Assembly: GCA_026936335.1 (NCBI GenBank)
Contig: JAPMXV010000025.1
Location: 245,400 to 309,399 of the forward strand
Source: Mantamonas sphyraenae STR306
Taxonomy: Eukaryota; Protista; CRuMs
DNA: 64,000 nucleotides
Direction of reading: 5' to 3'
Shown: piece by piece, positions 1 through 64,000 of the stretch
How the letters are laid out: every line of letters begins with the position of its first letter
Position numbering within the stretch: the first letter of the stretch is position 1
Program-made: the position numbers and the translations under genes
Notes under the pieces: model-generated
What the model saw: the letters and a program-made list of their open reading frames with translations, nothing else
The model's database searches: none
What the model was told of the DNA's origin: nothing

Positions 1-123
1 CGCACCGATGCAGTAGCCTGCGTTGGAGTTGGTTGCAGCGCAGTCGTTGGCCTTCTTGCATGTGGTGGCGGCAGTGGCCATGGCAACAATGGCCAGGATG
101 GTGAGAATCACAGCAGTTCGCAT
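1..123 (-). CDS. Secreted Cys-rich protein, N-terminal part (runs off window)
   Basis: ATG at 123; manual translation MRTAVILTILAIVAMATAATTCKKANDCAATNSNAGYCIGA = signal peptide followed by Cys-spaced motif. Confidence 0.7.
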   Translation of the reverse strand, partial: MRTAVILTILAIVAMATAATTCKKANDCAATNSNAGYCIGA

Positions 124-145
124 TGGAGTGGGTTTTTTTGGTTGT

Positions 146-268
146 GGCGGCGGGTGCAGGCCTTTGCGACCGACCGTGAACACTGCTGTGCTTTGTTGAA
201 AAACAATAAAAATCCATCCTTTCGATGGTAGTCGGTCGCAAATCCCTGCCGTCACCCGCCCGTCGCCC
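146..268 (-). ncRNA. Candidate Fanzor omegaRNA scaffold (multi-stem structured RNA)
   Basis: Perfect 12-bp inverted repeat 163-174/231-242, extended by 156-160/245-249 and 149-156/253-260. It encloses three small hairpins and lies just downstream of the Fanzor stop codon on the same strand. Confidence 0.55.
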
Positions 269-3200
269 CGCCCGCCTTTATTCTGTGTTGTTTTGTGCGA
301 TTGTTCGATTCACTCTTACTTCTTGCGCAGTTGCGCCCGTTGCTTGCGCCACCTCCTCGATGACAGCTTTGTGTGAGTCTTCCTGTCCACGCCCGAGATG
401 GCCAGCACCAACAGGGTGGCGATGGTCACCGCAGCGTCCGTATCCTTGTGCTGCGCCCATCGTTCGCAGCGTGCGCAGTCCCACCATCTTCGGCTACAGC
501 CCCGCCTCGTGTACGATTTCGGGCTCAGGGTCACCTGGTGTCCACACTCGCGGCACAGAGCAGAGGTGTACGCCTCGCGTGTGACCACGAGCGTATGTGT
601 ACGACTCAGGTGTCTCTTGACGTCCGCCAGAGGGACCCGCGCACTGAAGCCGCCGTTCCCAAAAGCAAGCAGGGAGCGCTGCTGGACCAGCCTGTCAATG
701 TCCGAGATGGAGGCCGAGATGCCAGCAAGGTACCTGTTGCGGAGCTTGCGGTGTTCGTGATGATGCGCATCCACGAGGTTCCGGTGCGGCTTTTGCTGTG
801 CAAACTCTTCCCGCTTTGCTTGGTTCAGTTCTTGCCATGTCGGGGTAGAAGAAGCAGATGATGATGGTGATGATGATGAGGAGGAGGAGGATGATCGTGC
901 GTTGGATCGTAGCGTACGTCGGGAGGACGCCGCTGCTGCTGCTGCTCCTTTGCATCTTCTGACTGCTTCCGTGGCAGCCTGGGTCAGGACGTTCTGCTTC
1001 TTCCTGAGCTGACTGGTCCGCAGCATATGTCTGTAAGATGGTGTTGGCAATGGAAAGTAGATACCTGCGTCCACGTGCAGAACATTGTCGCGATCGAGTG
1101 TCGCTGACATCTTGTTGTGGTGAAAGACAGCGACGCAGCTGGTGCAGTCAACGTTGGGGTCCATCCCGATTACAGGTATACCAGCAGGCGTCCACAAATC
1201 GTTCTGCCCTAGTGTACGGGCCACTTGTTTGTCGGACTCGAGCAAGATTCCAGTGCGCTTGCCAGCAGAAGTTTGCGATGGCTTGCACTCCGCATCTAGG
1301 TGTTGCATGGCGGCTGTAAGGCTGCTCTCGTCGACACCAGACTCTTCAAACCACTGCTCCAGCTTGGGCATGGCCGCTGTGCCGTACGCTTGATAAAAGA
1401 GGCTCGCAAAATGCGAGACGTGGAACCACGATAGATCCCGCACTTTACCCTTCGCGTCGAACCCAACACGGACACATGCGACACGCAGTGCCTCGTCGAC
1501 GTCTGATGCTGCCACGCAGCCCTGAGCACCATTCAGCTTGCGACGGGCTCCAACCGCCAGGCTATGAGGGGCGTAGACAGTTTGATAGATCGATCGGCCG
1601 TCGTTGCCACCGAGGGTGATCCCCTGCCCTCGAGTCTCCTGCCCTGTGTCTGAGTTCCAGAGCCCCGGTAGAACGAGCATGGTGACTGCGTTTACAAGGT
1701 CACCCCGGTGGGCTGCCCATCCAGCTTCCGTTCTCATAATGCCGACATGTGTTCGCCCTTTGATCCTCTCCAGTGCACGCTGTGAACCTGGGCACAGAAC
1801 AGCAGCGTGGTCCACAATAAGCTGGTTGAGCTGGCGAGCGAGCACGTGCGACTTTGCTCGCTCATCCCAGGGCAACGTCTCGATGATCGCGGTGGCAGCA
1901 GCAGCTGCTGCTGCTGCTGCTTCGCCTCCCCTCGTACTCAAGTGCTTCAGAAAGTTGTACGCGACCCGAAACAGCTTAAACTTTAGATCGTACCCCGATA
2001 CCGAAACCGTACAGCGTGCAGTCGCGTGTGGGCGAGGTACAAGCTGGACAGCGTGGCCACATTGCTCAGCCTCCAATTTGAGCAGACAGATGTAGGACGC
2101 GACACGGGCCAGGTTCTTCTCGTCCTCCTTTGCCTTTGAGAGCAAAGGCGAGCCAGCCACGACCTTGCTCACCTTGTCCTTCAGCGGCTGCAGTTGCGTC
2201 CTCCAGTCCATCTGCTGCTGCTGCGCAACCACATGCGCCTCTTCATCTTCATGGTCCTGGTCTTGGTCCTCATCTCGATCGTGCTCGTTATCCTGGTCCG
2301 CTTCCGGTTCTCCATCGTCGTCCACCTCCTCGACCTCCTCTGCTTTCACCCTCTTCTTCCATGCAGCGAGTGACATCCCCGACACGTATGCGCATGCCAC
2401 CTCCGTCAGCTTCCGCGGGAGCTCCGGCACAGCATCGCATACCATTCTCTTCACCGATGACGTCCAGTGTCTGGTCGCAAGGTTCCACATGGTCCTCATC
2501 TGACGTGCAGCTGACCCCTCAGCCAGCAGATTCTCGAGTTGCTGACGCTGCTTCTCAAGCTCCAGGCCGTTGTAGTATGTACTCGCAATATGGGCGCACA
2601 ACACTCCGTACAAGAGCTCCCGTTCCTGCACGAAGCGACTGTGAGTGTCGACCAGGACTGCATCCAATTCGTGGCGTTGGCTCTCAGTCATCCTGCTGTC
2701 CGCTGCGTCCTGAATACTCCCACGTGCCACGGTTGTGGATTTTCCCGCCAGTCCCATCACTCGTTCCACGCCTCCCTGTCCACGGCCGTCATGCATGCCG
2801 TACACGCCAGACAACGCCTGTTCCTCGGTCGGGCGGCTGTCGTTTAGCAGTGCTGCAACCTTCCGTCCAAGCTTGTAGAACGATTCACGCTCTGCTGTGC
2901 GCGCCTCGTCAATCTCATCCTCATCGTCCTCTTTGCTTGACTCCTGTACGTAGCAGACATCCTTGCCACAGAGCAGTTTGGCCAAACGGCCCTTCAAGTA
3001 GGTGCCCTTGGCCAACATCGAGTCACACAGTGTCTCCACCTCGTCGCTGTTGCTGCATGAATCAAGTCTTCCCGCCTCGACATCCGCGAGCAGCTCCTCT
3101 CTCTTCTGTTCCACTGCCTGCTCGAACTGCTGCATGTTGTCGTACCTTTTTGCCTTCTTCTTTGCCTTTTCAATCTCCTCCTGCAGCTCAGTCTGCCGTT

Positions 3201-6200
3201 CAATCGCGTTGTCGAGCGAGGCACGCTCCTGCGTCCCCAGCCGTATCCGTCCTTGAGCTGCAAACGCATCCACGATGTCCGACATCCTACCATCGTCGCT
3301 GTCGACACGAATGGTGTATGTCCTGGCGTTCACCACACCGTCCCTGAGCGCCATTGATGGGCCCGGGGCAGCTGCAGGTTCCGTTTGGTTTGGTTTGTGC
3401 TCCGGCACCCGCGTGTTCCTCGCCAGCTCCATCAACTTGTCCACGGACGACGCCAAAGAGTAATCCGCACACAGTTGGCGCATGACATACTTGAGCTGCA
3501 TACTGGTCCTTGTTCTCATGGCCGGGCGAACGGATGCCAACGCGAGACGCAGACACGAATCGTCGCTCATTGCCGGACGCAGCTCGCCGGCGCTGTCGGC
3601 GCTGTCGGCGCTGGAGGTGGCATATGTGTCCTCACGTGTGCTGGGCATTGCATGTGCCTCTTGCATGTCCTCCGTCTGCATCTCATCCGACTCCACTTCG
3701 TTTTCCAAGTCCTCTTGCTCCGCCCCGGCTCTTCCGTCGGCCTCCCAGGCCTTTACAAACGCCTCTTCTTCATCCTGGACATCCTGGACACCATTCTCAA
3801 GGTCCTCTGTCTCCATACCCGACTCCACTGCGTCGTCAGCGACGTGGTCCACCTCCCCGGTTTGATCTTCGTCTTCTGCGCTGGCGTCGGCCTTCCAGAC
3901 CCTGTATGCCTTGGCGAACGCATCCTCGTCCATGGTGACGTCGTTTCCCCGTTCGTCATCGATTTGTACCCCCAGCGTCTCGGCCAGCAAGGTCACCTGT
4001 TCCACCATGCCGCTCCTCGCATCCTCGATTTCGACATCCGACGCGCGTCCACGAGCAGGTGCTGTCGGCTCAAGTGTGGACGCCTGCACGTTGGAATGAA
4101 TGATTTGGTCCACAGCGTTCTGTACACACCACTTCTGTTGTTCTTCGGCAACGCGCTGTACACTGTCGCAGATGCGTTCGCGGTGGAAGTGGAGAAGGCC
4201 AACGGGAGCACGCTGTACAATGGCGCCCGCACAGGTTCCACCCAAAAGCGCATACGTGAAGAAGCGTGCGTTTGTGCTGTCGTTGCCCACGTGCACAGCT
4301 CTCAGATCTGTGTTGCCAGCAAGGTACTCGTTCCAGTTGTCCTGCCGGCACCAGCCGCACCGGACGCCTCTCGCCATGAGTGCACAAGCGTCTGCACCCA
4401 CCACGAGTGCATCTGCGGCGTGCTGAATGGCGCACAGGTTTGCATCGTCTGTTGCCCACACGCAGAGGCGCTGGTCCACCCAAACGTTCCCGTCGTCGCT
4501 GATTGAAACGCGGTCGTTGTCCGCACTCCTCAGGGTCTCGTACAGCCCACGCAGCCGGTGCTTTTTGGTGTACGTGTGTACGTGCGCGTCCAGCTCCTGC
4601 CGGAATGATGCAGGGATCGCTTGGATGGCCGCCATCACCAAATCCATCCCCGCCTCCTCGACGCTGCCTTCCTTGGCGCTGCCATCCTCCACGCCGCCGA
4701 GTATGAAGTGGTCGAACCCAGCAACTTCGATGTCGTCGGCAAAGCGCTGGACAAGCGGACGCACGGACCGGACAAGTTTAGCCAACGTTGCCGTTTGTGC
4801 AAACGCGGCTGAGACAAAGCTCCACGTCCTCACCGGACGGCCCTCAGGTGGTGTGGTACATTCCAGTGGGACGTACGTGGTCATACCCTCGGGTGACATG
4901 CGAGCGAGCGCCTCTACGATGTCATCGCCACTGGAGTTCACGTCCAGCTGCCGATCGAGAGCATCGCCGCCGTTGGTCAGCACAACGGCGTTGTAGTCCC
5001 CCAATGTTGCTGGTTTCGGTGCAGGAAGAGGCACGCGAGCACCAGCTTGACCGTAAGGCTTGGCACGCTTCGCCGTTGATGCTTCGCTGGCGACAGAGGC
5101 GTTGGCGTGTCCCGGCTTGATGTGAAACGAAGGACAGGAATCGCTTGTTCGGCCTATCATACGAGCGCTGTATGTTCGGCCAAAGTGCTTCCCCACGTAC
5201 CTCGCCACCTCTTTGGCAGAGAGCCTCGCCGCAGCAAGTGTGCACTCACACACGTCGCCCTTGCGAGCTACTTCAATGCACAGCGCATACTCAGACATTG
5301 CGTAGACGCGGCCATTGTGAATGAGAGATGCCTTCAGCAAGTGGCTGATGCTGAGCCAGCACAGGTCATCGTTTCGCAGCGAGCGTGAGCGGCGTGTTTG
5401 CTTGAGAAAAGGCCAGACCTGGGTTGTGAACCGCTTGCGTGCTTCCTTGGCGCGTCTCAGCAACGTGGGGCTGGCTTGGCATTTTGTGGTACTGATGTGA
5501 TGCAGAAACTCCGTCTGCTCGGGGTACTGCACCCTCGCCTGCGCCCACCGTTTGGGCTGCTTTTTCTGCTTTGGCGTGCTTTCGCCAGTTTTGAGCGCCG
5601 TGTACATCTGCCGTGCTTGATCTGTTCGAATGTCGTCGAGAAAGGTCGTGCGTACAAAGCGGTGTTTGCTTTGCCTGGTGGGCCTTCTAGGTTTGACGGT
5701 GTGCCACGAGGAGAAAACCCATTCTGACTCCGGTTCGACCTCGATATCGGTATCCATGGGGTCTTTCGTGACCGTGTCTTTGCCTTTGCTGTCTGCCTCA
5801 GTTTGCTGACGAGTGTGTGTGTGTGTGTGTGTCGTGAGGGGTCCCACACGTGTGTGAGCCGCAGCAAACGGAATTGTGAGGCGGAATTCAAACGTACTCG
5901 CTCACTGCCACTGCTGCTCGAGGAGGAGGAGGCTGAAGACGTTGAACGAGATGCACGGCCTCGACGGCCTCGGGATGCGCTGCGGGATGCACGGGATGCG
6001 CGACCTCCCCTGGAATGTGTCTCTTGGTTCTGTACACGTTGCCGTTTCTGCTGTCGCCACTCCAACGTTTGCCTGCTCCTTCGTTCACGTCTATTTTCCC
6101 GAGCCTCAACGCTACGCGGTGAATGAGATACCTCATCCCGTGTGTCTTCATCGTCTCGACCCCTCTTGCCGCCCTCATCACACAGCAGCAATAGAACCAA

Positions 6201-6506
6201 CATGAAGAAGAACCAACGGAAGCGCATGTTGTTTTGGCGACCACGGCGCATAGTCGAGCAGTCACTCGTACATTCTCATTCCAACGTGTAGGGTGGCGTT
6301 GACAACATTCATTTCAGTGTCCCAGGGTCCTCGCGGCTCTTGCGAGGAATCGTTCTGCAAACACAGCGAGCTTGTTCAACATGGTGCACTTACGCATGAT
6401 CGAACCGTAAGAACCCGCAGAAGAGCGAAATCATGTCTTGGTGAACATTCTATGTGTTTCTGGGCGTTGTTCTCAAGGGTGGAGCCACGTTCACGCTCAA
6501 TTGCAA
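158..6506 (-). mobile_element. Putative Fanzor-carrying DNA transposon (~6.35 kb)
   Basis: 11-bp direct repeat GCGGCGGGTGC at 147-157 and 6507-6517; imperfect terminal inverted repeat (164-187 vs revcomp of 6483-6506, 17/24 identical); encodes a TnpB/Fanzor protein. Confidence 0.5.
316..6251 (-). CDS. Giant Fanzor (eukaryotic TnpB-like RNA-guided RuvC nuclease), ~1,830-1,950 aa, spliced
   Basis: C-terminal motifs: RuvC-I VIGMDPN (D codon 1159-1161), LAFGNG, VVTREAYTSALCRECG (E codon 574-576 plus CxxC), CARC, HKDTDAAVTI (D codon 442-444). Phase-0 intron 5897-5806 (GTACGT...CAG) joins the Arg-rich upstream frame. Start codon uncertain. Confidence 0.85.
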
Positions 6507-6526
6507 GCGGCGGGTGCGCCACATGG

Positions 6527-7985
6527 ATGCACATGTGGCGGCTGGAGTGTCCTCAGTGTCAGCAGACGGTGGACGAGCCTCTGCGTGAGGTGCACGTGCA
6601 CGTGGAGAACGTCCTGTTTGGCTTTGTGCTGCAATGGTAGGGGAGACACTCAGAGACACTCAGCATGGGCGGCTGGAGCGCAGGGACAACACTGACCCCG
6701 ACCGATGGCCACGCGTGTGTGTGTGCCCCGGGACACATCGCAGCGCAAAGTGCAATTGTGTAGTTGCACCGTGTGTGACGTGTGTGCAGCTGGTGGCGCC
6801 GAATGTGCGTGTGGTGGGCGGAGCACAAGCGAGCGAACGCAGCCGCTTGGTGGTTGGGGAGGAATCTGCAAGCGAGGGGATGCAATGCCACACTTGCCGC
6901 CAGCAGTGTGCCCTCTCTGCGCTGGAGAGGGCACAGGTGGCGTGGCTGCCGGTGTCGTTTGCCGTGGTGGTAGGTGTCGTGCGGGTGCGGTTGGGTGTGT
7001 TTCCCGGGAACTGACACGGTGCCCTACACAGCGGCTGGTGCAGCGTTTTGTGCTGGGCAAGCAGTATCAGGAGTACAAAGAGGAGGAGTACGAGACGTGG
7101 GTGCAGCAACTGGTGATGCAGCAGGGTCTGATCAAGTGGCAGGGAGAGGAAAGCGGCATGGGGGAGATGACACCCGAAGGCGCGCGCAAAAGGACGCGTT
7201 TTGCCATGGAGCAGGGCAGCGAGTCACAGGTAGGGTTGACCAGGGAAGGTTCGGGCAGTGCAGGCACACGCACTCCGCAGACAACAACCGTGCTTGGCGA
7301 CGAGGTGTCGCCGAGCAGGCCAACGCCGATCATCACACAAGTGCCCAAGCGCAGGCGAGTTGTGGTGGTGGCACGGCAGACGGCGCTGCAGAAGGGTGGG
7401 GAAGAAGAGGATGATGACGACGAGGACGATGAAGAGGAGGAGCGGGATGAGAACGACGAGGAGGAGGAAGAGGAGGATGACGAGGATGAAGAAGAGGAGA
7501 ACGACGACGATGAAGACGATGACCAGGAAGACGAAGCAAGGGGCCACGAAAGCAGCAGCAACAGCCAAACAGTGCTCACTGTGGACGAACAGAGCAGTGC
7601 GCGTGAGCAAGGCACGCCACAAGTGCTTGCGGAAGAACTTGCACGCATCGAGGGGCATGTGATGCGGTTGAGGCCATTGCTGGTGTCGCTGCGCAACACA
7701 CACAAGCAGATTCTGGACGCAAGAGTCATCTCCTTTCTGCAATTGGGCGGTGGCAGGCGTGTGGCAGCTGTGGGCCAACAGATGAGTGAATCGCTGAGGT
7801 GGAGAGTGTCCCAAGCGTACCCTGGATTGCGCCTGTTTGCAGCTGCATCGTCCAGCAGGTCGGAGGAGGAGGACGAATCGTACACACAGCGCAACACGTC
7901 GCCTGCCCAGCTGCGTGCCCTCCTTGTGCGTCTAGGCGCTGTGCAGAGTCTGCAAGAGGCCGGCGTGCTGTTGTCCACCGTCTGA
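6527..7985 (+). CDS. Hypothetical protein with CxxC zinc-binding motifs and long acidic tract; 3 exons
   Basis: Exons 6527-6636, 6744-6936, 7032-7985 join in frame via GT..CTGAC..CAG introns; CPQC, CAKC, CVTC, CHTC motifs; D/E run. Confidence 0.65.
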
Positions 7986-8144
7986 TGGGTGTTGCATTTT
8001 CGATCTTTCGTGGCAATCGCTCATCACTCCACTCCATTCCAATCCCGGTCAACTGGTCCAACAGAACTGCGTGGTGGTGACAAAAATGTCCTCTGGTCTT
8101 CAACACCCGCCCAAAAATGTACAATTCCCACCCCCAGCGTTGCT

Positions 8145-8543
8145 TCACTGGTGAGATTGGTCACGAGAGTCGTCGTCAATGCGGTCGTGGTGGTCCGTGT
8201 CGTTGCGAGGCACGTTCATGCCTGCCATGCCGCCCATCATGGAGCGGGTGAGAACGCCTGACGGAGCCACATAGCCGTAGGGGTTGGAGGCAGGATGAGG
8301 CGTCACTTCTGGTGTTGGCTGGGGCGCACGACGCACCTGGGCCGGTTCGCGTTCGCCTGCGTCCTCCCGGGCGATCTGGCGGCTGAGATTGAAAAAGTAC
8401 AGAAAGACGCCGGCCAGGGCAGCTGTGCCGACGAGCCCCAGCGCACGGTTGATGGGTGTTGGTTTGGCATACAACTCAAAGTTGAGCATGCGGAAGATGG
8501 GAGATGTCTGCCGCTGCTGGTTGGTCTTTGGCTTGGGAGGCAT
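8145..8543 (-). CDS. SMIM8: Small integral membrane protein 8-like (DUF4500)
   Basis: IFRMLNFELYAKP plus one TM helix resembles the SMIM8 LFRAVNPELFIKP motif; ATG at 8543. Confidence 0.6.
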   Translation of the reverse strand: MPPKPKTNQQRQTSPIFRMLNFELYAKPTPINRALGLVGTAALAGVFLYFFNLSRQIAREDAGEREPAQVRRAPQPTPEVTPHPASNPYGYVAPSGVLTRSMMGGMAGMNVPRNDTDHHDRIDDDSRDQSHQ

Positions 8544-8658
8544 GGTGTCAAGAGAGTTGGTGTGGATACCCTGGCGAGTGAGGAGGCGCCGCGCCGCCCA
8601 CTGATTCCATTTGGAACAAAAAAAACAACAACACCAACCAACCAACCAACCAACCAAC
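8544..8658. promoter_or_regulatory. Bidirectional promoter between SMIM8-like and eIF4A, with (ACCA)n tract
   Basis: 115 bp between divergent ATGs; (ACCA)n at ~8633-8658. Confidence 0.5.
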
Positions 8659-10530
8659 ATGTCTAGCGAGTGAGTTTGCAGTGGGATGTGTGGCAAGGCA
8701 AGGCCGTGAACAGCGCATGGCCGTGCGCGGACGTGGGAAAGAGTCCGGGGTGTTGTGCAGTTTTGCTTTCTGAGCAATTGCCAAGCATTCCGGCACGGCC
8801 TGCATGCACGTGCAGGAGGCAGATGGACACAGCAGGAATGCCCGCAGGCCCCGGCCACAAGTGCATGGCTGGGGCAGGCGACCATGCTACACACTTGCAT
8901 GCCCTGTCGGCAGGCACAAAAAGTGCGCATGCATGCAGCCACGGCCATTTTGTGCCCGGGCGCAGAGCACACCAAGTGGGTGGCCGTGCACACGCTCCTT
9001 TGTGTCCCTCTGTCCCGCCGCCGTGCAGGGATGGCCCGTGTGCATATTGCTGCGTGTGTGTGAGAGTGTGTGGGCAGCACGCCGGCCTGCCAGATGCTGA
9101 CGCAAGAGCCTTGGCACCTCATCACCATCCCTCGTGTTTACAGGGAAGTTTTCACCGATATCGATGAAAAGGAGATCGAATCGAACTGGGATACCGTTAT
9201 CGACTCGTAAGTTGGCCGCGCACACCCACACCCATGCCTCTCAGGCTGCTGCTAGCCCTTCTCGCCGGCGGTACGATGATGAATGGCCCGGCGGGTCGAA
9301 AAAAAAAAGTGGGAGCAGCTTTCCAACTTTACCTGGAAAAGTGGCCGTTGCGGAGCACAGGAGAAGGGGAGGCACACAAGCTGACGCACGTGTGTGCACA
9401 CGTGGCACAGGTTCGATAACATGGGGCTGCGCGACGAACTGCTGCGCGGCATTTTTGCATATGGGTTTGAGAAGCCGAGCGCCATCCAGCAGCGTGCCAT
9501 TGCACCGATCCTGGAGGGCCATGACGTGATTGCACAGGCACAGTCGGGCACGGGCAAGACGGCCACTTTTGCAATTTCGATCCTGCAGCAGATCGACCTG
9601 GACAACAAGAACCCGCAGGCGCTGGTGCTTGCGCCGACGCGCGAGTTGGCCCAGCAGATTCAGAAGGTGGTCAACGCCCTGGGCGATTTCATGCAGGTGC
9701 AGTCGCACGCGTGCATTGGTGGCACCAACGTGCAGGAGGACATGCGCCGCCTGGAGGTCGGCGTGCAGGTCATTGTGGGTACCCCGGGCCGTGTGAACGA
9801 CATGATCCAGCGTCGCGCCCTCCTCACCGACGACATCAAGATCTTTGCCCTGGATGAGGCCGATGAGATGCTGTCCCGCGGTTTCAAGGACCAGATCTAC
9901 GAGATCTTCCGATACATGCCCAGCAAGGTGCAGGTGGCTCTGTTTTCCGCCACCATGCCCTCCGACGTCCTCGAGGTGACCGAGAAGTTTATGCGCGAGC
10001 CGGTCAAGATCCTGGTCAAGAAGGACGAGCTGACCCTCGACGGTATCAAGCAGTTCTACGTGGCTGTGGAGCGCGAGGACTGGAAGCTGGACACGCTGTG
10101 CGATCTGTACGAAACTCTGACCATCACCCAGGCGGTCATCTTTGCCAACACCCGCCGAAAGGTCGACTGGCTCACCGACCAGATGCAGATGCGCGACTTT
10201 ACCGTCTCGTCCATGCACGGTGACATGCCCCAGAAGGACCGTGACATCATCATGAAGGAGTTCCGCTCCGGCTCGTCGCGTGTGCTCATCACCACCGACC
10301 TGCTCGCTCGTGGTATCGATGTCCAGCAGGTGTCTCTCGTCATCAACTATGACCTGCCCACCAACAAGGAGAACTACATCCATCGCATCGGTCGTGGTGG
10401 CCGCTTCGGCCGCAAGGGTGTGTCCATCAACTTTGTGACCGCCGACGACGTGCGCATGCTCCGTGAGATCGAGGCCTTCTACTCCACCGAGATCAACGAG
10501 ATGCCCATGAACATTTCCTCCCTCATCTAA
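8659..10530 (+). CDS. EIF4A: Eukaryotic translation initiation factor 4A (DEAD-box helicase); 3 exons
   Basis: Exons 8659-8669, 9144-9206, 9411-10530 give [29 protein letters not shown]...; motifs [44 protein letters not shown]. Confidence 0.97.
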
Positions 10531-11185
10531 GTGAGCCCGGGGCTCTCTGCGTGACCCAACGCAATGAAGCATTGCCTTCCCACCCGTCCGTCGCCCGTCC
10601 GTCGAATCCCCTTTTGTCTTGCTGCTGCCCACACACCCAACTCAGCCCAGAACACCCCCACCCCCCCCTCACCTTTCCCACCCTTCCCAAAAAAAGAATA
10701 TCAACTATGAAGGGTCGCGCGGCTTCTGCACGGCTGTTTCATAGGCCCACCCTCAGCATCGCGATCCACGAACTGCCCACTGGCGACGACTTTTCGCTGT
10801 CCTGTTTCCAGACTCACGCAGTACGTCGTTCAGCACCCCCCTGGACATCCTTCCTTGCGGGAGGACACCCATGGAGACCAGTGTCTTTCTTGGACGACGC
10901 ATCGACGGATGAAGACCGATGGCATACCGAGTTCCACCACTCTCCTCCTCAGTCAGACGCCCGTGTTGCCACGTTACAGGCTGTTTGACGGCCCGGCTCC
11001 AATTTTGCTCGCGCACGCAAATTCCCAAACGAACGCCGGGCTTTCGCAAAGTGCAGGACCACTTGCGACCACACGTTTTTTTTCTCTCTTTCAAACGATT
11101 CCCTTCTCTCCTATTCTCCACTCCCATTCTTCCCCCACTGCACCTCTGCTCCCATCATCTATCATTCATTCATCGAGTCTCCTGC

Positions 11186-14100
11186 CTATCCAAGGGCAAA
11201 CGTCGTCCTGTGCTCCCTCCCGCCGCCTGGGCCTACGCTCTTCCTTCCGCTGCGCCGCCCCTCTCCCTCCTCCTCTCTGCCATGGTCTCCTGTCAACAGA
11301 CCCGGCTCCGCCAGCCCTCCACGCGCATCGTTCCACCCTCGTCCACTCCCGCTCCCGCTGCCTTTGTCCTCCTCCACCTCCACTCGCAGCCGGCCCCATC
11401 GCACGTCTCGTTCACTCAACAGTGTCTCACCCACACTCGATCGTTGCAAATGGTTCCAGTTCCCTCGTCCAACATACTCTCCGCTCGCACGCCCTTGGCC
11501 CTCCGTTTCGCTCACCTTGGCCGCAACTTCTGCTTTTGTCTGCCGTTTCTTGCTAGCCCCTTCCACACGCTCGTATACTTGCGTCTGCACAAGGCTCTCC
11601 TCTCCCGCCTTTCCCTTCCACTGCACAATGTTCTCGTGGCTTGTGTGCCCGCTTTTCAGCAGCCGCTTTCGGTGCGGTCTTTCACGCTCCCGCACCGCAT
11701 CGTGGTGCAGCGGCGACTGCTCGTGCGCCCACACATGCTCCTTTGCACGCTCTTTGTACAACGTTCGGAAAAACTCGGCGTCCAGTTCCCCCACCTGCGG
11801 CCTCACCCGCTCCGTTTCCCCCTCCCCGCGCCAGCTCACAATGTCTCCCGACGACCAGTACCGCACGTCCGATTCTGCCTGCGCACGCGCTGCCTCCCAT
11901 CGCTCCGCCGAAGCCTTGGGGTCGTACACGCTCTCTTCCGCCTCTTCCACCTTCAGCACCTCCCGCACCGTCCCGCTCAATCCACGCGTGTCTGTGACCC
12001 CGCTCCGGTCTTCGTACTCGTCCTTCTCGTGCCACGCAAACACACGGTCCGACCGCATTGTCTTTTGGTGCTCTGGTGATTCGTGCTTTGTCTTCCGCAG
12101 CCCCGTCGTCTCTGCCTCCCGCTCCACCTCCGCAAGCACCTGTTCACGGCTCCAATCCTCCCGTGATTCCCAGTCCAGCACGTCCTCGATCTCTCCTCGC
12201 CTCGACATCCTTGCCTCCTCTGTTTCGCCCACAACACCCACAACACCCCCATCCGTCCCTTCCTCCCCGTTCTCATCCTCGTCTTCGTTCCACTGCAACT
12301 CAGTTCCCACATTGCTCACAGCATGCACACGTCGCACCTGTCGCACACGCGCTGCAGGCAGGATCTCTCGCATGCGTGACTCCTCCTCTGCGTCTTCCCA
12401 CGTCATCACATTGCCTCGGTGGCTTCTGTGTGCCGCCCCGACTTCCTCCGTGCGCTTTGCCTCTGCCTTTCGCTCCTCCGCTTCTCGGCTGCTTACCCAC
12501 TCCTCAGGCTCAAAATCCTCTTCTTTGTACAGGCTTGTGGCCGTCGCACGCCGCATAAACTCGCTTCGGGACAGCGTTTGCCTCTCAAACGCCTCTGCGT
12601 CTCGTTCCAACCCGCTCGACGTCTCCAATCCCCAACCTTCCCATCTGCCTCAGGAACTCGCTCCTGTCCAGCTCCCCGCCGTGCATCTTTTCCACCAGCC
12701 CGTGCACTTTGCGACGTAGCTCCTGCGTGCGTGTCTCCTTCTCCTTCTCCTCCTCCCTGCTCCTCCGCTCTCCGTCCTCCTCTTTCCGCTCCTTCCTCCG
12801 CGGTGTCTCTGCAATGTGAGTCACCGGCTCAATCAATCCCGCCGTCGCGTCAAAGTACAGGTTCAGCCGCGATGCCCCTTGCACGCCTCCCACGTATCGC
12901 TTCAGCGGCCGCGACCCCACAAGCGACTTGTGTGGTTTCTCCTCGCGCTCCGCCAGTTCGTCCCACGCAACCTCCACCCGGCTCTCCAGCGCGTTCTCCT
13001 TTACAATACGCAAGCCCTTCTTCTTTTCCGGCGCCGCCGTCTTCCATGTGATCGGGTCGCTGCTTGCCTGGGCCCGTCGATGCCGACGCAGCTGCCGTCG
13101 CAGAAGCAGACGTTCGTGCTCCTCAAACAGGTCCAGCTCTCCGTTGGCCTCCATGTCTGCCAGTTTGCGCACGTCCATGTGCTTTCTCGTCCCACTCGTC
13201 TCTGTCCCCTTGCTAAAGATCTGCGAGGCGTTGATCTCCTGCAACTTTGCCGCTCGCGTCATCCCTTCTCCCTGTCCGTTCCCTCCTCCTCCACCTTGCT
13301 CTGCCGCAGAATCCATACGTCCGCCAAACAACGACGACACGCTGTCTCTTCGGCCGCTCATTGCCAGCGGCGACGGCGTGTTGCGCACCGACCGTCGATC
13401 AAACGCCACACTTTGCCGAGGACTACGCACGCTTGCGTTCTGCATGTCTTCAATCGACAGCGCCTTTCGTGGTGTGAATCGCTCTCGCTCGTCTGCTGCC
13501 GTGCTCGATGAAAATGCAGAGCGCACAGATGCCACAGACGACACAGAACCTCGCTGAGAGAAGGACCCCGTACCCAAAAATTCGTCGTCAGTTTGCCCGC
13601 TCTCCCTTTGCCCCTCCCGCACTCAACTTACGCGTGCACGCGACATCCCGCGGAATGACTGTGTCGATCGCGCAGACAGCGATCTGCCCATGTCGTGGAA
13701 AGAAACCTGTGTGCATGTGTGTGTCAGTCGCCCTCGCCTGGCTTGTGCATCCTCGTTCCACGCGACCAAATTGGCAAAAGCCCCTCCCAGTCCCTTACAG
13801 GTGATGGCACCGCAATCGGTAACGATGGACCAGACGACGGCCGCCTGGGCATCTCGCTCTCTTCGCCCATCTCGCTCTTCTGTGCACCACTCTGCCCACT
13901 CTCTCGCTCTCCGCTCGACAACGACCCTTGTTGCGGCGGAGGCGACGACGGATCCCGAGCCAGCTCTTTCGGCGCCTTGAACGCACTCGACGACGACGAC
14001 GACAGCGCTTTCACGTCCTCGCTCTCCTTTGTTTGCTTTTCTTCCTTCCTGCTTTGTGTCGTCCGTCCTTTGCTGCCCTTTGTCTTGCCCTGTGCTTTCG

Positions 14101-14296
14101 GCGTCGGCGGCCCTGCTCGTTCAAGCACATTCGACACGTCTACCCGCCCGTCTGGCCGCACAGAGATCGACAGCATCAGATCGTCCGCTACAGACGTCCC
14201 ATACTTGATCCCCGACCGCTGTAGAGCTTTGTGGAAATCAACTGCATTCACAACCCCCGACTCTTTGCTACGCAGTTCGTCCAACAGCCGATCCAT
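11186..14296 (-). CDS. Large low-complexity hypothetical protein with possible N-terminal EF-hand-like segment; 2 introns and a frameshift near 12630
   Basis: ORFs 13724-14296, 12585-13622 and 11186-12628 link through GTAAGG/GTAAGT..CTGAC..CAG introns; a 1-nt indel in the GGGG run restores the frame. Confidence 0.5.
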
Positions 14297-14297
14297 T

Positions 14298-15976
14298 TCA
14301 CGTGTGGCGAAGCCCGCGCACCTTCTTCTTGCGACGCCGAACAACCTTTTCCTGCGATGGGTCTACTCCCACATACGACGCACGTGCCGTCGTGTATGCT
14401 TCAAACTTGGCCTTGCTGTCCAGCAATCCGTCCGCAATCTGGTCCTTGCGTGTCACCTGCACCTTTTCAGGCAGCGGCATGCTCGTGAACGAGTCTCGGC
14501 TCGTCGTGTGCCCATAAAACTCCCCACTTGTGATCCGCTTGTTCTCGGGACGCATGATGGGTGTCTTTTCCACCTTGCCAGTGTCCCTGTACGACATCTG
14601 GCTCGTGGAGACCAGAGGTGTTTGAAACTCCTCACTCTCTCCACGTCGCTGGGCATCGTGTGCCATCAGATCCTGCTTGGCAATGACTTGCTTGGCACGA
14701 GTGTGGCGTTTGTGAGGCACGAAACTGCTGCGAGCAGTCGTCGTGTAGCGTTGGCGGTCATCGATGCCGATACCCCAGCTTGCCTGGTACGTCTGCTTGC
14801 CTGAAGCAGCTGCACGACGACGCGGAGGAGGGGCACTCGATTCCGTGGCAAACGATGATGCATAGTTGGTTTTGAACGTGTCGTCTGCACCAGGCGCCTG
14901 CAGCTTCAGTTTGCTCAGCCGAGCCTTTGCGGGCTTCTGTCGTACCTCAGCCACTTCTTCCTTCTCAAACGTGCGGTACGTGTCGTTGGCCACGCTCGTA
15001 TGCTCAAACGGCGTCTTTTCGTAGTGAAAGTCCAGCCGCGGTGCTCGCGACGTCGACGGGCGGTACTTTTTCGGATCTGCACCCACATACGACGCACGCG
15101 CCGTCGTGTATGCTTCAAACTTGGCCTTGCTGTCCAGCAATCCGTCCGCAATCTGGTCCTTGCGTGTCACCTGCACCTTTTCAGGCAGCGGCATGCTCGT
15201 GAACGAGTCTCGGCTCGTCGTGTGTCCATAAAACTCCCCACTTGTGATCCGCTTGTTCTCGGGACGCATGATGGGTGTCTTTTCCACCTTGCCAGTGTCC
15301 CTGTACGACATCTGGCTCGTGGAGACCAGAGGTGTTTGAAACTCCTCACTCTCTCCACGTCGCTGGGCATCGTGTGCCATCAGATCCTGCTTGGCAATGA
15401 CTTGCTTGGCACGAGTGTGGCGCTTGTGAGGCACGAAACTGCTGCGAGCAGTCGTCGTGTAGCGTTGGCGGTCATCGATGCCGATGCCCCAGCTTGCCTG
15501 GTACGTCTGCTTGCCTGAAGCAGCTGCACGACGACGCGGAGGAGGGGCACTCGATTCCGTGGCAAACGATGATGCGTAGCTGCAATCCACCCATTCCAGA
15601 CGGGTCGCCACAAAGCACACGGCCTGTCAGTCACCGTGGACCTTGTTCTCCTTGAACAAACGGCTCCTTCCCTTTGCTCTCTCTTCCCCGCAAACACCAA
15701 CACCTACCTCGACTTTGGTGTTTCTGTCTCACCAGCCAACGCCATGAACCCGCCGTACGACTTGCGTGTGCGCGGTTTGCGTTTCACCCTGCTCTCCAAC
15801 AGCACCTCCTTGGAAGGCGCCTGGAAAGACTCTGCGTGCAGCGAGTGAATCCGTTCCGGGTTCTTGTCTCGCTGGCCCAACAGCGGGTTGTCCGACGACG
15901 TCCGTGCCATGTCCCACTCTTCAAACTCGCGCACATCTGCCTGCAGTTGGATGTCCGGCAGAGACGACTCGCTCAT
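14298..15976 (-). CDS. Repetitive basic protein with SAXO/Mn-like motifs (candidate axonemal microtubule-binding protein); 1 intron
   Basis: Exon 15976-15708, intron 15707-15580, exon to stop 14298; repeated TT[A/S]RxS[F/Y] motifs. Confidence 0.5.
14368..15579. repeat. Near-identical ~498-bp direct repeat (14368-14865 and 15082-15579; offset 714 bp, in frame)
   Basis: Direct sequence comparison shows only a few substitutions. Confidence 0.95.
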
Positions 15977-16113
15977 CCTTGCGTTGTTGCCTCCCGCGCT
16001 TGAATTCACTTCAAGCCCTTCTCCTCGTGCCCCTTTCTCTCCATACACTTCTCGACCGCACCTATCACTTCTCTCCACTCTTCACCCCCCCTCATTCCAT
16101 CCATCCCCTCACA

Positions 16114-19100
16114 ATGAATCACCACACCTCCGCCAACCAAACTCTTTGCAGCCACATCGTCCCCATGATCGGCTCGTCAGCGTCCAGCAAGTACCAGGAG
16201 GCCTCACCGCCAACCTCGTCCTCGCTGAGCCCGTCTGCCGAGTCAGACACCTCTGCGCCAAAGACTCCGTCCAAGAACAGTCTCTTGAAAAAGACAATCG
16301 AGAAGCGTCGCGCATCCATTCGTGCTACCGCTCGCCTACAGAGGCTGGCCGAGGCAAAGGGAATGCAGCCAAACGTCGACACAAGCGCCACCGACGCCAC
16401 ACAAGTCGTCGATATGATCAACCGCGTCCACTTGGACGACCCGGTGTCCATTCATCGTCGCGGTTTCGAGCGCGCAAAGACCGGCATTCTTCTCCTCTTC
16501 AACGAGCGCAGGCAGCGCGGTGACAAGTTTGCCCGCTTCCTCCTCGATATTTTTATTCCCCTCTCTGTTGTTCTCATCGAGTTTGTCCAGTACATCTACT
16601 TCATGCTCGGAAGTGTCAACCAGTGCGTTTTTTTTCCGGCTTCCCCACACACATTCCAACCGCGTTTCTCCCTCGCCCCACGCTGCCCCTTTGCTCACAC
16701 CTGCTCCCGTCCACAATCCCCGGGATCCACTTCCACCTGCGAACGTTCACGTCCACGCTCCAGACGCTACCATTGGTTCGATTGGGCCTCCTTCCTAACG
16801 TTTGACCTTGATTTTGAAATCGAAGGTTTCTTTCTCCAAACCCTGAAGGTCACCATTTTCGTTGGCATTGAGCTCCTCCTCATGTCCACATTTGTGCTCG
16901 CCTTCTTAGTCAGCCGTCCTCTTTACGCGTACGAAAAGATCGAGCGAGGCACCCTGCAGTCTGTGTTTTCTTCCCTTGTCCTTTCCCTCGCCACTGTGTT
17001 CTACATGCCCATTCAGCGCCTGCTCTGGTCCACCATCTGGGACTCCACCAACGTGGTCTTCATTATCTTTGGTGTCATTTCCATCAGTATCCACCTTGTC
17101 ATCGGCGCCAGCGTCGCTCTCAACTCCTTCACCCCAGACCCCAACGCCTCCCACCTCTTTGTGCGCACTGCCCCGTACATCGACACCATCGCCCTCCTCC
17201 TCAAGACACTTACTGCCATTACCGGACTCTTTGCTTCCGTCTCCATCTACCTCCCCGTCGCCCTCTACCTTTTTATCGGACTCTCCCTCAACCTCCTTCT
17301 CCACAAACTTCAACCCTACTACAACAACTCCATCAACAGGCTCCGCGGCGCCCTCTATGCCACCATTCTCTATGCCGCCATAGCCAACGCTGTTTTTGTC
17401 ATGTACGGCCACAACCTGACCGAGGACCTTGTCGCCGTCCTTTGCTTCCCGCCCATGCCGGTCACCCTCATCGTTGGCGCTCTCGCCGTCCACCCGTCCT
17501 CTGTCAGCCGCAGGTTCAGCAGCTACCTCCAGGTCCTATTCCGTCCCTACGAACTGGGCCACGGCGCAGACCTTGTCCACGCCCTCCACCTCGACCACTA
17601 TCTCACCTCTGCCCCACGTCTCGCCCAGTATGCCAATCTGCTGCATCAGACCAACGAAGACGACGCCGCAGAGTTCTTTTACAAAAAGGCCACTGCCCTC
17701 AATCTCCAGGGCGGCCACAACGCAGACTATGCCTTTTGGCTGCGCCAGCTCCGCGATGGCATCACCAAGGGTAACCACGACTGGTACATGCAGTACGCTT
17801 TCCACCGTACGCCCGACTCTACCATCGTCGCCGTCTCCCACGAACCAGACATCGACGTCAGCAAGCACATGCTCAATTGGCGTCGATGGATGAGCGCACG
17901 CGGCGCAGTCGTCGTCCACCTTCAACTGCGCAAGACCACTCGCTACCGCCTGCCCATAACCCGCCATGCAAACTTTCCCTATGTTATCCACCACCTGCTT
18001 TGGAGCCTGGTGGGTGGCGAACACGCAAAGTCGCTCAACACGGATCAGGTCGCAACCACCTTGTCCTCCCTCGTCAAGTTCTCCATCGGCCAGCATCTGG
18101 ACCTCGATGCTGCACATGCGCAAGGTGAACCCGACGTGGCTCTGCTCAAGCACCTGCTGGACCCCTCTGCGTTCCCTGCGCCCGAAAGCATCGAGAAAGC
18201 TCGCAAGAGCATCCGGTATGCGCGACTGACCCAACTTGTCTTTCAGCTGCTTTGCGCCTTTGTGCGCTATCACAGCATCACCCCCCAGGCGCGTACCCAG
18301 TGCCCACACAACACGGGCATCGATGCGCTGCTGTTTGAAGCTCACGCGCCTCTGGGACATTTGCGCGCAGAGATGCAACAAGCCGCAGCAAAGACCAGGA
18401 AACAAACTGCCTCGCCCAATTTGGGAAGCGACAACGGCAGCAAAGCAGCCACAGGCGGAGGCAAAGGAAACCGCACGTCGCCCACCTCTGGCCAGAACGG
18501 CTCGAGCACAGGCAGTCCCGCTGACAACGGCACCGCAGACGGTGCAGCGGAGAATCCGTTTTCCTCGTTGTATCCCCTCGTGCTGAACTTGGTCGATCTG
18601 CACCTGTGCGATGAAGAGAGCATGGAAGTGTTGCGACAGCTCACCGGAAGGATGGATGGCAAACCCTTTGTGTTTGTGTACACGTGGAACCCGCACGCCA
18701 GCAAGGAGCTTCTGTCTCACGTCACCGACTCGGAGCTGTATGCACCCAACTATGGCGTGCTTGCACGCGCGTTTCGCAACTCCATGGTCACCGAGTCCAG
18801 CACAAACGCTGAAGCTGACGAGAACGCCATCCTGCGCGGCCGTGGCCACAGGTCTGCCACCGAAGTCCTCCACAAGATGCTGGGCAAGCGCCAGGAGCGA
18901 CGAAAACTGGACCGCATGCTTGTCAACACGGTCCAACACGAGCGCGCAAGTGCCGAGACACCAGCAGCCCCAGTGGTCACACCCTCGTCGCCTTCCATTG
19001 ACAAGGAGAAAGAGACACCCGCAGGCTCCGGGGTGGGTGCTCCCAATGAGGAAAATGCAGGCGGAGACAAGGTAGGCGCGAAAGGGACGACGACGGCGAG

Positions 19101-21987
19101 GAATCAAGCCGGTGGCGCACGCACCATGACCTCGTCTGCATCGTCCGCATCATCATCCTCGTCCAGCTCGGAGGAGGAAGACTCGAACGTGGACACAGAA
19201 ATGGATGCCGAGCCGAAGGAACTCCCGCTGCGAGGGAACAACGGGTGGTCGTCAGTGCACTGCCACATTCGCACACAGCCTCGGCAGGAAGGCGATGGCG
19301 GACCGCTGGTGGACAGTGTGCCCTCTACAGAGTACCGTAAGCAACAGGAGGAGGTGTTGGCAGAGGTGGAACCGGGCAACGTGCGCACATGTCGCATTGC
19401 TGCGCCCAACTACATCATCCGCCGGATCTGCTTCTTCTGCATGCCCGTGGTCGGCCGGTTCAAGGACCACCGTGCCGTGCCTGTGCCAGACATCCTCGAC
19501 TGGGAGTGTTTGTCGTGCAGCAAGTCCATGGCCGACCGCATCGAGGGGTCGCTGCAGGCCTTTGCCGACGCCTTCCCTTTGCTTCAGCTCCTCTCGGTGG
19601 CTGTGGCCGGCTGTGGTGACACTGTACCCTATGTCCTCCTCATGCACGCATACAAGGAATCCGTCAAAGCTCAACCGCAGCGTGTGGCCAATGTGGGCAT
19701 GGCCTGGCGAGCCCTGGAACTGCTCAAGCTCACGGCCTGGGGAGACGAGCCAGGCACAGTCATGTTCCGCAGCTCCGTCGTACAAACCGTCGTCTATCTC
19801 AACATGGATATGATTACGCGTGAAAAGAAGCACATGCTGTTTGTGGACGTGTGCAGCCACCCGGGCACTCCTGGTCTTCCTCGGTACTCGTTGATCTGGC
19901 AGTACGACCACGTGTGCAAGTCCAACGACATCACACGCATGCTGGAAATCGTGTTGAGTCTCAGTGTGGATGCCGCACGCCATTCCCAGTTCAAGATGGC
20001 CTACGACATGTGCCGCAAGATGCTGCAGCGCATCAACACCCTCACCAGCACCCACTCGCTCAGCATCGACATGGAATATCTGAAAACCGTGCGCATCCAA
20101 CTGCTCAGCATGCAACTGAAGTGTGCCACCCGCCTGGGCAAGATCAACCTCGCCTCCGACGCCTCTTCCGCCGTGCTCGAGTACCTGCGCGACAGTAGCC
20201 ATGTCGAAGACACCCTGCGGCTTGTCAGCGCCCAGATGGATCTGCATCTTGTGGAAGGCTACCCGATCAAGGCCGAGGAGCTGGGTCAAGGCGTGCTCGA
20301 CTCCATCGAGAACCTCGTGCCCAGCCCGGAAACCGAACAGATCTTCAGGCGAATGGCAGAGTCACTGGCGCGCCTCTTGCGCTTCGACGAAGCCATTGAA
20401 TACTTTCAGCGTGCCTCGGACGTGTCCCGCAAGATCTTCCAGCCCATGGGCCAGGCCAAGGCGCTTCTGGGGGTGGCTCGCATGGAAATCGAAACGGCGG
20501 CCATGCGCCAGGCGTGGAACCATCTGCAGGCGTCCATGCGCATCTTTGTGTATTTGGGAAACCAAAACTACAGCCTGCGTGCACAGATCGAAGTGGCCAC
20601 CTACCATGTGGCGAACGGCCAGCTGACGGTGGCACAGGAACTGATGATCCGCACGTTTGACACAGCCCTGGCCATGGACCTGCCAGACAATGCCCTTGAC
20701 GCAGGCCTGCGCCTGTTGGATTTGACTCTGTTGATGGACGATCTGCGTGTGTACTCGCGCATCCGAAACCGTCTGTTGGATCTGGACGCAATCGGTTTCC
20801 GCTTCTTTGAGATCATGCTGCGTGACGCACGTGTCATTGTCCACGATTACATCGACAAGATTGGCTACTTGGACGACGGGGGCGAGAACAGCGAGCACAC
20901 AAATCGCAAGGAGTTTACCATTCTGCCCACGCTAAGCGACGTGCCGGAGGCTGTCGATCTCATCGAGGGTGCCCACCTGCTCATCCGCACGTACTTTGAG
21001 GGCCAGACAAGTGACATGGTCCAGCAATCGCTGAACCAACAGTCTCGCTTCCTCAGTCGAGCCCTGAGCAGGGTGCAGGAAATGGTGTTGCTGGACGAAC
21101 GCGACACGAACGGCGTGTTGCCCGACCTGCGCGCCGCGTACATGGCATTCATGGCGATGCTGACAATCAATGGCACAGACGGAGTGCATCTCAAGCAAAG
21201 CGAGATTGAGTTGCGTGGCATGTGCATCAACATGCAACTCAGCAAGAGGTTTGAGGTGCAGGCGATCAAGGGCGAACCATTTTTCACGGGTGAGATGGCA
21301 TGCTCCTGGCTCCGAGCAAGCCTTGGCACAGGCGTGGACGAGTCTCGTGCCGTGGCTCTGTCCATGCTGCGCGCACAGCTCATCCGTCCAAAGCGCTCGG
21401 GCGTGACCAACGTCGAGCCCGACCAGTTGTACAAGTTCAGCTCGGCGCAGTACACGTACGAAATGCTGCCTCCCAGTGCCTTGCGTGCCATCAAACGTGA
21501 GATGAAGCACAAAACAGACGGCATTGCCCTTGCCCAGTACAAGAACTTTGGGCCGTCCTTCACCGGAACGCAGCTTGTCGATTGGCTTCTGGAACGAAGC
21601 GAGCGGGAGGTGCGTTCCAAGGCACGCAACGACACTCAGAAACCCGGTGCCGCCGCGCGTACGAGCCTATCCAATGCCAAAGCTCCCGGTGGCCGCGCGA
21701 GTAGTCTTGACACGGCCGAGAGCGGGTTTTCGGTCGAGGAAGGCGAACGACGACGGAGCAGCACGCTTTCTACCGTGTCTGGTATGCGCGTGGACCTTCC
21801 ACGCATCTTTGATACCATCCGTAGCGTCGATTCGATGATCGTTGTTGCCGATCCGGAGGGCAAGATCCAGTCTCGCGCAAAGGCCAGCCTTATCGGCCAG
21901 CAACTCATGTATGCAAACATCATCGAGAGGTATGGCGGCAAGAACGACTTTGTGGACAGTGAAAAGACGTGGTTCCGTCCTCGCTGA
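16114..21987 (+). CDS. Multi-pass membrane protein with TPR-like repeats and two C-terminal DEP domains
   Basis: ATG 16114; in-frame intron 16623-16763; about 7 TM helices; TPR-like LLRFDEAIEYFQRAS; DEP motifs FTGEMACSWL and FTGTQLVDWLLE...GQQLMYANII. Confidence 0.75.
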   Translation: MNHHTSANQTLCSHIVPMIGSSASSKYQEASPPTSSSLSPSAESDTSAPKTPSKNSLLKKTIEKRRASIRATARLQRLAEAKGMQPNVDTSATDATQVVDMINRVHLDDPVSIHRRGFERAKTGILLLFNERRQRGDKFARFLLDIFIPLSVVLIEFVQYIYFMLGSVNQCVFFPASPHTFQPRFSLAPRCPFAHTCSRPQSPGSTSTCERSRPRSRRYHWFDWASFLTFDLDFEIEGFFLQTLKVTIFVGIELLLMSTFVLAFLVSRPLYAYEKIERGTLQSVFSSLVLSLATVFYMPIQRLLWSTIWDSTNVVFIIFGVISISIHLVIGASVALNSFTPDPNASHLFVRTAPYIDTIALLLKTLTAITGLFASVSIYLPVALYLFIGLSLNLLLHKLQPYYNNSINRLRGALYATILYAAIANAVFVMYGHNLTEDLVAVLCFPPMPVTLIVGALAVHPSSVSRRFSSYLQVLFRPYELGHGADLVHALHLDHYLTSAPRLAQYANLLHQTNEDDAAEFFYKKATALNLQGGHNADYAFWLRQLRDGITKGNHDWYMQYAFHRTPDSTIVAVSHEPDIDVSKHMLNWRRWMSARGAVVVHLQLRKTTRYRLPITRHANFPYVIHHLLWSLVGGEHAKSLNTDQVATTLSSLVKFSIGQHLDLDAAHAQGEPDVALLKHLLDPSAFPAPESIEKARKSIRYARLTQLVFQLLCAFVRYHSITPQARTQCPHNTGIDALLFEAHAPLGHLRAEMQQAAAKTRKQTASPNLGSDNGSKAATGGGKGNRTSPTSGQNGSSTGSPADNGTADGAAENPFSSLYPLVLNLVDLHLCDEESMEVLRQLTGRMDGKPFVFVYTWNPHASKELLSHVTDSELYAPNYGVLARAFRNSMVTESSTNAEADENAILRGRGHRSATEVLHKMLGKRQERRKLDRMLVNTVQHERASAETPAAPVVTPSSPSIDKEKETPAGSGVGAPNEENAGGDKVGAKGTTTARNQAGGARTMTSSASSASSSSSSSEEEDSNVDTEMDAEPKELPLRGNNGWSSVHCHIRTQPRQEGDGGPLVDSVPSTEYRKQQEEVLAEVEPGNVRTCRIAAPNYIIRRICFFCMPVVGRFKDHRAVPVPDILDWECLSCSKSMADRIEGSLQAFADAFPLLQLLSVAVAGCGDTVPYVLLMHAYKESVKAQPQRVANVGMAWRALELLKLTAWGDEPGTVMFRSSVVQTVVYLNMDMITREKKHMLFVDVCSHPGTPGLPRYSLIWQYDHVCKSNDITRMLEIVLSLSVDAARHSQFKMAYDMCRKMLQRINTLTSTHSLSIDMEYLKTVRIQLLSMQLKCATRLGKINLASDASSAVLEYLRDSSHVEDTLRLVSAQMDLHLVEGYPIKAEELGQGVLDSIENLVPSPETEQIFRRMAESLARLLRFDEAIEYFQRASDVSRKIFQPMGQAKALLGVARMEIETAAMRQAWNHLQASMRIFVYLGNQNYSLRAQIEVATYHVANGQLTVAQELMIRTFDTALAMDLPDNALDAGLRLLDLTLLMDDLRVYSRIRNRLLDLDAIGFRFFEIMLRDARVIVHDYIDKIGYLDDGGENSEHTNRKEFTILPTLSDVPEAVDLIEGAHLLIRTYFEGQTSDMVQQSLNQQSRFLSRALSRVQEMVLLDERDTNGVLPDLRAAYMAFMAMLTINGTDGVHLKQSEIELRGMCINMQLSKRFEVQAIKGEPFFTGEMACSWLRASLGTGVDESRAVALSMLRAQLIRPKRSGVTNVEPDQLYKFSSAQYTYEMLPPSALRAIKREMKHKTDGIALAQYKNFGPSFTGTQLVDWLLERSEREVRSKARNDTQKPGAAARTSLSNAKAPGGRASSLDTAESGFSVEEGERRRSSTLSTVSGMRVDLPRIFDTIRSVDSMIVVADPEGKIQSRAKASLIGQQLMYANIIERYGGKNDFVDSEKTWFRPR

Positions 21988-22051
21988 ACCCTGGGTGAAT
22001 GGAGAGGCCTCGCAAAACAAAGCAAGTTTTCATCAGTGCATTTTGGCCACA

Positions 22052-25000
22052 CTAGGATCGATCTGCCACAATACGGATGTCCAAGTGGCTACCTTGGTCT
22101 TCGAGGAACAGCACGTTGAGCTTGTTGAGCAGCGACTCGCGCTCGGCGGAAATAAACGGCCAAATGTCCTTGGATTTGATGATTCGTGAGAGAAGAATGG
22201 TGAAATGGCTCTCGCTTTCGGCGGGCGCCTCAACACGTTCGATGGCGGCATAGGGGATGACGGTGGGTGTGTACCCGAGCTCGTCCATGCGGGACTCGTT
22301 GACGACAACGAGGCTGTGCATGGTCAGCACAAAGATGCGATCGCGCAAACGTGAGCGTCGCGTGACAATCTTGAGGCAGACGTGGTGCACATAGCGCTCC
22401 TCGTTGCTCAGAAGCCATCCTTGCAGGCGACCCAATACGTGCGCTGGCACCTCGTCGCGTACTTCCAGTTCGTGCAGCCTCTCTGTCATCACGCGGTTCA
22501 CGCTGACGTAATTCTTTGTGCCCTCCAGCGTTTTGCTGATGAGATCCACCGCGCCGTTGAGAGGTTTAGTCGGCAATCCGACGATTCCTTTGCCGACGCC
22601 GTGCACCACACCGACAAACCCATTCTCCTTGCCCCCCTTCCACGGCTGCGTGACCAATCCAGACACACCAAACCACACACCAGCCCCCAATTCGTATCCG
22701 CCTTGCCACAGTCCAGTCACAGGCGAGCCCGGGTGGAAACGCGCTGCGCGCACCTTCCACGCGCGATACTCGCTGTCAAACGTCATCTGAATGGTCACCC
22801 AGCTGACAGTGCGCACCAATTTGAACGCAGTGTCAAAGAACGCATCTGCCGTGTGGTGCACCAGCGACGTGGCGCCGCCAGCCATCCCTTGCAAAAACGC
22901 TCCCGGGGTGTCATCCTGCACCAACCCAGTCCATGGAAGGACCACGAAATCGCTGACACCCGTACGTAGCTTGCGCCAAGCCCCTAGCGGCGAACCAATG
23001 GCGTCCAGAGAGGCCACAATGCGATGTACCTCGCTCCAGCCACGCTTGACAAACTCTGCACTCACGCTGCGCACCACCGCGTCCATGGTGTCAAACATGT
23101 GTGAGCGTGTGAACGTGTCCAGAGCAATGGGGATGCCGTCCCGCACCACGGGCCACCCGAGGCGATTTTCGCCAATGCTGAGGTTGACCTCAATCGGAAA
23201 GATGACCAGCTTCTCAATGTACACCTTTTTGCGCTCCTCGGAGTGCACGTCCTCCACCGTCGTCTCCGGATCCAACCACTGGCCCACCTCGCTGTACTGA
23301 GCCAGCCCAGTACGCTGTGCCACGTCCGGCAGCTCCTCCTCGGGGAACAAGTCTTCCCAAACGCCCACCACAACGCGCAGCAGTTCGCCGTCCAAGTTGA
23401 GATGCAGAGGGAGAAGCCGCACGCCTGCGTACTGTGTCACTCGCATGGACTCCTGTTCGATCCACTCCTGCAACACCTCCACCGCGTTGGCATTGGCGTC
23501 GTACAGCTTGCGTTTGTCGCAGCCCAGCAGCACACCAAACTCGGCTTCAGGCATCATGTTGTCCGCTTGGATGTTGAGCATCGTCAGGTACAGGTACTGT
23601 TGGTACCATTGCTTCGAGTACTCCGCGTTAATCTCCTCCATGCTTACATACACAATCTCGTGCTCCTCCTCGCTGAAAGCAATGTCCACCACGGGCAAGC
23701 GCACGCGAAACCTGCGTTGCAAGCCCAGTTCCTGTCCGTTGCGTCCGTTGACGCCTGCCTCGTCGCCCGAGTCTGTGGTGCCATATCCGCCAACGTCGTC
23801 CGATTCCTCGCTGCTTTGCACACTTGCCGAGTCGTCATCAGTTGTGTTGCGCCTTCCACGAGCCCGCACGGGGTTGATACCGGTCATGGCCAGGTTGACG
23901 AAGATGGGCTGCGCAGCCATGCTGATGACGACCATCTTTGTCTTGCCGCGTGACTGCACGCCAACGTTGAGCGACGTGTCCACCGCCCCTGCATCTCCAG
24001 TGTCCTGAAAATACACCCGGGAATTGCCAAAGTCATCGATGGCAAACGGCTCGCTCCATCCCCACTGACCTTTGCGCAGCCTGTACGACATGGCCCTGGG
24101 AACGTGAGTTGCATCTGTACCACCCAATTGCCCACGATCGCCGTCTGGGATGCCCCACGACGACGCACCGGTGCTGGATGCCGTCGCGGTTGCAGATGAT
24201 GACGATGACGATGAGGAGGAGGACGATGTGGCGGCGGAGCTCAAATGATGTGGGGCGTCGTCAACATGCAACACGACAAAGTCGTCGTCGTCGCTGTCGT
24301 GGTTTTCGCGTGAAACGTCCCGTCGTGGCACTTGGTCGCTGAGGCCATACGGGGTGCGTTGCCAGCGCAGGGTGACTCGCTTGTCGCGCGTGACATCGGT
24401 CCAGTAAAATTCGACACTCTTGCCGGTGGGGATGACGGTAATCTCCACTTCGTCGGTTTGGTGAACGTGCTGGGCTACTTCCAGCGGATGGTTGGTTGCG
24501 TTGTGAAACACGTACGGCGCAAACAGGTTTTCGCTAAAGATGACGGTGACATTGTGGCCCACAAGCTTGACGGTGACATCCACAACGTGGTACTCGTCCT
24601 CGTGTGTCTCACTGCGGAATTTCAGCGTGAAGCGAGCTTCTTCGGTGACGCTGAGCATCTCGAAGCTCCAGGCGGTGGATTCGCCCACGGTGGTGGTTGC
24701 TTTCAGACTGACGAGCAGCTGGTCGGTAAACACGACGCTGTCGTGCGTGCCTCCACGCTCCAGGGTCATCTGATAAAAGTTGAGTTTGAGCTGGAGATCG
24801 TACATGGTCTGGTTGCTGAAGTGGAGCCTGGGCGACAGGGTGATCACACGGCAAAACTCGTCCAGCGGACGTACGTCCATGATGAGCTCGTACTTGACAT
24901 TGATCTCGGGGATGTCGATTTGGATGACACTGGTGGACTTGAGGTAGATGTTGAGGGCATCTGTCCAATGGCCATTGGGCGCACGCACTTGGATCTGCCG

Positions 25001-28000
25001 CGGGCCCATCTTCCAGCTGAAGGGCAGTTTGGCCATGGGATTGAGGGAAATCTCGTCGCGCGAGTTGCGCTGGCGCACAAAGAGGCTGATGTCGCTCTGG
25101 TTGACAAAGACAAACTGTGTGTTGAAGTACATGGTGCGTGCGACGTGTGCATCGCCACGCCACTGTGTAAACACATTCAGTTTGACGCTATCTGCCACGG
25201 TGCCCGTGCCATAGTCCCGGCTGCGGTCGACGTGCAGCTCCACCTCGTTCTGTTGCACCAGCCGGGTGCTGATTCCGTCGCTCCATTGTGAGTTGTCCAT
25301 GCGGATGTTGAGTTCCTGCAGGTCGGCTCCGTCGTGGAAGATGCTCTTGTTGGAGTTTGGCGGGATGTACCCTCCGCTGCCCTTGGAGGGCAAGTAGAAC
25401 TCGAGCGGGAAAACGCTGAGGTTTTCCAGGACAAGCGGGGGCACGACGTTGACCTCGACGAGACCCGAGTCCAGTTGGCGGATGGTGATGCTGACGAGGC
25501 GAGTTTCGTCCAGATGGTGGCTGTGCAACTCGAGCTTCTGGGCTGCGTCAGCCTTGCGCAGCGAAATGCTGATGGGTTGGGACCAGGTCCACTCGTCGTT
25601 GGGGCGGATGCGGAACTCTTCATGCTCAGCCCAGTCCTGGTGAAAACAGATGGGCAGGGCCTGACCGGGCGGGCAGCCAAGGTTGACCATGGGAAAGCGG
25701 CCGGTGTGTTTGAGATCAATGGGCCCGTCGGTGTGGTTGACCAGGCGGTACGCTGGCAAGAATTCGACTTGCTTCTTGAGACCACGCGATGTGACGCGCA
25801 CAATCACGTGTCGTACAGTCTTGTCACGCGAGCGGTCGCCAAAAAGAGAGCGCTGGGACGGTGCAGCGGAGGACGACGGGGAGGAGGAGGGCACCTGACG
25901 ATAGGACACGCCACTGGAGGAGGAAGAGGAGGAGGAAGCGCTACCGATGCCACCGCTGTTGCTGTAGGCAGACGGGGAACCGGCAGGGGTTCCGACAAGG
26001 TTGTGTGCCTGTGCGGTGTTGTTCATGTGCAAATGGCGCATGTCGATGATAAAGGTACCGGCCACATCCATGCTGAAGCCCTTTGTACGTGCCCAGCCTC
26101 CGTCGACGGCAACGTCGAGGAGTTTGGGAAGGTACGGGTTCTTGAAACTAAAGGCGACGCTGCTTCCTGCGGCGAGGCTTTGTCCATCGATGGTTTTGCT
26201 CTGCCAATAGACGAGGTCGTGTTCGAGGTGGTTGTGGAGCACATACTGGAAGTGTGAGACGGAGCGCAGCTCCTCATCGTCGGCAGTGTCCCGTGTGGAG
26301 GTGACGAGTCGGTAAATCTCCATGAGCTGGCGGACGTGCTCCTTGTTGAAGCGGATCTTGGCGCGGTCGAGACAAACGAGGTCGATTTCAAAGATTGCCT
26401 TGGGAAGAGGCGTGTGCAGCTGCAGCGCGGAGGGTACGCGGGTTGGGTGGCTTGCCACGGCGAATGTCGAGCGAGATCATGACCGAGTCGAGGAACGGGT
26501 CGGGCATGAGAAACTTCATGTTGTTGACAAGGATCTCTGTGCGTGCGGTGAGGTTGAGCTCCATGTAGGCCTGCTGGAGAGCAAGCTGGGCCTCAATTGT
26601 CTTGAGGTAGACGTAAAAGAGCTCGACCTCTGCGGCGTAGTCGCTGATGATGACGAGGTCGATGTTGTTGACAGAGAGCTGGAGCATTTGGTCGAGGACA
26701 CGCTTCGGGGTAGAGGCAGCGGCAGCCTCTGCGGCGCGCATTTCGCTCTGGATGGTTTGCACGCCAGCGGCAGATGGGTTGGCCGGGTTTGCAGAGGGAA
26801 GGTGGAGTTGCTCGCGCTCCTTTTCGCGGAAGGCCTTTGCGTACTTTGCAATGATGCGCATGGCCGTGTGGTAGAGCTTGAGTGAGAGGCGTGCGCTGAG
26901 GACATCGACATTGACGCGGAGGAGGAGGTAGCCGTGGCCGTTGACGGCAGTGGGCTTGGAGGTGAGGGTAAGGTCCACACTGGCCGGGTGTACGATGACA
27001 GTGGACTGCTGGAGGGAGCCTGAGCCGACGTCGAGGGTTTCGAGGAGCACCTGGCAGCCACTCATGAGGAGGTCGATTTGGGTCAGGGCCGGATTGTCCA
27101 TCTGGATGTTGTCGTTGGAGATGAGGGTCATGGTGTTGGTGAGGGTCATGACAGAAACAGCATTGTCGTGTTGTTGCTCGGGTAGCAGCAGGGTGGGCGT
27201 GTTAATGACGATCTTGAAAACTGTGGTGCCGTGAGGTTGGGCATGCAACGAGACCGGTCGAAGGGGCGTCTGCTTGGCAGAGGATGGGGAGGGGGAGCCA
27301 AGGGAAGAAGAGAAGAGGAGGAGGAGGAGGATGAGGAGGAGGAGGCCGAGGCGGAGGCGGGTTGAGGGGACAAAGAAGGGTCGGCGGGTGTGGTAGCGTC
27401 GAGATCGGTAAGGGCCGTCTGGACCGCAGCACGCATTTGGTGGTACTGCTTGCGGAGGTTCTTTTGGTGCCCGAGGAGGGTGAAGAACTGGCGGACGGGG
27501 GTGAGGACGGCGGGGGCGTTGAGGACGACGAGGGGATCGACGTCGACTATGTAGGAGCTCGTCTTGCCGGCTTGCTCGACCTGGATGCGAAAGGTGGGCT
27601 GCTCGTGGATGTCTTCGTCGCCAGGCTGAAGGGCGCTGACGTCCTGGAGCATGAGGGTTGCGAGGCTGTGTGAAGCTGCGTGTGCTGCGGTTGTCGGGAG
27701 GGGCCGGATGAGGGTTGGAAAGAGGGCACTGTTGGGGTCTGCGGCGTAGACAGACTGTGCACTGACACAACGGCGCTTCATCTGCTTGCGGTTTTCAATT
27801 TCGACGGCAAGGGAAAACAGCTTGAAGAGAAGGAGAGGGTGATCCTGGCGCAGGAGGGTGAGGTTGAGGAGGCGAATATTGACAGCAATGCGCGACTTGA
27901 TGACCCCCTGAGCGGCGGCGGCAAAAAGAGCGGCCCGTTGTGCGCTGGAGCGAGAGGCCTGAGCCTGGGCGGCCATTGCAGCAGCAAGCCTACGGCCCAG

Positions 28001-31000
28001 TCCGCCGCCTTCCTCGTCGTAATCGATGACCTCCTCTGCGTGTTTGATGTGTGAGAGCTGTTGCTCGGCAATGTTGAGGAGGAGAACAAACTGGTTGCGG
28101 GAGAGGAGAAAGTGAATGGTCTGTGCAGTGACGGTGATGTCCTGTGCCCACTTGTTGTTGAGCTCCTGCTTGCGCTGGCGGAGGATGCGCAGCTGGAGAT
28201 CGAAGGGTTCACACAGAGGGTGTCGATCGAGTTGGAGCTGTTCGGCGTCGTGTGAGGCAAGGAGGGAATAGAGCGAGGCCTTTGTGATCTTTGCCACGTA
28301 GCTTTGCTTGTGGTTGCCTGTGCACGTGCGTGTGACGTGGACGTGTTCGGGACACAGGGGGATACACTCTTGCGAGTCTGTGCTGTCGACAACGAGAAAC
28401 TCGCAGTGAAGGAGGGTTGCGTCAAGGTCAAGTTCAGAGGTGAACTTGCCAACGCGCTTCTTGAGGCGAGAGGAGACGAGAGTGCGGAGTGTGTGCACAG
28501 AGGACGGATTGACGGGCCCGTCGTGGTCGTCGGTGTTGTTGTGGTTTAGGGCGGCGACGGCGGCGGCGGCAGCGGCGTCTGTGCTTGGCATAAAAAACAG
28601 TTGGAGTTGGACGAGCTGCTGGAGAATCATGGCGACCTGGAAGTGTGCGAGATGGAGAGCAACATTCTTGAGGGAGTCGCCGTCGTCGAGGTAGATCATG
28701 CCAGGCAGGTGTTGCTTGCGGTCGGAGCGTGCAAGCTGGACGTACTTTTCGCGAATCTTTTCGTAGCGTAGGGCGAGGTGTGTCGGCTGGGACGGGTCGC
28801 GAACGGGCTGGATGATAGAAGGGTAGAGGGAGTCCTGGTGGCGACTCATGAGGACCTGGACAGCGTCGAGGGAGGCCTTGAGGACCTGTGTGGTGCACTG
28901 GTTTTCGAGCTGGAGATCGAGGCCCTGAAAGGAGGTCTGTGCAAGGGGACCGAGGCGTTCGTGGCCAATGTCGAGGGAGGTCATGGAAGTGAGCGGAGTG
29001 ATGATGTGGAGGAGGCCGTCGTCGATATGGAGGGAGAAGAGGGAGATGATGGGAGGGGTGTGTGGGAGGTCTTGCATGGGATTGGCGTCTGCAGGAGAGG
29101 AGGTGGAGGACGGGGCTTGCGTGTGGGCAGCAGATGGGGAGTTCTGAGAGGATGACTCTGGGTCGAGGGCAGCGTGGAAGCGGGCCTTTGCGATGGCCCA
29201 GTCGATGCGTTCATCGGAAAGAGTCTGGAGGAAGGAGAGCTCGCTCTTGCGTAGGTTGAGGTTGACGGAGGAGACGTGCATATGGATGAGGAATTGGGGC
29301 ACGTCGAGGGGTGTTTCTTGCTGGTCGAGGTCTGCAAAGTCGTTGAAGGCGATGGACATGTGCGTGGAGACGGGCTGGAGGAGAACATGTGCGTGATCGG
29401 TGGGTGTTGGTCGGATGTGGAGGGAGACGTCTGTGAGATGGTTGAGATAGCAGTGGAGTTGGCTCTGCTTGGGAGTCTTTGCAAGGCTGAGGTCGTTGTC
29501 GTGGGTGGGGAAGGAGGTCGTGTGGAAGAGGTCGCGAGCAAAGGCGGCAGGCACATCCGCCATGACACCTGGCTCGAGATTGACCATGAGCCAGTCTGCA
29601 ATGTGGCACTCGAGGACCTTTGAGGCGACGTACTCTTTGCCCGTGTGGCCAGCATAAGGGGGGAGGACGAGGACGGTGTCGTGCGCAGAGATCTTGAACT
29701 GGAGGTAATCAAAGAGGGCGGATTGCACGAGACGCTCGACCTGACGTTCGATACGGCGAGACACACGAGAGTTGGCAGCGTTGGAGAGAAAGCGCTGGAT
29801 GCGAAGGAGGAATTCACGGTCAAAGACAAAGCGGAGGTTGGCCGTGTTGAAGGTCGAGGAGGAGCGGGGCAGAGAGGGCAGGGACGGGGTTGAGGAGGAG
29901 GAGGAAGAGGAAGAGGAAGAGGAAGAGAGGAGGAGGAGGTGGTGGTGGTGGACCCGACATTTCGTGTGAGTTCCGAGAGGAGCTTGCGAGTGATATGTTT
30001 GAGCTGGACCATGGGTTCGGAAGAGTTGTCGGTTGTGGGAGAGAGGGTCGTGATGTAGTACGGGTGCTTGGTTCTGTCTGGAGAGAGCTCCTCGACATCG
30101 ATGCGGGGCACGGTGAGAGAGAGAGTGGTTTGGAGGACGTCGGGCCGTTCTGGGTGTGGTTGCGGCGGAAAGTAAGTTGCGGCGAGGTTGTGGATGCGGA
30201 TCTGGCAGAAGGAGCGGGGAGCACCCAGAAGCTGCTCCTTGAGGATGAGGTTGAAAAGAGAGATGGAGAGGGTGTAGGAAGGAGGTGGGGCAGCAGAAGA
30301 GGAGGTTTGCGTCGTGTCGAGGGTGTCGTCTTGGTTGTCCTCCGAGTCGTCGTTGTCGTCGATGATGATTGGGGAGGAGTCGGAGGAGGATGAGGAGGAG
30401 GAAGAGGAGGAGGAGGAGGATGTGTTTGACTCGGGTGCTGGGATGGTGTCAGAGTCAGAGTCAGAGTCAGAGTCAGAGTCAGAGTCAGAGTCGGAGTCTG
30501 CCTGGACGGTGTTGCGCTTTCGCAGGACGCTTTTGAACTTTTTCCAGCGGGTGGGTTTGGAAGAAGAGGCATTGGAGGAGGATTTGGAGGAGGAGGAGGA
30601 TGTGGTGGTCGTGGAGAGAGCGGCTGCAGCCTGTTGGTTCTTGTGGCGACTGGCGACGCTGTGGGTCTGGAGGGAGCGCGAGAAGCAGGCATTGAGGGCG
30701 TTGAGGGTAGAGGAGAGGAGGCGGAATTGATCTTCGGAGAGAGTGAGGTCGAGAGAGTCAATGAGGGCGTTGACAAGGACGGAGGTGATTTTGGCGTCGG
30801 CGAGAGAGTAGAGAGAGGTGAGCTGGAGGGTGAGGGGCAAAGAATCGACAAGAAGGAGAGAGGAAGCCATAGGAGCTTGAGGCTGGTCGTCGTTGTCGTT
30901 GGGAGAGGTGGAGGGGGCGTGTGCGGTGAGGGCGATCTGCGGGAGGAGGAAGCGGAGGTGTGATTGCGGTTGTAGGTGAGTGATGGGCGAGAAGTTCGGG

Positions 31001-31684
31001 GCCGGGTGAGGTGTGTGTGCGTCTGGGGGGTGTTTGGATGGGCAAAAGGAAGGGAGGGTGCGAGGAGCGGGAGGATTCACGCGGGGGTTGGGCATTTGCA
31101 AGGCAAGCAAGGCGTGGACGGGGACGTACAGAGGCACAGCGCATGAGACGATAGTTGAGGAGGTGGGTGGCACCCTTTGTGATTTTGCCGAGGGCGGTGA
31201 GGTCGACGGGCTGCCAGTCGGCATCGGTTGTGCGGAGGGAAAGGTTTTCGGCAGCGAAGTGGAGGCGTGTCTTTGCGTCGTGGTCGAGGCCCTTGCCTAG
31301 GCGGATGGTGAGGTCGATGCGCTGGATGTCAAAACCGATGCCATCGAGAATCTTGTCGATGAAGCGGCGCTTGGAGGCCTTGGAGGTTTGGTAGGCGAGC
31401 TGGGGAGGGCTGAGGACGAGGGGCTCGAGGAGCTCCAGGGTTAGGTGGCCGAGCTCGACGAGGATGGGCTGTGTCTTGATTTTGGAGAGCGGGACATGGA
31501 TGTGGACGGAGGAACAGTGTGCGGTATGTACAACGAGGTTGGGAGGAAGGTTGAGGACCTGTGCAATGGCGGCCTCGTGGAGTTGGATGTCTGAGATTTG
31601 CCAGTTCTTGAGGCGGTCGGAGGAGAAGTCTTTGATGAAGACAGAGAGGCGACTCTTGAGAGCCTTTGCGACGAGTTTGTCCAT
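22052..31684 (-). CDS. VPS13: VPS13/bridge-like lipid transfer protein (~3,100 aa; VPS13B-like C-terminus); 1 intron and 3 apparent frameshifts
   Basis: Chorein-N start MDKLVAKALKSRLSVFIKDFS; intron 31129-30937; VAB repeats (vxNxt..l); C-terminal ASLDAIGSPLG..GVSDF, Gly-rich ATG2_C-like and PH-like segments; frame breaks at ~29925, ~27310, ~26440. Confidence 0.85.
30449..30494. repeat. (TCAGAG)n hexamer microsatellite encoding Asp-Ser repeats in VPS13
   Basis: Seen directly. Confidence 0.9.
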
Positions 31685-31765
31685 GGTTGTTGAGAGGTGG
31701 GAGGGATGGACAGGGGTGCGTTTGTGTGCGTGGGTCGGGGCAGGAGAAGTTTTGGAAGCGTGGGC

Positions 31766-33049
31766 ATGAGCAGCCGTGAGAAGCAGCAGCGAGCAGTGAT
31801 TGTGGGAGGCGGAGCGATGGGCATATCGAGTGCAGTGGCGCTTGCTGAGGAGGGATGGGAAGTGGTTGTGCTGGAACAGGGGAGCAGCGTGCCAGCGGCA
31901 AAGGCAGCGTCGACGGATCTGAACAAGATTGTGCGAAGCGCGTATGGGTCGGACGTGTTGCTGCAGGAGCTTGCGGTGCGGTCGCAAGTGAAGTGGCTGG
32001 AGAGCGAGGTGCTGCGTTCAGCGTATCACCAGGACGGGTTGTTTGTGCTGCGTCGGGATCGGATGGAGGGCGAGTGCTACGAGTGGCAAACGTACGTGGG
32101 CCAGCAAGTGGAGGGACAGGTTGTGCTTCCTCGTGTGAATGCGCGTGTGCTGGAGGCGTGGGAACCTGCGTTTGCAAGCGGCTGCGCGCTGTACCCGCAG
32201 CTGGACGGATTCTTCTCGGGCCTGGATGGGTGGGCGGAGAGTGGACGTGCGGTGGAGCTGCTGATGGAGCACGCGGAGGGGACATTGGGGGTGGAGGTGA
32301 GAAGGAGTGCGCGGGTGACGCAAATTGTGCGAGAGGGTGGGCGAGTGGTGGGCGTGGAGACACAGGGGGGTGAGCGTGTGGAGGGAGACGTGGTTGTACT
32401 TGCGGCGGGCTCATGGACGGGCCGGCTTCTGGAGGAGACGGTGGGCAAAACGGCTGTGGACGGGCTGTTTGAAGCGAGCGCAATGCCGGTGGTGGTGTTT
32501 GAGGCCAAAAATGCACCAGAGGAGCTGTTGGCGATGAAGAGCGTGTGGGCGTGGGATATAGCGCGCACGGGCCTCTACGGGTTCCCTGTGGTGGACGGGA
32601 TGATGAAGGTGGGCATCCACGGGCGAGGGTTCCAGGTGCATCCGGACGAAGTGGACACGTTTGTGGACGCGGTTCCGGAACGGATTGTGAAGTATGCGCA
32701 GGATGCGGTGAAGGAACTGTTTGGTGTGGAGTTGGCTGTGAAGTACAGCCGCTTGTGCTGGTACTGCGACAGTTTCGATCATGATTTTGTGATCTCGAGG
32801 TGTGGTGTGGAGGGCATGGAGGGACTGGTGGTGGCAAGTGGAGGGAGCGGCCACATGTTCAAGTTTCTGCCGATGCTGGGAAAGCTGGTGTTGGACGCCG
32901 TGGTTGGCAAGACGAACAAGTGGAGCGAGAAGTTTCGATGGCGGGTGCCGGGTGGAAAAGGAGCGCATGCTGAAGGGGCGGGTGAGGCGATGAGGGGTAG
33001 TGGGGAGGTGGATGCGTTGTTTGATGGCAAGTTGAAGGCAAAACTCTAG
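31766..33049 (+). CDS. FAD-dependent oxidoreductase, sarcosine/pipecolate/fructosyl-amino-acid oxidase family
   Basis: VIVGGGAMGISSA (GxGxxG), ASTDLNKIVR, CWYCDSFDHDFVI, SGGSGHMFKFLP. Confidence 0.88.
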   Translation: MSSREKQQRAVIVGGGAMGISSAVALAEEGWEVVVLEQGSSVPAAKAASTDLNKIVRSAYGSDVLLQELAVRSQVKWLESEVLRSAYHQDGLFVLRRDRMEGECYEWQTYVGQQVEGQVVLPRVNARVLEAWEPAFASGCALYPQLDGFFSGLDGWAESGRAVELLMEHAEGTLGVEVRRSARVTQIVREGGRVVGVETQGGERVEGDVVVLAAGSWTGRLLEETVGKTAVDGLFEASAMPVVVFEAKNAPEELLAMKSVWAWDIARTGLYGFPVVDGMMKVGIHGRGFQVHPDEVDTFVDAVPERIVKYAQDAVKELFGVELAVKYSRLCWYCDSFDHDFVISRCGVEGMEGLVVASGGSGHMFKFLPMLGKLVLDAVVGKTNKWSEKFRWRVPGGKGAHAEGAGEAMRGSGEVDALFDGKLKAKL

Positions 33050-33124
33050 GGTGAACTGGCGATCTTTACTGTATCTCTTGCAGTTCGGTTCGAACGAGTG
33101 TCACATTAGAGCGAAGAAAAGCGC

Positions 33125-35284
33125 TTACAGACCCTCGGTGGTGGCGTACTCGGTGGCATCCTCGGCCTCAACCTCGGGCTCCTCGTACTCCTCGACCTCA
33201 GACTCGGTCTCGGGGGTCTCCTCCTCCTCGATCTCCTCCTCGGTGGCGGGGGTCTCCTCCTCGACCTCAGACTCGGTCTCGGGGGTCTCCTCGATCTCCT
33301 CCTCGGTGGCGGGGGTCTCCTCCTCGACCTCAGACTCGGTCTCGGGGGTCTCCTCTCTCCTCGTCTCCTCCTCGGTGGCGGGGGTCTCCTCCTCGACCTC
33401 AGACTCGGTCTCGGGGGTCTCCTCCTCCTCGATCTCCTCCTCGGTGGCGGGGGTCTCCTCCTCGACCTCAGACTCGGTCTCGGGGGTCTCCTCCTCCTCG
33501 ATCTCCTCCTCAGTGGCGGGGGTCTCCTCCTCGATCTCAGACTCGGTCGGTGGCGGGGGTCTCCTCGATCTCGATCTCCTCCTCGGTGGCGGGGGTCTCC
33601 TCCTCGATCTCGGTCTCCTCCTCGGTGGCGGGGGTCTCCTCCTCCTCGATCTCAGACTCGGTCTCGGGGGTCTCCTCGATCTCGGTCTCCTCCTCAGTGG
33701 CGGGGGTCTCCTCCTCGATCTCGGTCTCCTCCTCGGTGGCGGGGGTCTCCTCCTCCTCGATCTCCTCAGACTCGGTCTCGGGGGTCTCCTCCTCGATCTC
33801 CTCCTCGGTGGCGGGGGTCTCCTCCTCCTCGACCTCAGACTCGGTCTCGTCGGCGGGAGTCTCCTCCTCGGTGGCGGTCTCCTCAACCTCAGCGTCGGAC
33901 TCGGTGGCCGGGGCGGCCTCGACATCAGACTCGGTCTCGGTCTCCTCAACGTCGGACTCGGTGGCCGGGGCGGCCTCGAGCTCAGTCTCGGCAGCCGGGG
34001 TGGCCTCCTCGGCCTCCTCGGTCTCGTCCTCCTCAGCGGGCTCCTCAGGGGCCTCCTCGGCGGACTGCTCAATGTTCTCGGCCTCGGTCTCGGCGGTGGG
34101 CACCTGCTCCTCATCCTCGACGTCAGCGGGCTCGGCCTCAGTCAGCGGGGCGGTGGCCGCGTCAACGTTGTCGAACGACTCCTCTTCGGCGGGCTCCTCG
34201 GTGGACTCCTCGGTGGCCTCCACAGCGGCGTCCTCCTCGGCATCCTCTTCGGCGGGCTCTTCGGTGGACTCCACAGCGGCGTCCTCCTCGGCATCCTCTT
34301 CGGCGGGCTCCTCGGTGGCCTCCTCAGTGGCCTCCTCGGTAGACTCCTCCTCGGCGGGCTCTTCAACGGCCTCCTCGGTGGTCTGCTCCTCAGGGTCAGC
34401 CTCGGCCTCGGCCTCAGCCTCGTCCTCGACCTCGCTCTCAGACTCGGTCATCAGGTCCTTCAGCGGAGCTTCCTCGGCCTCGGACTTCTCCTCGACCTCG
34501 GCAACCTCGGGGGTCTCCTCGGCGGCGGACACGTCGCTGTAGTCAGCGTTCGAGTCCTCAAGGTTCTTGGTCTCCTCGACCTTCTCGGCCATCTCGGTGG
34601 GCTTGGCCTCCTCGGCCTTCTCGGCCATCTGGGCGGGCTTGGCTGTGACGGTTGCGTGCACGTTGTGTCAGTTCGCGCGGTCTTGTCGAGTGGCAGGGCT
34701 GCGAGGAAAGGAAGGAATCTCGGACCAGGCCCGTTTTTTTTTTGGCAGCCATGCACGAATTTTACCGCAGCGCTGTACTGGTCGTTGACCTCACACGCGT
34801 GGCCACACGAGCACATACGACGAGAAAAGGTGGAGAACAACACATGTGTAACACACGTCCACATGAAGGGCTGCCCCTATCTCACGACGTGCTCTGGAAC
34901 AGACGCGCAAAGCTGCCATCGTGGGCAGAGAGGGAAAAAAGGGCGGCGCGGGATGCACTGCGTTTGCGTCCTTCTACAAGGCCAGAGGCACGTAGGATGG
35001 CATGTGCTGCCAGTAATGACTGAGAGCACAACACAGCCGGCATGCAGGGTGTCGAGTCTGTGTGCTGCTGCTCACTGTGGAGCGGAACGGGACCAAACTC
35101 GCGGATTCGAGACGGGTGGAAAAAAAAAACGCCGCCCGGAATGTGGCGCAGCGAACCCAAACGCACCCTCAACCTCCGGCACAGAGTTGGAGATGGTGAA
35201 CTGAGTCTCCTCATCGGAGACGGCGGTGGCAACCACGGCCATCATAGCGATAGCAATCAGAAGAATGGCAACAGTACGCGACAT
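33125..35284 (-). CDS. Secreted, extremely acidic Glu/Thr/Pro repeat protein; 1 intron, frameshift near 33549
   Basis: Signal-peptide exon MSRTVAILLIAIAMMAVVATA (35284-35167); intron 35166-34643; EEETPATEEE/ETPETESEV repeats. Confidence 0.8.
33185..33900. repeat. Coding tandem repeat array (~27-63 bp units)
   Basis: Many copies of ctcctcctcggtggcgggggt and ctcagactcggtctcgggggt. Confidence 0.9.
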
Positions 35285-35386
35285 GCTGTTGTGCTTGTTT
35301 TTCGATGGGCAAGTGTGGGCGGCACGGCCGCGGCGGACGCGAACTTGCTGCCACAGCAAGTCGGGGTGCCAAGAGACGAAATCCAA

Positions 35387-36136
35387 ATGTTTGCTCGGCG
35401 GTACGCGCGCACAGGTGTACGAACAGGAGATCAGCTGCACGGCAGCGTGGGTGGGATGAGCAGAGTGTTCTGGCAGGGTAGCCAAAGCGCGGGATTGCGC
35501 ACGGCTGCGGGCCACGTGCTGAACACAGACTCGGGCAGCACAGGGAGCGAGGAAACAGGCAATGGAGAGGAGAGCGAGTCGGTTGTGAGCCAGTTGCAGG
35601 ATGCGACCCTCCAAAGCAACCAAAGCGGCGCGGGAGAGGGTGCGAAACCGGGAGGCGGTGCCTTCAACGCGCGCACGGATAACCCGATGCAGGCGCAGAG
35701 CGACTGGTACTCATACGTGGACGCGGACCTGCTGCCGGACGAACAAAAGTTCCGCTTCGACTTTGGCGACGAGGATCCAGAGTATTTGGGCCCCGTAGGC
35801 CAGGTGGCAAACATGCAGCCGGTGGAGTGGCAGCCTATGGAGGCGCTGGATGTACAGGAGGGCTGTGTGGCCGGCACAGTCGTCACGCGGCGCTACTTGT
35901 TCCCGGGTGGGGACACGCAGCACGAAGGGGCTGCCAAAGCCGAGCTGCAGGTACGCATGGCCGATCTGCAGTTGGACGAGACGCAGCGCGAGCGCATGGC
36001 GGTGATGTTGGGTGCCCGATACGAGGCCGGCAAGGATATCATCCATCTCATCAGCGACAAACATGTCAGGCGGGCTGACAACGTGCAGGAAAACGAGCAG
36101 ACGCTGCAAGCATTGGTGGCCGCAGCCACCGAGTGA
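35387..36136 (+). CDS. MRPS35: Mitochondrial small ribosomal subunit protein mS35 (Rsm24/MRP-S28 domain)
   Basis: KAELQVRMADLQLD..ERMAVMLGARYEAGKDIIHLISDK matches the mS35 core; Arg-rich N-terminal presequence. Confidence 0.75.
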   Translation: MFARRYARTGVRTGDQLHGSVGGMSRVFWQGSQSAGLRTAAGHVLNTDSGSTGSEETGNGEESESVVSQLQDATLQSNQSGAGEGAKPGGGAFNARTDNPMQAQSDWYSYVDADLLPDEQKFRFDFGDEDPEYLGPVGQVANMQPVEWQPMEALDVQEGCVAGTVVTRRYLFPGGDTQHEGAAKAELQVRMADLQLDETQRERMAVMLGARYEAGKDIIHLISDKHVRRADNVQENEQTLQALVAAATE

Positions 36137-36311
36137 GAAATCGCGAATACACGCGTCGTGGGGAAAGGGAGCTTGGGGATTGATCTTGGGGAAGGGGGGG
36201 GGAGGGAAGATGCGACAGAAGAGTGTTTGAAGAGTGCTGGTGCGCAGCGCTGGTGCGGAGAAGCTCGTTGCGTCGGCTGGACCAAACGACTCGAGTCCTG
36301 CGCAGACAGCC

Positions 36312-39300
36312 ATGAAATGTCGCCAGGTGTGGGAAGACACCATTGTACGTGGGGAGGGTGAAGAGAGGAATTGGAAACCAGATCAGAATGGCATAAATGG
36401 GCCGAAACGCAGCGCTGACACACGCGTACTTTCTTGCACGGGCCGCACAGCTGAATCGGGAAAGCCAACCGCAACCGATCTATGACTTGTGCTTCAATCC
36501 AGACGGCTCGCAGCTGATTGCGTGTGCTGGGCCGCGTGTGCTTGTGTACGATGCGTCGGACGGCGATTTCCTGCAGACGCTCAAGGCGCACAAGGACAGC
36601 GTGTTTTCCGTCAGCTACACGCGGGACGGCAAACGTTTTGCCAGTGGAAGGTCAGTTACCGAAAGCATCAGTGCGAAACGTCGGCGCTGATGAGCAGGTG
36701 GGCACAGCAGCGTCTTTGCAACGACAGTGGACGCGAAGCGCAAGGCAAGCGCGCCAAAAACGGCCGGCAAATCTAACCCTGACGCTGGGCAACACGCACA
36801 CCCCGGTCGCCACACACACACCCCACAGCGCTGACAACACTGTGATCATCTGGAGTAGCAAGCTGGACCCCGTGCTGCGGTACAAGCACAATGACGCGGT
36901 GCAGTGCGTGAGCTTCAACCCGATGGCCGTGCAGCTGTGCAGTTGCACCGAAACCGACTTTGCGTTTTGGTCGCCCGATGTCAAGTCTGTGGTCAAGCAC
37001 AAGGTGCCGTCGCGCATTGTGTCGTGCAGGTAAGTGGAGTCCTTGCGGATGGGAGACGGCGAGAAGAAGCATCAGCCGCGAGAGCATGAATGGGCGGCCC
37101 CTGGTCGCTGCGCGCGAAAACGGCACGGTGGAAAGTGGCCACTTTGGCGCTCGTTCCCGCACCCGCAGAAACTGACAGCATCATCACACGGGCGTATGTG
37201 TGTCCACAGTTGGACCAACGACGGCCAATTTGTGGCTCTGGGCATGTTCAACGGCACGGTGTCGATCCGTGGACGCAACGGCGAGGAAAAGGTGCGCATC
37301 GAGCGGGGCGGGCCGGCCTGGACGCTGTCGTGGAACCCATCGACGCGGGACCTGCCGTACGAGACGCTGGGTGTGGGTGACTGGTCGGGCAAACTTGCGT
37401 TTTTTCAACTGAGTGGACGCAGCGTGGGGCGAGAGATCCGGCTCGGGTACGATCCGTGCGCAATGGGCTACTTCACCACAGGAGACTACTTTGCCATGGG
37501 CGGCTCGGACCGCAAGTCGACGCTGTGGACGCGGGATGGCGTGCAGCTGGCGCCTATTGCAGAGCGTGCAGACTGGGTGTGGACGACAAGGCACCGGCCG
37601 AAGCACAACCAGGTGGCGGTGGGCTGCAACGACGGCACGATCAGCATGCACGAGGTGAACATCGGCGTGGTGCATGGCATGTACAAAGACAGGTATGCGT
37701 ACCGTGAGAACATGACCGAGGTGATCATCCAGGACCTGGTGACTGAACAGAAGGTGAAGATCAAGTGCCGCGACTATGTGAAGCGCATTGCCATCTACAA
37801 GGACATGCTTGCTGTGCAGCTGCCAGAGCGGGTGACCATCTATCAAGATGAGGAGCACAACCTGCAGTACAAGCTGAAGGAGAAGATCATGAAGAAGATG
37901 GACTGCAACCTGCTTGTGGTGACGTCGAACAACGTGATCCTGTGCCTGGAGCGCAAGCTGCAGCTGTACGACCTGTCGGGCGAAAAAGTGCGCGAGTGGA
38001 GCATGGACAGCCTGATCCGGTACATCAAGGTGATTGGAGGGCCGTTTGGGCGGGAAGGCCTGCTTGTGGGTCTGCGCAGCGGCCAGATCTCCAAGATCTT
38101 CATCAACAACCAGTTTCCGATCACGCTGATCCAGCACGACCAAGCGATTCGATGCCTGGACATGAACAAGGACCGCAGCAAACTTGCACTGGTAGACGAC
38201 GCGCTGAATGTGGTTGTGTATGACTTGCAGAGCAAAAGTCAGGTGTACAAGCACGGGCAGGCGTACAGCGTGGCATGGAACCTGAAGCACAGCGACATGT
38301 TTTGCTACACAGGCCACGGCCAGCTGCACATCAAGGCGTCGGACTTTGCGGTGCACACGCAAAAGATGCAGGGACACGTGGTCGGGTTCATGGGGTCCAA
38401 GATCTTTTGCCTGCACGGACTGCACATGAAGACGATCGACGTGCCGCAGTCTACGACAATGAGCAACTACCTGAGCAAGGGCGACTACGCGAGTGCACAC
38501 CAAATCGCATGCTTGGGCGTCACAGACGACGACTGGCGGCTGCTGGCAACCAAAGCGTTGAACGCATTGGAGCTGGAGATTGCACGGAAAGCATTTATCC
38601 GCGTCAAGGACATGCGTTTCATTGAGCTGTTGGACCGCATCCAGCCGCAGCTGGCGCGTCCTGGCGTTCGCACCGATGCTTTCCGCGCAGAGATCCTTGC
38701 CTACCAGGGCAAGTATAGCGAGGCAGCCGACTTGTACACAGGGCTTGGCGACTGTAAGTTGTGTGAGGAGAGAGGGAGGGTTGAGCAATGTTCAGGAAGC
38801 AACAGTGGCGAGTGCGCGGTTGGTTCGCGGAGAATGCGGTCGGCCACTCACGCACCAACACCCATCCAACCACACGCACGCACGCATACACACACACACA
38901 CGCTCGCACGCATACACACACATACACATCCACACAGTGGGTGCGGTGATCACCATGTTCTCTGACTTGGGGTTGTGGAACGAAGCAAAAAAGTGGATCA
39001 AGAGCTTCAGCGGGCGAGGGAACACAGACGCGGCTACGATGAGCACGCTGTCGGAGAAGCTGGCAAACATGTGCGAGGAACATGGAGACGCAAAGGCTGC
39101 GAGCCAGCTGTGGATCGAGGCGCAGAAGTACGAGCGTGCGGTGAGGCTGATGGCGGAAAACAGGTGGACGGAGGATCTGATCGAGGTTGTGCGCAGCATG
39201 AACAAGAACACGGAGCAAGAGGCGCTCAGCATGGCGGCGGCGTACTTTCGGGAGGTGGAGGAGCACGAATATGCGACAGAGACGTACCTGAAGATGGGGG

Positions 39301-40648
39301 ACGTCGAGTCGCTGATGCGGCTGCACGTGACACAGAACCGATGGGACGAAGCGTTTGCACTTGCCAAGCAGAATTCTGTGCTGACGCCGCTGATCTACAG
39401 GCCGTACGCCAAGTATCTGGCCATGCACGACCGGTTTGAAGAGGCGCAGGAAGCGTTTGTGAAGGCAGGGCGACCGGATGAAGCGATTCGGGTGTTGGAG
39501 CAGCTGACGCACAATGCTGTGGTGGAGTCGCGCTTCGACGATGCATCGTACTACTTTTGGATTCTGGCGACGCAACACCTGCGTTTGGTGGAGGGCAACG
39601 GCTCGCGGGAGGATCAGAAGCACCAAAAACTGCACAACTTGTTTTCGCTGACGTCGAATCTGTACAAGGCATATGGGGTGGTACACAACTATGTGGAGCA
39701 ACCGTTCACATCGACCAACCCGCTTGCACTGTTCCGCACTGCGCGCTTCCTGTTTGTGCACCTGGGCGGCGAGGCACCGCTGGGGATCAAGCACGTGAAC
39801 GTGCTGTGGACGCTTGCCAAGACAGCCAAGACGGTGGGGGCGTACAAGTTGGCGCGGCAGTGCTACGAGCGCCTGAGCAAGCTGAATGTTCCGCGGTCAT
39901 GGCATGATGCGATTGTAGGTTGCACAGCGAGAGGGGCTGATGGAGAGGAGGAAGAGGTCGACGGCTGACACACACACACACACACACACACTGTTTGCAG
40001 GATCTGGCAAACATCACGACGCGCAGCATGCCGTATGCGGACGACGAGACGCTGATGCCGATTTGCCCTAGGTGCGCCACAACAAACTCGCTTGCTGGGA
40101 GTCATGGAGACCGGTGCAGCAATTGCAAGCATGCGTTTGTGCGGTCGTTCATTGGGTACGACACGTTGCACCTGGTGGAGTTTTTCCCCGAACGTGGCCT
40201 AGAGGAGAAGGAGGTGAAGGAGCTTTTGAACACGTACTCGTTCGAAGGGGACAAGGAGGCAGGACGAGGAGCACGAGGAAGCAGCTCGGGAGGAGCAGAC
40301 CGTTTGGTGATGGACGAGGAGGATGATGGCTACGACGACCTCATGGACGACGAGTTTACCAAGCGGCTGATGCAAAATGCAGAAGAACCGCTGTACTGTT
40401 CGCGGGAGATGCTGCGCGCGCTGAAGCCGAACGAGGTGTTTGTGTTGCACTGGCCAGACAACGTCAAGGGGACGCAGTACTTTCGCAACATGTTTCCGGA
40501 GGATCCGGTGACGGTGTGCGAGACATGCAACCACTTTTTCCGCACCGAAGACCACGAGCAACATGCACTTTCGCATCACAAGTGTCCTTTCTGCCGCACA
40601 GAGCTTGTGGATCCCACAAACGAGCTGAGCATGATCAGCGACTATTGA
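36312..40648 (+). CDS. IFT122: Intraflagellar transport protein 122 (IFT-A); 6 exons
   Basis: Exons 36312-36344, 36451-36650, 36829-37029, 37210-38753, 38938-39914, 40001-40648; HKDSVFSVSYTRDGKRFASGSAD, WTNDGQFVALG, VHGMYKDRYAYRENMT; C-terminal zinc ribbon CPFCR. Confidence 0.95.
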
Positions 40649-41213
40649 GATGGATGGTAGGTGTACAGCGTGTGCATGTGCATGGAGGGCTGAGTGAAGG
40701 GCTGCATGTGTGAGAAGAGGGTCGGAGGACGAGGTTGCGGTTGCCTGCCCTTGCAGCGTTGCAACGGTGCAGAAGATGATGATTTGCCTTTCTTTCATGC
40801 GTGTCATATGAGCCATACGGTGCCGGTGCTTACGGGGATGTCGGGTTTTCCGGCATCGCCAACGAGTGCTGGCAACCTGTGATCTGAACATGGCAGAGGT
40901 TTTCTGATTCTGCCAGGTGTTGGCAGCTGGTGGTTTTGCATGCGGATCGGGGTCGACGGTGGAGCGTGTGAGGAGAATGCGCTGCTAGGAATGTGGGCTC
41001 ACACACACGTGGGGGGAATGTTGGATGAAGATGTGGGTGTTCCGGCTTGGCTGGAATCGGCGGAATGAAGGACTTTGCTTTTCCGTGGGAAATTGAACTC
41101 AAGAACATGGAAGGGTGTGCAAGAGGGAGGAAGGAAAGAGATGTGATGTCGTTTGTCTTCCATTTGCTTCTTGCACAGGGGATGATTGGGTGTGGGTTTC
41201 GCTTCGTGCAGAT

Positions 41214-42778
41214 TTAGCGGGCACCGTACAGCTCCCACTCGAAGGGGTGAGGGCGCTTGTTGAGGGCAGCAATCTCCTCCTCCTTGAGGGAGATGACCAT
41301 GTCGATGAGGTCGGAGGTGAAAACATCACCAGCCTCGAGGAACTCGCGGTCGGCCTTGAGAGCCTCGACAGCCTCCTCAAGGGAAGCCGGGGCCTGGACG
41401 ATGTCACCGATCTCGTCAGCGGAGAGCTCAAAGAGATCGACGTCAGTGGGGAGACCCGGGTCGATCTTGTTCTTGATTCCGTCAAGGCCGGCCATGAGGA
41501 GGGCGGAGAAGCAGAGGTACGGGTTGGCCATGGGGTCCGGGGTGCGGTACTCAATGCGGCGTCCCTTGTCGGAGCTCATGGGGATGCGGACGGCGGCGGA
41601 GCGGTTGCGTGCGGAGTAGACCATGTTTGTGGGGGCCTCGAAACCCGGGGTCAGGCGCTTGTACGAGTTTGTGGTGGGGTTGGTGAACACACACAGGGCA
41701 CGCGAGTGCTTGATGATGCCGCCGAGGTAGTAGAGGGCGAGCTGGGAGAGGCCAGCCTGGACATCACCGGTGAACAGGTTCTCGCCATCGTTCCAGAGGC
41801 TCTGATGGCAATGCATGCCGGAGCCGTTGTCGTTGAAGATGGGCTTGGGCATGAAGGTGGCGAACTTGCCGGCCTGAGCGGCGACGTTCTTGACGGTGTG
41901 CTTGTACCACTGCATCTTGTCGGCGACCTCGAGGAGCTGGTCGAACTTGAAGTCGATCTCGCACTGAGCGGAGCCGACCTCGTGGTGGGCAGCCTCGCAC
42001 TTGAGGCCGAGGGAGTCCATGACGGTGACCATCTCGTTGCGGATGTCGTTGAGCTTGTCGACGGGCGGGCAGGGGAAGTAACCGCGCTTGGCGGAGATCT
42101 TGTAGCCGGTGTTGCCCGAGCCGGAGCCCGAGGTGTCCTTGGTGGAGTTCCACCAGCCCTCCTCGGAGTCGACGTTGTAGGAAGAGCCGTACTCGTTGTT
42201 GGCGAAGGAGACGCCGTCAAAGAGGAAGAACTCACCCTCGGGGCCGAAGTAGACGGTGTCGGCGACGCCGGCCTCGCTGAGGTAAGCGGTGGCCTTCTTG
42301 GCGACGGAGCGCGGATCGCGAGAGTACAGCGATCGGTCGTCCGGGTTGAGGATGTCACAGATGACGACGCAGGTCTTCTTCTCGGGGAACGGGTCGGTGG
42401 CAAAGGTGGTGATGTCCGGCTGGAAGATCATGTCGCTCTTGTCAATGGGTTGCCAGCCGATGACGGAGGAACCATCGAAGTACTGACCGTCGTTGAGGAA
42501 GTCCTCGTCGACGTTGTGGGTGGGCAGAGCCATGTGGTGCCACACACCGTCTGTGAACGCGGGGTTGTAAAGTTGGGAGGGAGGGAGGGTGTGAGGAGCG
42601 AGACAGCAAGATGGGCGTTGCGTTTTTGAGGAGAGGCTAACGTACTAAGGTCGGTGAAGCGGAGCTCGATGAACTCGTGCTGGGCCACAAACTCGAGGGC
42701 CTCGGCGGTGTTGGTGATGGTGGGCTTGTTGGAAGCAGAAGTGGAAGACGCTGTGGTGGGTCGAGGGTGTGAGGACAT
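41214..42778 (-). CDS. glnA: Glutamine synthetase type I-beta (bacterial-like GlnA); 1 intron
   Basis: FTDL|NGVWHH across intron 42645-42551; FDGSSV, GPEGEFFLFD, HHEV, FMPKP..NGSGMHCHQSLW, SYKRLTPGFEAP, RNRSAAVRIP, RPHPFEWELY. Confidence 0.95.
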
Positions 42779-43768
42779 GTCTGGAGATGGGTTGCAAGAA
42801 CGTTGCGAGGGTTGCCCCCCATTTGTCGGTGAGGATGGAGCATGCAGAAGGTGGCCAGCTTGCGGCGAAGGAGATGCATGGGCATATGGGCTGGGGTGGA
42901 AGGCACACATTGGGGCAGGTGGAGGTGGAGAGCGGACGAGAGGGCGCTTTGAAAAAAGGGGGGTGTTGCGGTGGGAGGGCTTTTTTTTTTTTGAGCGAGC
43001 CCACAAAAACGGTGGTTCTGTGGGTTCGCACACCGGCAACCCTCGCATGCAGGTTGAGGATGGTGGAGATGGGGGCGCACACGAGAGGATGGAGAAGCAG
43101 GGGAGACGTCATGCAAGGGGATTTCCATGCATTGTGTTGCGAGGCGGGAGAGGGGAAAACAAGCGGGGTGACGTGGATGTTGTGACGCGGGTTCTCCAGC
43201 ATGCAGGAAAAAAACGAAGGGTCGAGAAACCGCGTACATGGCAGCACGCCATGCAGAAGCTGCATGAGCCAGTTGGAAGACCACGTGTGCATGGTATGCG
43301 GGTGTTGGGGCATAGCAGCATGGCATGCAAGGAGGGAGAAGTGAGTTGTGGGTGGCGATGACACGTACACATGGTTTTGCGAACTGTGGGTTTGAATCCG
43401 GTGGCGACGCTGGCGCAGGGCCGTGCATCCGCTCAAATGCAGCCCAACGAGAGGGACGGGTGTACATGTGGTGTACGAGGTGCTGGTGGTAGCTGAAGGG
43501 CGCTCGACAAAGAGTGGGGCGTGCAAGAGGGTCGTGCGAAGGTTGTGCGCGAACCGTCGGATCCGCACCGCGGGGTGCCCGCGTCGACGTCGTTGTGCTG
43601 CGCTCTGTGTGTGGAAGGGACCACAAGAGGATACAGAGAGGGAGGGGGCCTCTGTCGCAGGAGCTGGCACAAGATTCGGGCCAATGGCAGTGGCTGTGCG
43701 GGGACGAAGAACTTTGCGACGCTCAGGTTTTTTTCTTGGTCCGAAAGCACGTGCGCGGGAAAGGCATT

Positions 43769-45243
43769 CTAGGAGGAGGAGGAGCCCACAATCTGCTCAA
43801 AGAGGGATGGCTTGCGAGGAGGACCCTTCATGGAAAGCATGGAGGAGAGGGAGTCCCATGTGATGTCTGGGGACCAAAGGGCGATGCCGACAAGGCCGGC
43901 GAGGCCAACACCACCGAGGAGGAGGTTGTTGCGTGTGCGCTCTGCGGGAGATTCTTTGTACAGGACGTTTGTGACGTTTACACTGTCGTCTGTTGGTTGC
44001 GGGGAGGGATCGGAGTCGGATGTGGTGTCGTGGGGAGTGGAGTCCTCAGGCTCGGGAGGGTCGTCGTGGGAGGGTGAGCAGTGATGGAGGAGGTCGGATG
44101 CACCCGGCCATGTGTTGAGAGACAGCAGGTGGTCTACGGTGTCCTGACCGAGAGATTGTGTAGCATCAGCGAGGTGGGAAGAGTCGATGGAGGCCGGCGG
44201 GGCGAATTGGAGCAGGTGGCGTAGGCGCATGTCGTGCGTCATGGAATTGGCAAGGGAGGTGTCGACCATGAACTCGGAGGCGTCGGGAGAGACGTGTGTG
44301 AAGAAGCGCTCCTGGATGGTGTTGCAGAAGCGAACGAGGTTGGGGAAGCGATCGTTGAGGATGTTTGCGAGCTGGGGACTTGGCACGGGTGCGTGGAGGT
44401 GGAGGGCGAGGTGTCCATAGAGGATGGCATCCAGCCAGGTGTAGGAGTCGTTGTAGAAGCATGTGTTTGAGCGACCGAGGCGTTCGTCGACAAGATGGTA
44501 GGTCTCCTGGGCAAGTTGGAGGAGATCTGCGTCGACGAGCTTGCGATGTTGTAGGCGCTCTAGCTCTGCGTCGCGGTAGCGGTGGGGGAGGATCCAGGAG
44601 AGGGGCCAGGAGGAGTCAAACGCGTAGGTGGGCCGCATTGTGGAGTCGTAGTTGTCCGGGTTGCACCAGAGGGAGAGGGCCTGGGAGAAGGAGAAGGAGT
44701 GGAGGGAGGGATGTGGTGGTGGCGGGTCAGGGAAGGAAGGAGTGGGGTGGGCGGGGGCAGGGTCTCGGTGTGTACAGGGGGAGGAGAGTCCGGGATGGAG
44801 CGGCGGACGGAAGCAGAGGGGAATGGGAGGGCAGGAGGGGCAGTATAGCAGGGCGAAGCGGGTAAGGAACTTACCGTGAGGTCTCGCATGTGAGTGTCGA
44901 GCCACTCGGCAGTAGTAAACGCCTCTGCGCGTTGTTTGGGGTCTAGAGAGTCGAGGAGAGTTTGGTAGCCCTGCTTGGCCATCCATTGGACAATGTCTGC
45001 ATTGCCAGCGACAAGGTGGCCTTGGGTGCTGCGGATCATGGGCAACTGGCCCGAGAGGGAAGAGGCAGGGTAGTTGACGTTGAAGAGCTTGTATTCTGTG
45101 TTTGTGAAGCGGAGAAAGGTGATGAGCTGGATGCACAGCGGGTCGACGCTGGGTAGGCCCCATGCTGGTTGGAACTGGTAGACCTCGAGCCAGTGCTCGC
45201 CGTCGGGTGGGAGTGGGGAGAACGACGGAGAGGTGGAGGACAT
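43769..45243 (-). CDS. MTX: Metaxin / SAM35-37 family (GST-like fold) protein; 1 intron
   Basis: WGLPSVDPLC, SGQLPMI, TWLDAILYGHL, FPNLVRFC, C-terminal TM; intron 44874-44681. Confidence 0.85.
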
Positions 45244-45300
45244 GGAGGACACGGGATGCGTGTTGGAGTGCGCCAGGCTGTGCATAGATTGTTTGGCAGG

Positions 45301-46065
45301 ATGCAGAATGTGGGCTTTGTGTCGGGAGGGATGCGTCAGCAGGGGAACGAGGGAGGTGGAAGTGGGGCGGGGAACAAGCAGTCGTATCTGGTGAGTGCGG
45401 AGGAGCTGAAAGCGGAAAAGGAGTCGCTGCGGAAGCAAGAGGAGGCAAACAAGCGGGCAGAGGGGTGGCATCGCTGAGTCTGGATGGAAAACGGAATGCT
45501 GGGAGTCTGTATGAGCATCTAAAGATGCAGGAGATGGAGGAGGAGGAAGACAAAGGAGGACTGGTGGGCCCGAAGCGGGTGGACGAGGAAGAGGCGGCGT
45601 ACATGGACCAGCTGCGTGCAAGTGCAAAGAGTGCGGAGCGGGCAAAGCGTGAAGAGGAAGCGAAGCGAGTGGCGGAGTTTCGGCGAGCAGCGGCGGCAGC
45701 GTCAGCTGGAGTGGAAAGTGGGCGGGACGCGGGTGGGGCAGACGGGACGGTGAGCGGAAGTAGTACGACAGCAGTGTTTGGGAAGGCCGCACGGCGAAGT
45801 GGAGGTGGAGGTGGGTTGGTGGTTGTGGCGGAAGGTGGAGGGAAGAAGAAGGGAAAGAAGGTGAAGACAAAGGCAGGAAAGGAGAAGAAGACTGGGAGCG
45901 GGAAGAGAGTGAGGGAGGAGGCAGGAGGAGGGAGGAGGAGGAGGAGGAGAGGTTGGGCAAGGGCAAGTGGTGAATGCTGGTCAACCGGATGTGAAGAAGC
46001 AGAGGATAGGGCTCGGGGCGCTTGCCGGGTATGGAAGTGATAGCAGCGACGAGGATGAGGAATAG
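45301..46065 (+). CDS. FAM192A: FAM192A/NIP30 (PSME3IP1)-like protein, with apparent frameshifts
   Basis: LVSAEELKAE..SLYEHL..VDEEEAAYMDQL and C-terminal LAGYGSDSSDE; frame breaks in G-rich runs at ~45462 and ~45930-45970. Confidence 0.65.
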
Positions 46066-46128
46066 AGACAGGGATGGGCTTTGTTGATGATCATAAAGAA
46101 AGGCAGGGTGGGGGGGAGAGGGGGGTGG

Positions 46129-46571
46129 TTAGTCGCTGTCGAGCTCGGGAGAACCGTAGGTGCGGATGTCGTCGAGGAGATCAAATATCCTTGCGTCAAC
46201 GTCGTCTTGGCCTTCGCGCGGGAACATGGCGGCACGGGCAGTTTCGGCGACTTGACGCTGTTGAAGTTTCTTTTCGAGCTGTGGGGTGTAGGGGTGTTGG
46301 GGTTGTCTGGGTATGAGGGAGGGAGAAGTTTGGGGACGGGGAGTTAAGGGGGTGGGGCACGCACGCGTTCGGACCAGTACGGGTGGTCATAGACCCAGTT
46401 GCGGACAGGGTGGAGAGTGGTGTATACAATCTAAGGAATGGCGGGTGTGAGGGAGGGCATCGGTCGAGGCGGGTCAAGGACGGGGAAGGAAAGTTGGTGG
46501 CGGCGTACAAGGTTTCCGGCGACAAAGGTGGCCACGCCCGGGAGGGTGATGCGTGGAGAGGAAGGGGACAT
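46129..46571 (-). CDS. Small (~90 aa) single-TM hypothetical protein; 3 exons
   Basis: Manual splicing gives MSPSSPRITLPGVATFVAGNL|IVYTTLHPVRNWVYDHPYWSER|LEKKLQQRQ...ELDSD*. Confidence 0.5.
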
Positions 46572-46676
46572 GGTGGTGGGTGTTGGTAGGAGTCGAAGAG
46601 CTCACGGGGACAAGGAGGAGTGGTGGGGTGTGGAGGAGTGTGTCCGCAGGAGGGGGCAACGCAAAAAGCTTGGGCG

Positions 46677-48556
46677 ATGGTGCGTGAAGTGGGGGAAAGT
46701 TGTGGTTTTGCGCAAGAAGGCTGACATGGCAGGGACGATGGTGTGGGTGACGGACACAGGAGTACTCGAAAGGCAAGGGAAAGGGCAAGGGGACGCCGGA
46801 GAAGGGGCGTGGGCAAAAGACGCGAGACACGTACAAGGGCCTGGTGGAGTTGATCAAGGACCTGAACAAGCAGAAGAGCGAGGAGAAGGTGGAGAAGCGA
46901 GTGGCCAAGGAACTGGAGAAAATCCGAGAAGCGTTCAACGGGTTTGAGAAGCTGGATAGCTATGCAAAGAAGAAGTACATGCTGAAGCTGATTGTGCTGA
47001 GCATGATGGGCCACAATGTGGACTTTGGATTCCAGGAGGCGCTTGTGCTGATCTCGAGCCCAAAGTACAAGCGCAAGCAGGTTGTGAGTTGTGGGGCAGA
47101 AGGGCAGTGAGGGAGGGGATGGCCGAGGGGAGGGAAATGGCGGGCGGGTGGGCTGTGGAAGGGCCGGGTGGGAGGGTCGCGGTTTTGGCAAAGGGCCAGC
47201 TGACACCGAGTGAGGGCACGTGTGGGGCGATGGGCACATGGGATGCAGGGATACCTTGCGACAATGGTGTTGCTGGAGCCGCACTCGCTGTCGTTGCTGC
47301 TGAACAGCATCCGCAACGATCTGCAGGACGAGGTGGAGACGTACAACTGCCTGGCGTTGAGCGCGCTGGGGTCGGTGGCGTCTGCGGAGGAGGCCAACGA
47401 GTTGGCCGGGGATGTGTTTGGCCTGCTGGTGAAGAGGTGAGTGTGAAAGAAAGACAGGGATCAGCAGGAGGAGGAGGGCGAAGAGGAGGAGGAGGAGGGG
47501 GCCAAGAGGAGGAGAAAGGGAGGGTTTGAGAGGGGAGCTGACACGGAACGGGGGCGGCACACGGGAGAGCAGCAAGTCGACGTTTGTGCAGAAGCGGGCG
47601 GCGCTGTGTCTGACACAGCTGTTGCGTACAGAGGACAGCGGGAAGCTGGTGGCCAAGGACGTGGAATGGGAGCCGCTGCTGGGGGTGTTTGAGGTGGAAG
47701 ATGTAGGCGTGCTGACGTCGCTAACGACGTTCCTGCGGCAGTATGTGCTGACGTGCGAGCCAAACGAAGAGGTGCAGCACAACATCTTGTTTCAGACGGT
47801 GCAGCTGCTGAGTAAGATTGTGGTGTATGACGGGTTTGAGCAAGGGGACTGTTACCACGGGATCAAGGCACCGTGGCTTCAGCTGTCGTGCTTCCGGCTG
47901 CTGCGGACGCTGAGTGTGCTTTCAAACGTGTCTTCAGGTGGCAGTGAGGGAGACCAGCACCTGGCCAAGCAACTGCACGAAGTGATGCACACGCTGTTGA
48001 CGCCGTCGCAGAACTATGACGAGAGTTTTCGACGCGGGTTTTACGCGATTCTGTACGAGATGGTGCAGGTGGCTTTGTTGTTGCCCGAGTGAGTTGCGCG
48101 GGTGGGGAGGGACGTGGGGAGGGGTGTGGGGAGAGGGAGGGAGGCAGAAAGCTGACACGGACGACACGTACGCACAGGTCGTCAGAGATGTTGCAGGACA
48201 TTGCAGGGTTTTTGTCGGAAACGATTACGTACACGATCAACGCACGGGAGGAGCACGTGCTGTACATGGTTCTGAAGATTCTGGTGACCCTGTGCAACCT
48301 GGAGGACGACGCAGTGACGAGCAAGCTGCACATCGACTCTGAGTTTGCAAACATCTTGGAGAGCGAAAATCTGCACACACACTTGCTGTTGTTTGATGTG
48401 ATGGCGAAGCTGTGTGACGAGGAGGATCACGAGGCCATTGTGGGGTTGAAGCGGGGGCTGGAGGAAGCAGAGGTTGTGGACGATCAGCTACTGCAGGAGA
48501 CGGTGGAAGCGGTGGAAGGGATCCTGGGCAAGTTGGATGTGGAAGTGGAGGCGTAA
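46677..48556 (+). CDS. Divergent, truncated AP-2 alpha-adaptin-like protein (~470 aa); 5 exons
   Basis: Exons 46677-46679, 46760-47083, 47249-47436, 47573-48088, 48178-48556; KELEKIREAF, YAKKKYMLKL, GHNVDFG, KQVGYL, VQKRAALCL, IKAPWLQ. Confidence 0.8.
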
Positions 48557-48659
48557 GCGGGCGACGGGTCGACGTGGAGGCAGGGGTGAGGGGAAGGGGG
48601 GAGAGGCTGGGCCGATGCTGCGCTCAGTCGAGCACTTCAACAAAGAAACAAGTCAAACA

Positions 48660-49374
48660 ATGTATGTGTGGTGTGGGGAGGGCGAGAGGGAGAGGGAAAG
48701 GGGCCAGTGAATGGAACGGGAAGGGTTTGAGTGAAAATGGAGTGGTGTGGGTGGAAGGGGGCAGGGTGAGACGGCGCGAGGGAAAATCGCGGACGGGGCG
48801 GGAGGACGGGAGAGGGAGTAGCGTTTTTTTTTTTTCGAGAATGTTCGTTGTGGAAACGCTGACTCTGGACTTGTGTGGGGATGGGGACGGCACCCGGAGC
48901 AGGAAGTACATGGTTTGTGTGGACGGCTCGCAGCACAGCGATGCAGCATTTGAGCGCGCGGTTTCGCTGGTCAACCCGGATTCGGACGAACTGGTGGTGG
49001 TGACGGTGCCGGAAATTATGGACGCGACGAACATTGCGTGGAAGTCGCACGAGAAGCTGGTGGAGTTTCTTGCGCAGTACAAGGCGCAGTACGAGGAGGT
49101 GCAGTCGATGCTGGAGAGCATGGAGGCCAAGGCACGCAAGGCCGGAGTGAGCGCGGTGACGACGGTGCGCAGCGAGGGCCAGCCGCGCGAGCAGATCATT
49201 GCGGAAGCAACCAAGTACGACGTGGACGTGCTTGTGTGCGGCACGCGTGGACGTGGAGAGATCACGTCGATGCTGCTGGGCTCTGTGTCGTCGTACCTGC
49301 TGCATCATGCACCGTGCGACGTTCTGCTGGTGCGCCCCAAGGAGGGCAGCAGCAGCAGCAACAGCAGCGAGTGA
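48660..49374 (+). CDS. Universal stress protein A family
   Basis: KYMVCVDGS, VCGTRGRG, LLGSVSSYLLHHAPCDVLLVR; intron 48662-48902 appears to split the start codon (AT|G). Confidence 0.9.
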
Positions 49375-49447
49375 TGAGTGGAGGCGTGGAGACAAAAAGG
49401 CAGAATGGAAGGAATTTGTTGTTGGTCTCTTGTGTGGGCTGTCCAAT

Positions 49448-50920
49448 TCAGGAGAGGCCGATGGCCCGCGTGAGGAGAAAGGCAGATGCGGTCACGACGA
49501 GCCAGCCAAAGCGTGCAGCGAGAGTCGAGGTGATCTCGATGGAGAGGAAGCGAACAGCTGTGGAGCGGGCGTTGACGGCCTGGGCGAGGACGTGGGCGTG
49601 CTGGGAGACCTCGTCGCGGCCTCCGCTCCATAGGGCGACGAGCTGGGCGAGGCGGACAGACTGGAGGTGGAGTTGGGCGGCGGGAAAGAGGAAAATGAAG
49701 CTGATGAGGACAAGGGCAAAGAGGAGGAGGGTGTCGGACCAGGAGATGGTGTTGAAAACGAAGCCGACCATGGTGCCGAGGAGGAGGACGAGGACACAGG
49801 TCATGAGGTAGCCGAGCGGGTCGCTGAGGATGGTGTTGAGTCTGCGGAGGTCCTTGGTGGCTTGGACGTGGAGGGAGTTGATTGTGTCCAGGGCCTCTGT
49901 GGAGGGCTCGTGAATGGAGGCGATGTGCTTACGCAGGCGCTTTACACGCTTGCCAATGCCGCGCATCATGATAAAATAGACGGGCACGAGGATAAGGGCG
50001 ATGAAGTTGAGGTGGCTGACAGTAAACTGGGAGACGGTGATGAGAAAGATGCCGAGGGGCCCGAGACGGAGCGGATACGACCACCAGACGCTCTCGGAGA
50101 GGGAAAGAGTGTCTGCATAGAGGTTGTAGGTGCCGGAAACGACGCCGGAACTCTGAAGGATGACGAGAAAGATAAAGAACGGGGTCCAGCGGTGGAGGAA
50201 GCGGCCGGCTTCGTCGACGCCGTTCTCGAGGCCAAGGATGAGAAAGAGGAGCCAATTGTCGGGGAGGACGAGGATGAGGGTGAGATGGGCCATGAGGACA
50301 ATGATGGAGACCATGGGGGCGGTGGCGATAAAGGTGAGCTGTGACGAGGGGATTATGGCGGACTTGTCAGCGACGCCAAGGGCAAAGAAGACGGCACAGA
50401 GGGCGTTGAAGAAGGCGAGGGTGAGAGAAGCGATGACGTAGGGAGAGGAAACGCGCTCTCCGTAGCGCCGTTGGAGGAGCAAGCCGCGCATCAACTGGTC
50501 GAGGATGCGAATGGGCTTTGGGAGGGCGTTGTACTCGTCGACGGTGACGACGCCGTACGGCCGGTGCTTATTTGTGACAAGGAGAGAGTCGCCGAGCTCG
50601 AGGTCGACCTCGACGGTGTTTAGGAGCCCCGCGCGGCCGCTGCCTCGGCGGCTTTGTGCGGGACTTGACTGGCCCGAAGCAAACGCGCCGTAGGAGGTGG
50701 CAGGAGGGCGAGAGGGAGGGGATGGGCGGGACGGATCTGTAGACGAGTCATGGTGTAGGTCTTGTTGGTCGTGGGAGGTGTTTGCTCTTCGGATAAGGCC
50801 CTGGGCGTCCTCCTGGTTGTGTTCTTTGTTTGTCGGTTGGTGTTGTTCCAGAGCGAGATTTTCGTGCGCGGGTTCTGGTTCGGCGGCGTAGGCGTCGGAC
50901 ACGCGTGTGTTTGCGCGCAT
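49448..50920 (-). CDS. Multi-TM protein resembling gustatory-receptor-like / 7TM ion channel family
   Basis: Long soluble N-terminus, about 7 hydrophobic helices, long amphipathic loop (LRRLNTIL), split C-terminal helix. Confidence 0.5.
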   Translation of the reverse strand: MRANTRVSDAYAAEPEPAHENLALEQHQPTNKEHNQEDAQGLIRRANTSHDQQDLHHDSSTDPSRPSPPSRPPATSYGAFASGQSSPAQSRRGSGRAGLLNTVEVDLELGDSLLVTNKHRPYGVVTVDEYNALPKPIRILDQLMRGLLLQRRYGERVSSPYVIASLTLAFFNALCAVFFALGVADKSAIIPSSQLTFIATAPMVSIIVLMAHLTLILVLPDNWLLFLILGLENGVDEAGRFLHRWTPFFIFLVILQSSGVVSGTYNLYADTLSLSESVWWSYPLRLGPLGIFLITVSQFTVSHLNFIALILVPVYFIMMRGIGKRVKRLRKHIASIHEPSTEALDTINSLHVQATKDLRRLNTILSDPLGYLMTCVLVLLLGTMVGFVFNTISWSDTLLLFALVLISFIFLFPAAQLHLQSVRLAQLVALWSGGRDEVSQHAHVLAQAVNARSTAVRFLSIEITSTLAARFGWLVVTASAFLLTRAIGLS

Positions 50921-51060
50921 GGGAAGAACAAAGGTCGTGTTGGAGGGGGGGGGGGGGGGGGGGGGTTGGTGAGGAAGGGGATGGGCCACAGAGAGGATGG
51001 GTTGGGTGACGCGGAGGGCAGCCCAAGGTGTTTCGTGGGTTTGCGCGTGGGGCTGTGGCC

Positions 51061-52213
51061 ATGGGAGAAAAGGAGGCAGTTGGGTCGACGCCGAGACAGG
51101 TGGCAGGGGCATACGCAGTGTCGCTCGTGGTGCAACTTGTGTTTTCTTCCGGCCATGTGGCCGGGAAAATGATTGCCAACACGGGGATGTCGCCCATTGC
51201 GACGGCGTTGTTCCGTGCGACGACGGGGCTGGTGGTGCTTGTGCCTGCCGCAAGAGTGTTTGAACCGCAACATTGGATGCCTTTGCGGCGGCATTGGGGC
51301 AGGCTGATGTGGGTGGGGGCAACGGGTGTGACGGCGAATCAGATGTGCTGGGCGATTGCGGTGACCTTTGCGGATGGTACATTTAAAGAGGGAGAGGGAG
51401 AGGGGGCGGGGCAATGTTGTCATGGGCACTGACTCGGGATGGACAGCAACAACAATCGGGCTCCTGCAGCCGCTGCAGCCGATTTTCACTTTTCTGCTGG
51501 CAGTGGTGCTGCGCGAGGAGAGGGGGACTCGGTACAAGGCAGGAGCAGTGGGGCTTGCTGTAGCAGGGGTGCTGGTGATGATGCCATGGCATGATATGGA
51601 GCTGGGAGAGAATAGCGGGTCGCTGTTGGTGGGGTTCCTGTTCGGGCTGGGGAATGTGGCCGGGAACGGGGCGTACTTTGTGCTGCAGCGGCCGTTGTTG
51701 GGCGATGTGCCGCCGTTGGTGATTACAGCAGGGGCGTTTGTGTGTGGAACGGTGCTGGAGTACGTGATTGCGTTTGTGTTGTTTGCAGCAGGAGACGGGA
51801 GCGTGTTTGTGGTGCAGCCCGAGGCGATCTGGTGGCTGCTGCATCTGTCGGTGGTCATCACGGCAGGAGGCTATCCGCTGTTGATGTGGGCGGCCAGACA
51901 CACGACGGCGACTGTGTTGGCGCTGTTTGCGACGATACAGCCGTTTGGCGTTGTGCTACTTTCTTTGGCTCTGCTGCCCCACACGCCGACGTGGCAAGAA
52001 CTGACCGGAGGGGCGCTTATACTGTCGGGCATGGTGATGATTGTGTATGCACGGCACCGTGAGAGGGAGGGGCAGAAGCGAGGATTGCTGGACGAGGCGG
52101 AGCTGCATTTGGAATCAGCCGAGGACGGCAAGTGGGCTGATCTCGGCACCGTGGGGAGCAACAATGGCAAAGAGAGGGATGAGGGAATAGACAGCGAGGG
52201 CGACGAGGCGTGA
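51061..52213 (+). CDS. EamA/DMT (WAT1-like) transporter; 1 intron
   Basis: About 10 TM helices in two EamA halves; LQPIFTFLLAVVLREE; intron 51377-51446. Confidence 0.85.
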
Positions 52214-54562
52214 AAGGGCATCGTCGTCGCGTTCGTGGTTGACAGCCTCTGGGGAGCCTGTCTTGAAGTGGTCCATGCCGAGAATGGTCTTGTAGAACCA
52301 GCCAACCTTGTAGGTGGGTTTGGTGGGTTTGTCGGATGCAGGGCTGGTGGAGGTTTGCTTGTCTGCGTCTGCGTCGGTGTCTGCGTCTGCGTCTGTGGCG
52401 TCTGCAGAGCCGAGGAGGCGTTTGCCGATTTCGGTGTGGCCAATCCAGTCGTCTTGGAACCAGATGCCGACCTTGCAGAGGGCACTGCTGAGCACAAAGA
52501 CGTAGGGCCCGACGACGGGGATGACGGTTGTAAAGGCGGCGGTATAGGTGCCGGAGAAGGAAAGAACCTCTGCAGAGCTGGGCTGGCCGATGCCGTTGGG
52601 GCCAGTGCACATGTCGAGGGCGTCCTTGTCATAGAGGAGCTCGTCGGGCCAGCCGGCAAGGAGGGAGCAAAAGTAGGAGAGGGCAAAGAGAAAGCGGGTA
52701 AAGAGGCTGACAAAGATGTTCTCGGAGCGGACTTTGCCGTTCTTGTCGGGCTTGCGCTTGGCACGCTGCTGGGCGCGCCAGTGGTTTGTCTTGCGGAAGC
52801 CCTGGACCGTAAAGGCGCAGAGGACCAGGTAGGAGATGGCGAGGCAGTAGGAAACGAGGCCGTAGTAGGAGCCGCTGTTGTCTGAGCCGCCGTTGAAGAG
52901 GAGGAGGGCCGGGGTGGCAATAAAGAGAATGACGCGGGTGGCACTGACGGCGACGACGAGAGAAAAGACCTTGTTGCAAATGAAAAAGGGCAGCTGGCGC
53001 AAGGCGGTGTTGAGCGGGGCAGGGAGTGGGCGGTCGGGGCCGAGAGCGTCCTTGCGGTACTTGAATGCAAAGGCCCAGATGAGGACACGGGGCGCAATGC
53101 GGTTGAAGGCGATGAGAAGGGCGATCATGATGACGATCATGCCGATGATGGCAAAGACGGGGTCGACGCGGACCATTTCGCGGGCAAGCCAAGAGTGGAG
53201 AACTTCGTTGACGGCCTCTTGGGGCGAGGTGGTGATCTCGCGGTGCATGGAGTGAAGGAAACCAGAGGTGAGGAAGTAGACGTCGATAAGGAGGGCAAGC
53301 ATGCTCTTGGCAAAGCGGGGCGTCTTTACGCGAGCCCAGAAGCCGGTGAGGCGGAGGTAGCGCTGGAGGGAGTCGCGCTGGCGGATGATGGTGTAGATGA
53401 GGAGAGCGAGGCCGATGAAGGGGAAGCCGAGGGCAAGGTAGAGGCGTGCGAGGGCTGTGGCCTCGGCAAGGCAATTGTGTGTAAAGAGAACGCAGGTGGT
53501 GGAGGAGTCGTAGGGGCCCTTTGTGCCACCGGGGACACAGCGTGCAGCGCCGCCCTTTTCGACACACCAGCCGCAGCTTGGGTGCTGGGTGCAGTTTTGG
53601 CAATTGCCCTGGGCCGGGCAGAGCTTGGAGGGGCACGTGTCTGTGTAGTCTGAGACGCGGTAGTCGCAGGTGGCCTGCTTCTCCGAGGTGGTGTCGGCGT
53701 CGTAGCACCTGCCACCTGTGGGGGATGTGTTGTCGCCACACCAGGTGCAAACGGAGGAAAAGAGAGTGTTTGCGGCGGAGCACTTGTCGCAGGTGGTGCG
53801 GCTGGCGCATGACTCGCACTTCTTGGAGGATGTGATGAGGCCCGAAGTGGAGCAGCCTTTGAAGTTGAAAATAGGGGAGCCGCCACTCAAGGGCACGCAG
53901 GCCTTTTGTGCTGGGCACCAGCCGCACTGGGTGAAGATGCCGCCGCCGACGCAGGAGTCGCAGTCTGTGCCGGATTTGCATGTACGTACGTTGAGGCACT
54001 CGAGGGTGTCAAAGGAATCGTAGACGGGTGCGCTGCAGTTGTTTGCGTCTGAACGGGGCAGGCAGCGGTCGGGGACGTTGCTGTACACGCCGTCGCAGAA
54101 GAGACACGCGGTGTCGTCGACACACTCGTCGCATCCGCCCTTGCCGATGGCAGTACAGTTGCAGGTGTTGCCCGTCCATCCGGAGCAGGTGCCATTTGCC
54201 GGAGTGTTTGGGTTTGTGTCTGTGGAGCGGCAGGCCTTTGCGCCGGCGCAGTAGCCACACTTTGAGTTTGCGGTGCAAAGGCCGCAGTCGGAGGAGGCCG
54301 TGCGGCAGGGGTCGTCAAAGGGACAGACTCCCACGTACCAGTTGTCACAGGTGGTGTGTGAAGGACCTGTGGCGTTGCCCTCGTAGCAGAGGTTGACGCC
54401 GTTGGCAAGCATGCACACACCGCAGCCTGGGGTGGCAGCACAACCCGTGCAGTTGAAGCTGAGGTGGGAGCAGGCGTTTGTTGCAGACACGGGTTGGGCG
54501 AAGGTGAACCCAGCAAGTGTGGTGGTGACGACGAGGAGGAGGAGGAGGGTGCGTGCGAGCAT
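52115..54562 (-). CDS. Signal peptide + multiple PSI (plexin-type) Cys repeats + multi-TM domain surface protein
   Basis: MLARTLLLLLVV signal peptide; repeated CxxC...CGWC motifs; several C-terminal TM helices. Confidence 0.8.
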   Translation of the reverse strand: MLARTLLLLLVVTTTLAGFTFAQPVSATNACSHLSFNCTGCAATPGCGVCMLANGVNLCYEGNATGPSHTTCDNWYVGVCPFDDPCRTASSDCGLCTANSKCGYCAGAKACRSTDTNPNTPANGTCSGWTGNTCNCTAIGKGGCDECVDDTACLFCDGVYSNVPDRCLPRSDANNCSAPVYDSFDTLECLNVRTCKSGTDCDSCVGGGIFTQCGWCPAQKACVPLSGGSPIFNFKGCSTSGLITSSKKCESCASRTTCDKCSAANTLFSSVCTWCGDNTSPTGGRCYDADTTSEKQATCDYRVSDYTDTCPSKLCPAQGNCQNCTQHPSCGWCVEKGGAARCVPGGTKGPYDSSTTCVLFTHNCLAEATALARLYLALGFPFIGLALLIYTIIRQRDSLQRYLRLTGFWARVKTPRFAKSMLALLIDVYFLTSGFLHSMHREITTSPQEAVNEVLHSWLAREMVRVDPVFAIIGMIVIMIALLIAFNRIAPRVLIWAFAFKYRKDALGPDRPLPAPLNTALRQLPFFICNKVFSLVVAVSATRVILFIATPALLLFNGGSDNSGSYYGLVSYCLAISYLVLCAFTVQGFRKTNHWRAQQRAKRKPDKNGKVRSENIFVSLFTRFLFALSYFCSLLAGWPDELLYDKDALDMCTGPNGIGQPSSAEVLSFSGTYTAAFTTVIPVVGPYVFVLSSALCKVGIWFQDDWIGHTEIGKRLLGSADATDADADTDADADKQTSTSPASDKPTKPTYKVGWFYKTILGMDHFKTGSPEAVNHERDDDALSRLVALAVYSLIPLFAIVAPHGAEISPLAVLG

Positions 54563-54602
54563 GGGCGTTGAGTTGCGCTGGGGCAGGCACGGGAACGAGA
54601 GG

Positions 54603-55136
54603 ATGGAGCTCGTGGAAGCGGCTCGAGCGGGGGATGTGGAACGAGTTCGAAGGATTGTGGAGGAGGATGACGGGGCGTGTTTGGACGACGCTGTGGATGG
54701 GGACGGGACGACTGCACTTCTGGCAGCGTGCGAAGGGCGACACGCCGAGGTTGTGGAGATGTTGTTGGATGCTGGGGCGGACGCGTGGGCGTGCAACATA
54801 CATGGAGAGACAGGTGCGATGCGTGCAGCGTTGAGGGGAGGGGCGCGGACAGTGCAGGCGCTGGTTGAAGGAACTGGAGAGGTGGAGTGGGCGACGAGGG
54901 AAGGAAGGACGGTGATGATGGCAGCGAGCGCACGTGGGCACCTGCGTGTGGTCACTGTGTTGTTGGAAGCAGGGGCGGACGTGCATGCCATGAGTGAATA
55001 CGGTGAGACGGCTGTGGACTATGCGGCGCAACGCCGGAACGGACGCGGAGTGCAGCAGCTTTTGGAGGGTGGGGCGGATCCGAACGTGTGCTTGGAGGAG
55101 GAAAGGAAGTGGTTGGGAAGGTGGATGGGGTCGTAA
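54603..55136 (+). CDS. Ankyrin-repeat protein
   Basis: GTTALLAACEGRHAEVVEMLLDAGAD, GRTVMMAASARGH, GETAVDYA. Confidence 0.88.
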   Translation: MELVEAARAGDVERVRRIVEEDDGACLDDAVDGDGTTALLAACEGRHAEVVEMLLDAGADAWACNIHGETGAMRAALRGGARTVQALVEGTGEVEWATREGRTVMMAASARGHLRVVTVLLEAGADVHAMSEYGETAVDYAAQRRNGRGVQQLLEGGADPNVCLEEERKWLGRWMGS

Positions 55137-55140
55137 GGGT

Positions 55141-57016
55141 TCATCGTGAGTTCATTGCGACGCAAAGGAACAAGGCTTCATGCGAGGCGTTGGCGCTTGA
55201 GGGAAGAGGCTTCTCGGGTGGACGGGTACTCGCGTTTGGATGATGGACAGGGATGAGATCGGCGACTTGGGAGTTTGTGGAGGGTCGGTGGTTGAGGTAA
55301 GGCTGGATGGATTTGATGAGGGAGTGGACGAGGGAGTAGAGGGTGACGTCGTCGGATTGTTTGTGGTCGAGCCAGGCGATTTTGAGGGAGGTTGAGGTGA
55401 CGCCGCGTTGAAGTTCTGAGCTGACGGCACAGGCAACGTTCTGCTGGGAAGTGGATGGACGGAGGAGGCGGATGAAGAAGAGGATCTCGACGGGAGGGAG
55501 AGGTTGGCCGATGGCGAGCATGAGATGGCGGAGGAGAATGCGTGAGTCGGAGAGAGCGTCGTCGATAAAGGCCTGTTCGTGGTCGAGAGATGCAAGCGGG
55601 TTGTCGTGAGCGAGGTTGAGCATGTGCGCGTAGAGAGCGTGGAACTCTCGGTCGGTACAGGAGCGTCTGCGTTCGTAGTGCGAGGAATCTGTCCATCCGG
55701 AGGAGGTCGAGACGGGAGACCATGTGTCGAGTGGGCTTAGATTGTGGTCGTAGTCGAGGGAGGTCCAGGGGGTGTGATTTGGGTGGGAATCGGGCTTGAG
55801 GGCTTGGATTGCAGAGAGGGTGCCTGGGCGGGCTGTGGAATCCAAGCGATCGAGGAGGATGTGGATGAGGGCGTAGAGGGGCGGGCCGTGCTGTTTGGGA
55901 CGTCTCAAATAGAAGAGGACGAGGTTGGCGTCGTTTGTGTAGGAGGCGAAGGCCCTGTCAGCAGGAAATGGGGAATCACGGTCGAGGAGGCGCATAAAGT
56001 AGAGGAGGTCACCCTTGGCGACGGGTTGGTTGTCCATGGCGAGGGAGAGCTGGCGGAGAAACCTCATGGAGGCGCAGTGGGAGAGAACGACGCGGGCGAG
56101 GAGGGTGAGCTCGGTTGGAATGCGGTCGTACGGGTGCTTTTCTGCAATGGTGACCATGTGAGCAACAAGGGACTTGAATTCGTCCGGTGTGGACAATTGG
56201 CGTGCCCTGTGTGTGTGTGCACGGCGTGTTTGTGGGCTTTCAGGAGTGTACCGGGGCGTGGGGCGCGGAGGAGAGGGAGGCGGGAGTTGAATGGGGCGGA
56301 AGGTTCTCGTGCGCGTCCTCGTACCCGCCTTTCGCGATTCCACATGGTCGCGGAACGCAAAGGCGTCCATCCAGGATGTATCGTGGAAGCGGAAGAGGGG
56401 GCCGTCGGTGGCGGAGTCGACGTCGATGTAGAGGGTGTCTGGTTTGTGGGTTTTGGGGGAGGAGCTGTCAGAGGCGGGGGAGGAAGGCGTTGGCGAGGGG
56501 GCCGAAGAAGAGGATGTGGAGGTGGTTGTGGTTGTGGTTGTGGTTGTGGTTGTTGTTTTGGGTGTGGTTTTGGGTGTGGTGGTGGTGGGAGAAGGGTTGC
56601 CGTTGTGGTTTGCGGGTTGTGTGTCTTGGACGGCGGTGGGATACGGGGTGTAGTAGTAGGAAGGAGGGTTGGGGTATGTAGAGTCGATGGAGGTGGTGGG
56701 TTGGGGTGGGTTCATGTGCTGCGGTTGTATCCAGACCATTTGGGGTTGGTGTGGGAACGGGTAGTTTGCGCCAATGTGGGGCGGTGGCGGGTAGTATGCG
56801 TGGTGGGGCCGCGGTGGGTAGGTGTGGTCGGAAGGGTAGAATGGTTGGTGTGGGTAGGCGGGGATGGTGTGGGGGCTTGGTGTGCTGGGGTGGGGTGGGG
56901 TGGGGGTGGGGGTGGGGGTGAGAAGGAGACAGGAAACTGGGGGTGGGGGTGGGGGAGGCGGGAGGCACGGGTACGTACTCGCGATGAGTGTGCTCAGAGT
57001 CGTCGTAGGGATCCAT
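55141..57016 (-). CDS. Hypothetical protein, novel repeat-domain family (paralog of 59983-63572); 1 intron
   Basis: Exon 57016-56979, intron 56978-56885; P/Y/Q-rich N-terminus and two EFxxLxAHM..HP domains. Confidence 0.7.
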
Positions 57017-57108
57017 GGTTGTGCAATGGGGGCGGGTGGGGGGGTCGGTGGGTCGGTGTGTGAATTGGGGTGGGTGCGGAGGCGGGGTCGGAAGCAAGGG
57101 AAAGTTTG

Positions 57109-58586
57109 ATGAGCTGGGGCCACGTGCTGCGCAGTGGAGACTACGCGCAGGTTTGTGATGCGGTGGATGCGGCAGGAGAGGTGTGTTGGAGGGGGGGGGG
57201 GGGGGGGGGTTAGGGAGCGGGGGAGTTGGGAATGCTGACACGGAGGTGATGCAGCGCATCAAGGTTTTCGGCTCGAATGTTGACAAGAAGGGGGTGGGGT
57301 ACTTGGCAAAGGCTCTGCGGGGAAACACGAGCGTGATGGAACTGGTGATGGAGGCAAACGGGCTTGAGGACGATGCGGCGCCAGCGTTGGCCGGACTTCT
57401 GGGCATCAACTCGACGCTGCGGAAGGTGTCGCTGGAAGGGAATCGACTGGGGGCAAAAGGGGCGGCCACGCTTGCGCTGGGAATCAAAAGGAACAGCAGC
57501 TTGCGTGAGTTGAACGTGCGCGGCAACAGGTTTGGCGCGGAAGGGACGCAGGCGCTTGCAGAGGCACTGATGGAGAACTGGCGGCTACAGGCTCTGTGGA
57601 TGAGGTGGAACCGTATTGGCGATGTTGGAGCAAGGGCACTGGCGCTGGCTGTGAGTGGCGGCAGCAGGCTGAGGCATCTGGAGCTTGTTGGAAACGAAGT
57701 CGAGGAAAAGGGCGTCGTGGAGCTGGCCAAGGCGCTGCAAGAGGGCACTTGCTGCTTGGAGACACTGGAAATTGGGTTTAATGCAGTTGGGGACGTTGGG
57801 GCGGTGGCTCTGGCGCAGGCGCTGGTGGGGAATGACACGCTGGTGAATCTCGGCGTCAGCCACGGGGAAATAGCGGTGGAAGGGGCGACAGAACTGGGGA
57901 GGGCGTTGTGCAACAACAGTTGTCTACAGGCATTGAACTTGACGGGGAACAAGATTGGGGAGGAAGGGGGAATGGCGCTTGCAGAGGGATTGCGGGCAAA
58001 CCGCACGCTGCAGCACCTGCAGGTGTACAGTTGTGGAACGGGAGATGCGGCAGAAAGGTGTTTGGCAGAGGCTTTGGAGAAGAATCATTCGTGCTGGGAC
58101 GTGAGGGGGACGTCAAACGTGGAACTGCAGGAGCGCGTGGAGGAAAACAAGGCGCAGGGAAAAGCCTTTGTGGAGGCGGCTGGAAGAGGAGATGTGCAGG
58201 AGGTTGAGGCGTTGCGTGCATGGGGCGTGGCCGTGGATTGTTGTGCTGGGTGGAAGGGGCAAACGGCGTTGGACGCGGCGGTGAAGGGAGGGAGTGAGAG
58301 GACCGTGGAGTTGTTGCGGGCGTGGGGCGCGAGGGTGAGGTGGAGGACCGGGGAGATGGTGAGGGGGGTTGGTTGGAGGAGAGCGTGGCATTGGATTGGT
58401 TGGGGTGCGGAGGTGGATGAGGCGATGGAGGTGGCGTTGGTGATGAACGGAGAGGAGAGGGAGGTGATGTTTGCGTGTGGAGGGATGGAGGTGTATGTGG
58501 AGGAGAGATGGTGGGATGGGTGGGTGACTCTGCCGGATGAGGTGATGGAGAGGGTGTTGGAGTGGGTGGGGAAGGTGTGGGAATGA
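57109..58586 (+). CDS. RI/NLRC3-like LRR + ankyrin + C-terminal F-box-like protein; 1 intron
   Basis: 28-aa LRRs (LxxLxLxxNxIGxxGAxALA); intron 57181-57254; GQTALDAA; TLPDEVMERVL. Confidence 0.85.
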
Positions 58587-58628
58587 ACGGGTTTTGTTCG
58601 AGACGCTGTTCGAGGCAACGATTTCGCA

Positions 58629-59955
58629 ATGAGTGCGAGCACCGAGTGGGAAGAGCTGCTGAACGGCGATGTGAATCTAGGGGATGTGAAAGAAGCGATG
58701 GGAAAGGCTGGCGAGGTGCGTGGGTGGCGCGGCGGGATTTTGATGAGATGAGAGCTGACACGTCTGGGTGCAGATGTTGACCCTGAGCGGTTTTCGTGCT
58801 TCCCCCACCGGGTGTGCTGCTGTTGGACAAGCATTGGCACGGAATGACAGGTTGACAACGCTGGACCTGTCCAACATTGTGCTTGGAGACTGCGTGGAGT
58901 TGGCGGAGGCGCTTGAGCGCAACAACACACTGCAGCGGCTGTATGTGGTTAACACAGAGATATCAGACAGCGGTGCCGAGGCTATCGGGCATGCGCTGGC
59001 GGAAAACCACTCGCTGCGTGTGTTGCGGATGGGAAGCAACGGCCTGGGAGACAAAGGGGCACAGGGAATCGCGCACGGCCTGGCCGAAAACAAAAGGCTG
59101 CAGCTCCTTGACTTGCAACACCACAGCATCGGATCGTTGGGTGGGGTAGCGATAGCCAAAGCACTGGAGATCAATGCGAGTCTTCTGGAGCTCAACCTGG
59201 AGTTCGGTGATTTGGAGGACAGCGCCGCGGAGGCAATGGCCGCCGCTTTGGCGCTGAACACAGCCCTGCAGGTGCTGAAAGTCGGTAAGAATGTGATTGG
59301 AGGTGAGGGAGGGAAGGCTCTGGCCAAGGCATTGGGGTCGAATTGCGCGTTGATGGAGCTGTGGGCGGACGGGAATCCGCTTGAAGACGACGCAGAGGCG
59401 CTGAAGGAGTTGGCGCAGGCTCTGAAGACAAATTCGACGCTTCATCTGCTGCACATCGAGTGGCACGAGGGCGAAGGAGACGTTGGGGCGGTCTTTGTGG
59501 AGTGTTTGCGGGAGAACCAGTCGCTTTGTCTGCTGAAGGGAACGGGAAACACGATGGTCGCAGAGATTCTCGAAAGGAACAGTGGACGAGTTGAGGAATT
59601 TGTGGACGCGGCAGAAAATGGTGATGTGGCAGGGATGCAGGCGGCGTTGGAATGGGGCGTGAACGTCAACGCATGCCGGTGGGGCGAGTCGGCGCTGGAT
59701 GTTGCGGTGCGGAATGGAGATGACACTGTGGCAGAGGTGCTGCGAGAGTGGGGAGCAAAGCCGAGGGTGGATACGGTGGAGATGGCGTGGGAAACAGGGT
59801 GGAGGAAGGAACTGCATTGGATTGGGTGGGGTGTAGAGGTGGACGAGGCAATGGAGGTGGCGTTGGCGATGAATGGGGAGGGGTGGGAAGGTTGGGTGAC
59901 ACTGCCGGATGAGGTGATGGAGAGGGTGATTGGGTGGGTGGGGAGAGGTGGGTGA
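58629..59955 (+). CDS. Tandem paralog: LRR + ankyrin + C-terminal F-box-like protein; 1 intron
   Basis: Same architecture and same intron position (AGE|, intron 58716-58773); near-identical tail HWIGWG.EVDEAMEVAL.MNGE..W.GWVTLPDEVMERV. Confidence 0.85.
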
Positions 59956-59982
59956 GTGGGAAGGGTGTGAGAATGAAAGGGT

Positions 59983-62900
59983 TCATTCGAGCCGCTGGCG
60001 TTTGGAGGAGGAGGAGGAGGATGAGGAGGAGGAGGAGGAGGAGGAAGGGTCTTTGCGCTTGGGGAGGGTGAAGGAGGGGATGGGGTAGGCGTTGACGAGT
60101 GCGGTGGTGGTGGGACGTGTGGTGATGTGGGGTGTGATGCGGTCGATGAGTGTGTGGAGGAGGGTGTGCAGTGTGGCGTCGCTGGGTTGGGGGTTGTCGA
60201 CCCAGGCGATCTTGAGGGAGAGGGAGGTGACGCCACGGGTGAGGTTGAGGCTGATGGCCTGTTGAACCTTCTTGTAGGTGAGGTGTGCCCTGAGGAGGCG
60301 GACAAAGAAGGCCAGGTCGACAGGGGGCACGCCAACGTTGCCCAGCGCCAGGATGATGTGTCGCAGCAGGGACAGCTGGCTGCCGTTGTTGATCAGCTCA
60401 CGCAGTGCATGGTGCTCGTGTGCGTGCTGATGGCGAGGGTGCTTGGCTGCGCGTGCCTTCATGTGTGCCAGCAGCGTCTGGAACTCCCGCGCCGTGCAGC
60501 TGCCACGCTCGTCTGCGGTATTGCTCCAGCCACTGCGCACAGACTCAGGATGCCACTCTTCCACCTTGATGGTGGTGAGGTGGTGGTCGTAGTCGCATTG
60601 TGTCCAGTGTGGGTCGCTGTCGTTGTCAGCAGGGCGTCGTGCTTCCTGCAGCCACAGTTGTGTCTTCTTGTGCTCCTTCCAGGTGCTGGGATGGTTCCTG
60701 TCGCCGAGTGTGTCCATCTCTGTCATGAGCAGGTGGAGGAGGGCGTAGTTGGGGTCACCGCGGTCGTGTGGCTCCTCCAACCAACACACCTTCAACCCAG
60801 ACTTTGTCACGCCCATGGCCAGACCAGCGTGGCTGATGGCATCGCTGCACGCCTTTTGATCCATGTCACGGCCGAGGAGGGTGAGACAGAAGGTCATGTC
60901 TCCCTGGGAGAGGAGAATGTTGCCCAGAGCGAGCTGAATCTGTCGGACGAGCGTCAACAGGGTGCCATGGCAGACCACAACACGTGCCTGCAGGGTCATG
61001 AGGTCTGGAATGTCGTCGATGGGATGCTCGTTGGCCAGGGTGTGCATGTGGTTGAGCAGTGCCGTGTGCTCCTTCTTGTTGCTGTGCATGCGCTCGCTTG
61101 TGCGCCAATACGTCCAGCCACTGCGCACAACGCCATCTGGCAGTCCATCCTCCACGGCCATCATCTCCTCCTCTGTTGGTTTGGGAAGAACAAGCTCGGG
61201 GATTTCGAAAGCTGTGACGGCAACGACGGTGGTGGGGCGGGTGCTGATATGAGGTGTGATGCGGTCGATGAGGGTGTGGAGGAGGGTGTGCAGTGTGGCG
61301 TCGCTAGGTTGGGGGTTGTCGAGCCAGGCGATCTTGAGGGAGAGGGAGGTGACGCCGCGGGTGAGAGTGTCGCTGATGGCAGATTGCACCTGCTGGTAGG
61401 TGAGGCGTGGTCTGAGGAGGCGCAAAAAGAAGGCCAGGTCGACAGGCGGCACGCCAACGTTGCCGAGCGCCAGGATGATGTGTCGCAGCAGGGAAGTCTT
61501 GCTGCCGTTGTTGATCAGCTCACGCAGTGCATGGTGCTCGTGTGTGTGCTGATGGCGAGGGTGCTTGGCTGCGCGTGCCTTCATGTGTGCCAGCAGCGTC
61601 TGGAACTCCCGCGCCGTGCAGCTGCCACGCTCGTCGCTGGAAGTACCCTTGCTCCAGCCACTGCGCACAGACTCTGGATGCCACTTCTCCACCTTGGTGG
61701 TAGCGAGGTGGTGGTCGTAGTCGCATTGTGTCCAGTGTGGGTCGCTGTCGTTGTCAGCAGGGCGTCGTGCTTTCTGCAGCCAGAGCTGGGTCTGCTTGTG
61801 CTCCTTCCAGGTGGTGGGATGGGATCTGTCACCGAGAGTGTCCATCTCTGTCATGAGCAGGTGGAGGAGGGCGTAGTTGGGGTCGCCATGGTTGTGTGGC
61901 TCCTCCAGCCAGCACACCTTCAACCCAGCCTTTGTCACACCCATGGCCAGCCCAGCGTTCTTGACGGCGAGGCCGCACGAATTTTGATCCAAGTTACGGC
62001 CGAAAAGGGTGAGGCAGAAGGCCATGTCGCCCTGAGAGAGGGGAATGTTGCCCAGAGCGAGCTGAATCTGTCGGACAAGCGTCAGCAGGGTGCAATGGCA
62101 GACCACAACACGCGCCTGCAGGGTCATGAGGTCAGGGATGTCGTGAATGGGATGCTTGTTGGCCAGAGTGTACATGTGATTCAGCAGTGCCGTGTGCTCC
62201 TTCTTGTTGCTGTGGCTGCGCTCGTCACTGCGCCAGTCCCGCGACCACCCTTTGCGCACAACGCCAACTGGCAACTTGTTCGTCTTGTCCACCCCTGCGT
62301 TCTTCCGTGCGCCGTTGTCTCCGTTCTTGGCCCTCCCTGCCCGTGTGCTCGACGTTCCTGTCTCTGTGCCACTGCCAGGCGTGACCCTGAGCCTGCGCTG
62401 TCCACTGCCTTTCATCTTTTGTGAACCAGCATGTCGACTGGTGTGGCCTCTGCGTTGTTGTGCGTGGCCTCTACCTGTGCGTGTCGGCTGCCATTCGTCC
62501 CTGTCCTCCTGCTCCATGTCATCTGTGTCGTCGTCGCTGTCGTCTTGCGGCATGTACTCCTCATCCATGGCATCACCAGTGTCTGCAAAGCTGAGTGCGC
62601 CCTGAGTTTCCAACTCGTCGTCCACGTGCTGCTGGATTGCGTCGTTTGCCTCGCCGTCTTCGTCGTACGCCTCCATCCATGAGCTGGTCATCCACTCTGA
62701 GTTGCTTGAGATTGACCGTGGTTCACGGTGGCCAAAGTTCAGTACCATCAGGTCCTCCACGTCGCCGGTGTCATGTGTGTGTGTGTCCTGGTCTGCGTCG
62801 TCGTCGTCGCTGTCTCCAGTCTGCTGTGTGGCCTGGTGAGAGGAGGGGGACGATGTGGTGGTCGAAGTGGTCCGTGTGATGCCGACAAAGGCAGGGCTGA

Positions 62901-63572
62901 TGCGTTTGGGGACGCGGTTGTGGTTGGTGGTGGGTTGAGCAGGTGGAGGGTGCAACGGAGTCTGAGCGAAGTGCATCTGGGCGGTTTGTCGCGGCTGAGG
63001 AGGCGGGGGAGGAGGGTAGGCGTAGTATGGGTGGCTCTGATGAGCATATGCGTAGTGCTGCTGGGGGTGGGAGCCGACGCGGACCCAGATGATGGGTGGT
63101 TGTGGGTGCTGGTACGGGTTTTGTACGCCAGAGGCGGGCAGCATGTTCGGAAACGGCTGGGCAGCCATGGGAGGGACCATGTACCCGTAGCTGTGTGGGA
63201 GACGCGGAGGGGGAGGGTGGGATTGGAAAGGTGAGCGGAAGGCGGAATGGACGCCGTCAGGGCAGAAGCGGGGGTGAAGGGAGGCTGGAACGAGCAGAGA
63301 GGGAAAACCGAGGAGATTGGCAGACGGGGAAACTGGCAACAGGGAGGGCAGTGACAGGGGGAGGGGATCAGAGAAGAGCGAAAAAGGCAGCCATGGTGGT
63401 GATGGGGAAGTGGAGATGCAGGGGAGGAGTGCAGGGAGGCGACAGAGGCAGGGAGGAGGCAAGGAAGCGGAACAAGCGGGCAGTCAGAAAACGGAGTGGA
63501 AGGCAGAACGCACGCTGGGTAGGTGTTGGGTGTGTGTTGTTGCTTCGGAGTGCTTGAGTAGTCTTTGTCCAT
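59983..63572 (-). CDS. Telomere-adjacent hypothetical protein with internally duplicated novel domains; 1 intron
   Basis: Exon 63572-63514, intron 63513-63191; two ~375-aa copies, each with two related sub-domains; C-terminal NLS-like KRQRLE. Confidence 0.75.
60100..62272. repeat. ~1.05-kb diverged direct repeat (~60100-61142 and ~61225-62272)
   Basis: Long matching blocks at an offset of ~1122-1128 bp. Confidence 0.9.
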
Positions 63573-63849
63573 GGTGGTGGTGGTGGTACTGGGGTGTATG
63601 TGGATTGTGTTGGACAGGTGGAGGGAGCTGTGGGTGTTGGTGATATTTTGGTTGAAGGCTGATGGGCAGTGCTGACTGCGCGGCGTTGCAGGACGACGGC
63701 CACTCACCAGCGAGATTTCCACTCCCACCAATTGCCCACTGCCCCATGTCACCACCCAACTCAGCCACCCCGCCTACACTCACAAGCACGACTCACACGA
63801 CATAGACCGGACTCACATGATCACGACAACCCTAAGTGTCAAATAGACG

Positions 63850-64000
63850 TAGGGTTAGGGTTAGGGTTAGGGTTAGGGTTAGGGTTAGGGTTAGGGTTAG
63901 GGTTAGGGTTAGGGTTAGGGTTAGGGTTAGGGTTAGGGTTAGGGTTAGGGTTAGGGTTAGGGTTAGGGTTAGGGTTAGGGTTAGGGTTAGGGTTAGGGTT
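63850..64000 (+). repeat. Telomere (TTAGGG)n
   Basis: Perfect TTAGGG array to the end of the window. Confidence 0.99.

Follow-up and report, generated by a model that had tools for sequence, protein, structure and literature searches.

The locus and its mobile element

The window analysed here is a 64-kb stretch of Mantamonas sphyraenae DNA, in which positions 158..6506 are taken up by a mobile element of 6,349 bp that carries a single gene and no transposase gene. The element and all the features within it are on the minus strand. Its limits, 158 and 6506, are where similarity to five paralogous loci (95.8–97.6% nucleotide identity) begins and ends. Just beyond them lie two copies of an 11-bp target-site duplication, the right one at 147..157 (GCGGCGGGTGC on the plus strand) and the left one at 6507..6517. 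This sequence occurs just twice in the whole window, and counterpart 11-bp duplications flank other copies of the element. Four copies have a duplication that is exact only over its first 6–10 bases, and the differing bases adjoin the left end. Apart from a TG start, the sequence beside the duplications shows no conserved TAM-like motif. The left end (6409..6506, about 100 bp) is 88–91% conserved in two of three divergent lineages (L018 and L019) and was not found in the third, L020. It starts TTGCAATTGAGCGTGAAC, which matches the right end imperfectly in inverted orientation; the terminal inverted repeats are short and imperfect.

The element is mobile. The genome holds nine copies of its subfamily, here called A. 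Giant open frames (1,480–2,090 aa) number about 35 and fall into at least five subfamilies; for B, only the C-terminal 612 aa are known. In our reading, positions 158–6506 would be one member of a young DNA transposon family that is present in M. sphyraenae in multiple copies. No DDE_3 transposase was found in the element by tblastn, nor in or near any subfamily A copy, and the criteria for Tc1/mariner-IS630 elements (an internal DDE_3 gene and a TA duplication) are not met by this subfamily. A DDE_3 transposase gene is present in subfamilies C (92.6 bits) and D (90.3 bits), both of which also show 8–11-bp duplications, and D has the same left-end motif, CAATTGAGCG. Since the element has no transposase gene of its own, it has probably moved in trans, a mode favoured by the DDE_3 genes and similar duplications of C and D together with the left-end motif common to A and D.

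The gene and its two-exon model

The gene contains an uninterrupted frame of 1,843 codons (316–5847) with a GTG start at 5847. Numbered from this GTG, the frame has the motifs VIGMDPN (residue 1559), LAFGNG (1727), TREAYTS (1756), CRECG (1765), CARC (1791) and HKDTDAAV (1800), the last followed by the basic tail SSRRWRKQRAQLRKK. A preliminary description, made from the sequence alone, had quoted these C-terminal motifs and the basic tail, and all are present. It had also placed the GTG inside a phase-0 intron running from GTACGT to CAG. This holds on the sequence, as the donor signal GTACGT is found at 5897–5892 and CAG at 5808–5806, with an ATG upstream at 6251–6249 and both junctions in phase 0; without RNA data, the 92-nt intron (5806..5897) remains a candidate that rests on sequence and copy comparison.

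The candidate first exon (5898..6251) encodes 118 aa. After the initial Met come a hydrophobic leader and an acidic patch, and a basic KRQRV-type stretch then precedes the Ser-rich end. A counterpart open reading frame was found in all four divergent lineages, and against the L020 lineage it shows a dN/dS of 0.27 at a dS of 0.66. Donor-like GT sites are retained in other lineages, and in the L020 lineage both junctions are also in phase 0. The upstream exon and the intron are thus supported by copy comparison, and they are inferred, with no RNA evidence. Joining 118 and 1,829 aa, the spliced model gives a protein of 1,947 aa; the two exons were searched separately, by reference, and the joined protein was never assembled as a query. 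An alternative start at Met31, where exon 2 has its first in-frame Met, was considered and rejected, because this Met is not conserved in L020 and the coding signal extends upstream of it.

Fanzors are eukaryotic RNA-guided nucleases under development as genome editors, whose natural role has yet to be clarified. Characterised Fanzors average about 620 aa, so at about 1,950 aa the predicted protein would be roughly three times the usual size. The preliminary description had given a size of about 1,900 aa. This claim held, with seven more intact paralogues under purifying selection over their whole length and a Mantamonas plastica transcript of 1,836 aa.

The C-terminal nuclease domain

The last ~280 aa of the protein are a TnpB/Fanzor-type RuvC nuclease domain with a TNB zinc-finger insert (367..1194; aa 1552–1827). 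Membership of this family is shown by several lines of evidence, although not by every search. The Pfam model PF07282 scored 23–23.6 bits in the single-protein scan, under its cut-off of 26.3, and 27.7 bits in the genome scan. A PDB profile search with the giant proteins and normal-size Fanzors matched ApmFz2, the mimivirus Fanzor2, at 1.8e-12, and TnpB and Cas12f at ~1e-7 to 1e-5; with the giants only, the corresponding values were 5.3e-5 and 3e-3 to 0.2. A single-sequence PDB search gave no match, and a PDB profile of subfamily A and the M. plastica protein P0002 alone gave only a non-significant TnpB-like match (E 0.52). Language-model neighbours also place the domain in the TnpB/Fanzor/Cas12 group, and the predicted fold is an RNase H-like RuvC split by a zinc-ribbon (TNB) insert. 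The AF2 model behind this prediction is weak overall (mean pLDDT 53.6; an earlier model from an 8-sequence alignment, at 44.5, was set aside), and it may be pulled towards the Fanzor fold by the bona fide Fanzors from this genome that were part of its alignment. The Fanzor/TnpB identity proposed in the preliminary description therefore held in Pfam, PDB profile, language-model and fold comparisons. That description had named the lack of a predicted RuvC/TnpB fold as grounds for refutation; a RuvC/TNB fold is predicted.

The catalytic residues are D1563 (codon at 1159–1161), E1758 (574–576) and D1802 (442–444). All three are invariant in the five giant subfamilies, the normal-size Fanzors of the genome, which number four, and the M. 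plastica homologue, and E1758 is invariant in 19 of 19 sequences. The claim of an intact triad, with the Glu relocated before the zinc finger, was therefore upheld at the sequence level. The RuvC-III aspartate, which had been located in HKDTDAAVTI, needed correction: the residue that all subfamilies share is the D of HKD, D1802, rather than the second D of HKDTD.

Bao & Jurka (2013, PMC3627910) defined the Fanzor/TnpB C-terminal motif as D-X(125,275)-[TS][TS]-X-X-[C4 zinc finger]-X(5,50)-RD. The protein meets it with D1563, 197 residues, T1761 S1762 A L, C1765xxC1768...C1791xxC1794 (the CxxC..CxxC zinc finger of the TNB insert, 466–555), 6 residues and K1801 D1802; the sole deviation is K for R, and the other giant subfamilies have RD. 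A hallmark of Fanzors relative to canonical TnpB1 is that Gly or Pro replaces the RuvC-II Glu and that a conserved Glu further downstream compensates for it (PMC10530073). This rearranged active site is present here, as Gly1730 (658–660), inside a conserved AFG(N/D)G block that aligns with RuvC-II, is followed downstream by E1758. The distance between the two is ~28 residues, against ~45 reported for other Fanzors. The aligned Gly is kept by giant subfamilies A–E (AFGNG, IGDG, VG...) and absent from the normal-size Fanzors of the genome.

Upstream of RuvC-I, a stretch of about 310 aa (1195..2121; aa 1243–1551) takes the place expected of the WED/REC module. Modelled as mostly helical, it is unresolved, with pLDDT values of 60–87 for some helices only. 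No WED/REC module was recognised there in this low-confidence model, in which no structural match extends upstream of model residue ~290. The presence of WED/REC, RNA guidance and DNA cleavage are inferences by analogy, with no biochemistry behind them. The preliminary description of a potentially active RNA-guided nuclease is consistent with the family and the residues, and guidance and activity remain inference.

The signs conflict as to the type of Fanzor, the best profile match being Fanzor2 and the best structural Fanzor matches Fanzor1. The transposon context is Fanzor1-like, with DDE_3 in sister subfamilies, and Fanzor1 nucleases are known to ride eukaryotic DNA transposons (SpuFz1, PDB 8GKH; PpFz; GtFz). 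Compared with Fanzor1, the protein is about three times longer (about 1,950 aa, where the published mean is 620), with an extra conserved ~1,250-aa N-terminal extension without recognisable domain, an unrecognised WED/REC, a duplication of 11 bp instead of TA, KD instead of RD in RuvC-III, and no sequence-level match to any solved Fanzor1. Fanzor2 proteins (ApmFz2, mimivirus L79, PDB 9B0L) have ~450–520 aa and an N-terminal HTH, and the IS607-type elements that carry them encode a serine recombinase; nothing of this kind was seen in the giant Mantamonas protein or its element. Among bacterial and archaeal relatives we compared TnpB (ISDra2, and the TnpB2 clade with a rearranged active site) and Cas12f. 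These have ~400 aa and belong to IS200/IS605 elements without duplications or inverted ends, unlike the Mantamonas element, and canonical TnpB retains the RuvC-II Glu where the giant protein has Gly.

Copies, relatives and selection

Eight further copies hold the whole frame, seven of them intact and one frameshifted. The five close loci mentioned above include one that is frameshifted, and dS among the intact ones is 0.05–0.09. Between lineages with saturated synonymous sites, dN/dS over the whole frame is 0.26–0.30 (omega ~0.27). Such a long frame, kept whole by eight copies at these dN/dS values, is beyond chance, and purifying selection acts along the entire 1,843 codons. Gene conversion was rejected as the source of the ~90% identical C-terminus, given a pS of 0.4–0.76 and a pN of 0.01–0.13, the last ~57 codons excepted.

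Another potential explanation is that these genes are a domesticated or decaying host family with an inactive nuclease. It could draw on the strong divergence from database proteins, with one homologue cluster among 1.8 billion representatives, and on the KD that replaces RD in RuvC-III. We consider it very unlikely. The target-site duplications, the sharp ends, the near-identical loci and the low dS among them all speak against it, and the catalytic residues are invariant, with pN lowest exactly in the RuvC-II/TNB/RuvC-III region. The frameshift-broken copy, C55, fits a transposon family.

The only homologues found outside the M. sphyraenae genome are those of M. plastica, P0003 (1,836 aa) and P0002 (1,637 aa), from transcripts EP00003_P002613/2614. 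When the C-terminal 614 aa were compared by phmmer with a set of 1.84 billion representatives, only the M. plastica cluster and one repeat-protein artefact came back. Word-indexed searches with the whole protein (region 1540–1843), the C-terminal alignment and P0002 (region 1250–1637) found only P0002 itself. Pattern scans of metagenome and viral contigs yielded no relatives, and no record was found of contigs encoding P0002. The M. plastica proteins are alike in overall length, acidic tracts and the C-terminal motifs GxDPG, AFG, TDEHxSS-CxxCGH, WWxCxxC and HKD. They differ in that they align only over the last ~350 aa, at 23–25% identity, with N-terminal regions that show no detectable similarity and have no hydrophobic leader.

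The giant elements are absent from protein databases, probably because the genome paper (PMC10492846) masked repeats before gene prediction. The family was therefore missed by those published Fanzor surveys that could be searched.

The N-terminal extension

Within exon 2, residues 15–1242 (2122..5805) form a conserved extension with two acidic tracts, evolving at a dN/dS of 0.24–0.43. These ~1,250 aa genuinely belong to the protein and are under selection. No known family was matched by Pfam on five members, NCBIfam, the Atlas with aa 1–620, or a PDB profile of aa 300–640. More than 1,000 aa of extra N-terminal cargo had been claimed, and this held as a conserved extension with acidic tracts and no known domain; the proposed term "fusion class" should be softened because the region matches no known domain. 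A FEN1/XPG (PIN-like 5' nuclease) domain was considered as a candidate and is unsupported by sequence tests, which do not cover the fold level. Pfam gave no XPG match at E ≤ 5 in the N-terminal region, a genome scan with PF00867 found only five host genes at E ≤ 10, the PDB profile of aa 300–640 found no FEN-family chain, hhalign against five host FEN-family proteins gave a probability of 0.2%, and only two of the FEN1/XPG acidic positions are conserved.

The extension could in theory make the element autonomous, if it were a novel transposase or integrase making an 11-bp staggered cut, with the Fanzor as an accessory. This would suit an element that contains no other gene, yet has young copies with intact duplications, and whose duplication is 11 bp, whereas the IS630/Tc1-type DDE_3 of sister subfamilies would be expected to leave TA; the purifying selection on the N-terminus also agrees with it. 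However, none of the family searches listed above matched a transposase, integrase or nuclease, and subfamilies C and D have a separate DDE_3 gene together with similar duplications and, in D, the shared left-end motif. The N-termini of subfamily A and of C, D and E, moreover, show no homology detectable by phmmer or hhalign. We regard the autonomous reading as unlikely.

A bolder reading is that the protein is a self-sufficient RNA-guided mobility protein, in which the Fanzor nuclease itself makes the staggered insertion cut, and either end-joining or the N-terminal module of ~1,250 aa assists the insertion. It would explain the transposase gene missing from subfamily A, the 11-bp duplication where the DDE_3 of the sister elements implies TA, and the four copies with duplications that are only partly exact. 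This, too, we hold to be improbable. Our best guess is that the extension would be a scaffold coupling the nuclease to chromatin, to repair or to a transposase acting in trans.

The right end as a candidate omegaRNA

The right end, which is the 3' UTR of the gene (158..315), is a near-invariant structured non-coding segment and a candidate omegaRNA scaffold. Its predicted structure has a 13-bp closing stem (arms at ~156–174 and 231–249) around three hairpins, with a fold energy z-score of -4.15, and inverted repeat I8 is also located in this segment. The segment is almost invariant even where the coding synonymous sites of the lineages are saturated, and for that reason only one compensatory change, UA to CG with the hairpin preserved, backs an RNA structure in the consensus. 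Rfam has no relevant family for it. The terminal stem is preceded upstream by an AATAAA and itself contains T-runs.

The constraint extends into the gene. Over the last ~57 codons (319..489), mean pS is 0.27–0.28, against 0.39–0.77 in upstream windows (six lineage pairs), and we propose that an RNA or an end element overlaps the coding sequence there. The 3' end, made up of ~160 nt of UTR and the last ~170 nt of coding sequence, is thus structured and constrained at the nucleotide level. OmegaRNAs that overlap the 3' end of tnpB or Fanzor genes are a known layout (PMC10530073). The omegaRNA, the splicing of the intron and transcription in M. sphyraenae lack RNA evidence and are inferred from sequence alone.

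Conservation of the right end could equally serve transposase binding, and this leads to a rival that remains possible, namely that the protein is a TnpB-derived nuclease without RNA guidance, whose N-terminal region targets DNA or chromatin while the right end only binds transposase. It is favoured by the undetected WED/REC, by a 3' end so nearly invariant that almost no covariation is seen, by the terminal 12 nt that also belong to the inverted repeat, and by the AATAAA before the terminal stem. Against it stand the synonymous constraint reaching ~170 nt into the coding sequence, which is the omegaRNA layout, and the one compensatory pair change that keeps a hairpin. In addition, the characterised active members of the TnpB/Fanzor superfamily are all RNA-guided, and to our knowledge no exception exists.

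Proposed mode of action and significance

Overall, we consider it likely (probability ~0.68) that the locus is a transposon-borne, two-exon giant Fanzor that is inferred to be omegaRNA-guided, the RNA and the cleavage resting on analogy. In this model, one protein of ~1,947 aa would carry the Fanzor/TnpB-type RuvC in its C-terminal ~280 aa, and the 3' end of the element would be transcribed into the omegaRNA. If the element works like TnpB and the Fanzors characterised so far, the guide would be read from flanking DNA just beyond the right end, such that the guide segment would begin with the right copy of the target-site duplication (147..157). The ribonucleoprotein would cut matching DNA, for example a site that is empty or from which the element has been excised, and the element would be kept or spread when the break is repaired from a template that bears a copy.

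A coupling of RNA-guided cutting to repair, chromatin or transposition by the N-terminal module, if it exists, would reveal what use Fanzors are to transposons, and the module could then supply new effector domains. Should the bolder reading prove true, this would be a eukaryotic single-protein system for RNA-guided insertion. The finding itself is of a deep-branching protist, from the CRuMs supergroup, with the ~35 Fanzor-type copies described above, mostly intact and three times the usual size, every one of them with a long N-terminal region that selection has kept and that resembles nothing known. The giant architecture, with its long N-terminal region, persists in a second Mantamonas species.

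A Fanzor nuclease domain in a giant protein

The giant protein is encoded on the minus strand, where a frame of 1,843 codons runs without interruption between a GTG at 5847 (residue 1) and a TAA at 316-318. Its C-terminus carries VIGMDPN (residue 1559), LAFGNG (1727), TREAYTS (1756), CRECG (1765), CARC (1791) and HKDTDAAV (1800), then a basic tail; all the motifs quoted in the preliminary description, tail included, are present. The sole Pfam match was PF07282 (Cas12f1-like TNB), at 23 bits just under the 26.3-bit cut-off. The genome-wide PF07282 scan placed this copy over the cut-off, at 27.7 bits, and the family matched all five lineages tested (best E 4.2e-6). Among 1.84 billion representative proteins, a full HMMER scan found a single true relative, P0002, a 1,637-aa Mantamonas plastica homologue whose cluster consists of Trinity transcripts (longest isoform 1,836 aa) and whose alignment spans GxDPG, AFG, T(D/R)E..[ST]S..CxxCGH, WWxCxxC and HKD. 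Searched against the PDB, a RuvC/TNB profile of giant and normal-size Fanzors matched mimivirus Fanzor2 (9B0L) at E 1.8e-12, with ISDra2 TnpB, Cas12f, Cas12m and LaTranC at about 1e-7. With the normal-size Fanzors left out, 9B0L was again the top match (5.3e-5); the same superfamily accounted for 13 of the 18 matches listed. The ESM Atlas neighbours of residues 1480-1843 (score 0.96) were clusters of 300-400 aa from eukaryotes and giant viruses, all carrying PF07282.

An initial AlphaFold model, built on an eight-sequence alignment, reached a pLDDT of 44.5 and was discarded as useless. The second, from 19 sequences, had pLDDT values of 55-79 over the RuvC part, predicted as beta-beta-beta, helix, beta, helix, beta, zinc ribbon, helix, and its first 50 Foldseek matches (best E 2.4e-4) were without exception structures of Cas12, TnpB or Fanzor. 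The preliminary description would have been refuted had no RuvC/TnpB fold been predicted; since sequence profiles and predicted fold both give TnpB/Fanzor/Cas12, it was not, although this concerns the modelled fold only and not the spatial clustering of the D/E/D residues.

Only D1563, E1758, C1768, C1791 and D1802 are invariant in the 19-sequence alignment. In the giant subfamilies the AFG/IGDG/VG block, which aligns with RuvC-II, retains a Gly; the conserved Glu lies in (N/R/D)E directly before [TS][TS]-x-x-C. This matches the rearranged active site known for Fanzors and TnpB2 (PMC10530073), but with a spacing of ~28 residues instead of ~45; the protein also conforms to the Fanzor/TnpB signature that Bao and Jurka defined (PMC3627910), except that the last Asp is preceded by K instead of R. 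By sequence and predicted fold, the C-terminus is a TnpB/Fanzor nuclease domain, with activity inferred. The earlier observation is confirmed and its Fanzor identification held; RNA guidance and cleavage have not been shown and remain inferences.

Gene model

The preliminary description had also proposed an intron; this and an upstream ATG are present at the sequence level, without RNA evidence. On the minus strand, candidate exon 1 starts at an ATG at 6251, and the candidate intron runs from GTACGT (5897-5892) to CAG (5808-5806), phase 0 at both junctions. In all four lineages of subfamily A, the one to which this protein belongs, an ATG-initiated ORF of common design precedes the long frame: Met is followed by 10-14 hydrophobic residues, an acidic patch and a basic (K/R)RQR(V) segment, and the ORF closes with a Ser-rich end, after which comes a GT(A/G)NGT donor-like site. 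Compared with the divergent A lineage L020, where donor and acceptor are likewise phase 0, candidate exon 1 has a dN/dS of 0.27 at dS 0.66. The first Met of the long frame, M31, is Thr in L020, and conservation of the frame reaches upstream of it. Because of the shared exon 1 design, its dN/dS, the phase-0 junctions and the conservation beyond a non-conserved M31, a two-exon model (118 + 1,829 = 1,947 aa) is the best gene model; it rests on comparison of copies alone.

Exon 1 by itself had no Pfam match. Its hydrophobic stretch, MRFRWFFFMLVLLLLC (window 6160-6251, minus strand), resembles a signal peptide or membrane anchor, and the design is kept in the upstream ORFs of the window, L018, L019 and L020 lineages. 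Such a leader is surprising in a nuclease presumed to work in the nucleus, and the M. plastica homologue lacks it.

Genomic copies and selection

A six-frame search of the M. sphyraenae assembly (25,061,354 bp, 78 contigs, GC ~59%; the window is on contig 25) with the C-terminal 614 aa found nine subfamily-A loci. Five, the window's among them, share 95-97% protein identity, three (contigs 45, 8 and 29) are divergent lineages with an overall identity of only 43-62%, and one (L017, contig 55) is frameshifted. All eight unbroken copies have open frames of 1,780-1,861 codons. Comparisons between the divergent lineages show saturation at synonymous sites and a dN/dS of 0.26-0.30 across the whole alignment, with 0.10-0.16 near the C-terminus and 0.24-0.43 in N-terminal windows; the N-terminal "cargo" is thus coding sequence maintained by purifying selection, and not an accidental open frame. 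Gene conversion could be invoked for the ~90% C-terminal identity among divergent lineages, but pS there is still 0.4-0.76, and this cause was rejected; with pN at only 0.01-0.13 in the nuclease region, the identity results from selection.

The frameshifted locus (G000 C55:388501-398500 in our genome numbering) is split into three frames of 815, 593 and 582 codons, with both element ends and 9 of the 11 duplicated bases remaining.

The absence of the giant proteins from protein libraries is likely explained by repeat masking, since the M. sphyraenae genome paper reports 12% repeats, mostly unclassified, that were masked prior to gene prediction (PMC10492846).

The genome-wide PF07282 scan gave 39 matches: about 32-35 giant frames of 1,483-2,090 aa in at least five subfamilies (A to E, with B known from its C-terminal 612 aa only), four normal-size Fanzor frames of 633-849 aa (45-52 bits) and three short fragments of 166-204 aa. 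The PF07282 matches of the normal-size loci, L021-L024, lie at G000 C44:209417-209602, C52:436203-436385, C58:24124-24306 and C6:54752-54949. Giant and normal-size Fanzors coexist in this genome, as these four frames with strong matches indicate.

The N-terminal extension

Neither Pfam nor NCBIfam gave a family for residues ~15-1,242, whether of the window protein or of the other lineages; aa 1-620 had no ESM Atlas neighbour, and the best-conserved block of the extension (aa 300-640) matched no PDB chain. A degenerate FEN1/XPG domain is unsupported at the sequence level, which leaves the fold aside: even at E <= 10, a genome scan with XPG_I found five host genes only, and hhalign of the aa 300-640 block against those five host proteins gave a probability of 0.2%. 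No homology was detected between the N-termini of subfamily A and those of C/D/E or the M. plastica protein, though all are 1,200-1,700 aa long with acidic tracts. Either divergence past recognition or more than one acquisition of long extensions is possible. Any role of the extension is inference only.

The mobile element and its relatives

Sharp similarity limits among copies set the element at window 158-6506 (6,349 bp). Directly outside its ends, at 147-157 and 6507-6517, lies an 11-bp duplication, GCGGCGGGTGC, which occurs nowhere else in the window; across A copies it is perfect in three, has 1-5 mismatches in four and is absent in one. The ends form a short imperfect inverted repeat (TTGC...CGTGAAC), and conservation covers the element's first ~100 bp in two divergent lineages and its last ~700 bp in all three of them.

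Across the flanks of the A copies (L012-L019 and the window), the four imperfect duplications are exact over their first 6-10 bases, with mismatches always clustered beside the left end, and a TG opens each duplicate on the right and all but one on the left, a pattern unlike random decay. Adjoining the left end is a 426-codon ORF with a long Asp/Glu tract (window 6705-7985, plus strand), which the element separates from the sequence past position 147.

No transposase gene was found inside the A element, and the genome's 19 DDE_3 genes all lie away from the A copies. The C and D elements are longer (7.8-8.3 kb), with an IS630/Tc1-type transposase and HTH domains upstream of the giant gene. These genes, with DDE_3 and a paired-type HTH, lie on the minus strand at L038:8283-9551 and L033:7577-8755; the DDE_3 (PF13358) matches, at G000 C44:207327-207743 and C11:277768-278184, score 92.6 bits in C and 90.3 in D. 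D shares a left-end motif, CAATTGAGCG, with A, and C and D copies have 8-11-bp duplications. In our reading, A elements are likely non-autonomous members of one transposon group. Tc1/mariner transposases do not make 8-11-bp duplications; the duplication size is thus at odds with a transposase of this type and limits that reading.

C and D share their 1,131-bp transposase cassette at 95.7% DNA identity but show no detectable DNA similarity over the rest of the two elements, and this points to a probable recent module exchange or conversion. At two giant loci of subfamily B (G000 C44:11965-18417 and C10:88356-94054) a DDE_3 match lies at or just past the giant frame's 5' end: at one it lies some 600 bp upstream and on the other strand, and at the second a 192-codon fragment sits near the start of a 1,977-codon frame.

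Fanzors, their rearranged active site, introns and NLSs were already known, as were Fanzors carried by Tc1/mariner or by non-autonomous elements, and Fanzor elements that have inverted ends and a single ORF (PMC3627910, PMC10432273, PMC10530073). Known Fanzors average 620 aa, whereas this protein has about 1,950. Also unlike them are the very large selected N-terminal region without a recognised fold, an architecture common to about 35 loci and a second species (M. plastica), the flanking 11-bp duplication and the host lineage, CRuMs. In the literature searched, which was incomplete and did not take in survey supplementary tables, we found no paper on Fanzor or TnpB with Mantamonas and no description of giant Fanzors.

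A candidate omegaRNA at the right end

In TnpB/Fanzor systems the RNA scaffold overlaps the 3' end of the ORF and stops at the right border, and the flank serves as the guide. Here a 160-nt 3' UTR is near-invariant in all nine A copies, including lineages with saturated synonymous sites, and synonymous divergence falls to about 0.27 over the last ~57 codons. The RNA-sense strand of the 3' end folds better than 200 of 200 shuffles (z = -4.15). Its consensus structure is a 13-bp stem enclosing three hairpins, with the 3' arm stopping five bases short of the element end; the sole covariation is a hairpin pair changed from U-A to C-G in one lineage. No Rfam family matched the right end. By analogy, on conservation and one covariation without RNA data, the right end may be an omegaRNA scaffold, with the caveat that the same bases also belong to the inverted repeat.

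A further caveat is an AATAAA that precedes the stem, about 70 nt past the stop codon (about 262-267). The right-end hairpin CCATCGAAAGGATGG (window 214-228, minus strand) is followed by T-runs, ATTTTTATTGTTTTTC; together with the AATAAA, these bear on where the transcript ends and on which polymerase could make an omegaRNA.
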